From the NCBI GenBank assembly GCA_964581535.1, contig CAZOOW010000005.1:8140-72139 (forward strand): a stretch of DNA of 64,000 bases, read 5' to 3'. This document shows, one piece after another, positions 1-64,000 of this stretch. The position numbers and the translations under genes were made by a program. How positions within the stretch are numbered: position 1 is the first letter of the stretch; each line of letters begins with the position of its first letter. The stretch comes from an uncultured Candidatus Saccharibacteria bacterium. Lineage in GTDB: Bacteria > Patescibacteriota > Saccharimonadia > Saccharimonadales > Saccharimonadaceae. The notes beneath the pieces were generated by a model. It did no database searches. It was not told the origin of the DNA and saw only the letters and a program-made list of their open reading frames with translations.

Positions 1-1
1 C

Positions 2-586
2 AAGCTTGGCAAAGACGATGGAACTTCCGTACCGCTCACTACTCCAATAGTTGCCGGTATGAGCGTGTCGGTTTGGCGCAACGGCGTACAAACACTCACT
101 CAGGATGAGGAGATACCGATGCCAGTTGAACAAGTCAAAGATCAGGATCGAGAAGTCGGTTACAAACAAGTCCGTACTCCTGGGAAGCCGGGTAAAAAGA
201 CAGTGACGTATAAGATTAATATGCAAAATGGCAAAGAGGTCAGTCGCGAGAAGATTACAGAAGTTGAAATCCTTCCTCCGGTCAAACAGGTAGAAGTTCT
301 GGGCGCGAAGTTTAGCAACACGTTCAGCGGTAGCTTCGCCGAGGCGCTTGCACGCCTCCGACAATGTGAAGCAGGCGGGATATATGACCGTAATAGTGGC
401 AACGGCTACTACGGCGCTTATCAGTACGATATTTCAACATGGGGTGGCTACCAAGGCTTTGCCAGAGCCGATCTCGCTCCACCTCCAGTACAAGACCAAA
501 AGGTCTGGGAAACCTATCAACGTCGTGGCTGGCAGCCATGGCCGTCATGCAAGATAAAGATGGGGCTACAGGATATTTACAGGTAA
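2..586 (+). CDS. Rpf-type peptidoglycan transglycosylase with G5 domain (RpfB/YabE-like), 5' end outside window
   Basis: Frame is open from the window edge to TAA 584-586. A G5-like stretch is followed by the Rpf catalytic motif CEAGG..NGYYGAYQYDISTW..WQPWPSC. Confidence 0.75.
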   Translation, partial: KLGKDDGTSVPLTTPIVAGMSVSVWRNGVQTLTQDEEIPMPVEQVKDQDREVGYKQVRTPGKPGKKTVTYKINMQNGKEVSREKITEVEILPPVKQVEVLGAKFSNTFSGSFAEALARLRQCEAGGIYDRNSGNGYYGAYQYDISTWGGYQGFARADLAPPPVQDQKVWETYQRRGWQPWPSCKIKMGLQDIYR

Positions 587-1359
587 TGCCAAAAAAAGAA
601 CTTGGACAACACTGGCTTCGTGATCGCCTCATCCTCGAGGCGATTGTTGATTGCGCCGATATCACCTCGAGCGATACGGTTGTTGAGATTGGTCCAGGAC
701 TCGGAACTCTCACGAGCGTTTTACTTGGAAGGGCAGAACGAGTAATTGCTGTTGAATACGATGAAAAATTAGCAGGAAAGCTTTCCGGACAGTTTCCTGG
801 AAAAGATCTCACGGTTATCCACCATGATATTCTTACCCTAGAAACAAGCAAATTTCCTCACGTGTACAAAATTGTAGCAAATATTCCATACTATATTACG
901 GCTAAAATAGTGCACAAATTTACCACGTGTACGAATATGCCTGAAACAATCGTACTGCTCGTGCAAAAGGAAGTGGCTGAACGGATTGCTGCTGGTCCCG
1001 GAGAGATGAGTGTTTTGTCTGTCGCGGCGCAAATCGGCTATGAGGTTTCACTAGGTCCGGTTGTCGGAGCTGAATGGTTCTCGCCGCCGCCCAAAGTCGA
1101 CAGCCAAGTTGTTGTCATGAAAAAGCGTGATACGCCACTGGTTGAGCGGGCTCGGCAAAAGGCTTTTTTTCGCCTTGTAAAAGCAGGTTTCGGCGAAAGA
1201 CGCAAAAAACTACGCAGTTCGTTGGCGGGCGGTCTGGGTATGGAAAAAAATAGAGTAGATCAGCTACTTGTCAAAGCCAATATCGATTCTGAGGCTCGGG
1301 CGCAAGAACTATCGATTGCCGAGTGGCTGCGGCTTCTAGGAGCATACGATGAAGTATAA
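586..1359 (+). CDS. rsmA: 16S rRNA (adenine1518/1519-N6)-dimethyltransferase
   Basis: KsgA/Dim1 family with SAM motif VVEIGPGLGTLT. ATG 586 overlaps the upstream stop (TAATG). The ORF-track start at 439 overlaps the rpf gene and was not used. Confidence 0.9.
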   Translation: MPKKELGQHWLRDRLILEAIVDCADITSSDTVVEIGPGLGTLTSVLLGRAERVIAVEYDEKLAGKLSGQFPGKDLTVIHHDILTLETSKFPHVYKIVANIPYYITAKIVHKFTTCTNMPETIVLLVQKEVAERIAAGPGEMSVLSVAAQIGYEVSLGPVVGAEWFSPPPKVDSQVVVMKKRDTPLVERARQKAFFRLVKAGFGERRKKLRSSLAGGLGMEKNRVDQLLVKANIDSEARAQELSIAEWLRLLGAYDEV

Positions 1360-2098
1360 ACCGGTGCGAGATTTTCAACGCAATGTAACAATTTATTTTA
1401 CGGATGTTTCGGACGGGAGTGTGTCGGCTGGAGCGGGAAGCCCTCCATCGCAGCAGCATATCGAAAATGCTATGTTGTTCTTTGAAAAACACAGCCTACT
1501 ATATGAAAAACGGACCAGTTTTTATGGTACCTACGGCCCAGAGCATAGCTATACTGACATAGTTAGGGCAGATGAAAGCCTCCAAGGAAAACGTTTTACG
1601 GCTGATGCGGTCTTTACGACGAATATCAACCAACCAATCACACTTACTGTGGCGGATTGCGTCGCGACGGTAATATATGACCCTATCACGAACATGCTAG
1701 GAGTCCTGCATCTCGGAAGGCATGCCTCTGTCGCTGGTCTGATAGAAGATTTCGTGATACGAGTCGCAGACGAGCTGGGTAGTGACCCCCGAAACTGGCA
1801 TGTCTGGATGAGTCCCAGTATTCAAAAAGATTCAAATATCATGGAGTATTTTGACCCTCCTCGCACAGAAGAATGGACGGATTGGCAGTATCGCGACAGT
1901 AATGATCAGCTGCACGTCGATATACCAGGTCATAACCAGGCTCGTTTCGAGCGGGCTGGCGTCAAGCGGGAAAATATCTACGTCAGCCCTGTCGATACGT
2001 ATACTGAGGAGCAATATTACTCGCATCGTGCTGCAACCGAACTGAACCGCCCCGATCGTCAAGGACGGATGATGGTCGTTGCGCTCATGACTGAATAG
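1349..2098 (+). CDS. pgeF: YfiH/PgeF-family (DUF152) peptidoglycan editing factor / laccase-domain protein
   Basis: Motifs ADAVFT, TVADCV, GVLHLGRH and a C-terminal YYSHR..GRM match the YfiH pattern (ADC, HxGxR, SYRR..GR). Confidence 0.7.
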   Translation: MKYKPVRDFQRNVTIYFTDVSDGSVSAGAGSPPSQQHIENAMLFFEKHSLLYEKRTSFYGTYGPEHSYTDIVRADESLQGKRFTADAVFTTNINQPITLTVADCVATVIYDPITNMLGVLHLGRHASVAGLIEDFVIRVADELGSDPRNWHVWMSPSIQKDSNIMEYFDPPRTEEWTDWQYRDSNDQLHVDIPGHNQARFERAGVKRENIYVSPVDTYTEEQYYSHRAATELNRPDRQGRMMVVALMTE

Positions 2099-2122
2099 TC
2101 TACCTCTGATATACTTAAGCGG

Positions 2123-3604
2123 ATGAGTAAACAAAACCTCTACGTTACAACTGCTATTCCGTATGTCAACGCCAAACCTCATATTGGCAATGCTATGGAT
2201 TATCTCCTGGCGGATATTTGGGCACGCTACCAGAAACGACAGGGTAAAACGGTTCGATTTCAAGTGGGAACGGACGAGCACGGTAATAAAATTGCCGCGA
2301 AAGCCCAGGAAGCCAACCTATCTCCCAAAGAGTACGTTGATAGTATGTTCGGTAACTTCAAAGCGCTTATGGGTGCGGTTGGTGCCGACTATACCGATTT
2401 TGTTCGTACAACAGACATTCACCACGAAGCGGCCGTACAGTTTATCTGGGAGCGTATCCGTCCATATACTTACAAAAGTTCGTATGAAGGCTGGTACTGT
2501 ACCGGTTGCGAGGCATTTTACACGGATAAAGAGGCATCGGACAACAACGGCGTATGCCCTAACCATCAAAAACCATTCGAACGCATCGCCGAAGAAAACT
2601 ATTTTTTGAAACTTAGTGAATTCGCACCCAAAATCCGCGAAGCGCTCGATACTCGTAAATTCGATATCGTTCCCGAGTTTAGGAAAAAAGAGTTCATTGC
2701 GCTCCTCGACAGCGGTCTCCGTGACGTCAGCATATCGCGCCCCAAAAAGACCCTCAGCTGGGGAGTACCCGTGCCTTTTGATCCTGAGCAGGTAACGTAT
2801 GTTTGGCTGGACGCGCTGTCGAATTATATTACGGTACTTGGCTTCCCCGACAACGCCGAATGGCAGGAGTTTTGGCCCGCGGACGTTCAGGTTATCGGTA
2901 AAGATATCATGCGGTTCCACGCGGCCATCTGGCCGGCAATGCTCATGGCGCTCGATTTGCCATTGCCGAAGAAACTTCTCGTGCATGGTTTTGTAAATGT
3001 CGGCGGCTCAAAAATGAGCAAGACAGTCGGCAATGTAGTTGATCCGATGGAAATCATCAGCGGCTACGGTGTTGATGCGTTCCGTTACTATTTCTCCCGA
3101 CATATCCCAACACTTGATGACGGTGACTTTACGTGGGAAAAGTTTGAAACCGCCTACAATAATGAGCTGGCCAACGAACTAGGGAACCTTGTTTCGCGCG
3201 TTGCAAAAATGGTGCTGAACTATCAGGCGGGTGTAGTTGGTGATGCTATAAAGGCTGAACACGATGCGCAGGCGTATCATGATGCAATGGCAGGTTTCGA
3301 GTTCAACAAAGCGATGGACGCTACCTGGCAGATGGTGCGCACTCTGAACCAGTACATTGAAACTGTTAAGCCCTGGGAAGTTGCTAAAAAGCTTCAAACG
3401 GACGCAGATGCCGAGGGGCATTTAGCAGAAATACTAGGCTATTGCGTCGGCTCTCTCGAGCAGATTGCCCAGCTGCTCTGGCCATTTCTGCCCACGACTT
3501 CGGAAATTATCACGAAAACATTTGAAGGTGGTGTCGTTCGTGATACTGGAGGTATCATGTTCCCCAAGCTCTATAACCACACTGCACAGAAATCTGCATC
3601 TTAA
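2123..3604 (+). CDS. metG: methionine--tRNA ligase (short form)
   Basis: Class I motifs PYVNAKPHIGNA (HIGH) and KMSKTVGN (KMSKS), plus Zn knuckle CTGCE..CPNH. Confidence 0.95.
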   Translation: MSKQNLYVTTAIPYVNAKPHIGNAMDYLLADIWARYQKRQGKTVRFQVGTDEHGNKIAAKAQEANLSPKEYVDSMFGNFKALMGAVGADYTDFVRTTDIHHEAAVQFIWERIRPYTYKSSYEGWYCTGCEAFYTDKEASDNNGVCPNHQKPFERIAEENYFLKLSEFAPKIREALDTRKFDIVPEFRKKEFIALLDSGLRDVSISRPKKTLSWGVPVPFDPEQVTYVWLDALSNYITVLGFPDNAEWQEFWPADVQVIGKDIMRFHAAIWPAMLMALDLPLPKKLLVHGFVNVGGSKMSKTVGNVVDPMEIISGYGVDAFRYYFSRHIPTLDDGDFTWEKFETAYNNELANELGNLVSRVAKMVLNYQAGVVGDAIKAEHDAQAYHDAMAGFEFNKAMDATWQMVRTLNQYIETVKPWEVAKKLQTDADAEGHLAEILGYCVGSLEQIAQLLWPFLPTTSEIITKTFEGGVVRDTGGIMFPKLYNHTAQKSAS

Positions 3605-3608
3605 GACC

Positions 3609-4430
3609 ATGACCTTCACTGATACCCATTGCCATATTCATGAATCTAGTTACAAGCAAGCTCAGCTCGCTTGGCGAAGAGCGACTGATGCAGGCGTCAA
3701 CCGGCTTATTTGCGTCGGAACTGATGAGACCACGAGTGCCGAGGCGGTTAAATTCGTTCGAAAACGGGAAAATACTTGGGCGACGGTAGGGCTACATCCT
3801 CATGATGCGACCAACGGAGCTTCGGCGATAGACAATCTTCGGGTACTATTAGAAAAGGATAAAGCAGATAAAATTAGCAAAAACGTACACGTAGGGAAAA
3901 TTGTTGCCATAGGTGAGTGCGGGCTGGATTATTTTTATAACAACAGTCCACGTGAGCAACAGATTGCTATGTTTGAGCCCCAACTGCAACTTGCACTCGA
4001 CTACGATTTGCCGGTTAGTTTTCATGTCCGAGATGCCAAGATCACAGAAAGTGGCAGCGTATGGGATGATTTTTGGCCGATTTTTGATAGTTTTAAAGGC
4101 CTCAGGGGCGTATTACACAGCTTTACAGACAATATGTCAAATATGGGGAAGGGTCTCGCCAGAGGGCTTTATATAGGCGTAAACGGGATATCCACGTTTA
4201 CAAAAGACGAAAGCCAGGTGGAAATGTTCCGCGCTATCCCTGTTGATAGGCTACTTTTTGAAACGGATGCGCCTTTCTTGACACCTCATCCTCATCGTGG
4301 TAAAGTCAACGAGCCAGCATTCATAACGCATGTAGCGCAACACGTAGCGAATCTCCGGTCCATCAGTCTTGAGGAGCTCTCGCGCGCTACAGAGCGGAAC
4401 GCGACACATCTCTTTTTCAAAAACACATAG
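3609..4430 (+). CDS. tatD: TatD-family metal-dependent DNase/hydrolase
   Basis: N-terminal DTHCHI, GECGLDY, FHVRDA and FETDAPFLTPHPHRGK. ATG 3609 lies just after the metG stop. Confidence 0.9.
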   Translation: MTFTDTHCHIHESSYKQAQLAWRRATDAGVNRLICVGTDETTSAEAVKFVRKRENTWATVGLHPHDATNGASAIDNLRVLLEKDKADKISKNVHVGKIVAIGECGLDYFYNNSPREQQIAMFEPQLQLALDYDLPVSFHVRDAKITESGSVWDDFWPIFDSFKGLRGVLHSFTDNMSNMGKGLARGLYIGVNGISTFTKDESQVEMFRAIPVDRLLFETDAPFLTPHPHRGKVNEPAFITHVAQHVANLRSISLEELSRATERNATHLFFKNT

Positions 4431-4465
4431 CGCAAACCGCAAAAATTTATAAATTTCAATGAGGG

Positions 4466-4855
4466 TTGAAAGGTTATTTGCCTATGCCGCTGGAAACTCC
4501 AGTAACGCCTGTCAACGGACAGGAATCCCAAGACATGACAAATGTAATAGACGCACGGCGGGTGCAGCCGGGTGAGTATTTTCACCATATCCGTGAAGGT
4601 TTTCGCACCGAAGCCGAAATAGCTCGAGAACTTGATGGAGTTATAGAGCTATACGGGGAGGACGCTCATGCGCCGTCGTATTTAGATAGGGACGCCCAAC
4701 CTAAAGAGACAATACGAGCGGAGTTGGGGGGGTTATCTACATCTGAGAGGCTAAAAGTTGCCTACGACTATAGAACCGATCTTGAGCATATTGGTCGTTC
4801 GCAGGACTTAGGCCGCGCTATCAGGCTCTTGAGGACGTTAGAGAGAGCTGCCTGA
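4466..4855 (+). CDS. hypothetical protein
   Basis: ORF only. The ORF-track start is TTG 4466; ATG 4484 is an alternative start. No recognisable motif. Confidence 0.45.
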   Translation: MKGYLPMPLETPVTPVNGQESQDMTNVIDARRVQPGEYFHHIREGFRTEAEIARELDGVIELYGEDAHAPSYLDRDAQPKETIRAELGGLSTSERLKVAYDYRTDLEHIGRSQDLGRAIRLLRTLERAA

Positions 4856-4872
4856 GCTATAAGGACATAGAA

Positions 4873-5292
4873 ATGTCAGATTTGCTTGCTAGTTTCAAAA
4901 ATCTCCTCATCGGAGACAACGGCCGTGCGCGAACGCGGCTTAAAAAACTGTCTGAACGACAGCTTATTGAGCTTGAGTCACAGATAGGCGGGCAGTTGTT
5001 CGGACCGGTTCCTGCTGGACATCGGCGGGAGTTCTTCTGTTTAGATGAAAAAACGTGGGTGTGGCACGAGGAGTGGACGGATGAAAAAGGCCAAAAACAG
5101 ATGACGAGCACGCGCTATGAAGTTCATGAAAAGGGTATCTTGAAGGCCCAAAACGCCAAAGTATACAAGTTCCTCGAAGGTGAGGAGCTAAAAAATCTCG
5201 TACTCGCCATGGAACTCTACTACGAGGCAGTGGCGAGGGGCGTCTACCGACGTGACCCGCGAACCGGACAAAAACTGACTGATGAGAGCTAA
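4873..5292 (+). CDS. hypothetical protein
   Basis: 139-aa ORF in a coding-dense context. No recognisable motif. Confidence 0.5.
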   Translation: MSDLLASFKNLLIGDNGRARTRLKKLSERQLIELESQIGGQLFGPVPAGHRREFFCLDEKTWVWHEEWTDEKGQKQMTSTRYEVHEKGILKAQNAKVYKFLEGEELKNLVLAMELYYEAVARGVYRRDPRTGQKLTDES

Positions 5293-5330
5293 GGCGACGA
5301 CTGCGCCACTAGTGTTATAATAAAAAGCCT

Positions 5331-6482
5331 ATGAGCCGGGAAATCTACCTCGACTATGCCGCTGCTACCCCGCTGGACAAGCGGGTGTTTTTGGCTATGG
5401 AGCCCTACCTGAGCGCGCATTTCTATAATCCCTCAAGCTCTTATAGTCCCGCCCGAGAGGTAAAAAGGGACTATGACGCGGCAAAACATTCCATAGCCCA
5501 GCTGATAGGTGCGAAGCGTGACGAGCTCATCATGACGGCCGGTGCGACAGAGTCGATAAACCTGGCATTTCACGGCGTATTGCAACCGGATGATAATGTT
5601 GTCATTGGTGCGATTGAACATCCGTCCGTTTATGCGGTAGCGGCAGGCTATCAGTTCTCCCTCGCCAAAAGTACGACGAAGGGTGTCATAACTCCCGAGG
5701 CCGTAAGTGCGGCGGTTAAAGATACGACGAAACTGGTGAGTATTACGGCCGCGGATAGCGAAATAGGTGTCGTCCAGTCGCTCGGTGATATTGCGAGGGA
5801 GCTCGAAAAAATTCGTGATAGCCGAAGGCGGCGTGGCATCAATACACCACTTTATTTCCATACTGACGCATCACAAGCAGTTGGAATGATCGACCTGCAT
5901 GTAGCTCGACTCGGCGTCGATATGCTGACGCTCAATGCAGCAAAATGCTACGGACCAAAACAAGTAGGTCTGTTGTGGGTTTCCTCACGCGTCAAGATTC
6001 AACCGAGCTTTCGTGGCGGTGGGCAGGAGCGGGGGCTGCGGTCTGGAACAGAAAACGTTGCGGGAGTGATTGGGTTTTCAGTGGCTATGCGACTGGCAGT
6101 TGAAAAACGGCACACTAACGTTAAAAAGCTCCGCGAGCTACGCTTGCGGCTCCAAAATGGACTGACAAAATCATTGCCAGACATGGTTATTAACGGGCAT
6201 TCGAAAAAACATCTGCCAGGAATAATTAACATAAGTCATCCGAGCGTTGATGGTGAGCGCGTTGTTATGCATCTGGATATGAAAGGGTTGTACTGCTCGA
6301 CCGGAGCAGCTTGTGCAGCGAACAAAGGAACCCGCTCCAAGGCCCTGGAAGCTATCGGACTTAGTCCCGAACTTGCGGATGGTAGCCTACGCCTTAGTTT
6401 GGGTAAATACACAACTGAAGAAGAAATCGATAGGGCAATTACCCTTATAACAGAGGCCGTTACAGCGGAGCGGGGGCTATGA
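5331..6482 (+). CDS. cysteine desulfurase (class V aminotransferase, NifS/IscS-like)
   Basis: IYLDYAAATP, HTDASQAVG, NAAKCYGPK (PLP lysine region), and catalytic loop STGAACAA. Confidence 0.9.
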   Translation: MSREIYLDYAAATPLDKRVFLAMEPYLSAHFYNPSSSYSPAREVKRDYDAAKHSIAQLIGAKRDELIMTAGATESINLAFHGVLQPDDNVVIGAIEHPSVYAVAAGYQFSLAKSTTKGVITPEAVSAAVKDTTKLVSITAADSEIGVVQSLGDIARELEKIRDSRRRRGINTPLYFHTDASQAVGMIDLHVARLGVDMLTLNAAKCYGPKQVGLLWVSSRVKIQPSFRGGGQERGLRSGTENVAGVIGFSVAMRLAVEKRHTNVKKLRELRLRLQNGLTKSLPDMVINGHSKKHLPGIINISHPSVDGERVVMHLDMKGLYCSTGAACAANKGTRSKALEAIGLSPELADGSLRLSLGKYTTEEEIDRAITLITEAVTAERGL

Positions 6483-7093
6483 AACAACTTCTTGTATCAA
6501 TCCTGCTATTGTTTTTGGCTGTTATGTTTTTAGTGCCCTGGTATTTGGGGCCAGATGATCTAAAGTCGTGCAAAACGCCCGAGCCTGCTGGTACCTGCGG
6601 GGCGGTCGATGCCATTATTGTCGTGAGCGGCGGTGATACAAACGCCCGAACGGATGAGGCGATAAAAATATACAACCAGGGCTGGTCTAATCTATTGATT
6701 GTTTCTGGAGCTGCAGCAGATAGTACTGGGCCTTCGAACGCCTCTATGATGGCAAAGCGTGCAGAAGCAGCCGGCGTACCGTATCATCGAATCATAACTG
6801 AAGAGTTCGCGCGTGATACTAAGGAAAATGCTGAAAATACCGCAAAATTTATCGAAGGGCTAGGGCTTAATAAGGTTATCATCGTAACCTCCGCCTATCA
6901 CCAGCGTAGAGCGACGCTGGAGTTTGGCTCGATTCTTGGACAGAACGTAACAGTTTTAAGTCATCCTGTGCAAAGTGATAAGCAGTGGAGTGGGCTATGG
7001 TGGTGGACGACGCCATCAGGTTGGTGGCTTGCGATCGGAGAGCTTTTGAAAATAATGGCATTTTATAGCGCTGAAGGTGTACGAAAGCTATGA
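6479..7093 (+). CDS. DUF218 (YdcF/ElyC-like) membrane-anchored protein
   Basis: N-terminal TM segment, IIVVSGGD and IIVTSAYHQRRA motifs. ATGA overlaps with both neighbouring genes. Confidence 0.75.
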   Translation: MKQLLVSILLLFLAVMFLVPWYLGPDDLKSCKTPEPAGTCGAVDAIIVVSGGDTNARTDEAIKIYNQGWSNLLIVSGAAADSTGPSNASMMAKRAEAAGVPYHRIITEEFARDTKENAENTAKFIEGLGLNKVIIVTSAYHQRRATLEFGSILGQNVTVLSHPVQSDKQWSGLWWWTTPSGWWLAIGELLKIMAFYSAEGVRKL

Positions 7094-8142
7094 GTCGGCG
7101 CGTGTATGTCGGTATGAGCGGCGGCGTAGACAGTTCACTATGCGCAGCACTACTTGTTGAGCAGGGATATGAGGTTGTCGGCGTGTATATGAAAAACTGG
7201 ACAGAGGATTTGCCCGGAATGCTCTGTCCTTGGGCTGAAGATTTGGCGGACGCGAAACGCGTCGCCGTCAAGCTAGGAATCCCCCTGAGAGTCTTCGATT
7301 TTCAAAAGGAGTACAAACGTTCTGTTGTCGACTACATGATTGCAGAATACGAAAAAGGTAGGACGCCAAACCCAGACATCATGTGCAATCAGGAGGTGAA
7401 ATTTAAACTGTTTCTAGATGCTGCTCTTCGGGACGGAGCAGATCTGATTGCTACCGGCCACTATGCAAGAACGAGCGATGGGAAACTTCTTATGGCGGCC
7501 GATACAGAAAAAGATCAGACGTATTTTCTTTATCGGATTACGAAACAAGCGCTGGAAAAAACTCTTTTTCCGCTAGGCGATTATAAAAAATCAGAAGTCA
7601 GAAAATTGGCAGCAGAGCGGGGGCTATCGACCGCTGAAAAACCTGACAGCCAAGGCATATGCTTCGTCGGGTCGGTCGGCATACGGGACTTTTTGGATAG
7701 CTATGTGCAAACAAGCCCGGGTAATATTATCGACAAAGACAGCGGGAAGATTATCGGCAGGCATGATGGCGCAATCTACTACACGCTTGGTCAGCGCCAT
7801 GGTTTGAGCGTGGGAGGTGGATTACCATACTACGTCGTCGGGAAAGATATGGGAAAGAATGAAGTGTATGTTAGCCGTAATCTTAATGACGAATCGATGT
7901 GGCGCGAAAAATTCTATCTTGACGAGATTCACTGGATCAGTGTGCCTCCGGAGGACGGTGAGCCCTTACGAGCACGACTTCGCCACCGTGGAAAACTATT
8001 ACCTGCGAAACTTAACGGCGACGAGCTCCTCCTAGAGGAGCCAGAGCGCGCTGCAACGCCCGGACAATCCGTCGTTCTCTATCGGGGGGGCGAAGTTCTT
8101 GGGGGCGGATTTATCGCTGACCCTGTTATAGTGAAGGCATAA
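7090..8142 (+). CDS. mnmA: tRNA 2-thiouridine(34) synthase
   Basis: PP-loop VGMSGGVDSS, NPDIMCN, DQTYFL, SQGICFVG. Confidence 0.92.
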   Translation: MSRRVYVGMSGGVDSSLCAALLVEQGYEVVGVYMKNWTEDLPGMLCPWAEDLADAKRVAVKLGIPLRVFDFQKEYKRSVVDYMIAEYEKGRTPNPDIMCNQEVKFKLFLDAALRDGADLIATGHYARTSDGKLLMAADTEKDQTYFLYRITKQALEKTLFPLGDYKKSEVRKLAAERGLSTAEKPDSQGICFVGSVGIRDFLDSYVQTSPGNIIDKDSGKIIGRHDGAIYYTLGQRHGLSVGGGLPYYVVGKDMGKNEVYVSRNLNDESMWREKFYLDEIHWISVPPEDGEPLRARLRHRGKLLPAKLNGDELLLEEPERAATPGQSVVLYRGGEVLGGGFIADPVIVKA

Positions 8143-8157
8143 GACTGGAGGTGAGTT

Positions 8158-8367
8158 ATGGCAAAGAAATCGAACAAACTGCAGGATATTAAAGACCAAA
8201 TAGATAAAACTGAGGCGCAAGCTGATGAGCTGCTTAAGCAAGCAGAAATGATAACGAAAATGATTCCTGGTGATGCGGATGACAAATTGCTGCAAAATAT
8301 TAAGAAGCAAGTTGATACAGTCACCGAAAAATACGACCAACTAAAGAAGAATCTACCCGGCAGCTAA
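8158..8367 (+). CDS. small coiled-coil hypothetical protein
   Basis: 69-aa Lys/Glu/Gln-rich ORF preceded by a strong SD (GGAGGTGAG) 4 nt upstream of the ATG. Confidence 0.5.
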   Translation: MAKKSNKLQDIKDQIDKTEAQADELLKQAEMITKMIPGDADDKLLQNIKKQVDTVTEKYDQLKKNLPGS

Positions 8368-8406
8368 ACAGCTATTTCCTGAGTATTTTGCTATACTATA
8401 CCACTG

Positions 8407-10347
8407 ATGAATGCTCAAGAAATCCGCAATGCCTATCTGAAATATTTTGAAGACCGTCGACATGTCGTCATAAAACGCGCCCCATTAGTGCTGAGTGATG
8501 ATCCAACGACACTTTTTACCGGCTCAGGCATGCAGCCGATGATTGAATATTTGCTCGGCACGCCGCATCCCGAAGGCAGGCGTATCGTCGACAGTCAAAC
8601 GTGTCTGCGTGCACAGGACATCGATGACATTGGCGACAATCGCCACACCACATTTTTCGAGATGCTTGGCAACTGGAGCATGGGTGACTATTTCAAACAG
8701 CAACAACTCGAGTGGATATACGATTTCTTAAAAAATGTCGTGGGATTAGATATGAATAAAGTGTTTGTCACCTGTTTTATAGGCGATGAACGTTATGGAA
8801 TCCCGAAAGATACCGAGGCGGCGGACATCTGGAAACGACTTTATGAAAAAGATGGCATGTCATCCCAAGATGTTGAAATCGGAAGCGAGGAAAACGGATA
8901 CGAACGAGGAATTCGTGAAGGCGAGCGAATATTTTACTATGACGGCAGCAAAAACTGGTGGAGTCGGAATGGATCGCCGGAATATACGCCCATCGGTGAC
9001 CCTTGCGGTCCGGACAGTGAGATGTTCTACGACTTTGGCACGGAACACGACAACTCATATGGTGAGCACTGTCATCCTAACTGTGATTGTGGTCGGTTTA
9101 TGGAAATCGGTAACAACGTCTTTATGGCATATAAAAAGGTCGGTGATGGACAGTTCGAAGAGCTGGAGCAGAAAAACGTCGATCACGGCTCAGGGCTGGA
9201 AAGAATCGCTGCCGCAAAGTTAAATGAGCCTGATGTGTTTAAGATCAGCGTATTATGGCCCATCATCGAAAAACTACAGACCATCAGTAAAAAATCCTAC
9301 GAAGAATACACGGCCAGCATGCGCGTTATTGCCGATCACCTGCGGGCTGCAACGTTCCTGGCTGTTGATGGCTGCGTGCCGAGCAACAAAGAACAAGGCT
9401 ATGTTATGCGCAAGCTAGTCCGGCGCGCCATGGTCAAAGCCTTCGACTTGGGTGTTGAGCAGAATTTCATGCAGGAGATTGTTCCGGTCATCGCCGATCT
9501 GTATCACGATGATTTTCCAGAAGTAGCAGAAAAACGTGAAGAGATTGTCGCTGTCCTCATCAAAGAGGAAAAGGCATTCCGTCAGACGCTACGTAAGGGT
9601 CTTAAGCAACTAGCGATGATGAATCCTCTTGCAGAGACTACAGAGGTAAATGGTGTCGTTGTTGAGCAGAAACGCCAAAGCGATACGATTTATTTGACGG
9701 GAGAAAATATCTTCACACTGTATGACACATACGGTTTCCCCGTTGAGTTGAGTGTTGAAGAGGCGATGAAGCAAAATATCAAACTGTCGCCTGACTGGAA
9801 GAAAGAATTTGACGCCAAGATGGATGAACAGCGACAGCGGAGCCAAACTGCAGCAAAAGGTACATTTAAAGGCGGACTGAGTGGACATGATGACATCCAC
9901 AAAAAATACCACACGGCGACACATCTGATGTATAAGGCCCTCCGCCTGGTTCTCGGCGATCACGTTATTCAGCATGGAAGCAATATCACCGATGAACGGC
10001 TGCGTTTTGATTTCTCGCATCCTGAAAAAGTCACACGCGAGCAGCTTGACGAGGTTGAACGTATCGTTAACGAAAAGATTGAGGATGATTTGCAGGTTTC
10101 ATGGAAAGAATACCCTACTGCCGAGGCGCAAAGTATGGGTGCGATGGGCGCGTTCGGCGACCGCTACGGTGAGACAGTGAAGGTCTATGAGATGGGTGAA
10201 GGTGACAACCAGTTCAGCTTCGAAATCTGCGGCGGCCCGCACGTCGAACATACTGGACAGTTAGCGGAAAATGGCAAACGCTTCGTTATCACCAAAGAAG
10301 AATCCAGCTCCGCCGGTATCCGCCGCATCAAAGCAGTTTTACGGTAG
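8407..10347 (+). CDS. alaS: alanine--tRNA ligase, short form lacking the C-Ala domain
   Basis: N-terminus IRNAYLKYFEDRRH..TLFTGSGMQP. Editing-domain motifs HTATHLM and CGGPHV. The protein ends right after ..AGIRRIKAVLR. Confidence 0.9.
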   Translation: MNAQEIRNAYLKYFEDRRHVVIKRAPLVLSDDPTTLFTGSGMQPMIEYLLGTPHPEGRRIVDSQTCLRAQDIDDIGDNRHTTFFEMLGNWSMGDYFKQQQLEWIYDFLKNVVGLDMNKVFVTCFIGDERYGIPKDTEAADIWKRLYEKDGMSSQDVEIGSEENGYERGIREGERIFYYDGSKNWWSRNGSPEYTPIGDPCGPDSEMFYDFGTEHDNSYGEHCHPNCDCGRFMEIGNNVFMAYKKVGDGQFEELEQKNVDHGSGLERIAAAKLNEPDVFKISVLWPIIEKLQTISKKSYEEYTASMRVIADHLRAATFLAVDGCVPSNKEQGYVMRKLVRRAMVKAFDLGVEQNFMQEIVPVIADLYHDDFPEVAEKREEIVAVLIKEEKAFRQTLRKGLKQLAMMNPLAETTEVNGVVVEQKRQSDTIYLTGENIFTLYDTYGFPVELSVEEAMKQNIKLSPDWKKEFDAKMDEQRQRSQTAAKGTFKGGLSGHDDIHKKYHTATHLMYKALRLVLGDHVIQHGSNITDERLRFDFSHPEKVTREQLDEVERIVNEKIEDDLQVSWKEYPTAEAQSMGAMGAFGDRYGETVKVYEMGEGDNQFSFEICGGPHVEHTGQLAENGKRFVITKEESSSAGIRRIKAVLR

Positions 10348-10394
10348 TGTATTTTGCGCCATAAGCGGTTTGCGTAGTATACTGTTTACCAGAT

Positions 10395-11666
10395 ATGCTT
10401 CTCGAAAAGCTAAAGGAAAAGATCCCTCGGAAAGACCAGGCGAATGACGACCTGCTCATCGGTCTTGATATTGGCACGGAGTTCGTTAAGGCGCTGATTG
10501 CTCGTGTGGTCGGCGATGAACTTGAGATTATTGGTATTGGCCGGGCTCGTCAGGAGATGGGGGATATGCATAGTGGTGCAATCGCTGATATCGGTGGTGT
10601 CGTGCGAAACTGTGAGGACGCGCTCTCTCAAGCCGAAGAACAAGCAGGCGTACAGGCAAGACGAGCAGTTATAGGTATCGCCGGAGAGCTCGTTAAAGGG
10701 TTAACGAGTACGATTCGCTATAAACGACCACAGCCGGACCGGGCGCTTGATGTCAACGAAATGGAATTCATCATCGAGAAGGTTCAGGAGCGTGCACAAC
10801 ACAAAGCACAGGCACAAATAGCACTCGAAACAGGCAACGACGATGTCGAAGTTAAGCTCGTCAACTCTGCAATAGTCAGCATCCATATAGATGGCTATAA
10901 GGTTTCTAACCCTATTGGCTTTCAAGGAAAGGACGTCGCTATCCAGATTTATACCGCATTTGCGCCCATGGTGCATATCGGTGCGCTAGAGCGGACAGCC
11001 AACGAGCTCGATCTTGATCTGGTGGCGGTTGCCGCCGAGCCCTTTGCGGTTTCTCGAAGTGTCCTTGGTACCGACGCAAGTAGTACGTTTACTGCCATCT
11101 TGGCCGACGTTGGGGGTGGCACGACCGATATCGCGGTAGTGAATGACGGTGGCGTGGAAGGCACCCGAATGTTCGGTATCGGAGGACGGAGTTTTAGCCG
11201 TACAATAGCTAACGATATGGACATATCCTATGATGATGCAGAGAAACTGAAGGTCAACGTATCGGATGAAAAACTCAAGCCGGAGATTGCTGAAAAAGTT
11301 CATGAGTCGATAGACAAAACCCTAGAGGTCTGGCTGGGTGGTGTAGAGCTAGCACTTAGTGATTTTGATTCTGTCGATCATTTGCCGAACCGGATTCTGC
11401 TTTGCGGGGGAGGTTCTAGTCTCGAACGTCTGGTTCACGCCCTCAAAACAGGCGACTGGTATAAGGATTTACCGTTCACGAAACGTCCGTCGGTACAACA
11501 TGTGATGCCGATCGATGTCGTTGGAATAACTGACAAAACAGATTCTTCACTGGATCATACTTTCGTAACTGCAATGGGGCTTCTGAGAGTCGGATATGAT
11601 ACGATGGTAGGTAATTCAGATAGTGACAACATAAAAGATAAAATCAATCGACTGCTCAGGGTATAA
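10395..11666 (+). CDS. ftsA: FtsA-like actin-fold cell-division ATPase
   Basis: Actin/HSP70-fold phosphate motifs GLDIGTEFVKA and DVGGGTTDIAV, plus LCGGGS. The length is FtsA-like. Confidence 0.65.
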   Translation: MLLEKLKEKIPRKDQANDDLLIGLDIGTEFVKALIARVVGDELEIIGIGRARQEMGDMHSGAIADIGGVVRNCEDALSQAEEQAGVQARRAVIGIAGELVKGLTSTIRYKRPQPDRALDVNEMEFIIEKVQERAQHKAQAQIALETGNDDVEVKLVNSAIVSIHIDGYKVSNPIGFQGKDVAIQIYTAFAPMVHIGALERTANELDLDLVAVAAEPFAVSRSVLGTDASSTFTAILADVGGGTTDIAVVNDGGVEGTRMFGIGGRSFSRTIANDMDISYDDAEKLKVNVSDEKLKPEIAEKVHESIDKTLEVWLGGVELALSDFDSVDHLPNRILLCGGGSSLERLVHALKTGDWYKDLPFTKRPSVQHVMPIDVVGITDKTDSSLDHTFVTAMGLLRVGYDTMVGNSDSDNIKDKINRLLRV

Positions 11667-11668
11667 CT

Positions 11669-13306
11669 ATGGCTACAGCACCAAAAAAGGATGTTATATA
11701 TATCGATACCGATGACGACATCACCGGTATAATTGAGAAACTGAAAACTGCTAAATCACCAATCGTCGCGCTAGTTCCCCCTAAGCGAATTGGTGTGCTC
11801 CAGAGCAATGTCAACCTTCGTCTTCTTGTAAAGGCGGCCGATACGAGCAAAAAACGTCTGGTACTCATAACTAACGACCATACACTCAAAGGTATGGCCT
11901 CATTACTATCAATTCCAGTAGCGAAAAATCTTCAGTCAAAACCGGAGGTTCCAGAAAATACTCATGCGCTAAATGAAGAGAGTGATGTTATCGATGGTGC
12001 AGATTTACCTGTTGGAGAACATGCGAAGATGGCAGCACCCGCAGCTACTGCAAGCGCCGCCGATATCGCAAGCGCGGCAGCGGCGACAGATGAAATCGAC
12101 GGCCCTCAGGTTCCCCTTGCGGCTACCGCTGCAGCGCGTGCGCCAAAAAAACGCACAAAAAGCGGAATTCCTGATTTTGATAGTTTCCGAAAGAGACTGT
12201 TCTTGTTTGGCGGACTCGGGGTACTTCTCCTTGCATTTTTGATATGGGCATTGTTCTTTGCGGGCAAAGCGACCATTGCCATTACAGCTAAGACGAACGT
12301 CGTAAATATAGATAAGACACTGCAGCTTCGTCCAAATGCTCCGCTAGATGCCGCACAGGCGGTACTTCCGCCAGCGATAAAGGAATTAAAAAAGCCCCTA
12401 TCTATCGACTTTGGTGCAACTGGCAAAAAAGACGTTGGCACAAAAGCCACCGGTAGCGTAAAGTTTTCGATTAAAGATATTGACCTACTCGGAAAGACAG
12501 TGCCTGCTGGGACGGTTCTCACATCCAGTGGAGGCTCAACCTACACAACCGATAGTGCTGTAACGTTTACTATGGCTAACTATAAAGCTGCCTCAACGGG
12601 TATAACCGCCACTGCAAGCGGAAGTCGTTTTAACGGTGCGACTGGAAGCGTGAGTGGGGCACCGTCAGGAGTAGGCGCCACACTAGAGGGAGCTACAACG
12701 GGTGGTACGGATAAGGTTATTTCAATTGTTTCTCAGGATGACTTCAACAAAGCTCGCGATCAGCTTCAGTCGCAGGCTGAAGGCGACAGCGTGAAAAATC
12801 GAGACGAGCTGGCTAAACAGTTCAGCGCCGAATACGTTGTTATACAGGAAAGTTTTAAAGCAGTTATCGCCAACCCCGTATCAGCTCCAAGCGTCGATCA
12901 AGAAGCAGCCAATGCCAAGATGACTGGCGAGGCGACCTACCGACTTGTCGCGGTGAAGCGTAGTGATTTGAAAGCGGTCTACGACGCCCACACCTTTGCA
13001 CAGATTGATAAAGCGTCCCAAAAGATCTACCGTAGTGGTGACGACAAAACTGGCTTCTCACAGTTCACTGAGGTTGAAGGTGGGTTCAATACTAAAGCCC
13101 AGGCAACTGCTCAGGTCGGACCGAATATAAACGAAAAGCTATTGGCGCAATCTATTGCAGGAAAGCAGGCAGGTGAAATCCAGGAGATGATTCAACGCAT
13201 TCAGGGCGTTGATAACGTAAACGTCAAATTTTCACCGTTCTGGGTCACTAAAGCACCTAAAGATACGAAAAAGATAGATATTAAATTCGTCGTAAACGAT
13301 GACTGA
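11669..13306 (+). CDS. hypothetical single-pass membrane protein, partner of the FtsA-like gene
   Basis: 545-aa ORF starting 2 nt after the ftsA-like stop. Ala-rich linker, then one TM segment (LFLFGGLGVLLLAFLIWALFF), then a large extracytoplasmic part. Confidence 0.55.
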   Translation: MATAPKKDVIYIDTDDDITGIIEKLKTAKSPIVALVPPKRIGVLQSNVNLRLLVKAADTSKKRLVLITNDHTLKGMASLLSIPVAKNLQSKPEVPENTHALNEESDVIDGADLPVGEHAKMAAPAATASAADIASAAAATDEIDGPQVPLAATAAARAPKKRTKSGIPDFDSFRKRLFLFGGLGVLLLAFLIWALFFAGKATIAITAKTNVVNIDKTLQLRPNAPLDAAQAVLPPAIKELKKPLSIDFGATGKKDVGTKATGSVKFSIKDIDLLGKTVPAGTVLTSSGGSTYTTDSAVTFTMANYKAASTGITATASGSRFNGATGSVSGAPSGVGATLEGATTGGTDKVISIVSQDDFNKARDQLQSQAEGDSVKNRDELAKQFSAEYVVIQESFKAVIANPVSAPSVDQEAANAKMTGEATYRLVAVKRSDLKAVYDAHTFAQIDKASQKIYRSGDDKTGFSQFTEVEGGFNTKAQATAQVGPNINEKLLAQSIAGKQAGEIQEMIQRIQGVDNVNVKFSPFWVTKAPKDTKKIDIKFVVNDD

Positions 13307-13724
13307 TTTTTCCGATAAAAAACAAATTTTTTTAGCATTTGACGTCGGAGAAAAGCGTATCGGCGTTGCTCAAGGCGATAGCCAGACAAAAATCCCTTTT
13401 CCGCTGGCAACTGTGAATGTAGATGGGATGGAGCTGGATAGGATTCGGGAAATCATCTCAGAAGTTGTACCTGATGGTTTGGTTGTCGGCTTTCCAAGAA
13501 ATCAGTCAGGCGAAAAGACAGCTCAGACAGCAGTAAGCCTGCGCTTTGGGGCGGAACTTGAGGTTTTTAGGGTGCCGGTGTATTTCCAGGACGAATCCTT
13601 AACTTCGGTGGCCGCTGAAGAATATCTGAAGCAAACAAAAAAACCATACGTTAAAGCCGATATAGATGCACGGGCTGCCGCGATTATTCTCGATGATTTT
13701 TTAAAGGAGAGATATGGATATTAG
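13299..13724 (+). CDS. ruvX: Holliday-junction-resolvase-like pre-16S rRNA nuclease YqgF/RuvX
   Basis: FLAFDVGEKRIGVAQGD N-terminal motif, DESLTS, AAAIILDDFL. Confidence 0.85.
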   Translation: MTDFSDKKQIFLAFDVGEKRIGVAQGDSQTKIPFPLATVNVDGMELDRIREIISEVVPDGLVVGFPRNQSGEKTAQTAVSLRFGAELEVFRVPVYFQDESLTSVAAEEYLKQTKKPYVKADIDARAAAIILDDFLKERYGY

Positions 13725-14883
13725 ACCGCCGCGTAAAGTAACAGTGCCAAAGAGACGCCTAGAGAACTCGGGTGCGGATGGTCCAAAGATCCAGAAAGTC
13801 AGTGCAGATACCCTACCAACCCCGATTAAGCCGGATGAGTTTACTGATTCGCAAAAACTGTCACTACGACGACGTTTTTCGAAAAAGTCACGTACGATAG
13901 CTGCTGCGGTTGTAGGTTTTTTTGCAACTGCATTACTCGTGAGTTTTATTTGGTATTCATGGGCCCTACTACCACGCTCGGGCGATGGGACGCAGGTGCG
14001 GGTTGTTGTTGCGCCCGGCGACACGGTTAGACAGATAGCTCAGAATCTCTACGACCATAAACTTATTCGTTCGCGTGCGGCATTCAATATCTATACACAA
14101 CTTACGGGAAACAGAGCGAAGTTACAGGCCGGAGGCTATGCGCTCTCAGCTAATCAAGACGTTCAGAGCATTGTTGCGCATATAGTGGAGGGCAAAACTG
14201 ATGAGTTTAATATCACAATTCCTCCTGGGCTGACACTCAAAGAACTCCGTAAAGTGTTTATCAAAAATGGCTATAGTGACAGTGAGGTAAATGAGGCGTA
14301 TGCGGCAAAATACGACAGTCCTTTGCTTACTAGTCGCCCCGCCGGAGCAGACCTCGAAGGCTATATCTATCCCGAAACATATAAAATGGGAGCCAACCAG
14401 ACGCTTGAAGCACTTCTCCGGCGCAGCTTTGACCAGATGTACTCACTCTTGCAAGACAAAGGATACCTTGAGGAGTTTAAAAAAAGGGGACTGAGCTTGC
14501 ATCAGGCACTCACGCTGGCCTCGATTGTCCAAAAAGAAGTCCCTTCTCCGGCAGACCAAAAACAAGTTGCTCAAGTTTTTTTGAAACGCTACGGTATGGG
14601 GATGCATCTCGGCTCAGACGTGACATTTATGTATGCGGCGGATCAAATGGGTGTCAAAGCTACGGTTGATTTGGACTCGCCCTATAACACGCGTAAATAT
14701 GTTGGTCTCCCGCCAGGTCCAATCGCAAATATGAACCCAAGCGCACTCGAGGCGGTTGCCTTCCCGGCAGCCGGTGACTATCTCTATTTTGTGGCTGGTG
14801 ACGACGGTACGACGTACTATGCGCTTACCGAAGATCAGCATAATGCCAATGTCGCGGCACATTGTACCACCCTCTGCCAGTAG
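13714..14883 (+). CDS. mltG: endolytic murein transglycosylase MltG (YceG-like)
   Basis: N-terminal TM segment, LASIVQKE and YNTRKYVGLPPGPIANMNPSALEAV motifs. Confidence 0.88.
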   Translation: MDIRPPRKVTVPKRRLENSGADGPKIQKVSADTLPTPIKPDEFTDSQKLSLRRRFSKKSRTIAAAVVGFFATALLVSFIWYSWALLPRSGDGTQVRVVVAPGDTVRQIAQNLYDHKLIRSRAAFNIYTQLTGNRAKLQAGGYALSANQDVQSIVAHIVEGKTDEFNITIPPGLTLKELRKVFIKNGYSDSEVNEAYAAKYDSPLLTSRPAGADLEGYIYPETYKMGANQTLEALLRRSFDQMYSLLQDKGYLEEFKKRGLSLHQALTLASIVQKEVPSPADQKQVAQVFLKRYGMGMHLGSDVTFMYAADQMGVKATVDLDSPYNTRKYVGLPPGPIANMNPSALEAVAFPAAGDYLYFVAGDDGTTYYALTEDQHNANVAAHCTTLCQ

Positions 14884-14903
14884 TCAACATATTTCGACAT
14901 ATA

Positions 14904-14932
14904 TTGACACTATTTACAACCATTGGTATACT
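14904..14932 (+). promoter_or_regulatory. sigma70-type promoter upstream of the LysM-CHAP hydrolase gene
   Basis: TTGACA 14904-14909, 17-nt spacer, TATACT 14927-14932. Confidence 0.55.
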
Positions 14933-15099
14933 AAACATGCAACTAACTGTGAGTGAACTTGACTACTGTAAATGTATGTCGGTTTGGGTGGCTCATAGGT
15001 AGTCTGCCTACCGTCGAACTGTCGTACGAGTGCAACTCTATACTGGTTCTCTAAATAGCACTAACTACGCGAGGTAAAGGTCGACACGCACTCTGTTTT

Positions 15100-16296
15100 T
15101 TGTTCGTTATATCCGAAACAAAAAAGTTAAGACAAAGTAACGGTAGTCGCGTTCTAGCAATAGAATGCACGGAGAAGACGATTAGTACTCAATCCGAGGC
15201 TCTCGCCACCACTTCATCGCAACCTGCTACGCGCAAGAAGCGACGTTCATATTCTCAATTTAGCTCGATCATGGCGTATATCGCCGTTTTAACGTTACTT
15301 GCTAGTGTTATTTCCGTAGGCTATCAGTCTCCCGTTGAAAAACAAGTTGCCGCACAGTCGAGTGAAGGCAGCGTTCTTCAAGTGGAAAATCCGTCAGTCG
15401 ACCAGCGTGTTGCGGCGGAATTAGCTGCCACGGCTGCCGAAACAGCTGATCTGGCCGTGACGTCAAACGTCGTCAATATGTCGATTTCACTCACCGCCAA
15501 AGCTGATTTGGCGCAAACTGATACGACCGTTATCGCTAAACCTCAGATTCTCGAGGTTGGCGACCAGCGGGGTATTTCTACGTATACTTCAGTCGCTGGA
15601 GATACGGTTCAATCTGTCGCAGACAAATATGGTGTTAACGCAGATACGGTGCGTTGGTCGAATCGACTTATTGGAGACGCAATTACAGTAGGTAGCTCCC
15701 TAAAAGTACCAAATGTTAATGGATTTATTTATGTCGTTCGTGAAGGCGACACCATAGACAGCATTGCGAGCCGTTATCAGGCTCAGGCTGCCCGAATCAT
15801 CAGCTATAACGACCTCGAAATCGGAGGTATTACACCTGGTCAACAGATTGTCGTGCCTGACGGTGTACTTCCGGAAACTGAACGACCTGGTTACACTGCA
15901 CCGGTCTCTGGTAATGTGCGGACAAACACGCAGGTCGTTGCCTACGTCGGCAACTCTGCTTCTGTTGGGAACCGCTATGATTATGGATATTGTACGTGGT
16001 ACGTTTATAATCGCCGTGCCGAGCTGGGTCGCCCAGTCGGTAGCTTCTGGGGGAATGCCTCGACCTGGGCTAGTTATGCTCGTGGAAGTGGTTATGCCGT
16101 GAACAGCACGCCTGAAGTCGGCGCCGTCATGCAGGATAGCTATAGTGCTGGTGGGTACGGCCACGTTGCAGTTGTTGAGAGCAAGAATGCCGACGGAGGT
16201 ATAACAGTTTCAGAAATGAACTATGCCGGCTGGAATGTCCGCTCATACCGAACTCTATCTGCCGCAGAAGCTGCTCGCTACAACTTTATCCATTAG
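15100..16296 (+). CDS. secreted LysM(x2)-CHAP peptidoglycan hydrolase
   Basis: Two LysM repeats (YTSVAGDTVQSVADKYGV.., YVVREGDTIDSIASRYQA..). C-terminal CHAP motifs YGYCTWYVYNRR and GYGHVAVVE. The start is uncertain: TTG 15100 in the ORF track, ATG 15271 is possible. Confidence 0.8.
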   Translation: MFVISETKKLRQSNGSRVLAIECTEKTISTQSEALATTSSQPATRKKRRSYSQFSSIMAYIAVLTLLASVISVGYQSPVEKQVAAQSSEGSVLQVENPSVDQRVAAELAATAAETADLAVTSNVVNMSISLTAKADLAQTDTTVIAKPQILEVGDQRGISTYTSVAGDTVQSVADKYGVNADTVRWSNRLIGDAITVGSSLKVPNVNGFIYVVREGDTIDSIASRYQAQAARIISYNDLEIGGITPGQQIVVPDGVLPETERPGYTAPVSGNVRTNTQVVAYVGNSASVGNRYDYGYCTWYVYNRRAELGRPVGSFWGNASTWASYARGSGYAVNSTPEVGAVMQDSYSAGGYGHVAVVESKNADGGITVSEMNYAGWNVRSYRTLSAAEAARYNFIH

Positions 16297-16339
16297 CAAA
16301 AAAGCTACGACGTATCATGACGTCAACAACTACGATACT

Positions 16340-16372
16340 AACGGGCAGTACCATGGTGTATTGCCCGTTTTA
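16340..16372 (+). terminator. intrinsic terminator after the LysM-CHAP gene
   Basis: Stem AACGGGCA / TGCCCGTT followed by a T-run. Confidence 0.6.
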
Positions 16373-16458
16373 GTTCCTCGCTCTTTCTTTGTACCGCACC
16401 CGTTCATTTATTCCATAGGATGACGTTAATAAATCACCTCTGTTATAATAAGGCGAGT

Positions 16459-17754
16459 ATGTTTGTTGATAGTGCGAAGGTTTCAGTTGAGGCAGGGCGT
16501 GGTGGTGACGGCCGCGTCAGTTTTCGTCATGAGAAATATGTTGATAAAGGCGGTCCGGACGGCGGCGACGGCGGCAGAGGCGGTGATGTTATTTTTCAGG
16601 CCGATACTAGGGTCAACACGCTCGTGGATTTTCGTATTAAAAAAATCCTATCGGCTGAAAACGGTCAACCCGGTGGCGAGCGTAAAAAACACGGACGAAA
16701 TGGCAAGAACATCACTATCTCGGTGCCTGTCGGTACACAAATATATGACGGCGATATATTGCTAGCTGACTTGGTGGTAAATGAACAGCCTGCGGTCGTG
16801 GCGCGCGGTGGCGACGGGGGTTTTGGGAATGCTCATTTCAAAAGTTCGACACGGCAGGCTCCTCGCATCGCTGAGTTAGGCGAAAAAGGTGACGAACTAG
16901 AGCTTCGGCTTGAGCTAAAGCTGTTAGCAGACGTTGGGCTTGTCGGCTTTCCAAATGCCGGCAAATCGACCTTTCTGAGCGTGGTAACTAGTGCAAAACC
17001 CGCCATCGCTGACTATGCGTTTACGACGCTTGAGCCGAATCTTGGCGTGGCTGACATAGACGATACAAGCCTGCTTATAGCGGACATCCCGGGCCTAATT
17101 GAAGGTGCGAGTGAAGGGAAGGGGCTGGGAGATGCATTTCTCCGTCACATTGAGCGTACTGCGGTCATATTACACCTTGTCGATGCGTATAACGATGATC
17201 CGGCCGCAGCCTACAAAACTATACGGACTGAGCTGGATGCCTACAGCCATGACCTCGCTAAACTGCCGGAAGTTGTCGTCCTCTCAAAAACGGATGGGCT
17301 AGACGATGAAATAGTTTCAGACCAGCTTCGTAAGTTAAAAAATGCGGCGAAACACTCTACGGTGCTTGCGATGTCATCACTTGCGAGGGAAGGAACTTCC
17401 GAAGTGCTTCGCAGGCTAGCAAAGGAAGTCGCTACCGTTCGTAAGCGCCAATCGGACGAAGCAGCTGAACTGCTTGCAGCGAAAAAAGAGGATGATTCCA
17501 CGATATCGCTCAGCGACCGCGAGTTAGATTCTGCATGGAAAGTAGTAAGGCATAACGAGGAGTTCGTAGTAACAGGCACAAAGATTGAAAAGTTTGCCAG
17601 GCGTACTGATTTTGAAAACGTACATAGCGTGAACCGGCTTCGGGATATTATGAGAAAAATGGGGATTACCCATGAACTTATCCGGGCTGGGGCAGAAAAT
17701 ACCAGTATCGTAGCGATAGACGATAACAGATTGACTCTTGACGAAATTCAATAA
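16459..17754 (+). CDS. obg: GTPase Obg/CgtA
   Basis: MFVDSAKV..GRGGDGRVSFRHEKY Obg fold, G1 motif GFPNAGKST, DIPGLIEGA, SKTD, and a C-terminal OCT domain. ATG 16459 was chosen over the ORF-track start at 16420. Confidence 0.93.
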   Translation: MFVDSAKVSVEAGRGGDGRVSFRHEKYVDKGGPDGGDGGRGGDVIFQADTRVNTLVDFRIKKILSAENGQPGGERKKHGRNGKNITISVPVGTQIYDGDILLADLVVNEQPAVVARGGDGGFGNAHFKSSTRQAPRIAELGEKGDELELRLELKLLADVGLVGFPNAGKSTFLSVVTSAKPAIADYAFTTLEPNLGVADIDDTSLLIADIPGLIEGASEGKGLGDAFLRHIERTAVILHLVDAYNDDPAAAYKTIRTELDAYSHDLAKLPEVVVLSKTDGLDDEIVSDQLRKLKNAAKHSTVLAMSSLAREGTSEVLRRLAKEVATVRKRQSDEAAELLAAKKEDDSTISLSDRELDSAWKVVRHNEEFVVTGTKIEKFARRTDFENVHSVNRLRDIMRKMGITHELIRAGAENTSIVAIDDNRLTLDEIQ

Positions 17755-17769
17755 ATATATAAAAAAGTA

Positions 17770-17798
17770 TTGACATTAGTCAAATATAATGCTATAAT
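17770..17798 (+). promoter_or_regulatory. consensus sigma70-type promoter of the non-coding unit
   Basis: TTGACA 17770-17775, 17-nt spacer, TATAAT 17793-17798. Confidence 0.6.
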
Positions 17799-17804
17799 GC
17801 ATAT

Positions 17805-18576
17805 GTTACCTCAGGAAACTGAGCGTTAACGACCTTTGACAAGGTAGTGTTATAGCGGCTCAACCAGCGCACAGAGTGTCCACCCTGCGGCTGCGCGTTG
17901 ATTGAGTCGCTAGCAACCCGCTAAGCGCGTACGTAAGAAGGAGGTGACTATGGGCCCGCCCATGACCACCATCACCTAGCTATCGCTTCGCCGGCCTCGC
18001 CGTTTCAACCCGACCCGACTACCAATCCTTTATGAGCGTTCGTTTCATATAGGGTAGAAAGGGTGGCAATGCCCACCAGTGGTTTTACCTAGTGTTTTCA
18101 TCTGATACCCATCTACAGAAAGGGGTGAACGATGTTCACCAGTGGTTTTGTCTGTTAAAGCGGTGCCGAGCGTCGTCGGGTGTACGACGCAGTCCGCACG
18201 CCTCACGTACCGGTCGCACCCCCGTGGTGCAGGACGTGAAGTGTCGATCTAGCCAAGAGGATTCCCAACCGGATATGGTTTAACAGGTAAAACTACCTTT
18301 TTAAATCATTCCCTGGCTCTGAGAGATATCCTATCGCACATGCGAGGCTGATGCCGGACGAAGAGAGCGCAGGCCTAAAAAGCTTGCCGACACCTGTCTG
18401 TTCGATCGATTGACGGGCGTGCTCCTAGTCCTGCACGACACACGAACAATTTCATAACAACTGAATACTTGTTCGGGCGGCCGTGGTGGTCACGTAGGCA
18501 GTTTTGCCTCCCACCACGGCCGCCAGGCTACACACTACCTTGTCACTTACAACTCCCTAAGTCAGGGAGATTTTTA
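17805..18576 (+). ncRNA. unclassified large (about 770 nt) structured ncRNA candidate
   Basis: The unit runs from promoter to terminator with no credible ORF. A perfect 14-bp helix joins the ends (17837-17850 / 18532-18545). There is a GAAA-capped 5' hairpin (17810-17823), a perfect 14-bp hairpin (18476-18489 / 18511-18524) and several more GC-rich hairpins. GC is patchy at roughly 55 percent. Confidence 0.5.
18553..18576 (+). terminator. intrinsic terminator of the non-coding unit
   Basis: CTCCCT (18553-18558) / AGGGAG (18564-18569) stem, then A TTTTT. The T-run is present only in the plus sense. Confidence 0.6.
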
Positions 18577-18577
18577 T

Positions 18578-19141
18578 TTATCGTAAATCTGGATATCGTC
18601 GAAATAGTTTCGCCAGCGTTGCTTCATCTAGACGGGCGATTTCGGCTATCATGACAAATTGAGTTAGACCACAGTAGGCAATGAGTTCAGAAACGACATC
18701 GAAACAGGGGTAGGGGTGAAACCACATACTATCTTTAACAAGCGTAAAACCTAGACGATGCAGTTGCGAAGTAAGTAATCGTCGCTGCTTGGCATGACGC
18801 GCCGGGATATCGTAGCTGACCATCCGCCATGTGCCGTCCCAGCTACGCTGTGGCTGGATAAATAGCTCATCTAGCTTGGCACGCTGCAGTCGATGAACGC
18901 CTTTGACAGAGGGCTGTACTGTCAAGGTTTTTCCCGATTTGGTGATCTCAACCAGTCCGAGCCTTCGAAGATTAGCGACAATTGTCTGTTTTTCAGACTT
19001 TGATAGTCCAGAAGGGAAGACATCGAGAAGTTCAAGCGCTTCAGGTAGGGTAGAGGCACTGACTGTCAGGCCGGAGAGCCCTTCAGAACCGATGATACCG
19101 AGAACTGTATTGAGGTGTTTGGTCGAATCACGCTGTGTCAT
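18578..19141 (-). CDS. PaaX-like winged-helix regulator (PaaX_C / Cas2-fold C-terminal domain)
   Basis: WDGTWRMVSYDIPARHAKQRRLLTSQLHRLGFTLVKDSMWFHP matches the PaaX C-terminal pattern, and the N-terminus is wHTH-like. ATG at 19141 was chosen. Confidence 0.55.
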   Translation of the reverse strand: MTQRDSTKHLNTVLGIIGSEGLSGLTVSASTLPEALELLDVFPSGLSKSEKQTIVANLRRLGLVEITKSGKTLTVQPSVKGVHRLQRAKLDELFIQPQRSWDGTWRMVSYDIPARHAKQRRLLTSQLHRLGFTLVKDSMWFHPYPCFDVVSELIAYCGLTQFVMIAEIARLDEATLAKLFRRYPDLR

Positions 19142-19267
19142 ACTGCTTATGTTAACAAAAAAAGCAAACGTATACAAACATGCATTTATCAGTCAATAAA
19201 CTATAATATGCATTTACGCCCACCTGTATTTTTTTGTAGAATTTATGATTTGTTATAGTAAGGGCAG

Positions 19268-20677
19268 ATGAAAACATTTTTTTTCTACGACCTCGAAACT
19301 AGTGGGCTCAATGCTCGTTCACAACGTATTATGCAGTTTGCAGGTATTCGGACCGATCTTGATCTTCGACCAGTCGGCGAGCCAATAAATGTGCTCGTAC
19401 GCCTCAGCGACGATATTCTGCCGGATCCCGGTGCCATCATGGTGACCGGTATTACTCCTCAGATGACGCTTACGGATGGGCTGAGTGAGCCGGAATTTTG
19501 CAAATTACTTATAAGCGAGGCGTTTACGTCGGACACGATTACAGTTGGGTTTAATAATGTTCGGTTCGATGACGAGTTTATCCGTCATACACTGTGGCGG
19601 AATTTTTATGACCCGTATGAGTGGGCCTGGGCTGACGGTCGCAGCCGCTGGGATATGCTCGATGTTGTCCGCATGACTCGTGCGCTTCGTCCCGACGGAA
19701 TTAAATGGCCGGTAGATAAGGACGGTAAGGCAGTCAATAAGCTGGAGCTTATCGCCAAAGAAAACAACCTAGTACATACAAAAGCGCACGACGCGCTGAG
19801 TGACGTCGAAGCGCTAATCGGTGTTGCAAAACTGATAAAAACAAATCAACCTAAATTATTTGAATATTTACTGACTATGCGGGACAAGAAAGAGGTTGCT
19901 AAGCTCGTTAATTTAGAAAACCCTCAGCCGTTCGTGTATGCTTCAGGGCGCTATGATGCGGCATATGAAAAAACGACAATAGCGTTTCCTATTGCGCCTG
20001 GAGTAAAACCTGGGTCAGTGCTGGTCTATGACCTACGGTACGACCCGTCGCCTTTTTACCAGGCTTCACCCACAGCGCTCGCGAGTGTACTGTTTGCGGA
20101 TAAGGCCGCTCGTGAAGCGGATGACTATCAACGCTTGCCAGTAAAAGAGCTTAGCTACAACAAATGTCCAGCCGTTGCCCCAGTCGGTGTTATGGATGAA
20201 GAAACGCAGCATAGACTATCTATAGATTTGGAAGTTATAAAGAAGCACGTCCGTTTGCTTGCGGATAATCCCGGTTTTGCCGGAGCAGTAAAACAGGCAT
20301 TTGAGATGCGAGAACCCTATGCACCGAGCGTTGATGTCGAAGGCCAGTTGTACGATAGTTTTATTGATGATAAGGATAAAGGTCGGGTTCGTGCAGTACG
20401 TGGGGCAGACGTAAACGAGCTTGCTGACTTTCACCCCGAGTTTATAGATGAACGACTCGGCGAGTTACTATTTCGCTACAAAGCAAGATCATTTTCCGAC
20501 AGCCTCAGTGATGAGGAGCGACGAACGTGGGAAGACTTTCGTGGCGAAAAATTGCGACAAAATTTGCCAAGCTATTTAGTACAGTTGCAAAAACTTGCAG
20601 TTACGACGAGCAATCACTATTTACTTGAGGAGCTGCAACTCTGGGCAGAGAGTATCATGCCAGCTGATATCGACTAG
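19268..20677 (+). CDS. sbcB: exodeoxyribonuclease I
   Basis: DEDDh exonuclease motifs FFFYDLETSG, GFNNVRFDDEF and HDALSDV, plus an SbcB C-terminal region. Confidence 0.88.
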   Translation: MKTFFFYDLETSGLNARSQRIMQFAGIRTDLDLRPVGEPINVLVRLSDDILPDPGAIMVTGITPQMTLTDGLSEPEFCKLLISEAFTSDTITVGFNNVRFDDEFIRHTLWRNFYDPYEWAWADGRSRWDMLDVVRMTRALRPDGIKWPVDKDGKAVNKLELIAKENNLVHTKAHDALSDVEALIGVAKLIKTNQPKLFEYLLTMRDKKEVAKLVNLENPQPFVYASGRYDAAYEKTTIAFPIAPGVKPGSVLVYDLRYDPSPFYQASPTALASVLFADKAAREADDYQRLPVKELSYNKCPAVAPVGVMDEETQHRLSIDLEVIKKHVRLLADNPGFAGAVKQAFEMREPYAPSVDVEGQLYDSFIDDKDKGRVRAVRGADVNELADFHPEFIDERLGELLFRYKARSFSDSLSDEERRTWEDFRGEKLRQNLPSYLVQLQKLAVTTSNHYLLEELQLWAESIMPADID

Positions 20678-20687
20678 CTAGACAGAC

Positions 20688-20993
20688 TTAGCGATGGCGT
20701 TTCGACTGTTTTTGTAGCTTACCGATGTTGTTACGAGCCAAACGACGCGCAACCGTATCGTTGTGCAGGAAAGTTCCAAAATAGTGAGGCTGTCGGACGG
20801 CCCAGTGAGCTAAGACAAATGCCAGTAGTGGATATACCACCAGCATTAATGCGCTAGGGATGCGTATATCAGTTCCAGGGACAACACCAAGAACAAAAAA
20901 GATGACTAAATTCGTCACAAGCTGGGTTTGAAAAAGAATCAAAAGCAACGACAATGCGCATAAAAACAGCGAGATACGATGTTTAGTAACCAT
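20688..20993 (-). CDS. small hypothetical membrane protein
   Basis: 101-aa ORF with three hydrophobic segments and a basic C-terminal tail. Confidence 0.5.
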   Translation of the reverse strand: MVTKHRISLFLCALSLLLILFQTQLVTNLVIFFVLGVVPGTDIRIPSALMLVVYPLLAFVLAHWAVRQPHYFGTFLHNDTVARRLARNNIGKLQKQSKRHR

Positions 20994-21028
20994 GTTTAAA
21001 TTGTATCACAAATATGAAAAAAAGTCAA

Positions 21029-21385
21029 CTATCTTGTATACTCGTAGAGAAAAAACGCAAAGCCCCACACTGAAAAGAAGAGTAATGCCACAATAAATCC
21101 ACCTATAAGCGGATATTTTTTCAATGCTTTTCCGAGTCGCGAACCGGAGTCGATGATAAGATCCCTAAATCGTTCCGCCCATGTGAATTCGGTAGCAAGC
21201 ACGGCTATTCCGAGTAGAAATGGCACCATTCCTCCTGGACCCGGGATCCAGCCGATAAGTCCAGAGATTAAAATCAAGGTAAAGCCGACGAAAATGACTA
21301 TGGGTTTCCTTGTTGATCGAGGCAGTGAGCGCCATTTTGATTTCCATGATTCCATAGGTACCAGTATACGTGGCATGAGTGACAT
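21029..21385 (-). CDS. PGPGW-motif small membrane protein
   Basis: Motif [23 protein letters not shown]. The start is uncertain (Met codons at 21385, 21376, 21355). The ORF-track start at 21553 overlaps uvrA and was rejected. Confidence 0.6.
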
Positions 21386-21416
21386 AACGTAGAAAAAAAC
21401 GTATAATAGTCCGGAT

Positions 21417-24227
21417 ATGCCAGAGGTTATACGTGTTACTGGTGCTCGCGAGCACAACCTAAAAAATGTCAACGTGGAGATTCCACGGGATAAGCTGGTG
21501 GTTATCACTGGCCTCAGTGGTTCAGGTAAGTCAAGCCTGGCATTTGATACCATTTACGCCGAAGGGCAGCGCCGGTATGTTGAAAGTCTCAGTAGCTATG
21601 CACGCCAGTTCCTGGGTTTGATGGAAAAGCCCGATGTCGATCAGATCGACGGGCTTAGTCCTGCGATCAGCATCGACCAGAAATCAACTAGCCGCAACCC
21701 ACGTTCCACAGTCGCAACCGTTACGGAAATATACGACTACCTACGCCTACTATATGCGCGAATCGGGATCCCGCACTGTCCGATCGACGGTAAACCGGTA
21801 TCAAAACGAACGCCACAAGCAATCGTTGATGAAATCATAAAACTCGGTGAAAATAAACGGCTTATTATTTTGGCGCCTATCGTGTCGCAAAAAAAAGGTG
21901 AGTTTGCCCACGTGCCTGAACAGTATACGCGAAGCGGTTTTGCACGTGCTCGGGTGGATGGGATTATTTATGCGCTCGATGAGTTTCCAGAACTCGATAA
22001 AAAATACAAACATGACATAGAAATCGTCGTCGACCGTGTCGTCAATGACGAGGAAAGCCGGGGACGGATAGCCCAGTCGGTTGAACAGGCACTTGATATA
22101 GCAGTCGGCACAGTAATGGTGCAGGATGCGGACGAAAATTCAACTCATCTGTTCTCTCAGCGATACGCATGTGTCAATCATCCTGATGTTGTCATCCCTG
22201 AACTTGAACCACGCCTCTTTAGTTTTAACAGTCCCTTCGGCGCGTGTCCGGTCTGTACGGGTCTCGGTAGTCGCTTAGAAGTCGATCCTGAGTTAGTATT
22301 TAACCCCAATTTGACGATTGCAGAGGGTGCAATCCGACCGTATAACCGTGTTAATAGCGATGCATGGTACATGAAGAAACTAGCTGCGCTGGCAGAGGCG
22401 CATAGATTTTCCATCCATGAAAGGGTACGGGACTTATCAGAAGAAGCGCTCGAAAAAGTACTCTACGGTACGGGAAACCAGAAATATCGGGTCAAGCTAA
22501 GCATGGGGCGGAGTTACGACAGTACCTATGAAGGGGTTATCCCGAACCTTGAGCGGCGTCACAAAGAAACCGAAAGCGAATTCATGCGCCGTGACATAGA
22601 GCGGTTCATGCGCGAGCGGCCGTGTCATGCATGTAAAGGCCTGCGGTTGAAGCCAGAAGTACTTGCAGTTACTGTTCACGACTTGAATATCATGGACATC
22701 TGTACCCTTAGCGTCGAAGAAGCCCTCAGTTTGTTTGAAAAGGACCTGAAACTCAATGAAAACGAACTGATAATCGCCAGGCAAATACTTAAAGAAATTA
22801 TGGCACGTCTAGGCTTTATGAATGATGTTGGTCTGAGTTATCTGGAGCTTGGTCGGGCAGCCAACACACTCTCGGGGGGTGAGGCGCAGCGTATACGCTT
22901 AGCTACCCAGATAGGCTCAGGATTGCAGGGCGTTCTCTATGTTCTCGACGAGCCATCGATTGGTTTGCATCAGCGAGATAATGACCGGCTTATCGCGACA
23001 TTAAAACATCTGAGGGATCTTGGCAACACAGTACTGGTCGTGGAGCACGACGAAGATACTATTCGCTCTGCTGACTATCTGCTCGATATTGGTCCGGGTG
23101 CAGGGGTGCACGGTGGTGAAATTTGTGCAGCAGGTACACCCGAGGAGGTTGCAAAGAACCCAAATAGTATTACGGGAAAATATCTCAGCGGTGAACTTGC
23201 GATAGGAACCCCGAAAAAACGTCGTAAGGGAAATGGTAAGGTTTTGAGTATAAAAAATGCTCGTGAACATAACCTCAAAAACGTTAATGTTGATATACCG
23301 TTAGGTTTGCTAACGGTTGTCAGCGGCGTCAGTGGTTCCGGTAAATCGACTCTTATCAACGACATATTGGCAAAAGAACTGGCAGCGCGGCTACACCGGG
23401 CTCAAGAAGTTGCTGGGTCGCACGATAATATCGAAGGAATAGACCAACTCGATAAAGTTATTGTCATCGATCAGTCTGCTATCGGACGCACTCCGCGCTC
23501 GAATCCAGCAACCTATACAGGAGTATTTACGCCGATTCGTGAAATGTTTGCATCAACCCCAGAGGCAGAAATTCGTGGTTACAAAGCGGGTCGTTTCAGT
23601 TTTAACGTCAAGGGCGGACGTTGTGAGAACTGTCAGGGCGACGGAGTAATTAAAATTGAGATGCATTTTCTACCAGACGTTTACGTTCAGTGCGAAGTCT
23701 GTAAAGGCAAACGCTATAACCGAGAAGCACTTGAAATCACCTACAAGGGCAAAACAATTTCAGATGTTCTCGGTATGACTGTCGAGCAGGCGGCAGAGTT
23801 TTTTGAAAACCTGCCTGCTATCAAACGTAAGATGGACACACTAGTCGAAGTCGGCCTTGGCTATATCCGCCTAGGGCAGCCCGCTACGACTTTCTCTGGC
23901 GGAGAAGCCCAGCGTATCAAGCTGGCCACCGAATTATCTCGCCGTGCGACTGGCAAAACACTCTACATACTCGACGAGCCGACTACCGGACTGCATGCTG
24001 CGGACGTCAAAAAGCTACTTCATGTCCTGCAGGCGCTAGTTGCAACCGGCAACAGTATGGTTATCATCGAACATAATTTGGATGTCATTAAATCGGCAGA
24101 CCATATTATAGACATGGGTCCAGAGGGTGGTGCTGCCGGTGGCCAGGTCATCGCCGAAGGCACTCCAGAGAAGATAGCTAAAACGGCAAAAAGTCATACC
24201 GGAAAATATCTCAAAGACGTTTTATAG
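21417..24227 (+). CDS. uvrA: excinuclease ABC subunit A
   Basis: Two ABC ATPase modules ([20 protein letters not shown]), LSGGEAQR twice, and Zn modules CPVC and CENCQGDG. Confidence 0.97.
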
Positions 24228-24881
24228 TTTTTTTCGTCGGTTGAAGACGACTGCTAGCTGGCGTTTAGTGGCTTCAATGAGTTTAGTACGGTTTTCCGGT
24301 TCTTTCAGGGCGTGGTAGATCATCGGGCTAATACTAAGGAAGATGATGATGAGGGCGGCAACTTCGACGTTTACTCCCATCCGATGAAGCGCTTCGCCCG
24401 CGTAATAGCCGAGGTAGGTAAACCCAAAGGTCCAGATAAATGTTCCCAATAGGTTAAATGGTATAAAAAGCCGGTACGGCATCTTGCTGACACCGGCGAC
24501 GATAGGGGCGAAGGTTCGGACTATCGGTACAAAAACTGCCAGCACTATAGTGAGCGATCCGTATTTTTTATAGAAACTCTCAGCTGCTACCAGCCGTTCT
24601 TTTTTGAACAGTCGAGTATTTTCGCGCTCAAACAGCTTGCGGCCGACTTTGCGGCCAAAGATATAGCCGGTGCTCTCGCCGAGCACAGCCGCTGCCCATA
24701 GCAGCCAAACGAAAAGATGGATGTTGATATCGAAATAGCCTTGCTGAACGAGGAACCCGGAAGTAAAAAGCAGACTGTCGCCAGGAAAAAAGAACCCCAG
24801 TAGCAGGCCCGTCTCTGCGTAGATAACTGCAAGTACGGCAAACGGTCCGAATTGGGTAATAAGATGAAGTAACGCTTCCAC
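24222..24881 (-). CDS. DedA/VTT-family membrane protein
   Basis: [12 protein letters not shown] and [10 protein letters not shown] motifs in a polytopic protein. The 3' end overlaps the uvrA 3' end by 6 nt. Confidence 0.85.
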
Positions 24882-24983
24882 TAACTATTCATTGTAGCAG
24901 ATGTTGCAAAAATAACAGGGGTATGGTAGAGTAGTTGAACATAAATAGTAAGTTTCCGAACAAGTATCCAAAGGAGGAGAGAG

Positions 24984-25721
24984 ATGGGAGACAAAATCAA
25001 TCTTAAACTAGCTAAACGGGATGTTCACGGTAAAAAAGTCGCCAAACTGCGTCGTGAAGGTTTGCTGCCCGGCGTCGTCTATGGTCCTGGTATGGAGCCT
25101 GTTTCCGTACAGGCCGAATACAATGTCATCGCGAAAGTCTACCGCGCCGCAGGAACGCATACGCCGATTCACCTTGATATCGATGGTAAAAAACGCATAG
25201 CCATGATCAAAGAAGCGGAAACTGATCCAACGAAGAACTCACTCAGCCACATCTCATTTCACGCTGTTAAAGCAAACGAACCAGTTAACGCTGAGGTGCC
25301 AGTTCGTCTGACCGAGGAAGGTGAGAGTGAAGCGGAAAAGGCAGGACTTATCATCTTGCAGAACATCGACAAGATAGAAGTTCGCGCACTGCCGATGGAT
25401 CTACCTGAGGCTATCGAAATCTCAACTGCGCATCTAAAAGAAGCCGGTGAAAAAGTCACGCTCGGTGATGCAAAACTACCTGAAGGCGTTGAATTTGTTG
25501 AACATGATACCGGTCGAGAGGAAGAGGGTGAGGATGAAGAAGCCGAAAAGCCAACTATTCTCGATACGATGGTTGCTAGTGTCTGGGAACCTGCTGCATT
25601 GCAGGCCGCTAACGAAGCGGCTGCCGGTGATGCCGAGGATGAGTCCGAGGTAGAAGCCGAAAACGGTGCAGAAGATGCTGCTCCAGTCGAAGAGAAGACT
25701 GAAGAAAAACCTGAATATTAA
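24984..25721 (+). CDS. rplY: 50S ribosomal protein L25/Ctc with acidic C-terminal tail
   Basis: KLRREGLLPGVVYG and HLDIDGKK motifs. SD AAGGAGG lies upstream. Confidence 0.88.
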   Translation: MGDKINLKLAKRDVHGKKVAKLRREGLLPGVVYGPGMEPVSVQAEYNVIAKVYRAAGTHTPIHLDIDGKKRIAMIKEAETDPTKNSLSHISFHAVKANEPVNAEVPVRLTEEGESEAEKAGLIILQNIDKIEVRALPMDLPEAIEISTAHLKEAGEKVTLGDAKLPEGVEFVEHDTGREEEGEDEEAEKPTILDTMVASVWEPAALQAANEAAAGDAEDESEVEAENGAEDAAPVEEKTEEKPEY

Positions 25722-25800
25722 ATCATATAACAATACAAAACCCCGGAATGTCGGTTCTGTATTGACTGGTCTACCTCTGTTTTTGTTATACTATTAATCT

Positions 25801-26709
25801 ATGCAGAAGATACTTTTGTACTACAAATTCACTCCGCTTTCCGACCCAGAAGCGGTTAAGTTGTGGCAGAAAACGCTCTGCGACGGCTTGAATCTGAAAG
25901 GGCGCATACTCGTTAGTCGGCATGGCCTCAACGGCACGGTCGGAGGCCACATGGAAGACTTAAAGTCATATATAAAAGAAACAAAAAAGTTTCCTGGCTT
26001 TAAAGACATAGTCTTCAAATGGTCTGACGGTAGTCGCGACGATTTTCCACGTATGAGCGTGAAACACCGTCGCGAACTAGTAGGTTTCAAGAACAGTGAT
26101 GATGAATTTGATGTCGATGAAAATGGCGTTATTGGCGGGGGTAAACATCTCAAGCCGGAGCAGGTGAATGAAATGGTTGAAAAATACGGTGATGACGTGG
26201 TGTTTTTTGACGGCCGAAATGCTCACGAAGCGAAGGTCGGAAAGTTCAAAAACGCTGTTGTTCCGAACACGAATACCTCCCGGGACTTTATGGCCGAACT
26301 GGAAAGTAATAAATACGACGATATAAAAAACAAAAAAGTCATCAGCTACTGTACCGGAGGTGTCCGCTGTGAAGTTATATCTGCCATGATGAAAAAACGC
26401 GGGTTCAAAGAGGTCTACCAGATTGACGGTGGCATAGTGAAATACGGTGAAAAATACGGTGATGACGGGCTTTGGGAAGGGGCACTACGGGTATTTGATA
26501 AACGCATGGTTACGAATTTTTCCGATCACGCTAAAACTATCGGTGAGTGCACTCACTGCCAAGGGAAAACAAGCAATTTTGAAAACTGTGCACATACCGA
26601 ATGCAACAATCTCGTCCTAATTTGTGAGAAATGCAAGAAAAATCCTGACTTACTGTTTCATACTGCTGAGTGCAGGAAAATAGACGGGGCAAAAAAAGTT
26701 GCTGTCTGA
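25801..26709 (+). CDS. trhO: rhodanese-domain tRNA uridine(34) hydroxylase TrhO (UPF0176/YceA)
   Basis: ILLYYKF..GRILVSRHGLNGTVGG N-terminus, rhodanese active-site loop YCTGGVRCE, and a C-terminal Cys cluster. Confidence 0.8.
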   Translation: MQKILLYYKFTPLSDPEAVKLWQKTLCDGLNLKGRILVSRHGLNGTVGGHMEDLKSYIKETKKFPGFKDIVFKWSDGSRDDFPRMSVKHRRELVGFKNSDDEFDVDENGVIGGGKHLKPEQVNEMVEKYGDDVVFFDGRNAHEAKVGKFKNAVVPNTNTSRDFMAELESNKYDDIKNKKVISYCTGGVRCEVISAMMKKRGFKEVYQIDGGIVKYGEKYGDDGLWEGALRVFDKRMVTNFSDHAKTIGECTHCQGKTSNFENCAHTECNNLVLICEKCKKNPDLLFHTAECRKIDGAKKVAV

Positions 26710-26770
26710 GCACATTTAAATAAGCACTTATGCTATAATATTCCTTACTAACCACCAAAAAAAACACACA

Positions 26771-27490
26771 ATGCAAAACCGTCGGAACAAATCATTTGCC
26801 AGCTATGAGCGCTCTTCGCGTGTGGCCGCGCCTGCAGGCGTAAGGAAGGTTGGTAGATTTTGGGCGCTGAGCGCTGTTTTGCTTGTAGGACTGGTCTTTT
26901 TTGTTCGTCATGACACACCACAAGCTTCTGCAGAACAGGCGACGAAACCCACCGTCGCCGGAAAAAGAGCAGCACCCTTAAAACCATTTCCTACTATCGA
27001 TACGGGGACGCTTACGACAGTCCAAAAAAAGCTACTCGGCCTAGCAAAAAAGGAGTACTATAAGCGGCCGATCGGATACGACGAAACAGTTATGAAATAT
27101 ACCGAAGGTGTCGAGGAGTCCTGGTGTGCGGACTTTATTAGCTGGCTACGTTTTGAGGCGGGAATACCATGGACGCACCCTGAAACGAAGTATTGGCGGA
27201 TCGCTGGTGTTGGCAGCGTAAAGGACTACTATTTGGCAGCAGATGCATATGTCGAGGCGGATAAGCTGGAAGGATACGTTCCGAGACTCGGTGATGTGCT
27301 GTTTTATTTTGGTGAAACGCCCGATGGTGGAAGTTCGGAGCATATCGCGATGGTTCTGCAGAGCGATGGTAAAACAGTAACGACTATTGGCGGAAATGAA
27401 ACGGACAAATCTATTTTGCAAGTCAGGACCAACAAACTCCAACTCGGTGAACGAGGCCTCGTCGCGGTCGGAAAAACCGCGGTTGATTGA
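26771..27490 (+). CDS. membrane-anchored CHAP-domain amidase/peptidase
   Basis: N-terminal TM segment, catalytic-Cys context ESWCADFISW, and downstream SEHIAMV..TIGGNE. Confidence 0.65.
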   Translation: MQNRRNKSFASYERSSRVAAPAGVRKVGRFWALSAVLLVGLVFFVRHDTPQASAEQATKPTVAGKRAAPLKPFPTIDTGTLTTVQKKLLGLAKKEYYKRPIGYDETVMKYTEGVEESWCADFISWLRFEAGIPWTHPETKYWRIAGVGSVKDYYLAADAYVEADKLEGYVPRLGDVLFYFGETPDGGSSEHIAMVLQSDGKTVTTIGGNETDKSILQVRTNKLQLGERGLVAVGKTAVD

Positions 27491-27492
27491 TC

Positions 27493-27954
27493 ATGAGCAA
27501 ACCCAAAGAAAAGTTCTTTAGTGACATCTCTGACGCGGCATCCAGGCTAGAAGGTGACGTAAACAAACGAGTCCTTGTCGCGCAGGCGATTCTAGAGTCC
27601 GGCTGGGGACAAAGCGATCTGGCGACGAAACATCATAACTATTTCGGAATAAAAGCCGGTAGCAAATGGTCAGGAAAAGTCGTAGAGTACAAAACGCGAG
27701 AAGTCATAAACGGGCGGGAAGAGATGCAGACAGCGTCCTTTCGTTCATATGCCTCGCCGGAAGAAGGACTCAGAGACTACATCAATTTTATTGCCCATAG
27801 TCCGTATTTTTCCGAAGCACTGCAGTTTCCAGACGATGATGGCGCCTATCTGGACATTTTAGTAGGCCGGGAAGTCAAATACGCTACCGATCCAAACTAT
27901 AAACAACTGATTCTGGACATTATAGAGACTAGTCGTCTTCGTGAACGTTTATAA
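27493..27954 (+). CDS. N-acetylglucosaminidase (mannosyl-glycoprotein endo-beta-N-acetylglucosaminidase family)
   Basis: AQAILESGWGQS..NYFGIKA..YATDPNYK motifs. ATG 27493 lies just after the upstream TGA. Confidence 0.75.
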   Translation: MSKPKEKFFSDISDAASRLEGDVNKRVLVAQAILESGWGQSDLATKHHNYFGIKAGSKWSGKVVEYKTREVINGREEMQTASFRSYASPEEGLRDYINFIAHSPYFSEALQFPDDDGAYLDILVGREVKYATDPNYKQLILDIIETSRLRERL

Positions 27955-27960
27955 ACTAAA

Positions 27961-27988
27961 CAGCCCCGGGTAGAACCGGGGCTGTTTT
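27961..27988. terminator. bidirectional intrinsic terminator
   Basis: CAGCCCCGG / CCGGGGCTG 9-bp stem with a T-run on the plus strand and an A-rich 5' flank. It lies between convergent genes. Confidence 0.7.
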
Positions 27989-28040
27989 AAGGGTGTCTGA
28001 AGGACTTCCTCCCTGAGACAGGAAAGAGCGGTCAGACTCT

Positions 28041-28823
28041 CTAGCCAAGAATGTTGCGGCGTGAACGTACGAAGTACGTTGCAGCTGCAGTTACCGCACC
28101 GAGGCCAAGCATAGCAGCGAATGTGCTAGCAGGACCTGTTGCAGCGATAGTTGCAGGAGCTGCAGGTTTCGCAGGAGTCTGAGGAGTTTGTGGCGTTACT
28201 GGTGTAGCGTCACATTTGCTCAAATCCTTTGTGTGCTTCGTAGCGTCAAACTCGTTCTCTTTGATCGTTATGATCGTCTTGGTACCGAGTTCACAGACTT
28301 TGATGTCTTTTACGACAGGGGCGGTGTCACAAGTAACCTTAGCTTGGAACTGAACGAATTCAGCCGTTGAGCCGTTTAGGCTTCCCATGTTAACGCCGGT
28401 TGTAGTAATTGTGTCACCAAGTGTTTCAAGTACGGTACCGTTTTCGCTGAGGTTCTGGGTAGAACCAGCAACGTATGCGAGCGTACCCTTGTCGAGGTTA
28501 ACCTGAACACTTCCCGAAGTGCTTGTTGTCTGACCAGCAGCGTTAGTTGCTGAAACAGTCGTTGCACCGGCAAGCGTCGTTTTAACCATGACGTTTGAAA
28601 GCAGACCAAATTCGCCGTTAGCGATCATGGTGCTGAACTTTACGGTGTCACCACAAGTAGCGCTAACGCTTTTAGCGTAGTCGGTACCTTTAGTAACGTT
28701 CTTAACTTTGTAAAAGTTTTCACTGTTTTGCAGCTGACCAGGGCTGTCGGCAAAGACAGGTGCGGTAGCCGCAAGGGTTGGTACTACAGCCAAAGCTGCA
28801 GCAAAAAGAGCTAATTTCTTCAT
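28041..28823 (-). CDS. secreted surface protein with LAXTG-like (IAATG) cell-wall sorting signal
   Basis: Signal peptide MKKLALFAAALAVVPTLAATAPVFA. The C-terminus carries IAATG (28134-28148), then a hydrophobic segment, then RSRRN. Confidence 0.7.
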   Translation of the reverse strand: MKKLALFAAALAVVPTLAATAPVFADSPGQLQNSENFYKVKNVTKGTDYAKSVSATCGDTVKFSTMIANGEFGLLSNVMVKTTLAGATTVSATNAAGQTTSTSGSVQVNLDKGTLAYVAGSTQNLSENGTVLETLGDTITTTGVNMGSLNGSTAEFVQFQAKVTCDTAPVVKDIKVCELGTKTIITIKENEFDATKHTKDLSKCDATPVTPQTPQTPAKPAAPATIAATGPASTFAAMLGLGAVTAAATYFVRSRRNILG

Positions 28824-28867
28824 AAACTTCTCCTTATGTGAGTTGAAAGCTTATTGACTTGATATAG

Positions 28868-28886
28868 GCAAACTAGATAGTCATTG
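28868..28886. repeat. left 19-bp inverted repeat (GCAAACTAGATAGTCATTG)
   Basis: Perfect reverse complement of 30602-30620. Confidence 0.9.
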
Positions 28887-28900
28887 AATCTCTAAAAGTT

Positions 28901-28943
28901 GAGTTGCGGGGGTGCGGATTTTTAGGTCCGCACCCCCTCAACT
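28901..28943 (-). terminator. intrinsic terminator of the GC-rich gene
   Basis: 11-bp stem GGGGGTGCGGA / TCCGCACCCCC, extended by 5 more bp, with a TTTT tract downstream in the minus sense. Confidence 0.65.
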
Positions 28944-28959
28944 ACTGCGTTGACCTAGC

Positions 28960-30444
28960 TCACGGGGTCGTTGGCCAGGACTTGATGGTGAAAGGCGCTG
29001 TCGTCTGAGTGACCGACTTTCCGGTCACCGAGTCGGTGGCCGTGACGGTGATTGTGTCCTTTCCGCCTGGCGGCACCTCGGTAGGCGCCGTGTAGGCAGA
29101 GCAAACCTGCACACCGTCAGCAGCCGGCTTCTTCACCGTGGTGAAGGAGCCGAACCGAGCCGTCCAGACGACCTCTCCGCTGTGACCAGCGGGGAAGTCG
29201 ACGGTGACACAGTGGTCCATCGTGGTCGGCATTCCGGGCAACGACACGTAGAGGTCATTGAACTCCCGGAACTGGATGAAGGTCGGTGCCGGGTAGACGC
29301 ACTCCGCCACGTTGACCGTGAACGGGGCCGACTTGTTGGCCGTGACGAGCAACGCGGTGCCGTTGTAGGAACCCGGAGCAAGCCCCGGGAACTCGAACGT
29401 CACACTGCTGTTCGCCGCCACCAACTTGGTGTAGGTCTGGCCTCGGAAGGTCAGCTTCACCGTGTCGTCGTTGGCGTTCGGGTTGAACACAGTGACCTGA
29501 GCGGTCGTCGTGTCACCCGGCGCCACGCACGCCATCGGCGCAACGTTCACAGTCGGCGAATCGTAAGTCACCGGCTGCTCGGGAACGTTGCAGACGATCT
29601 TGGCATTGACGTCGGTCTTTGCCTTCGCCATCGCTGTCGCCGATGCGTTGCCCTTCAGAGAGTTCTTGAGGTCAACGAGCAGCTGACCACGCGTGCCCTC
29701 CACCTTGGCGTCGAGCTTGGACTTGCTCCAGCCCCACACCTTGGCGACAGCCTTGGACGCGGCATCGGCAGTCGCTTGAGCGCTCGCCGAGGTACCGGCA
29801 CACGGACCGGTCGCCAGTGTTGCGGCGACAGTGCTCGTGGACTTGGCAGTGGCGCTTGCCACAGCCTTCGCCCACAGCTTCTGTCGCTGAACAACCTTGT
29901 AGCGACCCTTGAAAACCTTCGTCTTCTTGACCGCAGGAGGCTTCCATTTGACAACGTTGCCGCACTTGACGACGCGCCAGACCTTGCCGTCAAAGCAGAT
30001 CTTGACGCCGCCCGCGGGGGCGACCTTCTTGATCCAGTGGCGGTGTCCGGTCGAGTCGTAGTAGTCGTTGACGTAGGTGGTCCCAGCCGGAATCACCTTG
30101 CATGACTGCTGCTGCGACTGCGGCAGACCGTCCGGCATGATGAAGCTCAGAACGAGCCGGCCATCAGCCGTCGTGCGGGCCTTTGCCTTGGCGATGGCCT
30201 TAGCCGATGAGAAGCCGTCAGCGTGAGCGCACACCTCGTAGGTGTAGTTCACACCGTCAGAGGACTCGTTCGTGGTCTCGCAGAGGTTCTCGCGCATCTG
30301 CTCCGCGAGGGAGCTGAAGAACGAGGAGGCCTTCTGGTCGACGACACTGTCGGCGGCGTTCGCGGCGGGTGCCGTGAACGAGAACATGCTCAGCATCACG
30401 GCGAGCGCCGTGAAGAGAGCGGCGATGAGCTTGCGCATCATCAT
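28960..30444 (-). CDS. secreted Ala/Lys-rich protein with C-terminal beta-rich (Ig-like?) region, high-GC codon usage
   Basis: SD GGAG 30446-30449 followed by three consecutive Met codons (30436-30444). Signal peptide MRKLIAALFTALAVMLSMFSFTAPAANA. G/C dominates third codon positions. The ORF-track GTG start at 30540 was rejected. Confidence 0.7.
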   Translation of the reverse strand: MMMRKLIAALFTALAVMLSMFSFTAPAANAADSVVDQKASSFFSSLAEQMRENLCETTNESSDGVNYTYEVCAHADGFSSAKAIAKAKARTTADGRLVLSFIMPDGLPQSQQQSCKVIPAGTTYVNDYYDSTGHRHWIKKVAPAGGVKICFDGKVWRVVKCGNVVKWKPPAVKKTKVFKGRYKVVQRQKLWAKAVASATAKSTSTVAATLATGPCAGTSASAQATADAASKAVAKVWGWSKSKLDAKVEGTRGQLLVDLKNSLKGNASATAMAKAKTDVNAKIVCNVPEQPVTYDSPTVNVAPMACVAPGDTTTAQVTVFNPNANDDTVKLTFRGQTYTKLVAANSSVTFEFPGLAPGSYNGTALLVTANKSAPFTVNVAECVYPAPTFIQFREFNDLYVSLPGMPTTMDHCVTVDFPAGHSGEVVWTARFGSFTTVKKPAADGVQVCSAYTAPTEVPPGGKDTITVTATDSVTGKSVTQTTAPFTIKSWPTTP

Positions 30445-30601
30445 ACTCCTTTCGGATCTCGTCGTAAGCTGGCTGTTCCAGCTGGTGGTACGACTTATCC
30501 TATGCACGCAAATACATATGCACACGATAAGCCGTACCACCCCAAATTGCAGTAGTTGATGTCTTGGGCACTTGCGAGTACAAAGACTCTAGCTAGAAAC
30601 C

Positions 30602-30620
30602 CAATGACTATCTAGTTTGC
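30602..30620. repeat. right 19-bp inverted repeat (CAATGACTATCTAGTTTGC)
   Basis: Perfect reverse complement of 28868-28886. Confidence 0.9.
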
Positions 30621-30767
30621 GAGTAACTTACGTTAAAACACGTGAAAAAGCGTCGCAAACTCTTGGCTAGATTGTTAAACGACGCCTCACGATCAGAAGG
30701 GGTTCCTCCAGAGTATGCCTGGATCAGGCTGTCTCCTTTGTTTCCCACCTCGCCTGAGGTTGCTTAC

Positions 30768-30796
30768 ATAGTATCACAAAAAAGAGCTAATGTCAA
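30768..30796 (-). promoter_or_regulatory. sigma70-type promoter pointing toward the surface-protein genes
   Basis: In the minus sense: TTGACA (30796-30791), 17-nt spacer, TACTAT (30773-30768). It lies outside the IR-bounded cassette. Confidence 0.45.
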
Positions 30797-30957
30797 TATC
30801 TTTTCCCATGTTTATAAAAAAACACAAGAATTATAAGCAAAAGTGTCACCACCTCTGTTGATGTTCATTTTCATTCATTATGACGAAACATGCATAAAAT
30901 ACCTGTTTAACAGATGAAAAGTACATCAAAAAAGCTGTCTCAGGCTATACTGGTAGA

Positions 30958-32568
30958 GTGAACGACAAACTCTTAAAAAAACTAAAGGAATTACCTGCTG
31001 AACCAGGAGTATATTTCCATAAATCGCGCTCAGGAGAGGTTATTTACGTGGGAAAAGCGGCCAGTCTTCGCAACAGGGTGCGGCAGTATTTCCAAAAGTC
31101 TCGTCTGCGTGATGTCAAAACCGACGCACTCGTGGCTGAAATAACAGATACGGAGTGGATACCGGTCGAAACGGAGCTCGATGCGTTGTTTCTAGAGTCG
31201 GAAATGATAAAGCGCTACAAACCACGCTATAACGTTTTGCTACGCGATGACAAAAGCCAGTTGTATGTCCGTATCCCGATGAATGACGCGTATCCGGCCA
31301 TAACCTATACTCGTGGCCCGCTCGATGATGGTGCGACGTATTTCGGCCCCTACTATAACGGGTGGGCTGTGCGAAAGGCACTCAGGTATCTGCGGCGCGT
31401 TTTCCCCTATAGTACCCACGAAACGCTGCCAAAACGGCTTTGCCTGCAGTACCATATCGGCCTTTGTCCAGGGGTCGAAGCGCAGAAAATTTCTTCCGTC
31501 GCCTATAAGGAGACTCTAAAAAAGCTAATCCGCTACCTGAAGGGTGAGCGTAAAGCTCTCATCAAAGAGATTGAGCGGGATATGAAAAAAGCGGCGAGTG
31601 AGCATGATTTCGAACGAGCGGCACTGCTTCGCAACCGTTTGCGTAACTTGCATGAGCTGCAGCGGCAGATTGTTTTTGGCGACAGGGAATTTATGGATAT
31701 CAGCAAAGATCAGGGGTTGGCTGGGCTCCAGACGCTACTTGGGCTCCAGACTGTACCAAAACGAATCGAAGGCTATGACATTTCCCACATGAGCGGAACA
31801 AACAATGTCGCGAGCATGGTCGTAGCAACAAACGGACTGGCAGACAAGAGTCAGTACCGCAAGTTTAAGATGCGTTTGCCGGGTAACGATGATTTTGGCC
31901 ATATGCGCGAAACCATGAGCAGGCGCTTCAGCAAAAAACATGACGACTGGCCCCGACCTGATCTGATAGTTATCGACGGGGGAAAAGGGCAGCTGTCGGC
32001 TGCAGCTGGGGTTGTAAGAGAGCTAGGTATCGATATTCCGATGATCGGGCTTGCGAAGCGGGATGAACAGATCGTGGTCTCAGCAACTCTTTCCGATGTT
32101 AGCCTGAATATCCCGGGTATCAAAGCATGGGCACGAGAAAAGAGTCCTTTCGATGAACCGCATACTATGCCGCTCGGCGGCAAAGCGCTCGAAAGTAAGT
32201 ACGTCGCATTGTATACGCAAGATGGCTATATGGCAGGAACGGAAGACGAAGGCGATTTTACCCTAGTGAGTCTGCCGAAAAACCACCATATTGTGAAACT
32301 GCTGCAACGTCTTCGGGACGAATCACACCGGTTCGCCGTCAGCTACCATTCCACGCTAAAACGAAAAGGCGCGACAAAAAGCATCCTAGATGATATACCC
32401 GGTGTTGGATCTGCGACCAGAAAAAAAATCGTAGCAAGTTTTGGCAGTGGGCTAGGGGCAAAAACTGCTTCGCGGGAGCAGCTTCAGGCAGTCGTTGGCG
32501 ACAAGCTCGGCAACAAGATATATGCGTGGTTTCACCCGGAGAACGAAAAAGCCAAAGCGAGCGAGTAA
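30958..32568 (+). CDS. uvrC: excinuclease ABC subunit C
   Basis: GIY-YIG (GVYFHKS..VIYVGKA..LRNRV), UVR motif (FERAALLRNRL), endonuclease V-like domain, and C-terminal HhH (DDIPGVG). GTG start. Confidence 0.9.
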   Translation: MNDKLLKKLKELPAEPGVYFHKSRSGEVIYVGKAASLRNRVRQYFQKSRLRDVKTDALVAEITDTEWIPVETELDALFLESEMIKRYKPRYNVLLRDDKSQLYVRIPMNDAYPAITYTRGPLDDGATYFGPYYNGWAVRKALRYLRRVFPYSTHETLPKRLCLQYHIGLCPGVEAQKISSVAYKETLKKLIRYLKGERKALIKEIERDMKKAASEHDFERAALLRNRLRNLHELQRQIVFGDREFMDISKDQGLAGLQTLLGLQTVPKRIEGYDISHMSGTNNVASMVVATNGLADKSQYRKFKMRLPGNDDFGHMRETMSRRFSKKHDDWPRPDLIVIDGGKGQLSAAAGVVRELGIDIPMIGLAKRDEQIVVSATLSDVSLNIPGIKAWAREKSPFDEPHTMPLGGKALESKYVALYTQDGYMAGTEDEGDFTLVSLPKNHHIVKLLQRLRDESHRFAVSYHSTLKRKGATKSILDDIPGVGSATRKKIVASFGSGLGAKTASREQLQAVVGDKLGNKIYAWFHPENEKAKASE

Positions 32569-32578
32569 ACTTAGTACT

Positions 32579-33781
32579 ATGAACGCGTCATTTTTCGAGT
32601 TAAATCGCTCACGTCTTAGGGAATCGCTAAAGCACGGCTCGCTTATCGTTATAACAGGGTATGGGGAGATGCAGCACAGGCATGACTGCGTTGTACCATT
32701 TGCTCAGGAGGCGAATTTTTACTACCTCACAGGAATCACGGAGCCGGATTGGTGGTGGATGCAAGATGGCATCAGCGGGAAAGAATACCTAGTAAGACCA
32801 GATATGAGCGAGCAGAAACAAATCTTTGACGGCAGTTTGTCGAATTTCGATGCTACGCGTGCAAGTGGAATAAAAAATATCATCGGTAGGGACGAGGCTA
32901 TGCGTGTAATGCGCACCTGGGCAAAAACGCATAGTATTGTCTACACTACTGAACAACCTCGTTTTCTAACTGAGATGAATATGCAGCTGAATCATGCGCA
33001 AAGCGAGTTACATAAGGTGTTAGAACGAACATTTAAAACTGTTCAAGTGTGTACTCGGGAGCTCGCGCAGCTCAGAGCTATAAAACAGCCTGAGGAGATT
33101 GTCGCCATTGAAAAAGCTATAACTATCACTATTAAGGCCTTTGAGGCGGCAAAAATAGCGCTGAAGACTGCAAAATATGAATACGAGATAGAAGCAGCGA
33201 TGACTCATGAGATTCGTCGGGGCGGTGCCTCGGGGCACGCCTATACACCGATTGTTGCCGCTGGGGGTAATGCCTGCACACTTCATTATGTACAGAACAA
33301 CCAGTCACTACGAAAGAAAGAGCTCCTTCTCATCGATGTGGGCGCCTGCGTTGACGGATATGCCGCGGATATAACCCGGACGTATGCAATAGGTACTCCG
33401 AGCAAGCGCCAAAAAACCGTACATGCGGCTGTATGCGAGGTTCAGTCGCGGTGCATTAATTTGCTTAAACCGGGGCTTAGTTTTCAGGAGTACGAAGAGC
33501 GGGTGAGAACAATCATGGAAGGCGCGATCGACAAACTGGGGTTGCCAGTCGCCGACTACCGCAAATATTTCCCTCATGCTATAGGACATGGACTAGGGCT
33601 CGACGTACACGACGCACTGCATGCTGAAAAGCAACCAGTTTTTCAACCTGGGATGGTGGTCACTGTTGAGCCGGGGATTTATATACCAGGGGAACGAATC
33701 GGAGTGCGTATAGAAGACGATGTTCTCATAACAGAGAATGGGCATAAGAACTTGAGTGCAAAATTGTCGACGGACTGGTAA
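32579..33781 (+). CDS. pepP: Xaa-Pro aminopeptidase (M24B)
   Basis: Metal ligands in DVGACVDGYAADITRT, HGLGLDVHD and VEPGIY..RIED. ATG 32579 was chosen; the ORF-track start at 32495 overlaps uvrC. Confidence 0.88.
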   Translation: MNASFFELNRSRLRESLKHGSLIVITGYGEMQHRHDCVVPFAQEANFYYLTGITEPDWWWMQDGISGKEYLVRPDMSEQKQIFDGSLSNFDATRASGIKNIIGRDEAMRVMRTWAKTHSIVYTTEQPRFLTEMNMQLNHAQSELHKVLERTFKTVQVCTRELAQLRAIKQPEEIVAIEKAITITIKAFEAAKIALKTAKYEYEIEAAMTHEIRRGGASGHAYTPIVAAGGNACTLHYVQNNQSLRKKELLLIDVGACVDGYAADITRTYAIGTPSKRQKTVHAAVCEVQSRCINLLKPGLSFQEYEERVRTIMEGAIDKLGLPVADYRKYFPHAIGHGLGLDVHDALHAEKQPVFQPGMVVTVEPGIYIPGERIGVRIEDDVLITENGHKNLSAKLSTDW

Positions 33782-33806
33782 TACCTAAGGTATAATGAAC
33801 CCAAAT

Positions 33807-34193
33807 ATGCGAAAACAATTTGCGGTCTTTGTACTGCGCTGGATATTGAACTCGTTCGGGTTGTGGTTGGCTAGCCGTATGCTCGGTGCTAGCTTTGATG
33901 ATACCGGAGCATCGACCACGACTTTTATGTTGGCCGGCCTTATCTTGTCATTAGTCAACAGCCTGCTCAAACCGATCGTAGTTGTCCTTGCATTACCTGC
34001 TATTCTAGTCACGCTTGGACTATTTATGTTGGTAGTTAACGGCCTGATGGTCTACATTGCCCTCAAATTCGTTCCTCATATGGATATAAGCTTTCTCGCG
34101 GCGATATTGGTCGGAGTTATCATCAGTCTGTTAAACTATATTATCAGTGGATTGCTCGAGATACAGGGTAATACGAAGGAGATATCCGTATGA
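33807..34193 (+). CDS. DUF360 / phage-holin-4-like four-TM membrane protein
   Basis: LLKPIVVVLALPAILVTLGLFMLVVNGLMVY motif. ATG 33807 is preferred because TATAAT 33791-33796 overlaps the ORF-track start. Confidence 0.6.
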   Translation: MRKQFAVFVLRWILNSFGLWLASRMLGASFDDTGASTTTFMLAGLILSLVNSLLKPIVVVLALPAILVTLGLFMLVVNGLMVYIALKFVPHMDISFLAAILVGVIISLLNYIISGLLEIQGNTKEISV

Positions 34194-34432
34194 ATGACAT
34201 TATGAAAACAATCGTTGACTTTATGCCTATCGTCACTGTGATAACAGCGGTTCTGATGACGCTTTTTATCTTGCTTCAAGCACGCGGCGCCAGTCTTGGG
34301 GCAGGGTTTGGAAGTTCGGGTGAGCTTTTTACGACGCGTCGCGGTATCGACAAAAGCCTATATGAGGCTACGATTGTGGTTGCGGTGCTGTTCGTGCTGT
34401 CTATACTCATCAGTCTCATAGTAGCGAAATAG
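34190..34432 (+). CDS. secG: preprotein translocase subunit SecG
   Basis: 80 aa with two TM segments and LLQARGASLGAGFGSSGELFTTRRG, typical of SecG. Confidence 0.8.
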   Translation: MNDIMKTIVDFMPIVTVITAVLMTLFILLQARGASLGAGFGSSGELFTTRRGIDKSLYEATIVVAVLFVLSILISLIVAK

Positions 34433-34452
34433 GAGGGGCGGGAAAGAGGAAA

Positions 34453-36261
34453 GTGGCAAAAGACGACCCAACCTCGAGTCAGTGGAAACGGTTTGCGCGG
34501 CTAAAAACACCTAGCAGTAAGCAGGTGCGGAGCCGTGCCCGTCGCATAGAGAACCTGACTATTCGTCATGCACACCGGTTCATTATATCTCGCTGGGCAA
34601 ACCTCAAAGAAGTTCGACGGCATGCGATAGGCTGGCTGCTGCTGGCAAGTTTACTAGTGGTTGTGACGCTTCTACAGCTGATATGGATACGCTCGAACTA
34701 TGTGGCAAAACAGCCTGTGGAAGGTGGCATGTATGCCGAAGGGGTTGTCGGACGACTTGATACGCTAAATCCAATCTATGCGGCCACGCAATCTGAACGT
34801 TCTGCGAGCAACCTCTTGTTTTCATCACTGTTACGCTATGATGCTCAAAACAACCTTGAGTCTGATTTGGCCGAAACCTATACTCGTTCAGATGACGGCA
34901 AAGAATACACCGTGCACATGCGCAAGGACGCAAACTGGCACGACGGAAAGCGAGTTACGGCCGATGACGTTATGTTTACAATGAAGCTCATTAAGAATCC
35001 TGCCAGTCGGTCGTATATGTATCGGACGTGGCAAGACATAAAGGTTGAGGAGATTGACCGATATACTCTCAAGTTCGTTTTGAATAACCCATATGCGCCT
35101 TTCCCGCATGCATTAACATTTGGAATTTTGCCAAAGCATATATTGGAAACAACAGCGCCCGCCCGTATGCGAGAAAATACCTTTAATCGTCAACCTGTTG
35201 GCAGCGGTCCATTCGTTTTTAGAAATATTCAGAGCATAAACCCTGCAACCGACAGAGCGGTACTTTCGCTGGTTCGAAACGACAGTTATTACCGAGGACC
35301 CGTTAAGTTGGAACGGTTCCAGCTTCATACTTTTAAAACGCATGATGATCTTCGAAAAGGGTTCTTGAGTCAGGAGATAAATGCGGCAAATGATGTCACA
35401 GCACGTGATGTTATGGAGATAAAAAAAGATTCACCGAATGGCGTTACAGTATCATCCGCAAAGTTGAACAACGCGGCCTTCGCATTTTTGAGAATGGACA
35501 GCCCTATACTCCAAGACGCCGCGGTACGTAAGGCGCTCGTCAAGGCAACTAACCAGCGCGAGATCATAAAGAGTATCGGTGGTCTTGCGTCGCCTCTGTA
35601 TGGACCATTGCTCGCAGATCAGATCGGGGGTCGTGTAGATACATCCCAAGCTATGTTCGACAAGGCAGCCGCAGAAGCCGAACTTGATGCAGCAGGCTGG
35701 GTTCGTGGCCAGAATGGATCGCGCATGAAAGACGGACAACCATTAACGCTGATAATTGTCGCTCCGAAGCGAGGCGACTTTATAGAAGTTGCCGAGACAT
35801 TAGCAAAACAATGGCAGGCAGTCGGCGTGTCTGTAAACATACAAAAAGTCGATGCTGATACGCTTGAGCAGAATATCATAAAGCCGCGTGCTTATGACGT
35901 TCTTATATACGAACTCGCGCTTGGTGCGGATCCAGATGTTTTTGCGTATTGGCATTCGTCACAGGCAAGTGTGCGCGGGTATAATCTCTCGAACTATAAA
36001 TCATCAACGGTTGATGATGCGCTCATCGGGGCACGTGCAAGGATAGAGCCTGACCTACGGCAAGCAAAATACCTATCGTTTTATAAGCAATGGGTGGCCG
36101 ATGCCCCGGCCGTTGCACTCTACCAGCCGCATCTCCACTACATCATGACTGATGGAACGATGTCGATGGCTCGCGAGACGGCAGTTGTTGATGACTTGAA
36201 CCGATACCACCAGATAGAAACGTGGACCATTCAAAGCGACGAGCAGTTTAAAACACCTTAA
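34453..36261 (+). CDS. ABC-transporter substrate-binding protein, family 5 (peptide/nickel type), TM-anchored
   Basis: SBP_bac_5-like core (DGKEYTVHMRKDANWHDGKRVTADDVMFT). Long basic N-terminus plus a TM anchor. GTG start. Confidence 0.8.
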   Translation: MAKDDPTSSQWKRFARLKTPSSKQVRSRARRIENLTIRHAHRFIISRWANLKEVRRHAIGWLLLASLLVVVTLLQLIWIRSNYVAKQPVEGGMYAEGVVGRLDTLNPIYAATQSERSASNLLFSSLLRYDAQNNLESDLAETYTRSDDGKEYTVHMRKDANWHDGKRVTADDVMFTMKLIKNPASRSYMYRTWQDIKVEEIDRYTLKFVLNNPYAPFPHALTFGILPKHILETTAPARMRENTFNRQPVGSGPFVFRNIQSINPATDRAVLSLVRNDSYYRGPVKLERFQLHTFKTHDDLRKGFLSQEINAANDVTARDVMEIKKDSPNGVTVSSAKLNNAAFAFLRMDSPILQDAAVRKALVKATNQREIIKSIGGLASPLYGPLLADQIGGRVDTSQAMFDKAAAEAELDAAGWVRGQNGSRMKDGQPLTLIIVAPKRGDFIEVAETLAKQWQAVGVSVNIQKVDADTLEQNIIKPRAYDVLIYELALGADPDVFAYWHSSQASVRGYNLSNYKSSTVDDALIGARARIEPDLRQAKYLSFYKQWVADAPAVALYQPHLHYIMTDGTMSMARETAVVDDLNRYHQIETWTIQSDEQFKTP

Positions 36262-36303
36262 TTTTTACAATAAAAAACCAGTCACAAGGACTGATTTGTA
36301 TAT

Positions 36304-36391
36304 TGGTGCAGTGAAGAGGACTTGAACCTCCACGAGCGCAATGCTCACTAGCCCCTCAAGCTAGCGCGTCTACCAATTCCGCCACCACTGC
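36304..36391 (-). tRNA. tRNA-Leu(GAG)
   Basis: Type II cloverleaf by hand: acceptor GCAGTGG/TCACTGC, anticodon loop TTGAGGG, long variable arm, T-loop TTCAAGT, encoded CCA. Confidence 0.9.
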
Positions 36392-36600
36392 ATAATGTTT
36401 GGGCGTGCTTTTAATGAAAAGTGCAAATGATTATCGTGGTTCGATGTGTGCGTCGACGGATATCAACGTTTCAGCCACCCGCTACCACGTAACGATAAAA
36501 GTACTGAGGTATTGTACTGGAAATGAAATATTTTCTCAAGAGATAGCAGAGTAAACGCGCTCATGCTATCATAGGACTCAGAAATGCGGGGGAAAACTAA

Positions 36601-38244
36601 ATGAACAAAGTCGCGAGCTATCTGCAAGAACATGTTGCCGGCGAGGTTTTTGATAGCGAAAGAATCCGTTCACAGTTTGCGACGGATGCGAGTGTCTTGA
36701 CTATAAAACCAAGTCTCGTCGTCTACCCGCGGACGACAAATGATGTCCGAAAAGTTGCCCGTTTTACATGGCAGCTGGCTGAAAAAGGCCATGTTTTGCC
36801 AGTCACTGCTCGTGGCAATGGAACTGATCTCAGTGGTGCGGCCATAGGCAAGGGCATCATTTTGTCATTTCCGGCGCATTTGAACCGAATCCTCGAACTC
36901 GACACGAAGCAGAAACTTGTACGTGTACAACCAGGGGTAAATTTTAAATCACTGCAAGAAACACTGCATACTCATGGTCTTTTTTTGCCACCATATCCGG
37001 CGTCATATGAATACTCAACTATCGGCGGGGCGATTGCTAATAATTCTGCCGGTATAAAATCTCACAAGTACGGAGATATGAGAAAGTGGGTCGATCGTTT
37101 AGAAGTAGTGCTCGCAAATGGCGAAATTATCCAGACTGGTCGTATCAGTAAACGCGAGTTAAGCCGCAAATGCGGACTGGCAACCCTAGAGGGAGAGCTC
37201 TACCGTGCGGTAGACGCGATACTAAAAGATGACATGGCGGCTTTTGATCAGTACAAGAACTCACTAAAAATATCGAAAGACGGAATAGGTTATGCGCTTG
37301 AATATATTGAGGGTAAAGGCGGTAGTGTTGACTTAACACCTCTGTTTGTTGGTTCGCAGGGAACGCTAGGGATTATCACCGAAGCTATTATCAGAGTCGC
37401 CAGCTACACGCCTGCATCCGCTCTCATGATGGCTGCATTTGGCTCTATTGATGATGCCCTGGAAGCTGCCGGAAAGTTAGAACGTTTAAAACCAAGCGTA
37501 CTACAGGTAATGGATGGCGAGGTACTAAAATTTGTTCAGAAGCATAACAATATTGCCATTCCTGCTGATCTTGCCGTCGGGGGTGCGATGCCGTCAGCGA
37601 TTCTCGTTGCCGAATGCGATGATGTATCTTCTCGGGTACGCTCTAAATTCGTAAAACATGCTGAAAAACAAATCAGCACAATTTCAGAGTCATATATTGT
37701 CACCGAAGACTTCGATGATCTAGAGAAATTATGGTCACTCAGATATGCCACATCGATGTTTATGAGTTATGACACCGGTGGTATATCGGCGGTGCCGGCT
37801 ATTGAGGACGTCGCTGTTCCGGCTGCAGCACTTCACCAGTTTATGATTGAGGCGAAGGCATTATGTAAAAAACATCATTTTGAAGCCGCACTTTGGGCAG
37901 ATACTATCAGTAATAACGTGCATGTTCTGCCGCTCGTGGATCTCGGAAAGGTCGGTGATCGTCAAGGACTTTTCAAACTGATGGATGAATACTACAAAGT
38001 CGTTATCAAGCTCGGCGGGTCTATCGTATCTGAGCATAGCGACGGAAGGCTGCGTGCCACGTATGCCCGTCTTCAGGCGGGTGATGATGTAGTTGGACTA
38101 TTTGAGCAACTGAAAAAAGCGGCTGACCCATACGGGACACTTAATCCCGGCGTGAAAGTAGGAACAGAGATAAAAGATCTGGTCCCTCTGCTTCGGAAAA
38201 AATATAGTTTTGTACATCTCGCAGACTTTTTACCGAAGATGTAA
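36601..38244 (+). CDS. FAD-binding oxidoreductase (GlcD / D-lactate dehydrogenase family)
   Basis: FAD_binding_4 motifs (VTARGNGTDLSGAA, GGAIANNSAGIKSHKYG) and a C-terminal FAD-oxidase domain (GGSIVSEHSDG). Confidence 0.85.
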   Translation: MNKVASYLQEHVAGEVFDSERIRSQFATDASVLTIKPSLVVYPRTTNDVRKVARFTWQLAEKGHVLPVTARGNGTDLSGAAIGKGIILSFPAHLNRILELDTKQKLVRVQPGVNFKSLQETLHTHGLFLPPYPASYEYSTIGGAIANNSAGIKSHKYGDMRKWVDRLEVVLANGEIIQTGRISKRELSRKCGLATLEGELYRAVDAILKDDMAAFDQYKNSLKISKDGIGYALEYIEGKGGSVDLTPLFVGSQGTLGIITEAIIRVASYTPASALMMAAFGSIDDALEAAGKLERLKPSVLQVMDGEVLKFVQKHNNIAIPADLAVGGAMPSAILVAECDDVSSRVRSKFVKHAEKQISTISESYIVTEDFDDLEKLWSLRYATSMFMSYDTGGISAVPAIEDVAVPAAALHQFMIEAKALCKKHHFEAALWADTISNNVHVLPLVDLGKVGDRQGLFKLMDEYYKVVIKLGGSIVSEHSDGRLRATYARLQAGDDVVGLFEQLKKAADPYGTLNPGVKVGTEIKDLVPLLRKKYSFVHLADFLPKM

Positions 38245-38280
38245 TTGTTGAAGCCACGGTAATGTATAATAGTCTCGCAT

Positions 38281-38367
38281 GCGGATGTGGCGGAATTGGT
38301 AGACGCGCTAGCTTCAGGTGCTAGTGTCAGCAATGACGTGGAGGTTCAAGTCCTCTCATCCGCACCA
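38281..38367 (+). tRNA. tRNA-Leu(CAG)
   Basis: Acceptor GCGGATG/CATCCGC, anticodon loop TTCAGGT, long variable arm, T-loop TTCAAGT, encoded CCA. Confidence 0.92.
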
Positions 38368-38383
38368 AATTAGAATAACAAAC

Positions 38384-38412
38384 ATTCGGCGGGTCGATAC
38401 GACCCGCCGAAT
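38384..38412. terminator. bidirectional terminator hairpin
   Basis: Perfect 13-bp stem ATTCGGCGGGTCG / CGACCCGCCGAAT with a 3-nt loop, between tRNA-Leu(CAG) and the convergent anti-sigma-like gene. Confidence 0.65.
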
Positions 38413-38448
38413 ACTCATGTGAATGCAAGAGATTATTTACTACGTTAT

Positions 38449-39336
38449 CTATTTGTCGAACTCGTAGGCACGACAGAAATTTCCATCACCACATGGGTCG
38501 GTTCGCACAAAGTCTTTGCCGAGGTGTTTATAGAAGGTGCTAGAGTCTCCGGTGTATTTAGGAGTTTTTACAATCGCACGCAACACAATCTGCTCCGGGT
38601 TGCTCATGTGATCTGAGACTTGTAAATCTCTCTCAGCTGGTAAGGCATGGTGGTCTTCTGCGATGAGAGCAACTGTATCACCTACCGCGATCGTATTCAG
38701 TGTCGAACTGTTTTGTCTGTCATATACTTTGACAGCTTTCCCGATAGCGTAGGTTGTTGCCTCCTGTCCGCTCGAAGGCTGCGTCACAACAATGCTTTTG
38801 TCGTCTACAGACTGCACTATGTACCCGATGCCGCGCAGAGGATTATCGACGTCGTCGAGTGACTTGATGATGCTACTCACGACTGCATCTACCTGATTAT
38901 CCTCACAGATACCTTGCATCATAGCAATTGCCTGCTGATTTGATAATGTGGAGTCTTTTTTCACCTCGTAATAGATAGCTTCCTGGCCGCCCTGGGGTTT
39001 ACTCCCAAAGTAGTTACAGTTTTCGGCACTCAAGGCTAGAACACGATTGCCATTCGGCAAAGTTTTGGCATCACCAAGGTGCACATTGGCTGGCAACCAG
39101 GCATAAAGCGCATAGGCAGTACCCGATAGAGCGATTACCGCAAAGGCCGCTATGGCTGTAGCGGTAGGTTTTGGTAGTGTTTTCATAGGTATCATCTCCT
39201 TAAACATTGCCCAACGACTCTGTGGTCGCGGACGCCGTTCGATTTCGCTAATAATTTTTTGTGTAAAGTTTGAGCTGAGCTGACGAGCAGGTTTTGGCCC
39301 GCTATAATCTGCAAGCATTTTATCGATCTTTTTCAT
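38449..39336 (-). CDS. putative anti-sigma factor / single-pass membrane protein
   Basis: The start ATGA overlaps the ECF sigma stop. Short cytoplasmic N-terminus, one TM segment (ATAIAAFAVIALSGTAYALYAW) and a roughly 220-aa external domain. No zinc-finger motif. Confidence 0.5.
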   Translation of the reverse strand: MKKIDKMLADYSGPKPARQLSSNFTQKIISEIERRPRPQSRWAMFKEMIPMKTLPKPTATAIAAFAVIALSGTAYALYAWLPANVHLGDAKTLPNGNRVLALSAENCNYFGSKPQGGQEAIYYEVKKDSTLSNQQAIAMMQGICEDNQVDAVVSSIIKSLDDVDNPLRGIGYIVQSVDDKSIVVTQPSSGQEATTYAIGKAVKVYDRQNSSTLNTIAVGDTVALIAEDHHALPAERDLQVSDHMSNPEQIVLRAIVKTPKYTGDSSTFYKHLGKDFVRTDPCGDGNFCRAYEFDK

Positions 39337-39857
39337 AATAATCCTTTCTTTAGCTCGGCTTTGGCACGATACATCCATCCTTTGATCGAACCCTCGGGAG
39401 TGTTCAACGTAGCTGCGATATCGCTATACGTTAAGCCCTGCCAATAATACAGGCTGATAATAGCCCGGTATTTTGGCTGCAATTTATCTACTGCGGCATG
39501 TAGCTCCGTCATTTCGGCTGACTGGGCCGGATTTGGCTGAGTTCTCGCAATTCTTGCGATCAACTCATCATCAACTGCCACTTCACGAGCTGTTTTCTTG
39601 AGCCAATTCAAAGCTTTGTTTGTAGCTAGTTTGAACAGCCAAGTACTAAATTTGTAAGCCGGATTATACTGAGAGAGCTTGTAATAAGCAGTGATAAAAC
39701 TGTCTTGTGTGATATCCTCAGCGACATCCTCGTCCCTTACGATTGCAAAGCTATGACTATACAATGCATCTTTATAACGATTGACCAACTCGGCATATGC
39801 CTGATGATTTTCGTTTAAACTTTGGCTAATAAGCCAGTGTTCGTCCTTTTTTTGCAT
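39333..39857 (-). CDS. ECF-type RNA polymerase sigma-70 factor
   Basis: Region 2 (AEDITQDSFITAY, FSTWLFKLATN) and region 4 (LTYSDIAATLNTPEGSIKGWMYRAK). Confidence 0.88.
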   Translation of the reverse strand: MQKKDEHWLISQSLNENHQAYAELVNRYKDALYSHSFAIVRDEDVAEDITQDSFITAYYKLSQYNPAYKFSTWLFKLATNKALNWLKKTAREVAVDDELIARIARTQPNPAQSAEMTELHAAVDKLQPKYRAIISLYYWQGLTYSDIAATLNTPEGSIKGWMYRAKAELKKGLL

Positions 39858-39997
39858 ACTCTATATACAGTACAGCACCAAAAAAAGTTACAAAATATTA
39901 AAAAGTGGAGTATTCTTACATGCCTATAACCGAATGATGGTGCTAAAATCAAATTGATTGAGTATGTAATCTCCCCGTATGATACACTATATCGCAC

Positions 39998-40074
39998 GGG
40001 CGCTTAGCTCAGTTGGCTAGAGCATCTCGTTTACACCGAGGGGGTCGGGGGTTCGAGCCCCTCAGCGCCCACCA
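39998..40074 (+). tRNA. tRNA-Val(TAC)
   Basis: Acceptor GGGCGCT/AGCGCCC, anticodon loop TTTACAC, T-loop TTCGAGC, encoded CCA. Confidence 0.92.
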
Positions 40075-40080
40075 TAAAAA

Positions 40081-40113
40081 ATAGCTCAGATAGAAATGCC
40101 TGAGCTATTTTTT
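40081..40113 (+). terminator. intrinsic terminator after tRNA-Val
   Basis: ATAGCTCAG / CTGAGCTAT stem followed by TTTTT. Confidence 0.7.
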
Positions 40114-40203
40114 ATGGTTATGTAACAAAAATCACATACGCAGCCGCTGTTCACGGATACTATATACGAACAATAAACTAACCTGATAAAGGGGATTTAT
40201 AAA

Positions 40204-40500
40204 ATGGCTCGATATGAAGATGACGGTGTAGTACGAGAAACACGAGTGGTAAACGGTGGAAGCGCTGGTGCTGGAACGACATTGCTGACATGGCTGGCTC
40301 TCGGTGTAGCAACGATTGCTCTTATTCTAGCGTGGGTTGCCTATGATCGTACTGGCGGTGCGCTAGACGATAGGATTCGTGAAGCAACCAACAACACTGT
40401 TCAAACGACTAAGGACGCGACTAAAAATGCGGCTGATGCTATCGACCGCGGTCCTGATGGCGTTGACAATGATGATACGGACACTGGAACTGGCCAATAG
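40204..40500 (+). CDS. small hypothetical membrane protein
   Basis: 98-aa ORF with an SD (AAGGGGA) upstream, one TM segment (LLTWLALGVATIALILAWVAY) and an acidic tail. Confidence 0.5.
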   Translation: MARYEDDGVVRETRVVNGGSAGAGTTLLTWLALGVATIALILAWVAYDRTGGALDDRIREATNNTVQTTKDATKNAADAIDRGPDGVDNDDTDTGTGQ

Positions 40501-40617
40501 TACTTTCATAAAATCGTCACAAAAGTAATCTCGATATTACATTTCATACCCCGGTAAAGCTCGCCGGGGTATGTTATAATTTGTCATAAGGAGAGGCCGA
40601 GTATTGGCCTTTATTTT

Positions 40618-42441
40618 ATGACTGACGCAAAAAATATTAGAAATATAGCTATCATCGCGCACGTTGACCATGGTAAAACGACGCTTGTTGATGGACTCTT
40701 AAAACAATCAAATACCTTCCGTGATAATCAGGCAGAGATGAGTCAAGAGCTTATCATGGACAGCGGCGACCAGGAGCGAGAGCGAGGCATTACCATAACT
40801 GCTAAGCAAACAACTATTTATTGGGACGATTTAAAAATAAATATCATCGACACGCCTGGGCACGCAGATTTTTCTGGAGAGGTTGAACGAACGCTCAATA
40901 TGGCGGACGGAGTGCTTCTCGTTGTCGATGCCCAGGAAGGACCGATGCCACAAACGAAATTCGTACTCAGTAAAGCGCTCGAGCTAGGGCTAAAGCCGGT
41001 TGTGGTTATTAATAAAATTGACAAACCAGCACGTCGTATTGACGAGGTAGAAGACGAACTAGCGGACTTGTTTTTAGAACTCGCGACCGATGAGTCTCAG
41101 CTTCACTATCCGATCTATTATGCTATTGCTCGCGAGGCTAAGGCATGGGTGACAATGCCTGAAAGCGTCGAAGAAAAAAGTGATCTCTCGCCAATTTTCG
41201 AAGCAGTCCGGAGCCAAATCCCATCGCCGGAAGTTGAAAGCACTCAACCACTACAGTTGCTTGTGGCAGCACTCCAGTACGATAACTTCCTTGGAAAATA
41301 TGCTATTGGACGCGTACATCGAGGGAGTGTTAAAAAAGGCGCTGCAGTTGTATTGATAAAGACGGACGGATCTACTGTTGGCGCGAAGATTGACAAGGTG
41401 TTTGTGAGCCGCGGTCTTGGTCGTGAGGAAGTTGTAGAAGCATCAGCCGGAGACATTGTCGCACTGACTGGTATATCCGAGGCGCATATCGGGGAGACTA
41501 TCGCTGACAAAGAAACTCCGGAGCAGCTGCCTGTCATCGAGATAGAGGCGCCGACTATCAGTATGTATCTTGGCCCGAACACCAGCCCGATGAAAGGTCG
41601 CGAAGCCGAGTTTAATACTTCACGGCAGATCGGAGACAGGCTGCAGCAGGAACTTGAAACGAACGTCGCGCTTCGTGTGCGAGATGAAGGAATCGGATTT
41701 GTGATTTCCGGACGCGGCGAACTTCATCTCAGTGTCCTTATAGAGGCGATGAGACGCGAGGGGTTTGAGTTTGAGGTGGGTCGCCCACAGGTCGTCACGA
41801 TTGTTGAGAATGGAGTCGAGAAAGAGCCCGTTGAAGAGTTATACATCGAAGTAGATCCTCAGTTCGTCGGTGTCGTTTCTCAAGAAATGGGTACTCGACG
41901 TGCAGAACTTGTTAAACAAGACCAAACAAGCAGCGGACAGAGTCGGTTGGAATATATAATAACGACGAGGGCGCTCATCGGTCTACGAAATACTCTTCTC
42001 ACTGATACGAAGGGGACTATTATCATGCATAGTTTGCCTCATGGGTATCAGCCAGTCGGCCCGAAACTCAACGGTACCCGTAACGGAGTGCTCATAGCCT
42101 ACGAGGCTGGTACGACGACACCATATGCCTTGCAGGCCGCCGAAGCTCGAGGCGAGCTGTTTGTGGGTGCAGGTACGGAAGTATATGCCGGAATGGTTGT
42201 GGGGTTGTATAACCGCCAGGAAGATCTAGAAATAAACGTCTGCAAAGCCAAACAACTGACGAATATGCGCTCAAAAAGTAGCGACGGTACCGTACAGCTG
42301 ACACCACACACGCAGCTTAGCCTAGAGCAGTGCATCGACTTTCTCAATGATGACGAATTGCTCGAAGTGACCCCAAAATCACTTCGCCTGCGCAAGCGAT
42401 ACCTCGATTCCAACGAACGCAAGCGCCACGCGAAGAACTAG
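40618..42441 (+). CDS. typA: translational GTPase TypA/BipA
   Basis: [30 protein letters not shown], and a BipA C-terminal domain. Confidence 0.93.
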
Positions 42442-43145
42442 AACAATACTTCCTGAACTGAATGGGCTGGTTCGAATACTTCTTCGAATTTCCTCGCAAG
42501 CCCGTTGCGTGCGATATGAATCGAGGTGAAATAAAACTCGGGAAACATTTTTTCAAACCGGCTACGAAGAGAGTTTTCGGCTAATACTAAGTCCTGGCGG
42601 GTGAATGTGTAGTAGTCCTCATGCATAACTTTGCTGCCCGGCCCCAAGATATCTACAGCTACCGGTAAGAGTTTGTCGATAAATCTCACGAAACGCGCCT
42701 CAGGAAGCTGCTGCTCTTCGTAAACACGAAGCAAAAGAGTTGTTGTCGGTGGTAACTCGCTACATACTGCTTCAAGGACTCTCTTCTCATTGCTGCACTT
42801 GTCCTGTAGATCCCCGTCTGTGATTGCGAAGGTAGCCACGTCACCAGTATGCAGCTCCAGTAGGTCGTGCACGAGGGCAAAGCGCGCCACTAAGCCTGAA
42901 TCCAGATCAGGGAAATAGGAAACTGCGATCTCTTGTGCAACAAGGCCGAGCATAAAACTATGTTCAGCATCATTCTCACGTGACTCAGGCGTGTAGCGAG
43001 GCACCCGCTCTACGTAAGAGAACCGCATTGCAGTATCCGCAAGTGCCAAAACATCTCTCGTAATACCTGTCGCAGTTTCGTGATGCTCGCTATGGTTATA
43101 ATTTTGCTCAAATCTAATACTAGGCGCACTAATTTGTTCGCTCAT
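42438..43145 (-). CDS. HD-domain phosphohydrolase (YfbR-like 5'-nucleotidase family)
   Basis: ENDAEHSF and VHDLLELHTGDV HD motifs. Its stop shares CTAG with the typA stop. Confidence 0.75.
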   Translation of the reverse strand: MSEQISAPSIRFEQNYNHSEHHETATGITRDVLALADTAMRFSYVERVPRYTPESRENDAEHSFMLGLVAQEIAVSYFPDLDSGLVARFALVHDLLELHTGDVATFAITDGDLQDKCSNEKRVLEAVCSELPPTTTLLLRVYEEQQLPEARFVRFIDKLLPVAVDILGPGSKVMHEDYYTFTRQDLVLAENSLRSRFEKMFPEFYFTSIHIARNGLARKFEEVFEPAHSVQEVLF

Positions 43146-43252
43146 ATGTATCGCCTTCCTGTGCGATTAACTGATTACATATGCAGTATATTTTGCTGGT
43201 TTAAGAAAATATAGAAAGTTCATTTTGACTCAAAACGATTTATACTTATGAC

Positions 43253-43927
43253 ATGAAGGTTCGAGGAGATATGCATTTCATTCGCAAGCATATACTGCGA
43301 GTGTTAACGATGCATAAATGGGCACGGTTCAGAGACATGAAACCGTCGAATGTCGATAGTAACTTGTATAACTACCACCTAAAAGAATTGATTCGCGATG
43401 ATTTGGTCGAGCGGGTTGATACAAAAGGCTACCGTTTGACGCCAATGGGGCTCCGGTATGTTGACCATGTCAGCTTGGAGAGTTTCGAACCGCGCTGGCA
43501 ACCAAAACTACTGACGAAAATACTGGTCACTAATGATGAGGGCAAGATTCTCGTATGGCCGAAATACAAACAACCATTTATCAATACATGGTCGCTACCA
43601 TCGGGCAAGATGCATTATGATGACGAGACGCTGGAACTGGCCGCGCGTCGCGAAATATCGTATTTTACCAACAATATAACGTACAAAATGGTGGAAAGAG
43701 GAACTGTCGAGGTCACGGTGTACATCGAGGGTGAGATGGTTACGCATGCCATCGAGCATTTATTCAGTATGAAGTTAGCAAGCACCCACATTAATCATGC
43801 GAAAGCAGAATGGAAGTATCTGCAGGAGCTGGAGCGCTTGAAATGCTCGCCAGGAACAAAAGAAATACTAGAAATACTATATGGTGATGAGCCGTATGTA
43901 CACACCTCGATGCGTATCGACTGGTAG
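43253..43927 (+). CDS. winged-helix plus degenerate Nudix-like domain protein (putative regulator)
   Basis: N-terminal wHTH-like segment (LYNYHLKELIRDDLVERV). The C-terminal half has a Nudix-box-like SGKMHYDDETLELAARREISYF with substitutions. Confidence 0.45.
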   Translation: MKVRGDMHFIRKHILRVLTMHKWARFRDMKPSNVDSNLYNYHLKELIRDDLVERVDTKGYRLTPMGLRYVDHVSLESFEPRWQPKLLTKILVTNDEGKILVWPKYKQPFINTWSLPSGKMHYDDETLELAARREISYFTNNITYKMVERGTVEVTVYIEGEMVTHAIEHLFSMKLASTHINHAKAEWKYLQELERLKCSPGTKEILEILYGDEPYVHTSMRIDW

Positions 43928-43928
43928 T

Positions 43929-44624
43929 TTAGTTTACCGGGAGAGTTTGCTTAGGACACTCCGTTAATATCCGTGCCATTGCGTCGTGCTCACTGGCGGT
44001 AATCCAGAGCGTATATTTAGTTTTGACAGCTATTTGACGCGCGACATAGCTGCATCGGAATGCTTTGTTCGGCGGCAGCCACGTCGCTGCGTCGCCGTCG
44101 CCTTTGTCCTGATTAGACTGACCGTTGACTGCTAGCAGGTTCAGCGGGTCGTTAGCAAATGCATGCCGCTGCTCATGCGCTAGCTGTTGAGCACCTTTTT
44201 GCCAAGCATCACTAAGAGAAACGACATGATCGATTTGAATGTCATCGCTGGTGTCCAAACCGCGAACGAAATCCATAGTTGTTCCGGTATAGGGGTCAAA
44301 CAAGGTGCCCGTAGCGACCTTGCAGGTTGGCATTACAAATGTCTCGTTGGCGAGGTCACGCGAGAGAATGAAATTCCTCATGTCGCAGTTGTCGATCCGA
44401 TCCCAGCCGTCACTAAACTGGGCTCGCGTATACCCAGTTTTTGCGGCGCGGCCTTTTATCGGGAGCTTCGTTAATGCGTTCGCTGCAGGGGAATCGGTCC
44501 TAATGGTGACTACTGGTACATCGTCGTTTTCTTTGGCCTGTATGTCGATGGTTTTAAGACTTCCGATGACCGTAATAGCCAGTACGATGAGAAAACGAAT
44601 AACTCCGTAGAGATGCCGGTTCAT
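43929..44624 (-). CDS. exported HNH / DUF1524-family nuclease
   Basis: N-terminal TM/signal segment. DIQIDHVVSLSDAW..NDPLNLLAVNGQSNQDKGDGDAATWLP matches the DUF1524 His-Me finger pattern. Confidence 0.7.
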   Translation of the reverse strand: MNRHLYGVIRFLIVLAITVIGSLKTIDIQAKENDDVPVVTIRTDSPAANALTKLPIKGRAAKTGYTRAQFSDGWDRIDNCDMRNFILSRDLANETFVMPTCKVATGTLFDPYTGTTMDFVRGLDTSDDIQIDHVVSLSDAWQKGAQQLAHEQRHAFANDPLNLLAVNGQSNQDKGDGDAATWLPPNKAFRCSYVARQIAVKTKYTLWITASEHDAMARILTECPKQTLPVN

Positions 44625-45784
44625 AGTGAAATGTCTTCCGGTAGGAACCCATTTTTATGTTTAAATCCGGACTGCCACTCGTAACCCTTGTTGTACCCAA
44701 GTTCTTTCATGAGTTTCGTCGGCGCGTTCCTGAGATGAAGTGGGACGGCCGAGTCCGGATATTTTTTGGCGAGCGCTTTCGCTTCGTACATGAGATCCGT
44801 AATCTCACGGGACTTTTTACTGCGTGCGAGAGCTGTCGCACAGTGGTAAAGATTGTAGCTGGCTTCTGGCAGACCAACCCGTTCAACTGCCTGAAAGGTT
44901 GCGACGGCGATAGAAAGTGCGCCATTTCCGACGAGTCCTATATCTTCGCTGGCAAACACAACCATGCGTCGAGCAATAAACTTTGGGTCTTCGCCAGCAT
45001 CTAGCATCCGAGACAGATAATAAAGTGTAGCCGTGACATCTGAGCCACGCATACTTTTTATAAATGCACTGACGACGTCATAATGCATGTCGCCTTTTTT
45101 ATCGTAACCAGGTACTCGTTTTTGAGCGGCAGCTTTAACGATATCTGGCGTCACTTTTTCGTTTGTAAAAGCTAATGAAAGTTCAAGGTTTCCTAAGGCA
45201 ACTCGAGCGTCTCCGCCCGAAAGCTCTGCAAGATAATCAAGCGCTTTTGGAGTTACATTTTTCGTTTTTCTCAGTAATTTCAACGCTCTTTTTAGTATAG
45301 TTACGATCTCTTCTTTGCTGAGTGGCTGTAGTACGAGTACCCTTGAGCGTGAGAGTAGTGGGGTGATAACCTCAAAGCTCGGATTCTCGGTCGTCGCACC
45401 GATGAGAGTGATCAGTCCAGACTCGACATGGGGCAGAAACGCGTCCTGCTGGGCTTTGTTGAATCGGTGGATTTCATCAACAAATAGGATAGTACGCCGT
45501 TTTAGATTCCAGTTTTGTTTGGCATGCTCTACGACTTGTAGCACATCTTTTTTCCCAGCAGTTACTGCGCTAAGTTCGACAAATTCGGCATCGACTTCAT
45601 CCGCAATGATTCGCGCTAGTGTCGTTTTTCCCGTTCCCGGTGGGCCCCAAAGTATGAGGCTGACTGGCTCTTTGTTTTTCACGATATGCCGCAATATCTC
45701 GTGCTGACCTAATATATGGGTCTGTCCGACGACGTCGTTCAAACTCTTAGGTCGCATCTGCTCCGCTAACGGCACCCTACTCAT
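44621..45784 (-). CDS. rarA: replication-associated recombination protein A (AAA+ ATPase)
   Basis: MRPKSLNDVVGQ, Walker A GPPGTGKTT, Walker B LFVDEIHRFNK, and a MgsA C-terminal domain. ATG at 45784 was chosen. Confidence 0.9.
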   Translation of the reverse strand: MSRVPLAEQMRPKSLNDVVGQTHILGQHEILRHIVKNKEPVSLILWGPPGTGKTTLARIIADEVDAEFVELSAVTAGKKDVLQVVEHAKQNWNLKRRTILFVDEIHRFNKAQQDAFLPHVESGLITLIGATTENPSFEVITPLLSRSRVLVLQPLSKEEIVTILKRALKLLRKTKNVTPKALDYLAELSGGDARVALGNLELSLAFTNEKVTPDIVKAAAQKRVPGYDKKGDMHYDVVSAFIKSMRGSDVTATLYYLSRMLDAGEDPKFIARRMVVFASEDIGLVGNGALSIAVATFQAVERVGLPEASYNLYHCATALARSKKSREITDLMYEAKALAKKYPDSAVPLHLRNAPTKLMKELGYNKGYEWQSGFKHKNGFLPEDISL

Positions 45785-45790
45785 ATCTAT

Positions 45791-45798
45791 AGTATACT
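45791..45798. promoter_or_regulatory. palindromic -10 element AGTATACT shared by divergent rarA and ddl
   Basis: Reads TATACT on both strands. It sits 9 nt upstream of the ddl ATG (45808) and 6 nt upstream of the rarA ATG (45784). Confidence 0.45.
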
Positions 45799-45807
45799 GT
45801 CTCATAG

Positions 45808-46824
45808 ATGACGAAAAAACGCGTCCTACTAGTCTACGGTGGGAAATCATCTGAGCACGATGTGTCTTTGATGAGCGCACGTAATGTCTATGCTGCACTC
45901 GATGAAAATAAGTATGATGTGACACTTTGTTTGATAGATAGAGAAGGTCGATGGTGGCTACAGGACATAGTTGATGACACCCATTCAGGCCAGCCGCAAA
46001 TACTGCCCGTACTCGGACAAAAACAATTCGTAACTTTGCCTGACCATCACATCATTAAACCAGATGTAGTACTGCCGGTTCTGCACGGGCAAAATGGTGA
46101 AGACGGGACAGTTCAAGGACTTTGTCAGCTTTTAGGTCTGTCGTATGTCGGACCGAGTCTGCTCGGAGCCGCGGTGACGATGGATAAAGATATGACGAAG
46201 CGTCTCCTGGAGCATGCAGATATTCCCGTCGTTCCGTGGCGAACATGGCGCATAAAAGACTATAAACCGACATTTGATATGATTTCGGACGAACTTGGAA
46301 CGACTGATATGTTCGTCAAGCCAGCTAGCGCAGGCTCATCGGTTGGTGTAAGCCACATAACCTCGGCAGATAGCTGGGAGAAGGTGCTCGACATGGCGTC
46401 GCAGCATTCGGAGGTTGTTCTCATCGAAAAAACAATTCAGGGTCGAGAAATAGAGCTGGCTGTGATAGGGGGTGACGAAATACGCGTGAGTGGTGCCGGA
46501 GAAATCAAGAGCGGTGAGGATTTCTATGACTACGATGATAAATATTCCGCCGCCAGCACGGCGAAAGTCCAGATTCCTGCGGATATATCAGAAAAAATGC
46601 TTGGACAACTTCAGGCTTATGCAAAAAAAACATTTGAGATAACTGAGTGTCAGGGAATGGCCCGTATTGATTTTTTGGTAGAGGATGAAACTATTTACCT
46701 GAATGAGATAAACAGTATTCCTGGGTTTACGAATATTTCTATGTATCCGAAGCTATGGCAACACGAAGGAGTGCGCTTCCCGCAGCTCGTTGACCAGCTC
46801 ATCGAACTGTCGCTCTTGCGGTGA
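45808..46824 (+). CDS. ddl: D-alanine--D-alanine ligase
   Basis: VYGGKSSEHDVS, HGQNGEDGTVQG, ATP-grasp FVKPASAGSSVG, EINSIPGFT. Confidence 0.93.
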   Translation: MTKKRVLLVYGGKSSEHDVSLMSARNVYAALDENKYDVTLCLIDREGRWWLQDIVDDTHSGQPQILPVLGQKQFVTLPDHHIIKPDVVLPVLHGQNGEDGTVQGLCQLLGLSYVGPSLLGAAVTMDKDMTKRLLEHADIPVVPWRTWRIKDYKPTFDMISDELGTTDMFVKPASAGSSVGVSHITSADSWEKVLDMASQHSEVVLIEKTIQGREIELAVIGGDEIRVSGAGEIKSGEDFYDYDDKYSAASTAKVQIPADISEKMLGQLQAYAKKTFEITECQGMARIDFLVEDETIYLNEINSIPGFTNISMYPKLWQHEGVRFPQLVDQLIELSLLR

Positions 46825-46853
46825 TATACTAATACTCAGATAAAGGAGGTGAG

Positions 46854-47612
46854 ATGTTCGAATTATTTGGTGGCGTGACAGGTTTCATACTTTTTTGGGG
46901 GCTTGTTCTCGTCCTTAGTGGTCTCAAAGTTGTTAAACAATATGAGCGCGGTGTGGTCCTGACGCTTGGACGATACACCGGAATACGGGAACCGGGGCTT
47001 AGGGTAATTATCCCAATTTTTCAGCAGATGACTAGGGTAGATGTTCGTTCGATGCCGATCGATGTTCCAAAACAGGAAATTATCACCAAAGATAACGTAA
47101 CTGTCGGTGTTGATGCTGTCGTGTATTTGCGAGTTATCGAAGCTTCTAAGGCTGTGCTCGAGACGACTAACTACGTATACGCGACGAGCCAGTTCGCACA
47201 GGCGGCGCTACGTGACGTCGCTGGAAACGCCGATCTCGATGAGCTACTTTCGAAACGTGAAGAGATTTCAGAGCAAATAAAACAAATCGTTGATGCCGAA
47301 ACAGACAAATGGGGAATCGATGTCGAAAACGTAAAGATTCAAAATATCGAGTTGCCTCAGGATATGAAACGGGCAATGGCAAAACAAGCCGAGGCAGAGC
47401 GTGAGCGACGCGCTGTCGTTATTTCGGCCGATGGAGAGAAACAGGCTGCTCAGGCTATCGCTGACGCTGCGGCAATGCTGAGCAAAATCCCTGGCGGTAT
47501 CAATATCCGAACATTGCAGACGCTGGAGAAAATTTCGGTTGAACCGAGTCAGAAAACTTTGGTCGTGTTGCCAAGCGAGCTGACGAATTTGAAAGAACTG
47601 CTCACAAAATAG
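46854..47612 (+). CDS. SPFH/band-7 (stomatin-like) membrane protein
   Basis: VKQYERGVVLTLGRY, ITKDNVTV, and a coiled-coil KQAEAERERRA. Confidence 0.88.
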   Translation: MFELFGGVTGFILFWGLVLVLSGLKVVKQYERGVVLTLGRYTGIREPGLRVIIPIFQQMTRVDVRSMPIDVPKQEIITKDNVTVGVDAVVYLRVIEASKAVLETTNYVYATSQFAQAALRDVAGNADLDELLSKREEISEQIKQIVDAETDKWGIDVENVKIQNIELPQDMKRAMAKQAEAERERRAVVISADGEKQAAQAIADAAAMLSKIPGGINIRTLQTLEKISVEPSQKTLVVLPSELTNLKELLTK

Positions 47613-47622
47613 GACTACCCGT

Positions 47623-48015
47623 TTGATAAATTTCTCCAAATTTCGTGAAATCGCCGAACATCTTTACGAGCGGCTTACGCCTCGAAACGAGGCAGATATA
47701 GATGTCCGATTTATACTCGCAAACGAACGAACACTCCTCGCCTGGGTCAGAACCGGTTTGGCTTTGATCGGAGGGGGAGTAGCGGTAGGTATGCTAGGTG
47801 GTACAAGCGACCATTTCATCGTCGGTATCGGAGCTGTTGTTATGGGCGGACTGCTCAACCTTATCGGTTATATGCGTTATCACGCGGCGGATAAAGCCAT
47901 CCGAACCGGCAAACTACCACCGACAGGTGTCGCAGGGCTGCTTGTCGTCATCGGCGTGTCGGTTTTCGCCGCAGCAGTAGTCTTAGTGATTCGCTTCGCA
48001 ATGGCGGCTCGCTAG
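47623..48015 (+). CDS. DUF202 (YidH-like) membrane protein
   Basis: LANERTLLAWVRTGLALIGGG signature. TTG start. Confidence 0.7.
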   Translation: MINFSKFREIAEHLYERLTPRNEADIDVRFILANERTLLAWVRTGLALIGGGVAVGMLGGTSDHFIVGIGAVVMGGLLNLIGYMRYHAADKAIRTGKLPPTGVAGLLVVIGVSVFAAAVVLVIRFAMAAR

Positions 48016-48072
48016 TAGCCACCCCTGTCTTGTTAGATGCAGGTACTTAGGATAAAATAAATAGGCCAAAAC

Positions 48073-48148
48073 GGCTCTTTAGCTCAGTTGGTAGAGCAGA
48101 GGCCTGAAGAGCCTTGTGTCCCCAGTTCAAGTCTGGGAGGAGCCACCA
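48073..48148 (+). tRNA. tRNA-Phe(GAA)
   Basis: Acceptor GGCTCTT/AGGAGCC, anticodon loop CTGAAGA, T-loop TTCAAGT, encoded CCA. Confidence 0.92.
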
Positions 48149-48306
48149 AAATAAACCACTCTAGTTCATCTAGGGTGTTTTATTTTCGCTCGGACTTGCT
48201 TCGATTGTTTGAGCGTAAAGTCGCAAATGCTGTAACAATTGTTACAGCTTATGGTTGAAGGTTTTCATATACTAAAACGACATGTCCAACTAACAAGGAG
48301 GAAAAC

Positions 48307-49116
48307 ATGAAGCAAAAAGTTATGACATTCGGTTTAATAACTGGAATAGCAGGGCTGGTATTGGCGTCACCGGTGTCCGCACTAACTACCAGAATTGTAG
48401 ATCCTAATACACTTCAAAACGGCTGGTCTGACCAGTTTACCAAAGATGGTGGGCAAGTTCTGCTTGCTGAAGGTGCACCGGAAGGTTTTGGTAATTATTC
48501 CTTGGAACTAAGTACGGATAGTACAAATGACTCGAAGGCTAACTACTCGCGGCCGGAGAGCATAGCACTCAATGATATTACAACGTTAAGTTACTGGACT
48601 TACCAGAAAGAAGCCTCGCTTGCTAATGGTACCGCATCACTTCAGCTGGGTGTTGATTTGAATAATGATGGCTCTTGGGATACCAACCTAGTCTACGAGC
48701 CCGGTGAACAGGGCATGTCGATTGTACCGAATCAATGGATGAACTGGGATGCAGCGGAAGGTGTGTTCTGGAGCTCGAATGCAGACTCTGCCTTGGCGAA
48801 GTATAACGATATCGGTGGATACAACATGTACAGCCTAAGCGACGTCTATAAACAGTATCCAGAAGCACAAATAGTCGGGCTAGCAGTGAATGTTGGAACG
48901 TATAATCCTGACTACCGTATTTTGGTTGACGGCGTTCAGTTGAATGGAAAAGTATATAATTTCGAAAAAGCGCTTAGTGCAACTTCAAAAAACGCATGTA
49001 AAAGTGACGGCTGGCGAAATACCGTTAGTGCGAGTGGAAAAGAATTTAAAAATCAAGGTCAGTGCGTAGCCTCTGTCGAAGCTAATGCTAACGCTAACTT
49101 CAAGCGAGATCAGTAA
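48307..49116 (+). CDS. secreted hypothetical protein
   Basis: SD AAGGAGG upstream, signal peptide MKQKVMTFGLITGIAGLVLASPVSA. No recognisable catalytic motif. Confidence 0.6.
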   Translation: MKQKVMTFGLITGIAGLVLASPVSALTTRIVDPNTLQNGWSDQFTKDGGQVLLAEGAPEGFGNYSLELSTDSTNDSKANYSRPESIALNDITTLSYWTYQKEASLANGTASLQLGVDLNNDGSWDTNLVYEPGEQGMSIVPNQWMNWDAAEGVFWSSNADSALAKYNDIGGYNMYSLSDVYKQYPEAQIVGLAVNVGTYNPDYRILVDGVQLNGKVYNFEKALSATSKNACKSDGWRNTVSASGKEFKNQGQCVASVEANANANFKRDQ

Positions 49117-49137
49117 GTATCTACACTATACGTAAAT

Positions 49138-49164
49138 AAAAAACCGCCGATCGGCGGTTTTTTA
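49138..49164. terminator. bidirectional intrinsic terminator
   Basis: Palindrome AAACCGCCGA/TCGGCGGTTT flanked by an A-run and a T-run. Confidence 0.7.
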
Positions 49165-49174
49165 TTCGATTTTT

Positions 49175-49262
49175 TGGTGGGCGAGGAGGGACTTGAACCC
49201 TCAAGGTTTATTCAACCAGCGGATTTTAAGTCCACCGCGTATACCAATTCCGCCACTCGCCC
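49175..49262 (-). tRNA. tRNA-Leu(TAA)
   Basis: Acceptor GGGCGAG/CTCGCCC, anticodon loop CTTAAAA, long variable arm, T-loop TTCAAGT, encoded CCA. Confidence 0.9.
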
Positions 49263-49263
49263 G

Positions 49264-49337
49264 TGGAGGCACCTACGGGTAACGCTCCCGTCTACCTGGT
49301 TTTGCAGACCAGTGCCTAACTTCTCGGCCAAGGCGCC
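49264..49337 (-). tRNA. tRNA-Cys(GCA) with non-canonical T-loop
   Basis: Acceptor GGCGCCT/AGGTGCC, U73 discriminator, anticodon loop CTGCAAA, T-stem ACGGG/CCCGT, but T-loop AGCGTTA. Encoded CCA, 1 nt upstream of tRNA-Leu(TAA). Confidence 0.65.
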
Positions 49338-49418
49338 ACGCACAAACAATTATACCGCACTACTTGCCAAATTCGTATCTGTTACGTATACTAGTTTTCG
49401 TTCTTTGATGAAAGACAA

Positions 49419-49494
49419 GCGGGTTTAGCTCAGTTGTTAGAGCGCTTCCTTGCCATGGAAGAGGCCAGGAGTTAGAGTCTCCTAACCCGCACCA
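49419..49494 (+). tRNA. tRNA-Gly(GCC)
   Basis: Acceptor GCGGGTT/AACCCGC, anticodon loop TTGCCAT, D-loop AGTTGTTA, T-loop TTAGAGT, encoded CCA. Confidence 0.88.
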
Positions 49495-49504
49495 ACTAAA
49501 ATAT

Positions 49505-49527
49505 CGAGCCTAGAGCTCGGTTTTTTT
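49505..49527 (+). terminator. intrinsic terminator after tRNA-Gly
   Basis: CGAGC / GCTCG stem followed by G and a run of seven T. Confidence 0.65.
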
Positions 49528-49545
49528 AGTTGGTATGATGTGTGA

Positions 49546-49632
49546 TTTGCTAACTGCTGGCCTCTTAAAATCAGTAACCGCCAGGGGCCGGACAAAGTCC
49601 GGCCAGGAGTTAGAGTCTCCTAACCCGCACCA
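49546..49632 (+). other. tRNA-like element: duplicated 3' half of tRNA-Gly fused to unrelated 5' hairpins
   Basis: Positions 49601-49632 are identical to 49463-49494 (32 nt: T-arm, 3' acceptor strand and CCA). An 8-bp hairpin at 49586-49604 precedes it. No 5' acceptor strand is present. An extended -10 (TGGTATGAT, 49531-49539) lies upstream. Confidence 0.4.
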
Positions 49633-49711
49633 TTTGTACTCAAAATATTTTGAAACAGTATAGTTTCTATCTTTAGAGCCGGACTCTGGCTCTTTTGTTA
49701 TACTTTTCGTA

Positions 49712-50245
49712 ATGAAAGTTGTGGTAGGTAGCAAAAATATACCAAAATGTGCTGCTGTGGAGGCATCTTTTAGTCGTGCATTTCCAGCGGACAACATTAT
49801 TGTCGAGGGGCTAGCAACCGAATCAGGTGTGAGTTCACATCCTACCTCTGCCGACGAATCGATAAGGGGCGCTTTAAATCGAGCAACGGAAGCATCGCTA
49901 AAGATTTCTGATGCAGATTACTACGTTGGTATCGAAGGCGGACTACTAACGCATAATGACCGAGCTTGGGAAATAGGTTGGGTTGCCATTAGAAACTCAC
50001 AAGGACAAACTACTACAGGACTCAGCGCAGGCATCGAACTACGCGGTAAAGTGCTCGAAGCAATTGTAAACGGTATTGAGTTAAATGATGTTTTGAAAAA
50101 TGATTATGGTTTTGAAGCGGCCGGAAGTAATTCTGGTTTCTATGGCATTGCAACAAACGATATCGTCACGAGGCAGGATGCATATGAGCAGGGCATAACT
50201 TTTGCCCTCGCACCGTTCCTGCATCCAGAGTTTTACTCGAAGTAA
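49712..50245 (+). CDS. yjjX: inosine/xanthosine triphosphatase (YjjX/DUF84 NTPase family)
   Basis: VVVGSKNIPK..ESGVSSHP..GALNRA..VGIEGG..ALAPFLHPEFY align by eye with E. coli YjjX. Confidence 0.78.
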   Translation: MKVVVGSKNIPKCAAVEASFSRAFPADNIIVEGLATESGVSSHPTSADESIRGALNRATEASLKISDADYYVGIEGGLLTHNDRAWEIGWVAIRNSQGQTTTGLSAGIELRGKVLEAIVNGIELNDVLKNDYGFEAAGSNSGFYGIATNDIVTRQDAYEQGITFALAPFLHPEFYSK

Positions 50246-50525
50246 GCTGTTCCATAACTTAAAGCTCTCGACAACAACTCTTTACATAAAATCATCCATC
50301 CCATCCGCTTTGAGGGTTTGAAATACGTCTGCTAAATGACCCGATAGCCGAAAAAGCTATTTTACAGTAAATGAAAATAAAAGCTTTTTGAGTGCCCAAT
50401 ATACCGCCTTTTCTAAGTATTAGCATTTGGTAGGTATGGGTCACAATAAATGGTATATTTAATCAGTAAGCAATAGACAGAAAACAACCTAAACAATTTA
50501 AAAATTTATTATTATCGGAGGATAA

Positions 50526-51719
50526 ATGCCAAATCGTGCAGAGCTATTGAAAACAAGGCAAGAGAAGCTAGCCGAACTCGAACGTCGAAATCCATTAAAT
50601 GGTAGAAAAGGCTTTGCCTTTGGGTTTTGGATGGCCGTGATGGGAATCAGTGCAGGTATGCTTGGACTTTCGTTGTACGGTAAGAACGAAATTTTAGAAG
50701 AAAACCTGCTGCTAGTTGGGTTGATAGCTGCAATATTTTTGATTATCGCATCTGCGCTATTTATGAAGTTGCTGTTAGGCATTGTGAACTGGCTCAAAGA
50801 AGAAAAAAAATGGTGGTTTTCTGATCGACTTCTCTCAAATAGAAAAGATGATTCGAACGTACCTGATGAGCTAAAAGAATTATGGGATGTTCGTCACGAG
50901 AATAATGCTGAAATATCCGCGATAGGCCTCAGAATGATGAGCACGCCTATGTATAACACCAGAAGTCCGTTATTTTTTAACTATCTTGTCGCATCTATAG
51001 GAGGAGCAATAATAGTATCGATAGTTGCCGTTATTGCACTCGTGACAATAATTAATGCATTACGCGATGGGAATACACTAGCACTGGTTATCTCATCGCT
51101 TGTTTTTTTAATGACCTCGCTGGTAATGGGCGTGTACTACTGGTCGATAATAAAGTCTGAAAGTGTCTATGGCTCAAACAAGTTCGAACTGTACGAATTA
51201 GGGGTTTACCCTCTCCGTAAAGGCAATCTAGTAGGAGAGCGTTCGACCGGATTGTTCAACTTCGTATTTACTCCATCGTCGGTTTTTGCTCTTCTGGTAC
51301 TTATAGCACTACTCGGAACGATATATTTACGATTCAGATATGAGGATAATGCATATCTTCTACCGCTGTTCTTTGTCTGTTTGCTCGGACTTATCTTTTT
51401 CTATACTCATAGACAACGGACAATCCCTCTTGTCGTCGATGATATAAATGAAAAACGATCTTTGCTCAGTATGCCAGCAGTTAGAATCAATAGCTTTGTC
51501 AAAGACGATAAGCTGATTATCCAACCACAAGGAAGGCTTCACGAGACGCTAACCCTATCCCGTAACGAGATCAGTGGTTTAATAAATGTCAGGGGGGCGC
51601 AACTACTGTCCCCAATGGCGGTTGCAGTTTTAGGTAGAGATGACGTTCGTGTTATTGTTTCTGGAAACAAAGCATCGAAACAAATTATCACGTGGTATGA
51701 AAACGGTGGGAAACAGTGA
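50526..51719 (+). CDS. hypothetical polytopic membrane protein (AT-rich module, gene 1)
   Basis: SD GGAGGA upstream. About six TM segments in three pairs, plus a roughly 90-aa C-terminal soluble domain. GC is roughly mid 30s percent by hand count of sample lines. Confidence 0.6.
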   Translation: MPNRAELLKTRQEKLAELERRNPLNGRKGFAFGFWMAVMGISAGMLGLSLYGKNEILEENLLLVGLIAAIFLIIASALFMKLLLGIVNWLKEEKKWWFSDRLLSNRKDDSNVPDELKELWDVRHENNAEISAIGLRMMSTPMYNTRSPLFFNYLVASIGGAIIVSIVAVIALVTIINALRDGNTLALVISSLVFLMTSLVMGVYYWSIIKSESVYGSNKFELYELGVYPLRKGNLVGERSTGLFNFVFTPSSVFALLVLIALLGTIYLRFRYEDNAYLLPLFFVCLLGLIFFYTHRQRTIPLVVDDINEKRSLLSMPAVRINSFVKDDKLIIQPQGRLHETLTLSRNEISGLINVRGAQLLSPMAVAVLGRDDVRVIVSGNKASKQIITWYENGGKQ

Positions 51720-52258
51720 GCAAAGCAACCCCATTTTGGGGTGGGCTTTTGATTTTTTTCATAGCGCTCGCCTTTTACCGACTTGCGAATTCTGATCTAT
51801 ATACGAATCTGTTTACGCTTATTGGAGTGCTGTTAATAGTTCCGCCGATTGTATTTTTTGTGTGGCGCACTACGAAGCGCATGGAGAAACGACTGGTTGA
51901 GTCCAGAAAAACCTTTCCATTATCATATCTGATCGCTTCATCGTCGTTTGCGGGAGCTTTAATTCTGACTGCTGACAAAGAATTCATAAAGCTATGGGCG
52001 GAAAACGATGGAAAGTTGAAAGAATTGTATTCGGAGAGAAAAGATGCTTTACGGTTAGAGAATGCGACAGTATCGCTTTCGCCGGTTGTGAAGCGCCAAG
52101 GCCTGTACCTGTTTAAAAAAGACAGTCCGCTAGAAGGTTTCGCCTTTGCTATCCTTAAGGATAAACTGTCAATAACTTTTCCAACGTTGAAAGATGATGA
52201 GCTTAAACGAGTCAAGCAAGCAATAACTGGTGTCGACGAGACGACAAAAACTTCTTAA
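51716..52258 (+). CDS. hypothetical two-TM membrane protein with soluble C-terminal domain (AT-rich module, gene 2)
   Basis: GTGA overlap with the upstream gene. Two N-terminal TM segments, then a roughly 110-aa domain. A YdbS/bPH-like architecture is possible but unverified. Confidence 0.6.
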   Translation: MSKATPFWGGLLIFFIALAFYRLANSDLYTNLFTLIGVLLIVPPIVFFVWRTTKRMEKRLVESRKTFPLSYLIASSSFAGALILTADKEFIKLWAENDGKLKELYSERKDALRLENATVSLSPVVKRQGLYLFKKDSPLEGFAFAILKDKLSITFPTLKDDELKRVKQAITGVDETTKTS

Positions 52259-52340
52259 TATTAGTCCCTATAACTTGGGAAAAATGATTGGTATTCGAAC
52301 CGTTAACAGCTATAATTAATAGTATAAAAAGGGGAGAAAA

Positions 52341-52907
52341 ATGGATATATTAGTATGGATTATTGTAGGTTTAGCCGTTATCGGAGTGCTCTTTCTGTGG
52401 GTTACTTATAACGGACTGGTTAAGTTGCGAGTGCGTGTTGAAGAAGCGTGGAGCGATATCACGGTACAGTTGAAGCGTCGGGCGGATTTAATACCCAACC
52501 TGATCGAAACCGTAAAGGGCTATGCTGCTCATGAAAAACAAGTCTTCGACGATGTTACAAAAGCGAGGACTGAGGTTCTGAGCGCGACAACAAAAGGTCC
52601 CGAGGCAACAGCTAAAGCTGAAAATCAGTTCGAAGTTGCCCTGAAGAGTTTGTTCGCCGTCGCAGAGGCCTATCCACAGCTGCGTGCGAGTGAGAATTTT
52701 CAGCAATTGCAAAATGAGTTAGTTGACACGGAAGATAAAATCCAAGCATCGCGGCGTTTTTATAACGGTGGAGTTCGAGACTTAAACACGAAAGTCCAGC
52801 AGTTCCCGAGTAATATTATCGCCGGTATGTTTGGTTTCGCTAACAAAGAGTTTTTCGAAGTAGAGGACATGGCCTCAGTAGACAAGCCTGTTGAGGCAAA
52901 GTTCTAG
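52341..52907 (+). CDS. lemA: LemA-family membrane protein
   Basis: [43 protein letters not shown] is a typical LemA signature. Confidence 0.9.
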
Positions 52908-52916
52908 GGTAGCTAT

Positions 52917-53795
52917 ATGTACGGCGCAGTCGCGGCAAACAAACGCAACACGATACTCATAATCGTTCTTTTTATCGCCATCATTGCTGGGCTAGGATGG
53001 GTGTTTAGCGCTGTCTATGGCAGTACTGGCATCTTTTGGGGAGCTCTGGTCGGCGGGGCGGTTTATGCCCTCGTCCAATATTTTGCAGCGGCAAAACTTG
53101 CACTTGCGATGAATGGGGCTAAAGAGATCCAAAAAAATGATAACTCGCGACTCTATCGTATCGTTGAGAATCTAGCGATTACAAACGGTATGCCGATGCC
53201 AAAAGTGTATGTTGTAGATGACCCCGCGCCCAATGCATTTGCGACCGGACGCGATCCGGAGCATGCTCATGTTGCAGCAACGACCGGTATTTTGGATTTG
53301 ATGAGCGATCGAGAACTGGAGGCGGTCATGGCACATGAGATGGGCCATGTACAGAACTATGATATCCGGGTGATGATGATTGTTTTCGGACTAGTGAGTG
53401 CTATCGGTATCATCGCTGACATGCTTACGAGGATGATGTGGTTTGGTGGCAATGATGAGAATCGACCTTCAAGTCCTATCTTTCTCGTGCTAGCTGTTGT
53501 TGCTGCAATCGTATCGCCACTCGTCGCCATGCTGGTACAGGCAGCTGTTTCTAGGCAACGCGAGTACCTCGCAGATGCAACGGGAGCAATGACGACACGT
53601 GATCCAGAAGGTCTAGCAAGTGCTCTAGAAAAACTAGGGTCGGTCGGGACAGCAACGAAACGTCAAAACCCATCGACTGCACATCTTTTCTTTGCTAATC
53701 CCCTGAAACCTTCAGCCATTTTGCAGGCCTTTAGCACGCACCCGGCTATCGAACAACGTGTGGCAAGACTTCGAGGAATGGAAAACAAGTTTTGA
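52917..53795 (+). CDS. htpX: M48-family zinc protease HtpX
   Basis: PNAFATG and HEMGHVQNYD (HExxH), four TM segments, THPAIEQR near the C-terminus. Confidence 0.9.
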   Translation: MYGAVAANKRNTILIIVLFIAIIAGLGWVFSAVYGSTGIFWGALVGGAVYALVQYFAAAKLALAMNGAKEIQKNDNSRLYRIVENLAITNGMPMPKVYVVDDPAPNAFATGRDPEHAHVAATTGILDLMSDRELEAVMAHEMGHVQNYDIRVMMIVFGLVSAIGIIADMLTRMMWFGGNDENRPSSPIFLVLAVVAAIVSPLVAMLVQAAVSRQREYLADATGAMTTRDPEGLASALEKLGSVGTATKRQNPSTAHLFFANPLKPSAILQAFSTHPAIEQRVARLRGMENKF

Positions 53796-53796
53796 T

Positions 53797-54813
53797 ATGC
53801 CAAAACACAAGAAGAAAAAAACTCGCCACAACTCTTTTTTTGGAAATATAAAAAATAGAATGGCGGATTTTGTTTCAGCGTCGCCGCATCGGTCGTTTAG
53901 AAAAACTGATCGCAGGTATGTACCAAAACCAGTTAAGCTGCCCAGTTACATCCGATTTACCCGTGAAGTCCTCGATCTTATACGTACGCATCGGATGGTG
54001 TTTATTCGGCTTGGCCTCGTTATCTGGCTAGTGCTACTACTGATGGTTGGCTTTTCTCAACAATCACGTTATTTAGAGATAAAAGAGGTTATTAGCGGTA
54101 TTAGCGATCAGGTTGTTGGCGCTGAAGCACGTAAACCTTTAGAACTAGGTGCAACACTGACATCAATATTCTCGGGCTCGCTTAACTCATCCCTGTCAGA
54201 GAGCCAACAGATATATATGGTAATTTTGTATATTTTTGTGTGGCTAGCGGTTGTTTGGTTACTCCGTCATGCTATGGCTGGAACGAAAGTAGGCGCTCGA
54301 GACGCACTTTATAATGCCGGTGCACCCATCCTGCCAACACTGATCATCTTCTTTGTTGGATCCTTGCAGTTACTCCCTGGTGCAGTTGCACTCTCGATTT
54401 TTTCTGCCGCTCAACAAAGCGGCTTACTCAGCTCAGGGATTGAAGTAGCGGTATTCTTTCTTGTAGCCGTTCTTGCGCTCGTATTGTCGCTCTATTGGGT
54501 TGTTAGCACATTTTTTGCGGGGATTATCGTCACTATCCCAGGAACGTACCCTCTATCAGCGCTGCGTTCAGCGCGCAAGCTAGTGGTTGGGCAGCGACGG
54601 CAGATCCTTTTCAGGCTCGCTTGGCTCGGGTTAATTGTCACAGTTACTTTTGCCATTATTGCTCTGCCAGCGTTCCTTATAGACGAAGCGTTACATTTTT
54701 CGAATTATCCGTTTGTCTCAGCAGTTATCTTGTTTATGACAGTCAGCCTGCTGATGTTCTCGATTACTTACATCTACCTTCTATACAGGAAAATTATCGA
54801 TGAGCGGAGTTAG
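53797..54813 (+). CDS. hypothetical polytopic membrane protein
   Basis: ATG 53797 lies 1 nt after the htpX stop. Basic N-terminus (KHKKKKTRH) and multiple TM segments. Confidence 0.6.
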   Translation: MPKHKKKKTRHNSFFGNIKNRMADFVSASPHRSFRKTDRRYVPKPVKLPSYIRFTREVLDLIRTHRMVFIRLGLVIWLVLLLMVGFSQQSRYLEIKEVISGISDQVVGAEARKPLELGATLTSIFSGSLNSSLSESQQIYMVILYIFVWLAVVWLLRHAMAGTKVGARDALYNAGAPILPTLIIFFVGSLQLLPGAVALSIFSAAQQSGLLSSGIEVAVFFLVAVLALVLSLYWVVSTFFAGIIVTIPGTYPLSALRSARKLVVGQRRQILFRLAWLGLIVTVTFAIIALPAFLIDEALHFSNYPFVSAVILFMTVSLLMFSITYIYLLYRKIIDERS

Positions 54814-56809
54814 TAAAGAGCGCTATGTCGAGTTGCTTAGGTTGCTTTCTAAGTATGCTTACGAATATTACGTCCTTGATAATCCGTCGGTTGACGATGC
54901 AGTATATGATGCTCTTATCCATGAGGTAAAAGACTTTGAAGCTGCGCATCCCGATGAAATAAATCCAAATAGCCCAACTCAGCGTATTGCCGCAGTTGCT
55001 TTAGATAAATTTCAAAAAGTCACTCACCGTGTGCCAATGATCTCATTGAATGACGTCTTTAGCCGTGAGGATGTAGAGGCGTGGGTAAATCGAATAGACA
55101 AACTGTTACCTGGAACGAAGCACGAATTTTTCTGTGATATTAAAAAAGATGGCTTAGCGTGCTCACTTGTTTATAGTGACGGCGTCCTGACGCAAGCAGT
55201 GACGCGCGGCGATAGTCGAGTCGGCGAAGACGTCACGATGAACGTTCGGACAATAAAAAATGTACCTCTGGAGCTACGCCATACAAAAAAAAGTGGCGTA
55301 TTTATCAAAGGTCGTACCGAGATTCGCGGTGAGATTGTGATGAAAAAAAATGACTTTCAAGAGCTGAACCAGTCACGCGAAAAAGCCGGTCTGCCTATTT
55401 TTAAAAATCCGCGTAATCTCGCCGCCGGGACGATCCGGCAGCTCGATCCAAAGCTGGTTGGAGAGAGGCCACTGAGTTTTATTGGCTATGACTTACTGCG
55501 GGATGATTCTTCTGAAATCCCAACGAACATATTCGCATATGAGATGATGCGTGAACTTGGTGTCAATGCGTCACCTGAGTGCGCTGTTTTCTCATCACTT
55601 GAGCAGGTTATGCATTATGTCGATGAATGGTCGGAAAAACGACATGAGCTGCCATATGTTACAGACGGACTGGTGATTAAACTAAATGACCGAGCGCTGT
55701 ACGAAAAACTCGGTTCGGTTGGGAAAAATCCACGCGGTGCCGTCGCATACAAATATGCCGCCGAGCAGGGGACGACAGTCGTAAAAGACATTGTTATTTC
55801 AATCGGCAGGACTGGTGCGGCGACGCCGGTTGCAGTATTCTACCCCGTAAATGTCGCTGGAACAACTGTCCAGCATGCCAGCCTACATAACGCAGATGAG
55901 ATAGCACGACTCGACGTCAGGCGTGGTGATACAGTTGTAATTTATAAGGCCGGAGATATTATTCCGCAGGTTGAATCAGTTATAACCGAACTTCGTCCGA
56001 GGCAGTCCCAACCTATTGATTATGAAGCTGAGCTCGCTCGGCAGTATCCGGAACTAGAGTTTGTTCGGGAGTCAGGCGAAGCGGTGTACCGAGTAAAAGG
56101 CTTGACTGGTCCAATCATCTTGAAGCGCGCACTGCAGCATTTTGCATCAAAGGGCGCTCTTGATATCGATACACTTGGCGAAAAAAATGTTGTAGCACTC
56201 GTCGATAGCGGACTGGTCAGTGACATGGCGGACATCTTCTCACTTACAAAAAAAGATTTGCTCGGTTTGGAACGGTTTGCAGACATCTCGGCTCAAAAGC
56301 TTATTTCGGGTATCACAGATAAAAAACAACCGCCATTGGAGCGATTTGTTTATGGGCTCGGTATCCGTCATGTAGGAGTTCAGACAGCGATTGACTTGGT
56401 AGAGCGATTTGGTTCGCTCGAGAAACTACGTAGGGCGACGATCGACGAATTAAAAAATGTCGCTGGCGTCGGCGAAGTTGTGGCGGAGTCAGTCGCGGCA
56501 TGGTTCGCAGATGAGGACAATATTCGTCTGCTGGACAAATTTTATGAACTTGGCGTTCGTCCGTACTACGATAAAAAATCAGGTAAACTCGAGGGATTAA
56601 GCTTCGTCGTAACTGGGGCGCTCGAAAGTATGGGTCGGGACATTGCTGCAGAACGGGTGAGAGCTTTGGGCGGAACATTTCAGAGTAGCGTCGGTCGTGA
56701 CACGACCTACCTGGTCGCCGGCGGCAAAGTCGGTGCCAGTAAGCTGAAAAAAGCCGAAAGCTATGGAACGAAAATAATTACTGAAGCAGAGTTTCTGGAT
56801 TTGTTATGA
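54800..56809 (+). CDS. ligA: NAD-dependent DNA ligase
   Basis: Adenylation motif KKDGLA, OB fold, HhH repeats, and a C-terminal BRCT (FVVTGAL). Confidence 0.95.
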   Translation: MSGVSKERYVELLRLLSKYAYEYYVLDNPSVDDAVYDALIHEVKDFEAAHPDEINPNSPTQRIAAVALDKFQKVTHRVPMISLNDVFSREDVEAWVNRIDKLLPGTKHEFFCDIKKDGLACSLVYSDGVLTQAVTRGDSRVGEDVTMNVRTIKNVPLELRHTKKSGVFIKGRTEIRGEIVMKKNDFQELNQSREKAGLPIFKNPRNLAAGTIRQLDPKLVGERPLSFIGYDLLRDDSSEIPTNIFAYEMMRELGVNASPECAVFSSLEQVMHYVDEWSEKRHELPYVTDGLVIKLNDRALYEKLGSVGKNPRGAVAYKYAAEQGTTVVKDIVISIGRTGAATPVAVFYPVNVAGTTVQHASLHNADEIARLDVRRGDTVVIYKAGDIIPQVESVITELRPRQSQPIDYEAELARQYPELEFVRESGEAVYRVKGLTGPIILKRALQHFASKGALDIDTLGEKNVVALVDSGLVSDMADIFSLTKKDLLGLERFADISAQKLISGITDKKQPPLERFVYGLGIRHVGVQTAIDLVERFGSLEKLRRATIDELKNVAGVGEVVAESVAAWFADEDNIRLLDKFYELGVRPYYDKKSGKLEGLSFVVTGALESMGRDIAAERVRALGGTFQSSVGRDTTYLVAGGKVGASKLKKAESYGTKIITEAEFLDLL

Positions 56810-57048
56810 CAGATACATTTCCCGTAAAGCCTGATATCGAGTTTGGTACGTACCGCCACTATAAAGGTGGGTTATATGAAGTAACAGATTTATCGTGTGA
56901 TGAAGAAACGCACGAATGGCGTGTCACGTATGTACCGCTGTATGACGTTGAGCCCGGTACACCAGATAAATGGAACAGACGGTCTAGTGTATTTTTTCAA
57001 GAGATTGCGGTCGATGGGATAATAAAAAGACGATTTGAAAAGACATGA
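56806..57048 (+). CDS. DUF1653-family small protein
   Basis: GTYRHYKGGLYEV..VTYVPLY signature. ATGA overlap with ligA. Confidence 0.7.
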   Translation: MTDTFPVKPDIEFGTYRHYKGGLYEVTDLSCDEETHEWRVTYVPLYDVEPGTPDKWNRRSSVFFQEIAVDGIIKRRFEKT

Positions 57049-57053
57049 TTACT

Positions 57054-57084
57054 AAAACCCGCTCAAATATAAGAGCGGGTTTTT
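57054..57084. terminator. bidirectional intrinsic terminator
   Basis: ACCCGCTC / GAGCGGGT stem flanked by an A-run and TTTT, between convergent genes. Confidence 0.75.
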
Positions 57085-57102
57085 GTAAGAAAGTAGCTAA
57101 AA

Positions 57103-57357
57103 CTAGTTTTCTTCGCGAGGGCGTGCCTCGTTGACCGTAATGGTGCGGCCGTCGAGCTCAGAGTTGTTGAGCTTGTCGATGGCTGCTTGGCCTTCAGCGT
57201 CGTCTTCGAATTCGACGAAACCAAAGCCTCGGCTGCGGCCTGACTCGCGGTCAGTGATGACCTTGGCGCTAGCGACGGTGCCGCAAGACTCGAAATGAGC
57301 TTTCAGTGTATCGTCGGTTGTCGCCCAAGCAAGGCTGCCTACAAATAATTTTTTCAC
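57103..57357 (-). CDS. RRM-type RNA-binding protein
   Basis: RNP-2 KLFVGSL and RNP-1 RGFGFVEF. GTG start with SD GAAGGA 8 nt upstream. Confidence 0.9.
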   Translation of the reverse strand: MKKLFVGSLAWATTDDTLKAHFESCGTVASAKVITDRESGRSRGFGFVEFEDDAEGQAAIDKLNNSELDGRTITVNEARPREEN

Positions 57358-57648
57358 GTAATCTATCCTTCGTACGTTAACTTTCAGTTCGACCTGCGAA
57401 GGATGGTGCCCTACCGCGTAACCTGAACAGCTTTAGTTAAGCATATTCACAGCAAAATACCTAGCATATTGTCAAAATGCTTGTGTTATGGCACTATAGA
57501 TGTGTTAGCTGGTGCGCACGAGGTTGCGCGTCGTTAAACAAACACCTTCACATAAAAACACCACAACCTCGGGTGGGCGCGCAACAGCTCACATATTAAA
57601 TTCACCTCTGGAAACAGGGGTGAATTTATGGTAGTATAGGGCTCGTTC

Positions 57649-57725
57649 GGGGCATTGGCGCAGTTGGCTAGCGCGCTTCCATGGCATGGAAGAGGTCATC
57701 GGTTCGAATCCGATATGCTCCACCA
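57649..57725 (+). tRNA. tRNA-Ala(GGC)
   Basis: Acceptor GGGGCAT/ATGCTCC with the G3:U70 identity pair, anticodon loop ATGGCAT, T-loop TTCGAAT, encoded CCA. Confidence 0.92.
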
Positions 57726-57732
57726 AACAAAA

Positions 57733-57762
57733 AATACTGATTCGCTATGAATCAGTATTTTT
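57733..57762 (+). terminator. intrinsic terminator after tRNA-Ala
   Basis: 11-bp stem AATACTGATTC / GAATCAGTATT followed by a T-run. Confidence 0.75.
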
Positions 57763-57781
57763 CGTATACTGAAACGTAACC

Positions 57782-59068
57782 ATGTTTAAAAAAATCGTTC
57801 GGAACATCTTAGAAAATAAGGTACGGAAGTACCTAGCAAAACATAAACCGATTCTTGTCGTTATAACAGGAAGTGTCGGTAAAACCAGTACAAAACACGC
57901 TATTGCGACGGTTTTAAGTGAAAAATATCGCATCCGCGCTCATACCGGTAACTACAACTCCGAGCTGTCGGTACCAGTCGCTTTGATGGGGATAGAATAT
58001 CCAGATAACCCTCATTCATTTTCCCAGTGGCGGCAGGTTTTCAAAGCAATGGACATCCGTATTCGTGAAACGAAAGATGCTGACGTTATTATTCAGGAAC
58101 TTGGGACTGACAATCCGGGGGATCTCGCAGAATTTAGCAAGTATCTACACCCTGACATCGCAGTTGTTACGGCTGTTAGCGAGGAACACATGGAGTTCTT
58201 TGGTACCATAGATGCAGTGGCGAGAGAAGAGTTGTCTGTCGCAGGGTGGTCAAAACTGACAGTCGTCAACAGGGACGATGTCGATGGAAAATTTGCCGAA
58301 TATGCCAAAACAGAAAATATTGACACGTACGGCCTTGGCGATAAAGCAGAGTATCGTTTGATAGTGGAGCCAGCCAGTCCGTTGGATGGCCGTATCGGCA
58401 AGTTGATTACGCCAGAATGGGGGGAGCTTCCGGTAAACCTTCAGCTTATAGGCGACCATAGCCTCAAATCGGCCGTCGCTGCTGCTTGTGTCGGCGCTAA
58501 GCTTGGGCTTACGTCTCAGCAAGTTGCCGTTGGAGTGAGTAAAATCTCGCCGGTTGCAGGAAGGATGCAAGTCTTGCGCGGAGTACAGCATACAATAATT
58601 ATTGACGATACCTACAACTCTAGTCCGCTTGCAGTGGAGGCGGCTATGCGAACATTATACGAAGTTGAGGCGCCGCAACGTATAGCTATACTCGGATCGA
58701 TGAACGAGCTCGGACAGCTCTCCGCACAACTCCATGAAAAAGTAGGACATGCATGCGACCCTTCCAAACTGGACTGGGTAGTGACCGTTGGTGAAGAGGC
58801 AGAAAAGTACCTCGCGCCCGCAGCTGCAAAAAACGGTTGTCAAGTAAAATCGTTCAAATCGCCATACGAAGCAGGCGCGTTCGTACATAAGCATCTCAAG
58901 CCAGGTGCGGTTATCTTAGCAAAAGGTTCACAGAACGGTGTCTTCACTGAAGAGGCCGTGAAAATTATACTTCACACAAACGATGACGATGAAAAACTTG
59001 TTCGGCAGTCGGAAGCGTGGATGGAAAAAAAGAACGCTCAGTTCGAAATACCCGTCGTCGAAGACTAG
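57782..59068 (+). CDS. murF: UDP-N-acetylmuramoyl-tripeptide--D-alanyl-D-alanine ligase
   Basis: P-loop ITGSVGKTSTK, GNYNSELSVP, and Mur ligase middle and C-terminal domains. Confidence 0.88.
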   Translation: MFKKIVRNILENKVRKYLAKHKPILVVITGSVGKTSTKHAIATVLSEKYRIRAHTGNYNSELSVPVALMGIEYPDNPHSFSQWRQVFKAMDIRIRETKDADVIIQELGTDNPGDLAEFSKYLHPDIAVVTAVSEEHMEFFGTIDAVAREELSVAGWSKLTVVNRDDVDGKFAEYAKTENIDTYGLGDKAEYRLIVEPASPLDGRIGKLITPEWGELPVNLQLIGDHSLKSAVAAACVGAKLGLTSQQVAVGVSKISPVAGRMQVLRGVQHTIIIDDTYNSSPLAVEAAMRTLYEVEAPQRIAILGSMNELGQLSAQLHEKVGHACDPSKLDWVVTVGEEAEKYLAPAAAKNGCQVKSFKSPYEAGAFVHKHLKPGAVILAKGSQNGVFTEEAVKIILHTNDDDEKLVRQSEAWMEKKNAQFEIPVVED

Positions 59069-59092
59069 CCATCTCTGTTATAGTAGTAGCGT

Positions 59093-61504
59093 ATGAAACG
59101 ATACAATCCTGTTGAAATTGAGCCGAAATGGCAGAAGATATGGGCGGATGACAACCGCTATAAAGTTACCGAGGATACTGACAAGCCGAAATATTATGTG
59201 TCGGGCATGTTTCCGTACCCGTCTGCGGCCGGTATGCATGTCGGCCATACGTTTGAACACTCTATCGTTGATGCGGTTGCACGCTATAAACGCGCGCAGG
59301 GTCACGCTGTGCTGAACCCTATGGGGTGGGACGCGTTTGGGCTGCCAGCAGAGAACTATGCTATAAAAACCGGCACGCCCCCAGCTGAAAGTACGGCAAA
59401 AAACATAGAAGGCTTCACGAACCAATTGAAACGATTTGGCGCTAGCATCGACTGGTCACGCGAGACCAATACGTCTAGCCCTGAGTACTACAAATGGACC
59501 CAGTGGATATTTACGCAGCTGTTTGAGCGCGGCTTGGCGTATCAGAAAGAAGCTAACCAGTGGTGGTGTCCGGTCGACATGACCGTTCTCGCCAACGAGC
59601 AGGTCGAAAATGGCAAATGCTGGCGGTGCGGTTCGGAAGTCGAGAAAAAGTCCATGAAACAGTGGTTTTTCAAGATTACCGAGTATGCCGACGCGCTCCT
59701 TGACGAGATACCGGCGCTGGACTGGCCGGAGAAAATCAAATCCGCCCAAACCAACTGGATTGGCAAAAGTATTGGTGCAGAGGTTGACTTCCTGATCGAA
59801 AACAGCGACAAAATTATTACTGTGTTCACGACCCGTGTCGACACATTGTTCGGCGCAACATTTATGGTATTGGCCCCCGAACACCCGCTGTCTAGAAAAC
59901 TGGCGAGCGAGGAGCAACGGGAGCAAATCGAGGCCTATATAACAGAGGCGCTGAAAAAGTCCGAGATTGATCGAATGAGTGAAGGCAAGGAAAAAACAGG
60001 TGTTTTTACCGGTTCGTATGTCATTAACCCGCTGAGTGGGGCGAAAGTTCCGGTATGGGTGGCCGACTACGTGCTGTGGGGCTACGGAACAGGCGCTGTT
60101 ATGGGCGTCCCTGCGCACGACGAGCGTGACTGGGACTTCGCTAAGAAATTTGACCTACCTATTATCGATGTCGTACAGGGCAACGATGTGGACGAACGGT
60201 TTGGTATCGACGGTGTTTTGATCAACTCTAAGCAGTTTAACGATGTTCCGAGCGCTGAGGCGCGCGAGCTTATTGTCCAGCACCTCGAGCGTGAAGGCAA
60301 GGGGCGGGCGACCACGACGTACAAGATGCGCGACTGGCTCGTCAGCCGCCAGCGCTACTGGGGCGCACCAATACCAATCGTTCACTGCGAAAAAGACGGT
60401 GCGGTTGCGGTGCCACAAGAGCAATTACCTGTTTTGTTGCCTGAGGTTGAAGATTTTACGCCGAAGGGACAGTCCGTCCTGGCCAGTGCGACCGACTGGG
60501 CAGCGACCACCTGTCCAACTTGTGGCGGTCCTGCAACCCGCGAGACCGATACGATGGACGGCTACGCCTGCTCTAGCTGGTACCTGCTGCGCTATACCGA
60601 CCCGCACAATGAGCAACAGCCATGGAGCCCGGAAAAAGCAGCCTACTGGACACCGGTTGATATGTATTGTGGCGGCGACCATGCGGTTGCTCACCTGCTC
60701 TACGTACGGTTCTGGAACCATGTTTTCTTCGACATGAAGCTTGTCCCGAGCAAAGAGCCGGTCAAAAAGCTGGTTTACCATGGGCTCATCGGGGCCGAGG
60801 ACGGCCGCAAGATGAGCAAAAGCCTTGGCAATGTTGTTGATCCGCTAGAAGTAATCGACCAGGGGTACGGCGCGGATGCGCTACGAACGTTCGAGCTCTT
60901 TTTAGGGCCTATCAACGAAAACAGTAGCTGGAGTAGCCGTGGCATCGCCGGCGTCTACCGGTTCTTGACGCGCGCCTGGACGATCACTCAGGAATATATG
61001 GAGGCTGAAAAATCTGAGACAGACAATCCTGAGCTAGTGGCTTTGCGTCACCGCACCATCAAAAAAGTTACGACCGATGTAGAGCGGCTCAGTTTTAATA
61101 CCGCCATTGCAGCTCTTATGGAATACGTCAACGAGCTCTATAAACTCAAAACATCCGGTTTTACTAATGACTGGCAGCAGCCTATTGAAACACTGGTCCA
61201 GTTGCTCAGCATTTTTGCTCCGCACATGAGCGCTGAGCTATGGCAACAACTAGGTAAGGGTGACATGCTCGACACTGTCGAGTGGCCAGTGTGGGACGAG
61301 GCGCTGACAAAAACGAGCATCACCACTATTGTGGTGCAGGTAAATGGCAAAGTCCGTGCTGAAGTAGAGGTGCCAGCCGACGCTGACAAGACAGCCCAGG
61401 AACAGGCCGCACTGGAGCACGGTCGTATTCGCGAGCTACTGGGTGATAAAAAACCATCCCGGGTCATTGTTGTCCCGGGACGGCTCGTAAATATCGTTGT
61501 TTAA
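59093..61504 (+). CDS. leuS: leucine--tRNA ligase
   Basis: FPYPSAAGMHVGH (HIGH), KMSKSLGN, and a CP1 editing domain. Confidence 0.96.
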   Translation: MKRYNPVEIEPKWQKIWADDNRYKVTEDTDKPKYYVSGMFPYPSAAGMHVGHTFEHSIVDAVARYKRAQGHAVLNPMGWDAFGLPAENYAIKTGTPPAESTAKNIEGFTNQLKRFGASIDWSRETNTSSPEYYKWTQWIFTQLFERGLAYQKEANQWWCPVDMTVLANEQVENGKCWRCGSEVEKKSMKQWFFKITEYADALLDEIPALDWPEKIKSAQTNWIGKSIGAEVDFLIENSDKIITVFTTRVDTLFGATFMVLAPEHPLSRKLASEEQREQIEAYITEALKKSEIDRMSEGKEKTGVFTGSYVINPLSGAKVPVWVADYVLWGYGTGAVMGVPAHDERDWDFAKKFDLPIIDVVQGNDVDERFGIDGVLINSKQFNDVPSAEARELIVQHLEREGKGRATTTYKMRDWLVSRQRYWGAPIPIVHCEKDGAVAVPQEQLPVLLPEVEDFTPKGQSVLASATDWAATTCPTCGGPATRETDTMDGYACSSWYLLRYTDPHNEQQPWSPEKAAYWTPVDMYCGGDHAVAHLLYVRFWNHVFFDMKLVPSKEPVKKLVYHGLIGAEDGRKMSKSLGNVVDPLEVIDQGYGADALRTFELFLGPINENSSWSSRGIAGVYRFLTRAWTITQEYMEAEKSETDNPELVALRHRTIKKVTTDVERLSFNTAIAALMEYVNELYKLKTSGFTNDWQQPIETLVQLLSIFAPHMSAELWQQLGKGDMLDTVEWPVWDEALTKTSITTIVVQVNGKVRAEVEVPADADKTAQEQAALEHGRIRELLGDKKPSRVIVVPGRLVNIVV

Positions 61505-61582
61505 TCTTATAGAAAATTTGTGGTATTAGGACGGAGCTATCATTTTATAATAGCATAAATATTTCATAATGTCAAACAATGA

Positions 61583-61611
61583 TTGCATATCAGGGGCGAA
61601 AACGGTATAAT
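61583..61611 (+). promoter_or_regulatory. sigma70-type promoter upstream of rpmF
   Basis: TTGCAT 61583-61588, 17-nt spacer, TATAAT 61606-61611. Confidence 0.55.
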
Positions 61612-61652
61612 GCTAGGCAAGTTTAAACAACCATCAAAGGAGTACTTTTTAC

Positions 61653-61796
61653 ATGGGTAAACCAAAGAAGCAAACCAGCCCTCGAAAGACCGGTCTGCGT
61701 CGTTCTCACTTGGTGCTGAAACTAGCCCGAGTTGTTAATGGCCGCTCACCAGTCAAAGTCCACACGACAAAGCGTGAAACTGGTAAAAAGAAGTAA
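61653..61796 (+). CDS. rpmF: 50S ribosomal protein L32 (no zinc-ribbon cysteines)
   Basis: 47-aa ORF below the ORF-track length cut-off, sequence MGKPKKQTSPRKTGLRRSHLVLK... The L32 N-terminal pattern (PK..TS..K...RRSH..LK) is present. SD AAAGGAG lies 10 nt upstream. Confidence 0.72.
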   Translation: MGKPKKQTSPRKTGLRRSHLVLKLARVVNGRSPVKVHTTKRETGKKK

Positions 61797-61839
61797 GCGC
61801 TAGTACTATAGAGAGTAATTTAACGTAAACAGAACCGGT

Positions 61840-62298
61840 ATGGCATCAAATCGACACCTAGGACGTATCATCGCACTCCAAACTTTGTACGAGTTTGAAT
61901 TTCGTACGCAGTGCGATGACGGTGCTGTGTCGATTGACGACATCCTCAAACGCAACATCGACCGATACAAAGACACGGTTGAAGACACGGATTTCATCCA
62001 GAAACTGGTACACGGCGTCTCGGGAAGTACCAAAGACCTTGACGAGATAATACAGCCAATTGCACCAGAATGGCCGATAGACCAAATAGCCCGTGTTGAC
62101 AGAACGATACTCAGGATGGCGATTTACGAGCTGCGGGATTTCGCAGACATCGTACCACCGAAAGTCGTCATAAACGAAGCAGTCGAACTTGCCAAAGCCT
62201 TCGGTTCTGATAACTCCAGCAAATTCGTGAACGGCGTGCTCGGCACGGCCTATCGAAAGCTGGTGGAAGGCAACACTAATGCAGACGCCAAAGATTGA
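61840..62298 (+). CDS. nusB: transcription antitermination factor NusB
   Basis: RIIALQTLYEFEF, DRTILRMAIYEL, VVINEAVELAK..FVNGVLG. Confidence 0.9.
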   Translation: MASNRHLGRIIALQTLYEFEFRTQCDDGAVSIDDILKRNIDRYKDTVEDTDFIQKLVHGVSGSTKDLDEIIQPIAPEWPIDQIARVDRTILRMAIYELRDFADIVPPKVVINEAVELAKAFGSDNSSKFVNGVLGTAYRKLVEGNTNADAKD

Positions 62299-62785
62299 CG
62301 GGCAGATCGACAAATTCAAGAAGTATTTCTCCCGCAAAAAACAATCCATTGACGAAGTAGTCCGCGAACCGACGGCCGGGGGTATTGTCTTTCGTCGCGG
62401 TAAAGATAAAGATATCGAGATTTTGCTCATTCAGGATGCCAAGGATCGTTGGACTATTCCGAAAGGTCATATAGAGGAAGGCGAAACGGCACAGGAAACA
62501 GCTATCCGCGAGATCGGCGAAGAAGCCGGTATCAAAGAGTGCAAAGCCATTTGTTGGCTCGGTAAAATCCATTTTCGTTATCGCCGCGTAAGTACGCTAG
62601 TACTTATGACGACGCAAATATACTTAGTTCAAGCCCTCGGCGATACCGATGACATTCAAAAAGAAGAATGGATGAACGGCATAAAATGGTTTAAATTCCA
62701 CGATGCCTTGGAAGTCATCGAATATGAGGACATAGGAAAACTCATGCTACTCGCCCGTAAACGAATACGTCAACAAGGACTCTGA
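62279..62785 (+). CDS. NUDIX hydrolase
   Basis: Nudix box GHIEEGETAQETAIREIGEEAGI. The start is uncertain; it overlaps the nusB 3' end by 20 nt. Confidence 0.8.
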   Translation: MQTPKIDGQIDKFKKYFSRKKQSIDEVVREPTAGGIVFRRGKDKDIEILLIQDAKDRWTIPKGHIEEGETAQETAIREIGEEAGIKECKAICWLGKIHFRYRRVSTLVLMTTQIYLVQALGDTDDIQKEEWMNGIKWFKFHDALEVIEYEDIGKLMLLARKRIRQQGL

Positions 62786-62787
62786 AT

Positions 62788-63510
62788 ATGCTACATCATG
62801 TCGACACTCTTCCTTATCAGGAATTCGCCCGAGAAAAGCTTGGCTTTGAATTCGAGAACATTCAGCTGCTTATCGATGCATTCACACACCGCAGCTATAT
62901 GAACGAGCACAAAAAAAGTGCGCGGGTACACAACGAACGGTTGGAATTCCTCGGCGATGCCGTGTTGGAACTCAGTGTGACTGACTATTTGTACCGAAAT
63001 TATAATGAACCTGAAGGAATCCTTACCAGCTGGCGCTCAGCGCTGGTACGAACCGAGAGTATCGGGGCGGCGGGGCAGTCACTCGGCTATGAGCCGCTTA
63101 TTCGTCTTTCGCGCGGTGAAAAACGGGGGAGCGATAGAGCACGACAGCAGATTTTAGCCAATGCGTTCGAAGCACTCATCGGTGCAATCTATCTGGAACG
63201 AGGCTATGAAACAGCTGATGCTTTTATTAATACGAATATTCTCAGCAAACTGGACGGTATCCTAGAAGCAGGTTCGTGGCGAGACCCAAAAAGCCACCTC
63301 CAGGAGGTTTCTCAGGCCGTCGATGGTGCGACTCCTCAGTACAAGGTCATCGAAGAAATCGGTCCGGACCACGAAAAAGTTTTTACGCTCGGTGTTTATG
63401 TTGGCGGAAAATTGCTCGGAACGGGAAGCGGCCACAGCAAGCAGATAGCTCAACAGGACGCTGCCAGAGCAGCGCTTGCTCACTACGCGAAACGGAAGCA
63501 TTCGAAATGA
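62788..63510 (+). CDS. rnc: ribonuclease III
   Basis: Signature ERLEFLGDAVLEL and a C-terminal dsRBD (GPDHEKVFT..GSGHSKQIAQQDAA). Confidence 0.93.
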   Translation: MLHHVDTLPYQEFAREKLGFEFENIQLLIDAFTHRSYMNEHKKSARVHNERLEFLGDAVLELSVTDYLYRNYNEPEGILTSWRSALVRTESIGAAGQSLGYEPLIRLSRGEKRGSDRARQQILANAFEALIGAIYLERGYETADAFINTNILSKLDGILEAGSWRDPKSHLQEVSQAVDGATPQYKVIEEIGPDHEKVFTLGVYVGGKLLGTGSGHSKQIAQQDAARAALAHYAKRKHSK

Positions 63511-63561
63511 TATAGCTCATCATTCGTACCAGCTATACTTAACCTAAGAAGAAAGACTGTT

Positions 63562-64000
63562 ATGAATGATGAAATATATGAACTGATCCAAAAAGAAGAA
63601 GCTCGGCAACGTGATGGGCTTGAACTAATACCGAGTGAAAACTATGTTTCACGAGCCGTTTTGGACGCGCTTGGAAGCGTATTTACGAATAAATATAGCG
63701 AAGGCTACCCCAAAAAGCGTTACTACGGCGGACAAGAGTACACTGATGTAGTTGAGCAACTTGCTATCGACCGAGCGAAACAGCTTTTTGGTGCAGATCA
63801 TGCTAACGTCCAGCCGCACAGTGGCGCCCCTGCTAACGAGGCGGTGTATAGTGCATGGCTAGAGCCAGGCGACACTGTGCTTGCGATGGATCTTAGCCAC
63901 GGTGGGCATTTGACCCACGGTGCACCAGTGACTCGTAGTGCCAAACTCTATAACTTTGTTCGTTATAAGATGAAAAATATTGAAACTGGCGAGATTGATT
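63562..64000 (+). CDS. glyA: serine hydroxymethyltransferase, 3' end outside window
   Basis: [45 protein letters not shown]. The frame is open to the window edge. Confidence 0.93.

Follow-up and report, generated by a model that had tools for sequence, protein, structure and literature searches.

What occupies the large ORF-poor gap between obg and a convergent paaX-like gene in an uncultured Candidatus Saccharibacteria bacterium? The gap lies within a stretch of 64,000 nt that was analysed as a whole (the window), and an earlier note, made from its letters alone, had read it as a large structured non-coding transcription unit. CPR bacteria have tiny genomes and, to our knowledge, almost nothing is known of their regulatory RNAs. 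The features discussed below are collected in Table 1.

Table 1. Features of the obg-paaX interval and its flanks (positions are those of the window).
Feature	Start	End	Strand	Details
obg	16420	17754	+	444 aa; Pfam GTP1_OBG, MMR_HSR1, DUF1967
Sigma-70 promoter	17770	17798	+	TTGACA 17770-17775, 17-nt spacer, TATAAT 17793-17798; 12/12 consensus match
5'-terminal stem-loop	17805	17830	+	Core CTCAG-GAAA-CTGAG 17810-17823; in MFE fold
P1 5' arm (TGACAAGGTAGTGT)	17837	17850	+	Perfect 14-bp complement of 18532-18545
H2 hairpin	17853	17912	+	Long, near-perfect; directly 3' of P1 5' arm; in MFE fold
Micro-ORF 1	17938	17979	+	SD AAGGAGGTGA (17938-17947), ATG 17950, MGPPMTTIT, TAG 17977-17979
Micro-ORF 2 module	18057	18092	+	SD GAAAGGGTGG, hairpin 18062-18077, MPTSGFT, TAG 18090-18092
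Micro-ORF 3 module	18118	18158	+	SD GAAAGGGGTGA, hairpin 18124-18140, ATG 18132, MFTSGFVC, TAA 18156-18158
3'-domain core	18250	18349	+	Motif TAGCCAAGAGGA (18250-18261); hairpin CGC-ACAT-GCG (18335-18344); AGCC/GGCU helix
Last hairpin (GGCGGCCGTGGTGG...CCACCACGGCCGCC)	18476	18524	+	Perfect 14-bp, 18476-18489 with 18511-18524; ends 7 nt before P1 3' arm
P1 3' arm (ACACTACCTTGTCA)	18532	18545	+	Long-range pair with 17837-17850
Intrinsic terminator	18553	18580	+	CTCCCT-AAGTC-AGGGAG (18553-18569), then T-run
paaX-like gene	18578	19141	-	187 aa; HTH and PaaX_M Cas2-like domain; Pfam PF20803; convergent

All the coordinates claimed by the earlier note agree with the sequence: its consensus promoter, plus-sense terminator with T-run and GAAA-tetraloop hairpin are present, and its two 14-bp pairings (the closing pair and the last hairpin) are both perfect. 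The promoter also carries an extended -10 TG and an A-rich tract upstream and is, judging from these elements, strong and constitutive; transcription would start near 17805. The terminator abuts the stop codon of the paaX-like gene. Promoter and terminator bound a predicted transcript of ~775 nt, from ~17805 to ~18575 on the + strand. The raised GC content that had been counted by hand was confirmed (0.53 in the unit versus 0.48 in the window).

This predicted transcript folds far more stably than shuffled sequences (MFE z = -10.5 on the + strand; -9.2 for 17755-18577), while controls within the window, four other ORF-free gaps and two coding regions, range from -2.5 to +1.4 (coding controls alone, -1.6 to +1.4). 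The other large ORF-free gaps of the window, searched for further copies, are unstructured, with the exception of a fifth one at 56810-57781 (z = -6.8), where small genes, a tRNA and a small element of another kind are located. Of the internal helices proposed from the letters, the 7-bp hairpin (18170-18190) and the nested pairings (~18203-18239) are found in the MFE fold, and the bulged 5+5 helix (17860-17901) forms part of the longer hairpin H2. The 9-bp long-range helix (17992-18000 with 18342-18350) is not supported; it competes with a 4-bp helix of the 3'-domain core (AGCC 18251-18254 with GGCU 18346-18349) that tentatively covaries in relatives (AGCC/GGCU, GGCU/AGCC and GGCU/GGCC among five sequences). 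The model that emerges shows an independently transcribed, extremely structured RNA whose ends are predicted to be locked by the 5' stem-loop and the 14-bp P1.

No known RNA family accounts for this locus, which the earlier note had left unclassified. Rfam 15, whose models include OLE, ROOL, GOLLD, HEARO, raiA, RNase P, tmRNA, 6S, SRP and group I/II introns, gave no match at gathering thresholds, either in 17755-18577 or in the units from 18 related loci. In the window, relaxing the threshold to E<=10 brought up nothing but snoR20a over the promoter (17713-17800) and an MS2 hairpin within obg. A tmRNA was rejected, as ARAGORN found no tRNA or tmRNA in 17000-19500 and the micro-ORFs do not have the usual tag-sequence ending. 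The objection that the gap might be a pseudogene was answered by the five longest ORFs, which have no Pfam match, and by a null six-frame tblastn against 150 related loci. No match was obtained by blastn against phage and plasmid collections, which speaks against such an origin, and the 18 matches to CCAGYGGNTTTACCTAG in viral contigs included none that was unit-like (no upstream SD or hairpin). A literature search found no described large or dual-function RNA of Saccharibacteria or CPR.

Whole-unit nhmmer and blastn searches against 88, then ~170, fetched loci picked up only L081, through its frame, and L037, through a motif of 27 nt, the 681-nt interior having no other BLAST or nhmmer similarity to any unit. 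Because sequence searches found so little, homologous units were located by synteny and architecture. About 22 units of 400-860 nt were identified in Saccharimonadales MAGs, every one of them directly 3' of obg, even though Obg is only 55-70% identical among the genomes that carry a unit at this site. Every unit follows the same plan: promoter, 5' hairpin and closing helix, with a long hairpin following the 5' arm and a GC-rich one preceding the 3' arm, then a terminator. The promoter form AGTATTGACA...GCTATAAT is retained in L081, L124, L126, L151 and others, and the terminator is found at the equivalent position in all units, mini units included; such conserved transcription signals of their own, here seen at the sequence level, are one of the marks of dual-function sRNAs. 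The opening hairpin differs in sequence, often reads TAACGTCAG...CTGACG and is retained in the mini units L081m and L122m. The closing helix is a long-range pairing of 13-17 bp made of TTGACAAG... and a covarying extension, and the equivalent of H2 is a 45-60 nt hairpin of differing sequence. In most units, the last hairpin ends 7-16 nt (31 nt in L037A) 5' of the aligned 14-nt segment of the 3' arm, which begins 3 nt inside the 14-bp arm of the window unit. Motifs of the 3'-domain core are common to the window unit, L126, L124/L125, L151 and L158. All 18 full-length units tested are strongly structured (z from -6.4 to -15.3). By contrast with flanking proteins that are 65-80% identical, interiors are almost unalignable between units.

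The pairing itself appears to be under selection. Double changes affect 14/14 aligned pairs of P1 across 15 units (92.8% of cells paired) and 11/11 of the last hairpin (98.8%); overall, 25/25 pairs of the frame helices show double changes and 95.4% of cells are paired versus 36-46% in slid controls, counts that are biased toward structure in that the arms were extracted by hand because they pair. Single mismatches in the long helices are of the G·U type on the sense strand in seven cases and of the A·C type in one. Among strains that are 98% identical, 3/406 paired versus 8/200 unpaired columns vary (p=0.008), and the three stem changes are all C<->U opposite G. The predicted helices P1, H2 and the GC-rich hairpin preceding the 3' arm have thus been maintained through compensatory changes that fit pairing on the sense strand. 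The comparisons cover the frame helices, the interior of the window unit aligning to no other unit. Taken as a whole, the data support a discrete promoter-to-terminator unit whose predicted RNA secondary structure is strongly selected.

The earlier note had argued that retention of ~0.8 kb of non-coding DNA in a reduced genome suggests an important function. This argument does not hold, since all that the nearest relatives have at this site is a mini unit of 93 nt or 75 nt, or just a 25-nt gap, and the unit must be regarded as accessory. The mini form in L081 consists of just the two arms back to back, and in most Saccharibacteria obg is directly followed by sbcB. The predicted RNA is therefore dispensable, its closest relatives being without a full unit, and its repeated loss shows that doing without it would carry little fitness cost. 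Tandem duplications, scars and a patchy distribution are also found in the family. The paaX-like gene (83 homologues; its 187-aa form is recorded as P0001) adjoins the unit in one clade only, and the units of L007, L029, L033, L037, L069, L009 and L015 lie between obg and sbcB without it; exact-protein look-ups gave no record for the 199-aa TTG-start paaX ORF or for the Obg protein. In other lineages, the obg-sbcB site carries different inserted genes.

The helix said to close the molecule does recur with compensatory changes in ~22 units, but in L055 and L056 protein genes, too, lie between the arms of long perfect closing helices, and a similar bracket surrounds a secreted-protein gene elsewhere in the window. 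As these brackets read, the closing helix is not specific to ncRNA here. The promoter/closing-helix frame with its differing cargos hints at a lineage-specific packaging of accessory transcripts.

Is the RNA only structural? The claim that the region holds no credible ORF stands for longer frames, the largest ORF overlapping it being 63 aa, but three SD-led micro-ORFs and an 18-nt direct repeat (18069-18086 and 18132-18149) had been missed. The SD of micro-ORF 1 is among the strongest in the window, and the ACC-rich codons that follow it are its predicted pairing partner. In micro-ORF 2, the ATG (18069) lies in the hairpin loop and a U-rich tract follows the stop. SD-plus-start sites number 45 versus 20 ± 4.5 in shuffles; the reverse complement has a fair number of them as well (30). 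Related peptide motifs, very short and recognised post hoc, are found in distant units. First micro-ORFs read MDPPF.. (L166), MRSPPTM.. (L126), MRAPPSM.. (L001A) and MRSPPCN.. (L029), with Arg encoded by CGA, CGC or AGA and Pro-Pro by CCG CCC, CCG CCG or CCC CCG. Micro-ORFs that end in ..[ST]GFT-TAG are found again in L037B, L007A (twice), L126 and L151, with variation at third codon positions only (GGN TTY ACY), and the counterpart of micro-ORF 3 in L037B is (GTG)FTSGFE. Serine is encoded by AGT, AGC, TCT or TCA, third-position variation extends to the GFT, PP and MIR motifs, and in all six GFT modules the start is in frame with ..GFT-TAG. No consistent RNA site complementary to the 'SGFT' motif was found among units. 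As SD-led micro-ORFs are present, the predicted RNA is probably not purely non-coding. The observation of a unit holds, but the qualification 'non-coding' is doubtful, since micro-ORF motifs recur in distant units.

We favour, at roughly an even chance, the reading that the region encodes a fast-evolving accessory RNA of environmental Saccharimonadales with a dual function, both structured and carrying micro-ORFs. Its mode of action can be pictured as follows. The frame (5' hairpin, P1 and terminator) would yield a nuclease-resistant, insulated, closed-loop RNA. Its cargo would consist of hairpin modules in which a strong SD is paired with the first codons of a micro-ORF of 5-16 codons, the start codon lying in or beside the hairpin loop. 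Ribosomes opening these hairpins would produce micro-peptides of the types M(R/G/D)xPP.., MIR.. and ..(S/T)GFT-stop, which would make it a dual-function RNA like RNAIII of S. aureus or SR1. The output could be the peptides themselves or a remodelling of the RNA by ribosome occupancy. The RNA would be non-essential and would be gained, lost, duplicated and recombined at one fixed locus.

The most serious alternative, possible though somewhat unlikely, is a purely non-coding large structured RNA, acting as an RNP scaffold or otherwise at the RNA level after the manner of OLE, ROOL, GOLLD or raiA, in which SDs and starts would be structural or protein-binding and the micro-ORFs incidental. The extreme structure of every unit, the covarying helices and the stem-sparing microevolution would all be expected of such an RNA. 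Moreover, some motifs occur outside ORFs or without a start (TAGCCnAGAGGAG, GTTTCRCTAGG in L124/L125, GAGAAGG-hairpin-GCGCT), and changes between the micro-ORFs of L124 and L125 are mostly non-synonymous. The stop after the 'GFT' motif is invariably TAG with C or T as the next base, and a similar GTTTCRCTAGG is retained outside any ORF in L124/L125, which together suggest a motif acting at the RNA level rather than a coding one. However, three-nucleotide periodicity and in-frame starts in 6/6 GFT modules would be unexpected, sequence conservation is far below that of any curated large RNA class, with unalignable interiors, the helices are long and near-perfect rather than irregular or rich in tertiary motifs, and the distribution is patchy with repeated loss.

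A bolder extension of the dual-function reading, which we consider unlikely, is that these RNAs are a new closed-loop, 'ribosome-engaging' kind in ultra-small epibiotic bacteria, a scaffold bearing SD-sequestered micro-ORFs whose conserved peptides stall or pause ribosomes. If so, M-R-x-P-P.., M-I-R.. and ..G-F-T-stop (in a weak UAG-C context) would be stalling peptides, the RNA would sense translational or amino-acid status or would release peptides of 5-9 residues as signals, and the frame would be a lineage-specific expression cassette for micro-ORF RNAs or secreted-protein genes. RAPP, RGPP, RSPP and RAGP are ribosome-arrest, translation-impeding motifs (PMC12992588, PMC10951233), and in known arrest peptides the motif lies near the C-terminus of a longer chain and regulates a downstream gene of the same operon (PMC12992588). 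RAPP-type motifs are found in several first micro-ORFs (MRAPPS in L001A, MRSPPT in L126, MRSPPC in L029, MIRAPT/N in L090 and L089); the window unit has MGPPM. Unlike in the known peptides, the motif is at residues 2-5 and no gene follows. In the window unit, MGPPMTTIT has no Arg, its motif is at residues 2-4 and a terminator stands in place of a downstream gene, so that a RAPP-type arrest leader was rejected.

It is quite improbable that the unit is a small-peptide or type I toxin-like mRNA. Such a transcript would serve solely to express small, in some cases hydrophobic, peptides, and its closing helix and the hairpins that sequester its SDs would keep it stable and untranslated before processing, in the way of the hok and aapA mRNAs. 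The mRNAs of hok/sok and aapA/IsoA do share with the units a 5'-3' closing helix, SDs within local hairpins, small ORFs, and patchy, duplicated and frequently decayed loci; real protein genes are also flanked by closing helices, and hydrophobic ORFs of 23-43 aa are present in some relatives (L009, MEYITVFLWVANLFVTYVLPLFG; L001B, 43 aa). However, the Saccharimonadales units have 2-4 times the length of these mRNAs, with several unrelated micro-ORFs, none of the peptides is found in every unit, and ~80% of the RNA, still strongly structured, lies outside SD-led ORFs. Hydrophobic ORFs are absent from the window unit, whose peptides are of 7-9 aa, and a consensus scan found no minus-strand promoter-like site inside 17805-18580 that could drive an antisense RNA.

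A DNA-level element, either a MITE/foldback with 14-bp terminal inverted repeats or an inverton, is barely credible. Like such elements, the unit has perfect terminal inverted repeats, whose identity is typical of recombination sites, around an interior of 0.4-0.7 kb that is variable in length, folds strongly and has no long ORF; the outer 8 bp (TTGACAAG) are conserved as are transposase-bound ends, and the L081 mini form is made up of the two arms. The objection that it might be a dispersed repeat was met by the P1 14-mer, which occurs nowhere in the 64 kb besides its two arms, even at two mismatches, and in all relatives the unit keeps its syntenic position on the 3' side of obg. Flanks read directly in the window unit (..GACCTT|TGACAAGG.. 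and ..CCTTGTCA|CTTACA..), L001B, L126, L124 and L151 contain no target-site duplication, L007A alone having TACTT on both sides. No minus-strand similarity was detected between units of different samples (assemblies), which led to the rejection of an inverton. Furthermore, complementarity of the arms is preserved although their inner parts vary from lineage to lineage, with mismatches of the G·U type on the promoter-sense strand, and promoter, 5' hairpin and terminator are conserved outside the repeats; phage, plasmid and viral collections are without match.

A decaying remnant, that is, a frame that formerly carried a protein gene and now encloses eroding non-functional DNA, has just as little to recommend it: brackets around intact protein genes (L055, L056 and the second locus in the window), the different genes inserted at the obg-sbcB site elsewhere, unalignable interiors and the loss of the interior in close relatives would fit, but there is no six-frame or Pfam signal, every unit has a z of -6 to -15, unlike decaying coding DNA, module types recur at fixed positions and stems are under purifying selection between near-identical strains.

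The obg-downstream locus thus defines a putative new RNA family, absent from Rfam, with a clear architecture and selection on RNA pairing. This family of environmental Saccharimonadales is, on the units compared, fast-evolving and previously undescribed. It is also a cautionary example: what looks like a large 'non-coding' gap in a reduced genome can turn out to be accessory, hypervariable and, at the scale of micro-ORFs, partly coding. Should its micro-ORFs prove to be translated, dual-function RNAs would gain a CPR example, and a structured RNA would be seen to harbour RAPP-like and other short peptide motifs.

The 'ornate' classes of bacterial RNA have conserved nucleotides, irregular structures rich in tertiary motifs and covariance models. 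OLE, ROOL, GOLLD, HEARO and raiA resemble the window unit in their size class, intergenic location, own transcription signals and strong structure, as well as in a biochemical role that is unknown and a taxonomic range that is narrow or patchy. Unlike them, the Saccharimonadales family conserves only an architecture and a few short motifs, with long perfect helices and SD-led micro-ORFs, and an assignment to the OLE/ROOL/GOLLD type (for which cryo-EM work is available, bioRxiv 10.1101/2024.12.08.627333) is not supported, the interior being without similarity to other units except for the 27-nt motif. The closest known systems are the dual-function sRNAs RNAIII (RF00503), SR1/SR1P and SgrS/SgrT. 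RNAIII is an independently transcribed RNA of several hundred nucleotides with many hairpins and with long-range helices uniting its 5' and 3' regions. A small ORF with an SD of its own lies inside it, a terminator hairpin stands at its end, and both the RNA and the peptide can have a function. It belongs to a different phylum and has no sequence or structure match to the window unit (Rfam E<=10); its hld encodes 26 aa, versus 5-16 codons for the micro-ORFs of the Saccharimonadales units, in which no target-pairing domain or conserved unpaired seed was recognised and whose interiors, unlike those of RNAIII-like sRNAs, are hypervariable.

The stop codons of obg (17754) and of the convergent paaX-like gene (18578) are separated by 823 bp in which the longest ORF has 63 aa and no ORF matches Pfam, in agreement with the earlier note, which saw no credible ORF here and whose listed features were all found in the sequence at their coordinates (see table). 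The unit carried by this gap is discrete, with bounds predicted from sequence: a promoter of consensus type on one side and an intrinsic terminator on the other. A minus-strand promoter-like site (TTGACT-18-TATATT, 10/12, 17783-17754) overlaps the unit promoter and faces the 3' end of obg; the AT-rich spacer may have produced it by chance. The window derives from a Saccharibacteria (TM7) genome: Rfam detects a lysM-TM7 RNA in it, and the best relatives of its Obg protein are, without exception, from Saccharibacteria MAGs.

Predicted features of the unit and of two other loci of the window
Feature	Position	Strand	Basis or content
lysM-TM7 RNA (RF03005)	15006-15174	+	Rfam, 66 bits
Sigma-70 promoter with extended -10	17770-17798	+	12/12 consensus
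GAAA hairpin	17810-17823	+	sequence
Perfect 14-bp long-range pair (P1)	17837-17850 with 18532-18545	+	inverted-repeat match
Micro-ORF 1	ATG 17950	+	SD AAGGAGGTGA; MGPPMTTIT
Micro-ORF 2	ATG 18069	+	SD GAAAGGGTGG; MPTSGFT
Micro-ORF 3	ATG 18132	+	SD GAAAGGGGTGA; MFTSGFVC
Perfect 14-bp hairpin (last hairpin)	18476-18524	+	inverted-repeat match
Intrinsic terminator, followed by a T-run	18553-18569	+	sequence scan
Second locus	30795-28871	minus	similar frame

The strong structure proposed for 17770-18576 stands. The MFE z of the sense strand is -10.5, and -9.2 in a comparison run in which, by the same method, six of seven control regions (four further ORF-free gaps and two coding controls of the window) gave -2.5 to +1.4 and a fifth gap (56810-57781) gave -6.8; each unit tested lies between -6.4 and -15.3. 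The window unit matches no Rfam family at gathering thresholds, the sole match touching the region at E<=10 being snoR20a over the promoter, and ARAGORN found no tRNA or tmRNA in it. No description of such an RNA from Saccharibacteria or CPR was found in the literature searched. A pseudogene was rejected, as six-frame translations of the unit had no match in about 150 related loci, and the phage and plasmid collections gave no match to the unit.

Other structured elements were observed in the window. The lysM-TM7 RNA sits upstream of a LysM/CHAP gene (15100-16296), and its motif also occurs in eight related loci. The fifth gap, the second most structured of the window, holds an 84-aa ORF (57103-57357, minus) whose product looks, by eye, like an RRM-type RNA-binding protein. 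A small self-closing element of about 100-170 nt (GCTGGTRCGC...GGGTGGGCGCGCAWCAGC, with a TTAAAACAAAC-like centre) matches nothing in Rfam up to E<=1; in the window (57490-57590, plus) it precedes a tRNA, and it lies directly 3' of obg in four other Saccharibacteria (L064 about 5400-5510, L072 about 5490-5600, L063 and L060).

Searches with the window unit by nhmmer and blastn gave nothing convincing among 80 obg loci, and homologues were therefore traced by synteny. In most Saccharibacteria, sbcB (exonuclease I) begins within about 50 nt 3' of obg, whereas one clade has a paaX-like gene (PF20803) between the two; relatives were gathered from contigs encoding PaaX homologues and by inspection of longer obg-sbcB gaps. 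About 22 units of 400-860 nt were found: the window unit and, among the related loci fetched for comparison, L126, L151, L158, L166-168, L145, L124, L125, L089-091, L001A/B (also L086-088), L007A/B, L029, L033, L037A/B, L069, L009 and L015, where A and B are tandem units of one locus. Each has its own consensus promoter immediately 3' of obg, followed by a hairpin at the 5' end (often TAACGTCAG..CTGACG), a (GA)CCTTT linker, the long-range closing helix P1 (13-17 bp, falling to 6-7 bp in L009), a hairpin of 45-60 nt directly after the P1 5' arm (H2), an interior that varies, a last hairpin rich in GC (often GGYGGCCGC..GCGGCCRCC) and, to end the unit, an intrinsic terminator. The outer part of P1 is TTGACAAG/CTTGTCAA and its inner part varies from lineage to lineage; in most units the last hairpin ends 7-16 nt 5' of the aligned 14-nt segment of the P1 3' arm (31 nt in L037A). 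This architecture was recovered in separate MFE folds of all units.

For 15 units, an alignment registered by hand covered 14 bp of the P1 arms and 11 bp at the base of the last hairpin. The cells are paired in 95.4% of cases, versus 36-46% with a slid partner, compensatory double changes occur at 25/25 pairs and no shuffle reached the observed values, a count that leans toward structure because the arms were picked for pairing. Constant positions combined with lineage-specific arm sequences nevertheless leave little room for another explanation. The count is borne out by two tests that are less circular. Lone mismatches inside long perfect helices, read on the promoter-sense strand, are seven times of the G·U type versus once of the A·C type. 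Among the near-identical L166, L167 and L168 (98% identity), 3 of 406 paired columns vary versus 8 of 200 unpaired ones (Fisher p = 0.008), and all three stem changes exchange C and U opposite G, so that a wobble pair is retained, on the sense strand only. Both tests support the plus-sense RNA that had been proposed, and these data indicate that the RNA helices of the units are kept by selection. A proposed 9-bp helix (17992-18000 with 18342-18350) is unsupported; a short helix that covaries in relatives competes with it.

Interior sequence is not conserved, a correction to the earlier reading. In BLAST between units, the window unit had two links only, one to the frame of L081 and one to a 27-nt motif in L037B, and its 3' domain has in common with L126, L124/125, L151 and L158 a 4-bp helix that covaries, along with some short motifs. 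Beside identical PaaX proteins, L124 and L125 are mosaics with a similar or near-identical 3' part of about 430 nt, and so are L151 and L158 (271 nt at 89% in the 3' part), while the H2 and first micro-ORF regions of both pairs are unrelated; such mosaics point to recombination between family members within populations. Units occur in two clades, the paaX clade and a second environmental one, and none was found in the oral and rumen lineages sampled. Retention had been taken to suggest an important function; in the Obg tree, the nearest relatives of the window are L081/L082, whose mini unit of 93 nt has P1 as a plain hairpin with a small loop, TGACAAGGTAGT-GTA-ACTACCTTGTCA, L122, with a 75-nt mini unit that lacks P1, and L085, with no more than a 25-nt gap; L160-165 likewise lack a unit. 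Tandem duplicates occur in L001, L007 and L037. The unit is accessory and dispensable. The locus is fixed and its units undergo gain, loss, duplication and recombination. The obg-sbcB intergenic site is, in L001-L080, an insertion hotspot with inserts that differ by lineage (a TerC/DUF475 membrane protein in L013, rubrerythrin in L073, several Pfam-less proteins, the paaX-like gene and the RNA units).

The perfect 14-bp closing pair exists; in this lineage, closure of this kind is not confined to non-coding RNAs. A perfect 15-bp helix between the 5' and 3' UTRs surrounds a 263-aa gene that occupies the same site downstream of obg in L055 (5340-6310), and a perfect 16-bp helix, likewise between the UTRs, encloses the gene of a 161-aa YdcK-like beta-solenoid protein in L056 (7290-7990, minus), each between promoter and terminator; closures of at least 15 bp are rare (3/555 surveyed genes). 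The second locus of the window has a consensus promoter (TTGACA-17-TACTAT, about 30795-30767), a leader of about 330 nt and perfect 19-bp arms (GCAAACTAGATAGTCATTG at 30620-30602, complement at 28889-28871); between the arms lies a gene whose product, of about 494 aa, has a signal peptide and no Pfam domain; a GC-rich hairpin lies immediately 5' of the 3' arm and no terminator follows that arm. Its promoter and 5' leader are 68% identical to those of the window unit over 54 nt, with the 13-nt motif ATCTAGCCAAGAG in common. The earlier note had also considered a repeat with termini recurring at many sites; a dispersed repeat was rejected, as the 14-mer of the closing helix has no second occurrence in the 64-kb window.

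The earlier note took the unit to be non-coding, which probably does not hold for all of it. Each of its three micro-ORFs starts 5-7 nt 3' of a strong SD; the predicted pairing partner of the SD is the first few codons, the start codon lying in or beside the hairpin loop. Across units, 45 SD-start sites were counted; shuffles gave 20 ± 4.5 and the reverse complement gave 30. Three peptide motifs recur among units otherwise without similarity: ..[ST]GFT-stop (window, L037B, L007A twice, L126, L151), M-R/G/D-x-P-P (window, L166, L126, L001A, L029) and M-I-R.. (L090, L089, L124, L125, L158). Judged from sequence, their variation is codon-like: changes in GGN TTY ACY are confined to third positions, Ser is AGT, AGC, TCT or TCA, Arg is CGA, CGC or AGA, and 6/6 GFT modules have an in-frame start; no conserved complementary partner for the GFT motif was found in the units. 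Against coding, this motif invariably stops at TAG with C or T as the next base, GTTTCRCTAGG is retained outside any ORF in L124 and L125, and micro-ORF differences between close relatives are mostly non-synonymous. Weighed against these points, the enrichment, the recurrent motifs and the codon-like variation make translation likely; a purely non-coding structured RNA, which the first two of these points would suit, is a less likely reading.

The unit might work as follows. P1, together with the 5' hairpin and the terminator, would form a closed, nuclease-resistant frame. Its cargo would be hairpin modules that sequester the SDs, and opening of the hairpins would allow the micro-ORFs to be translated, the output being micro-peptides or a remodelling of the RNA that depends on ribosomes. 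Dual-function behaviour would follow from such a frame and cargo, and on this analysis the chances that the unit is a structured and micro-ORF-bearing RNA of this sort are about even. A type I toxin-like mRNA is improbable. So are a decaying cassette remnant, which fits poorly with stems that vary so little between near-identical strains, and a DNA-level element, which sits poorly with wobble retained on one strand.

The unit is less remarkable than first hoped, being accessory rather than an ornate conserved RNA, and is a genuine, testable discovery lead. The units are a new family inside two known kinds, large structured bacterial RNAs and dual-function RNAs; its unusual traits are the hypervariable interior, the long perfect helices, the micro-ORF modules and a closing-helix design that a few protein genes also have, with other arm sequences. 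The motifs RAPP, RSPP and RGPP are known to impede translation (PMC12992588). Known arrest peptides carry their motif near the C-terminus and lie upstream of a regulated gene, whereas neither holds for this family. The likeness of the window unit to RNAIII and SR1 would lie in dual-function behaviour.
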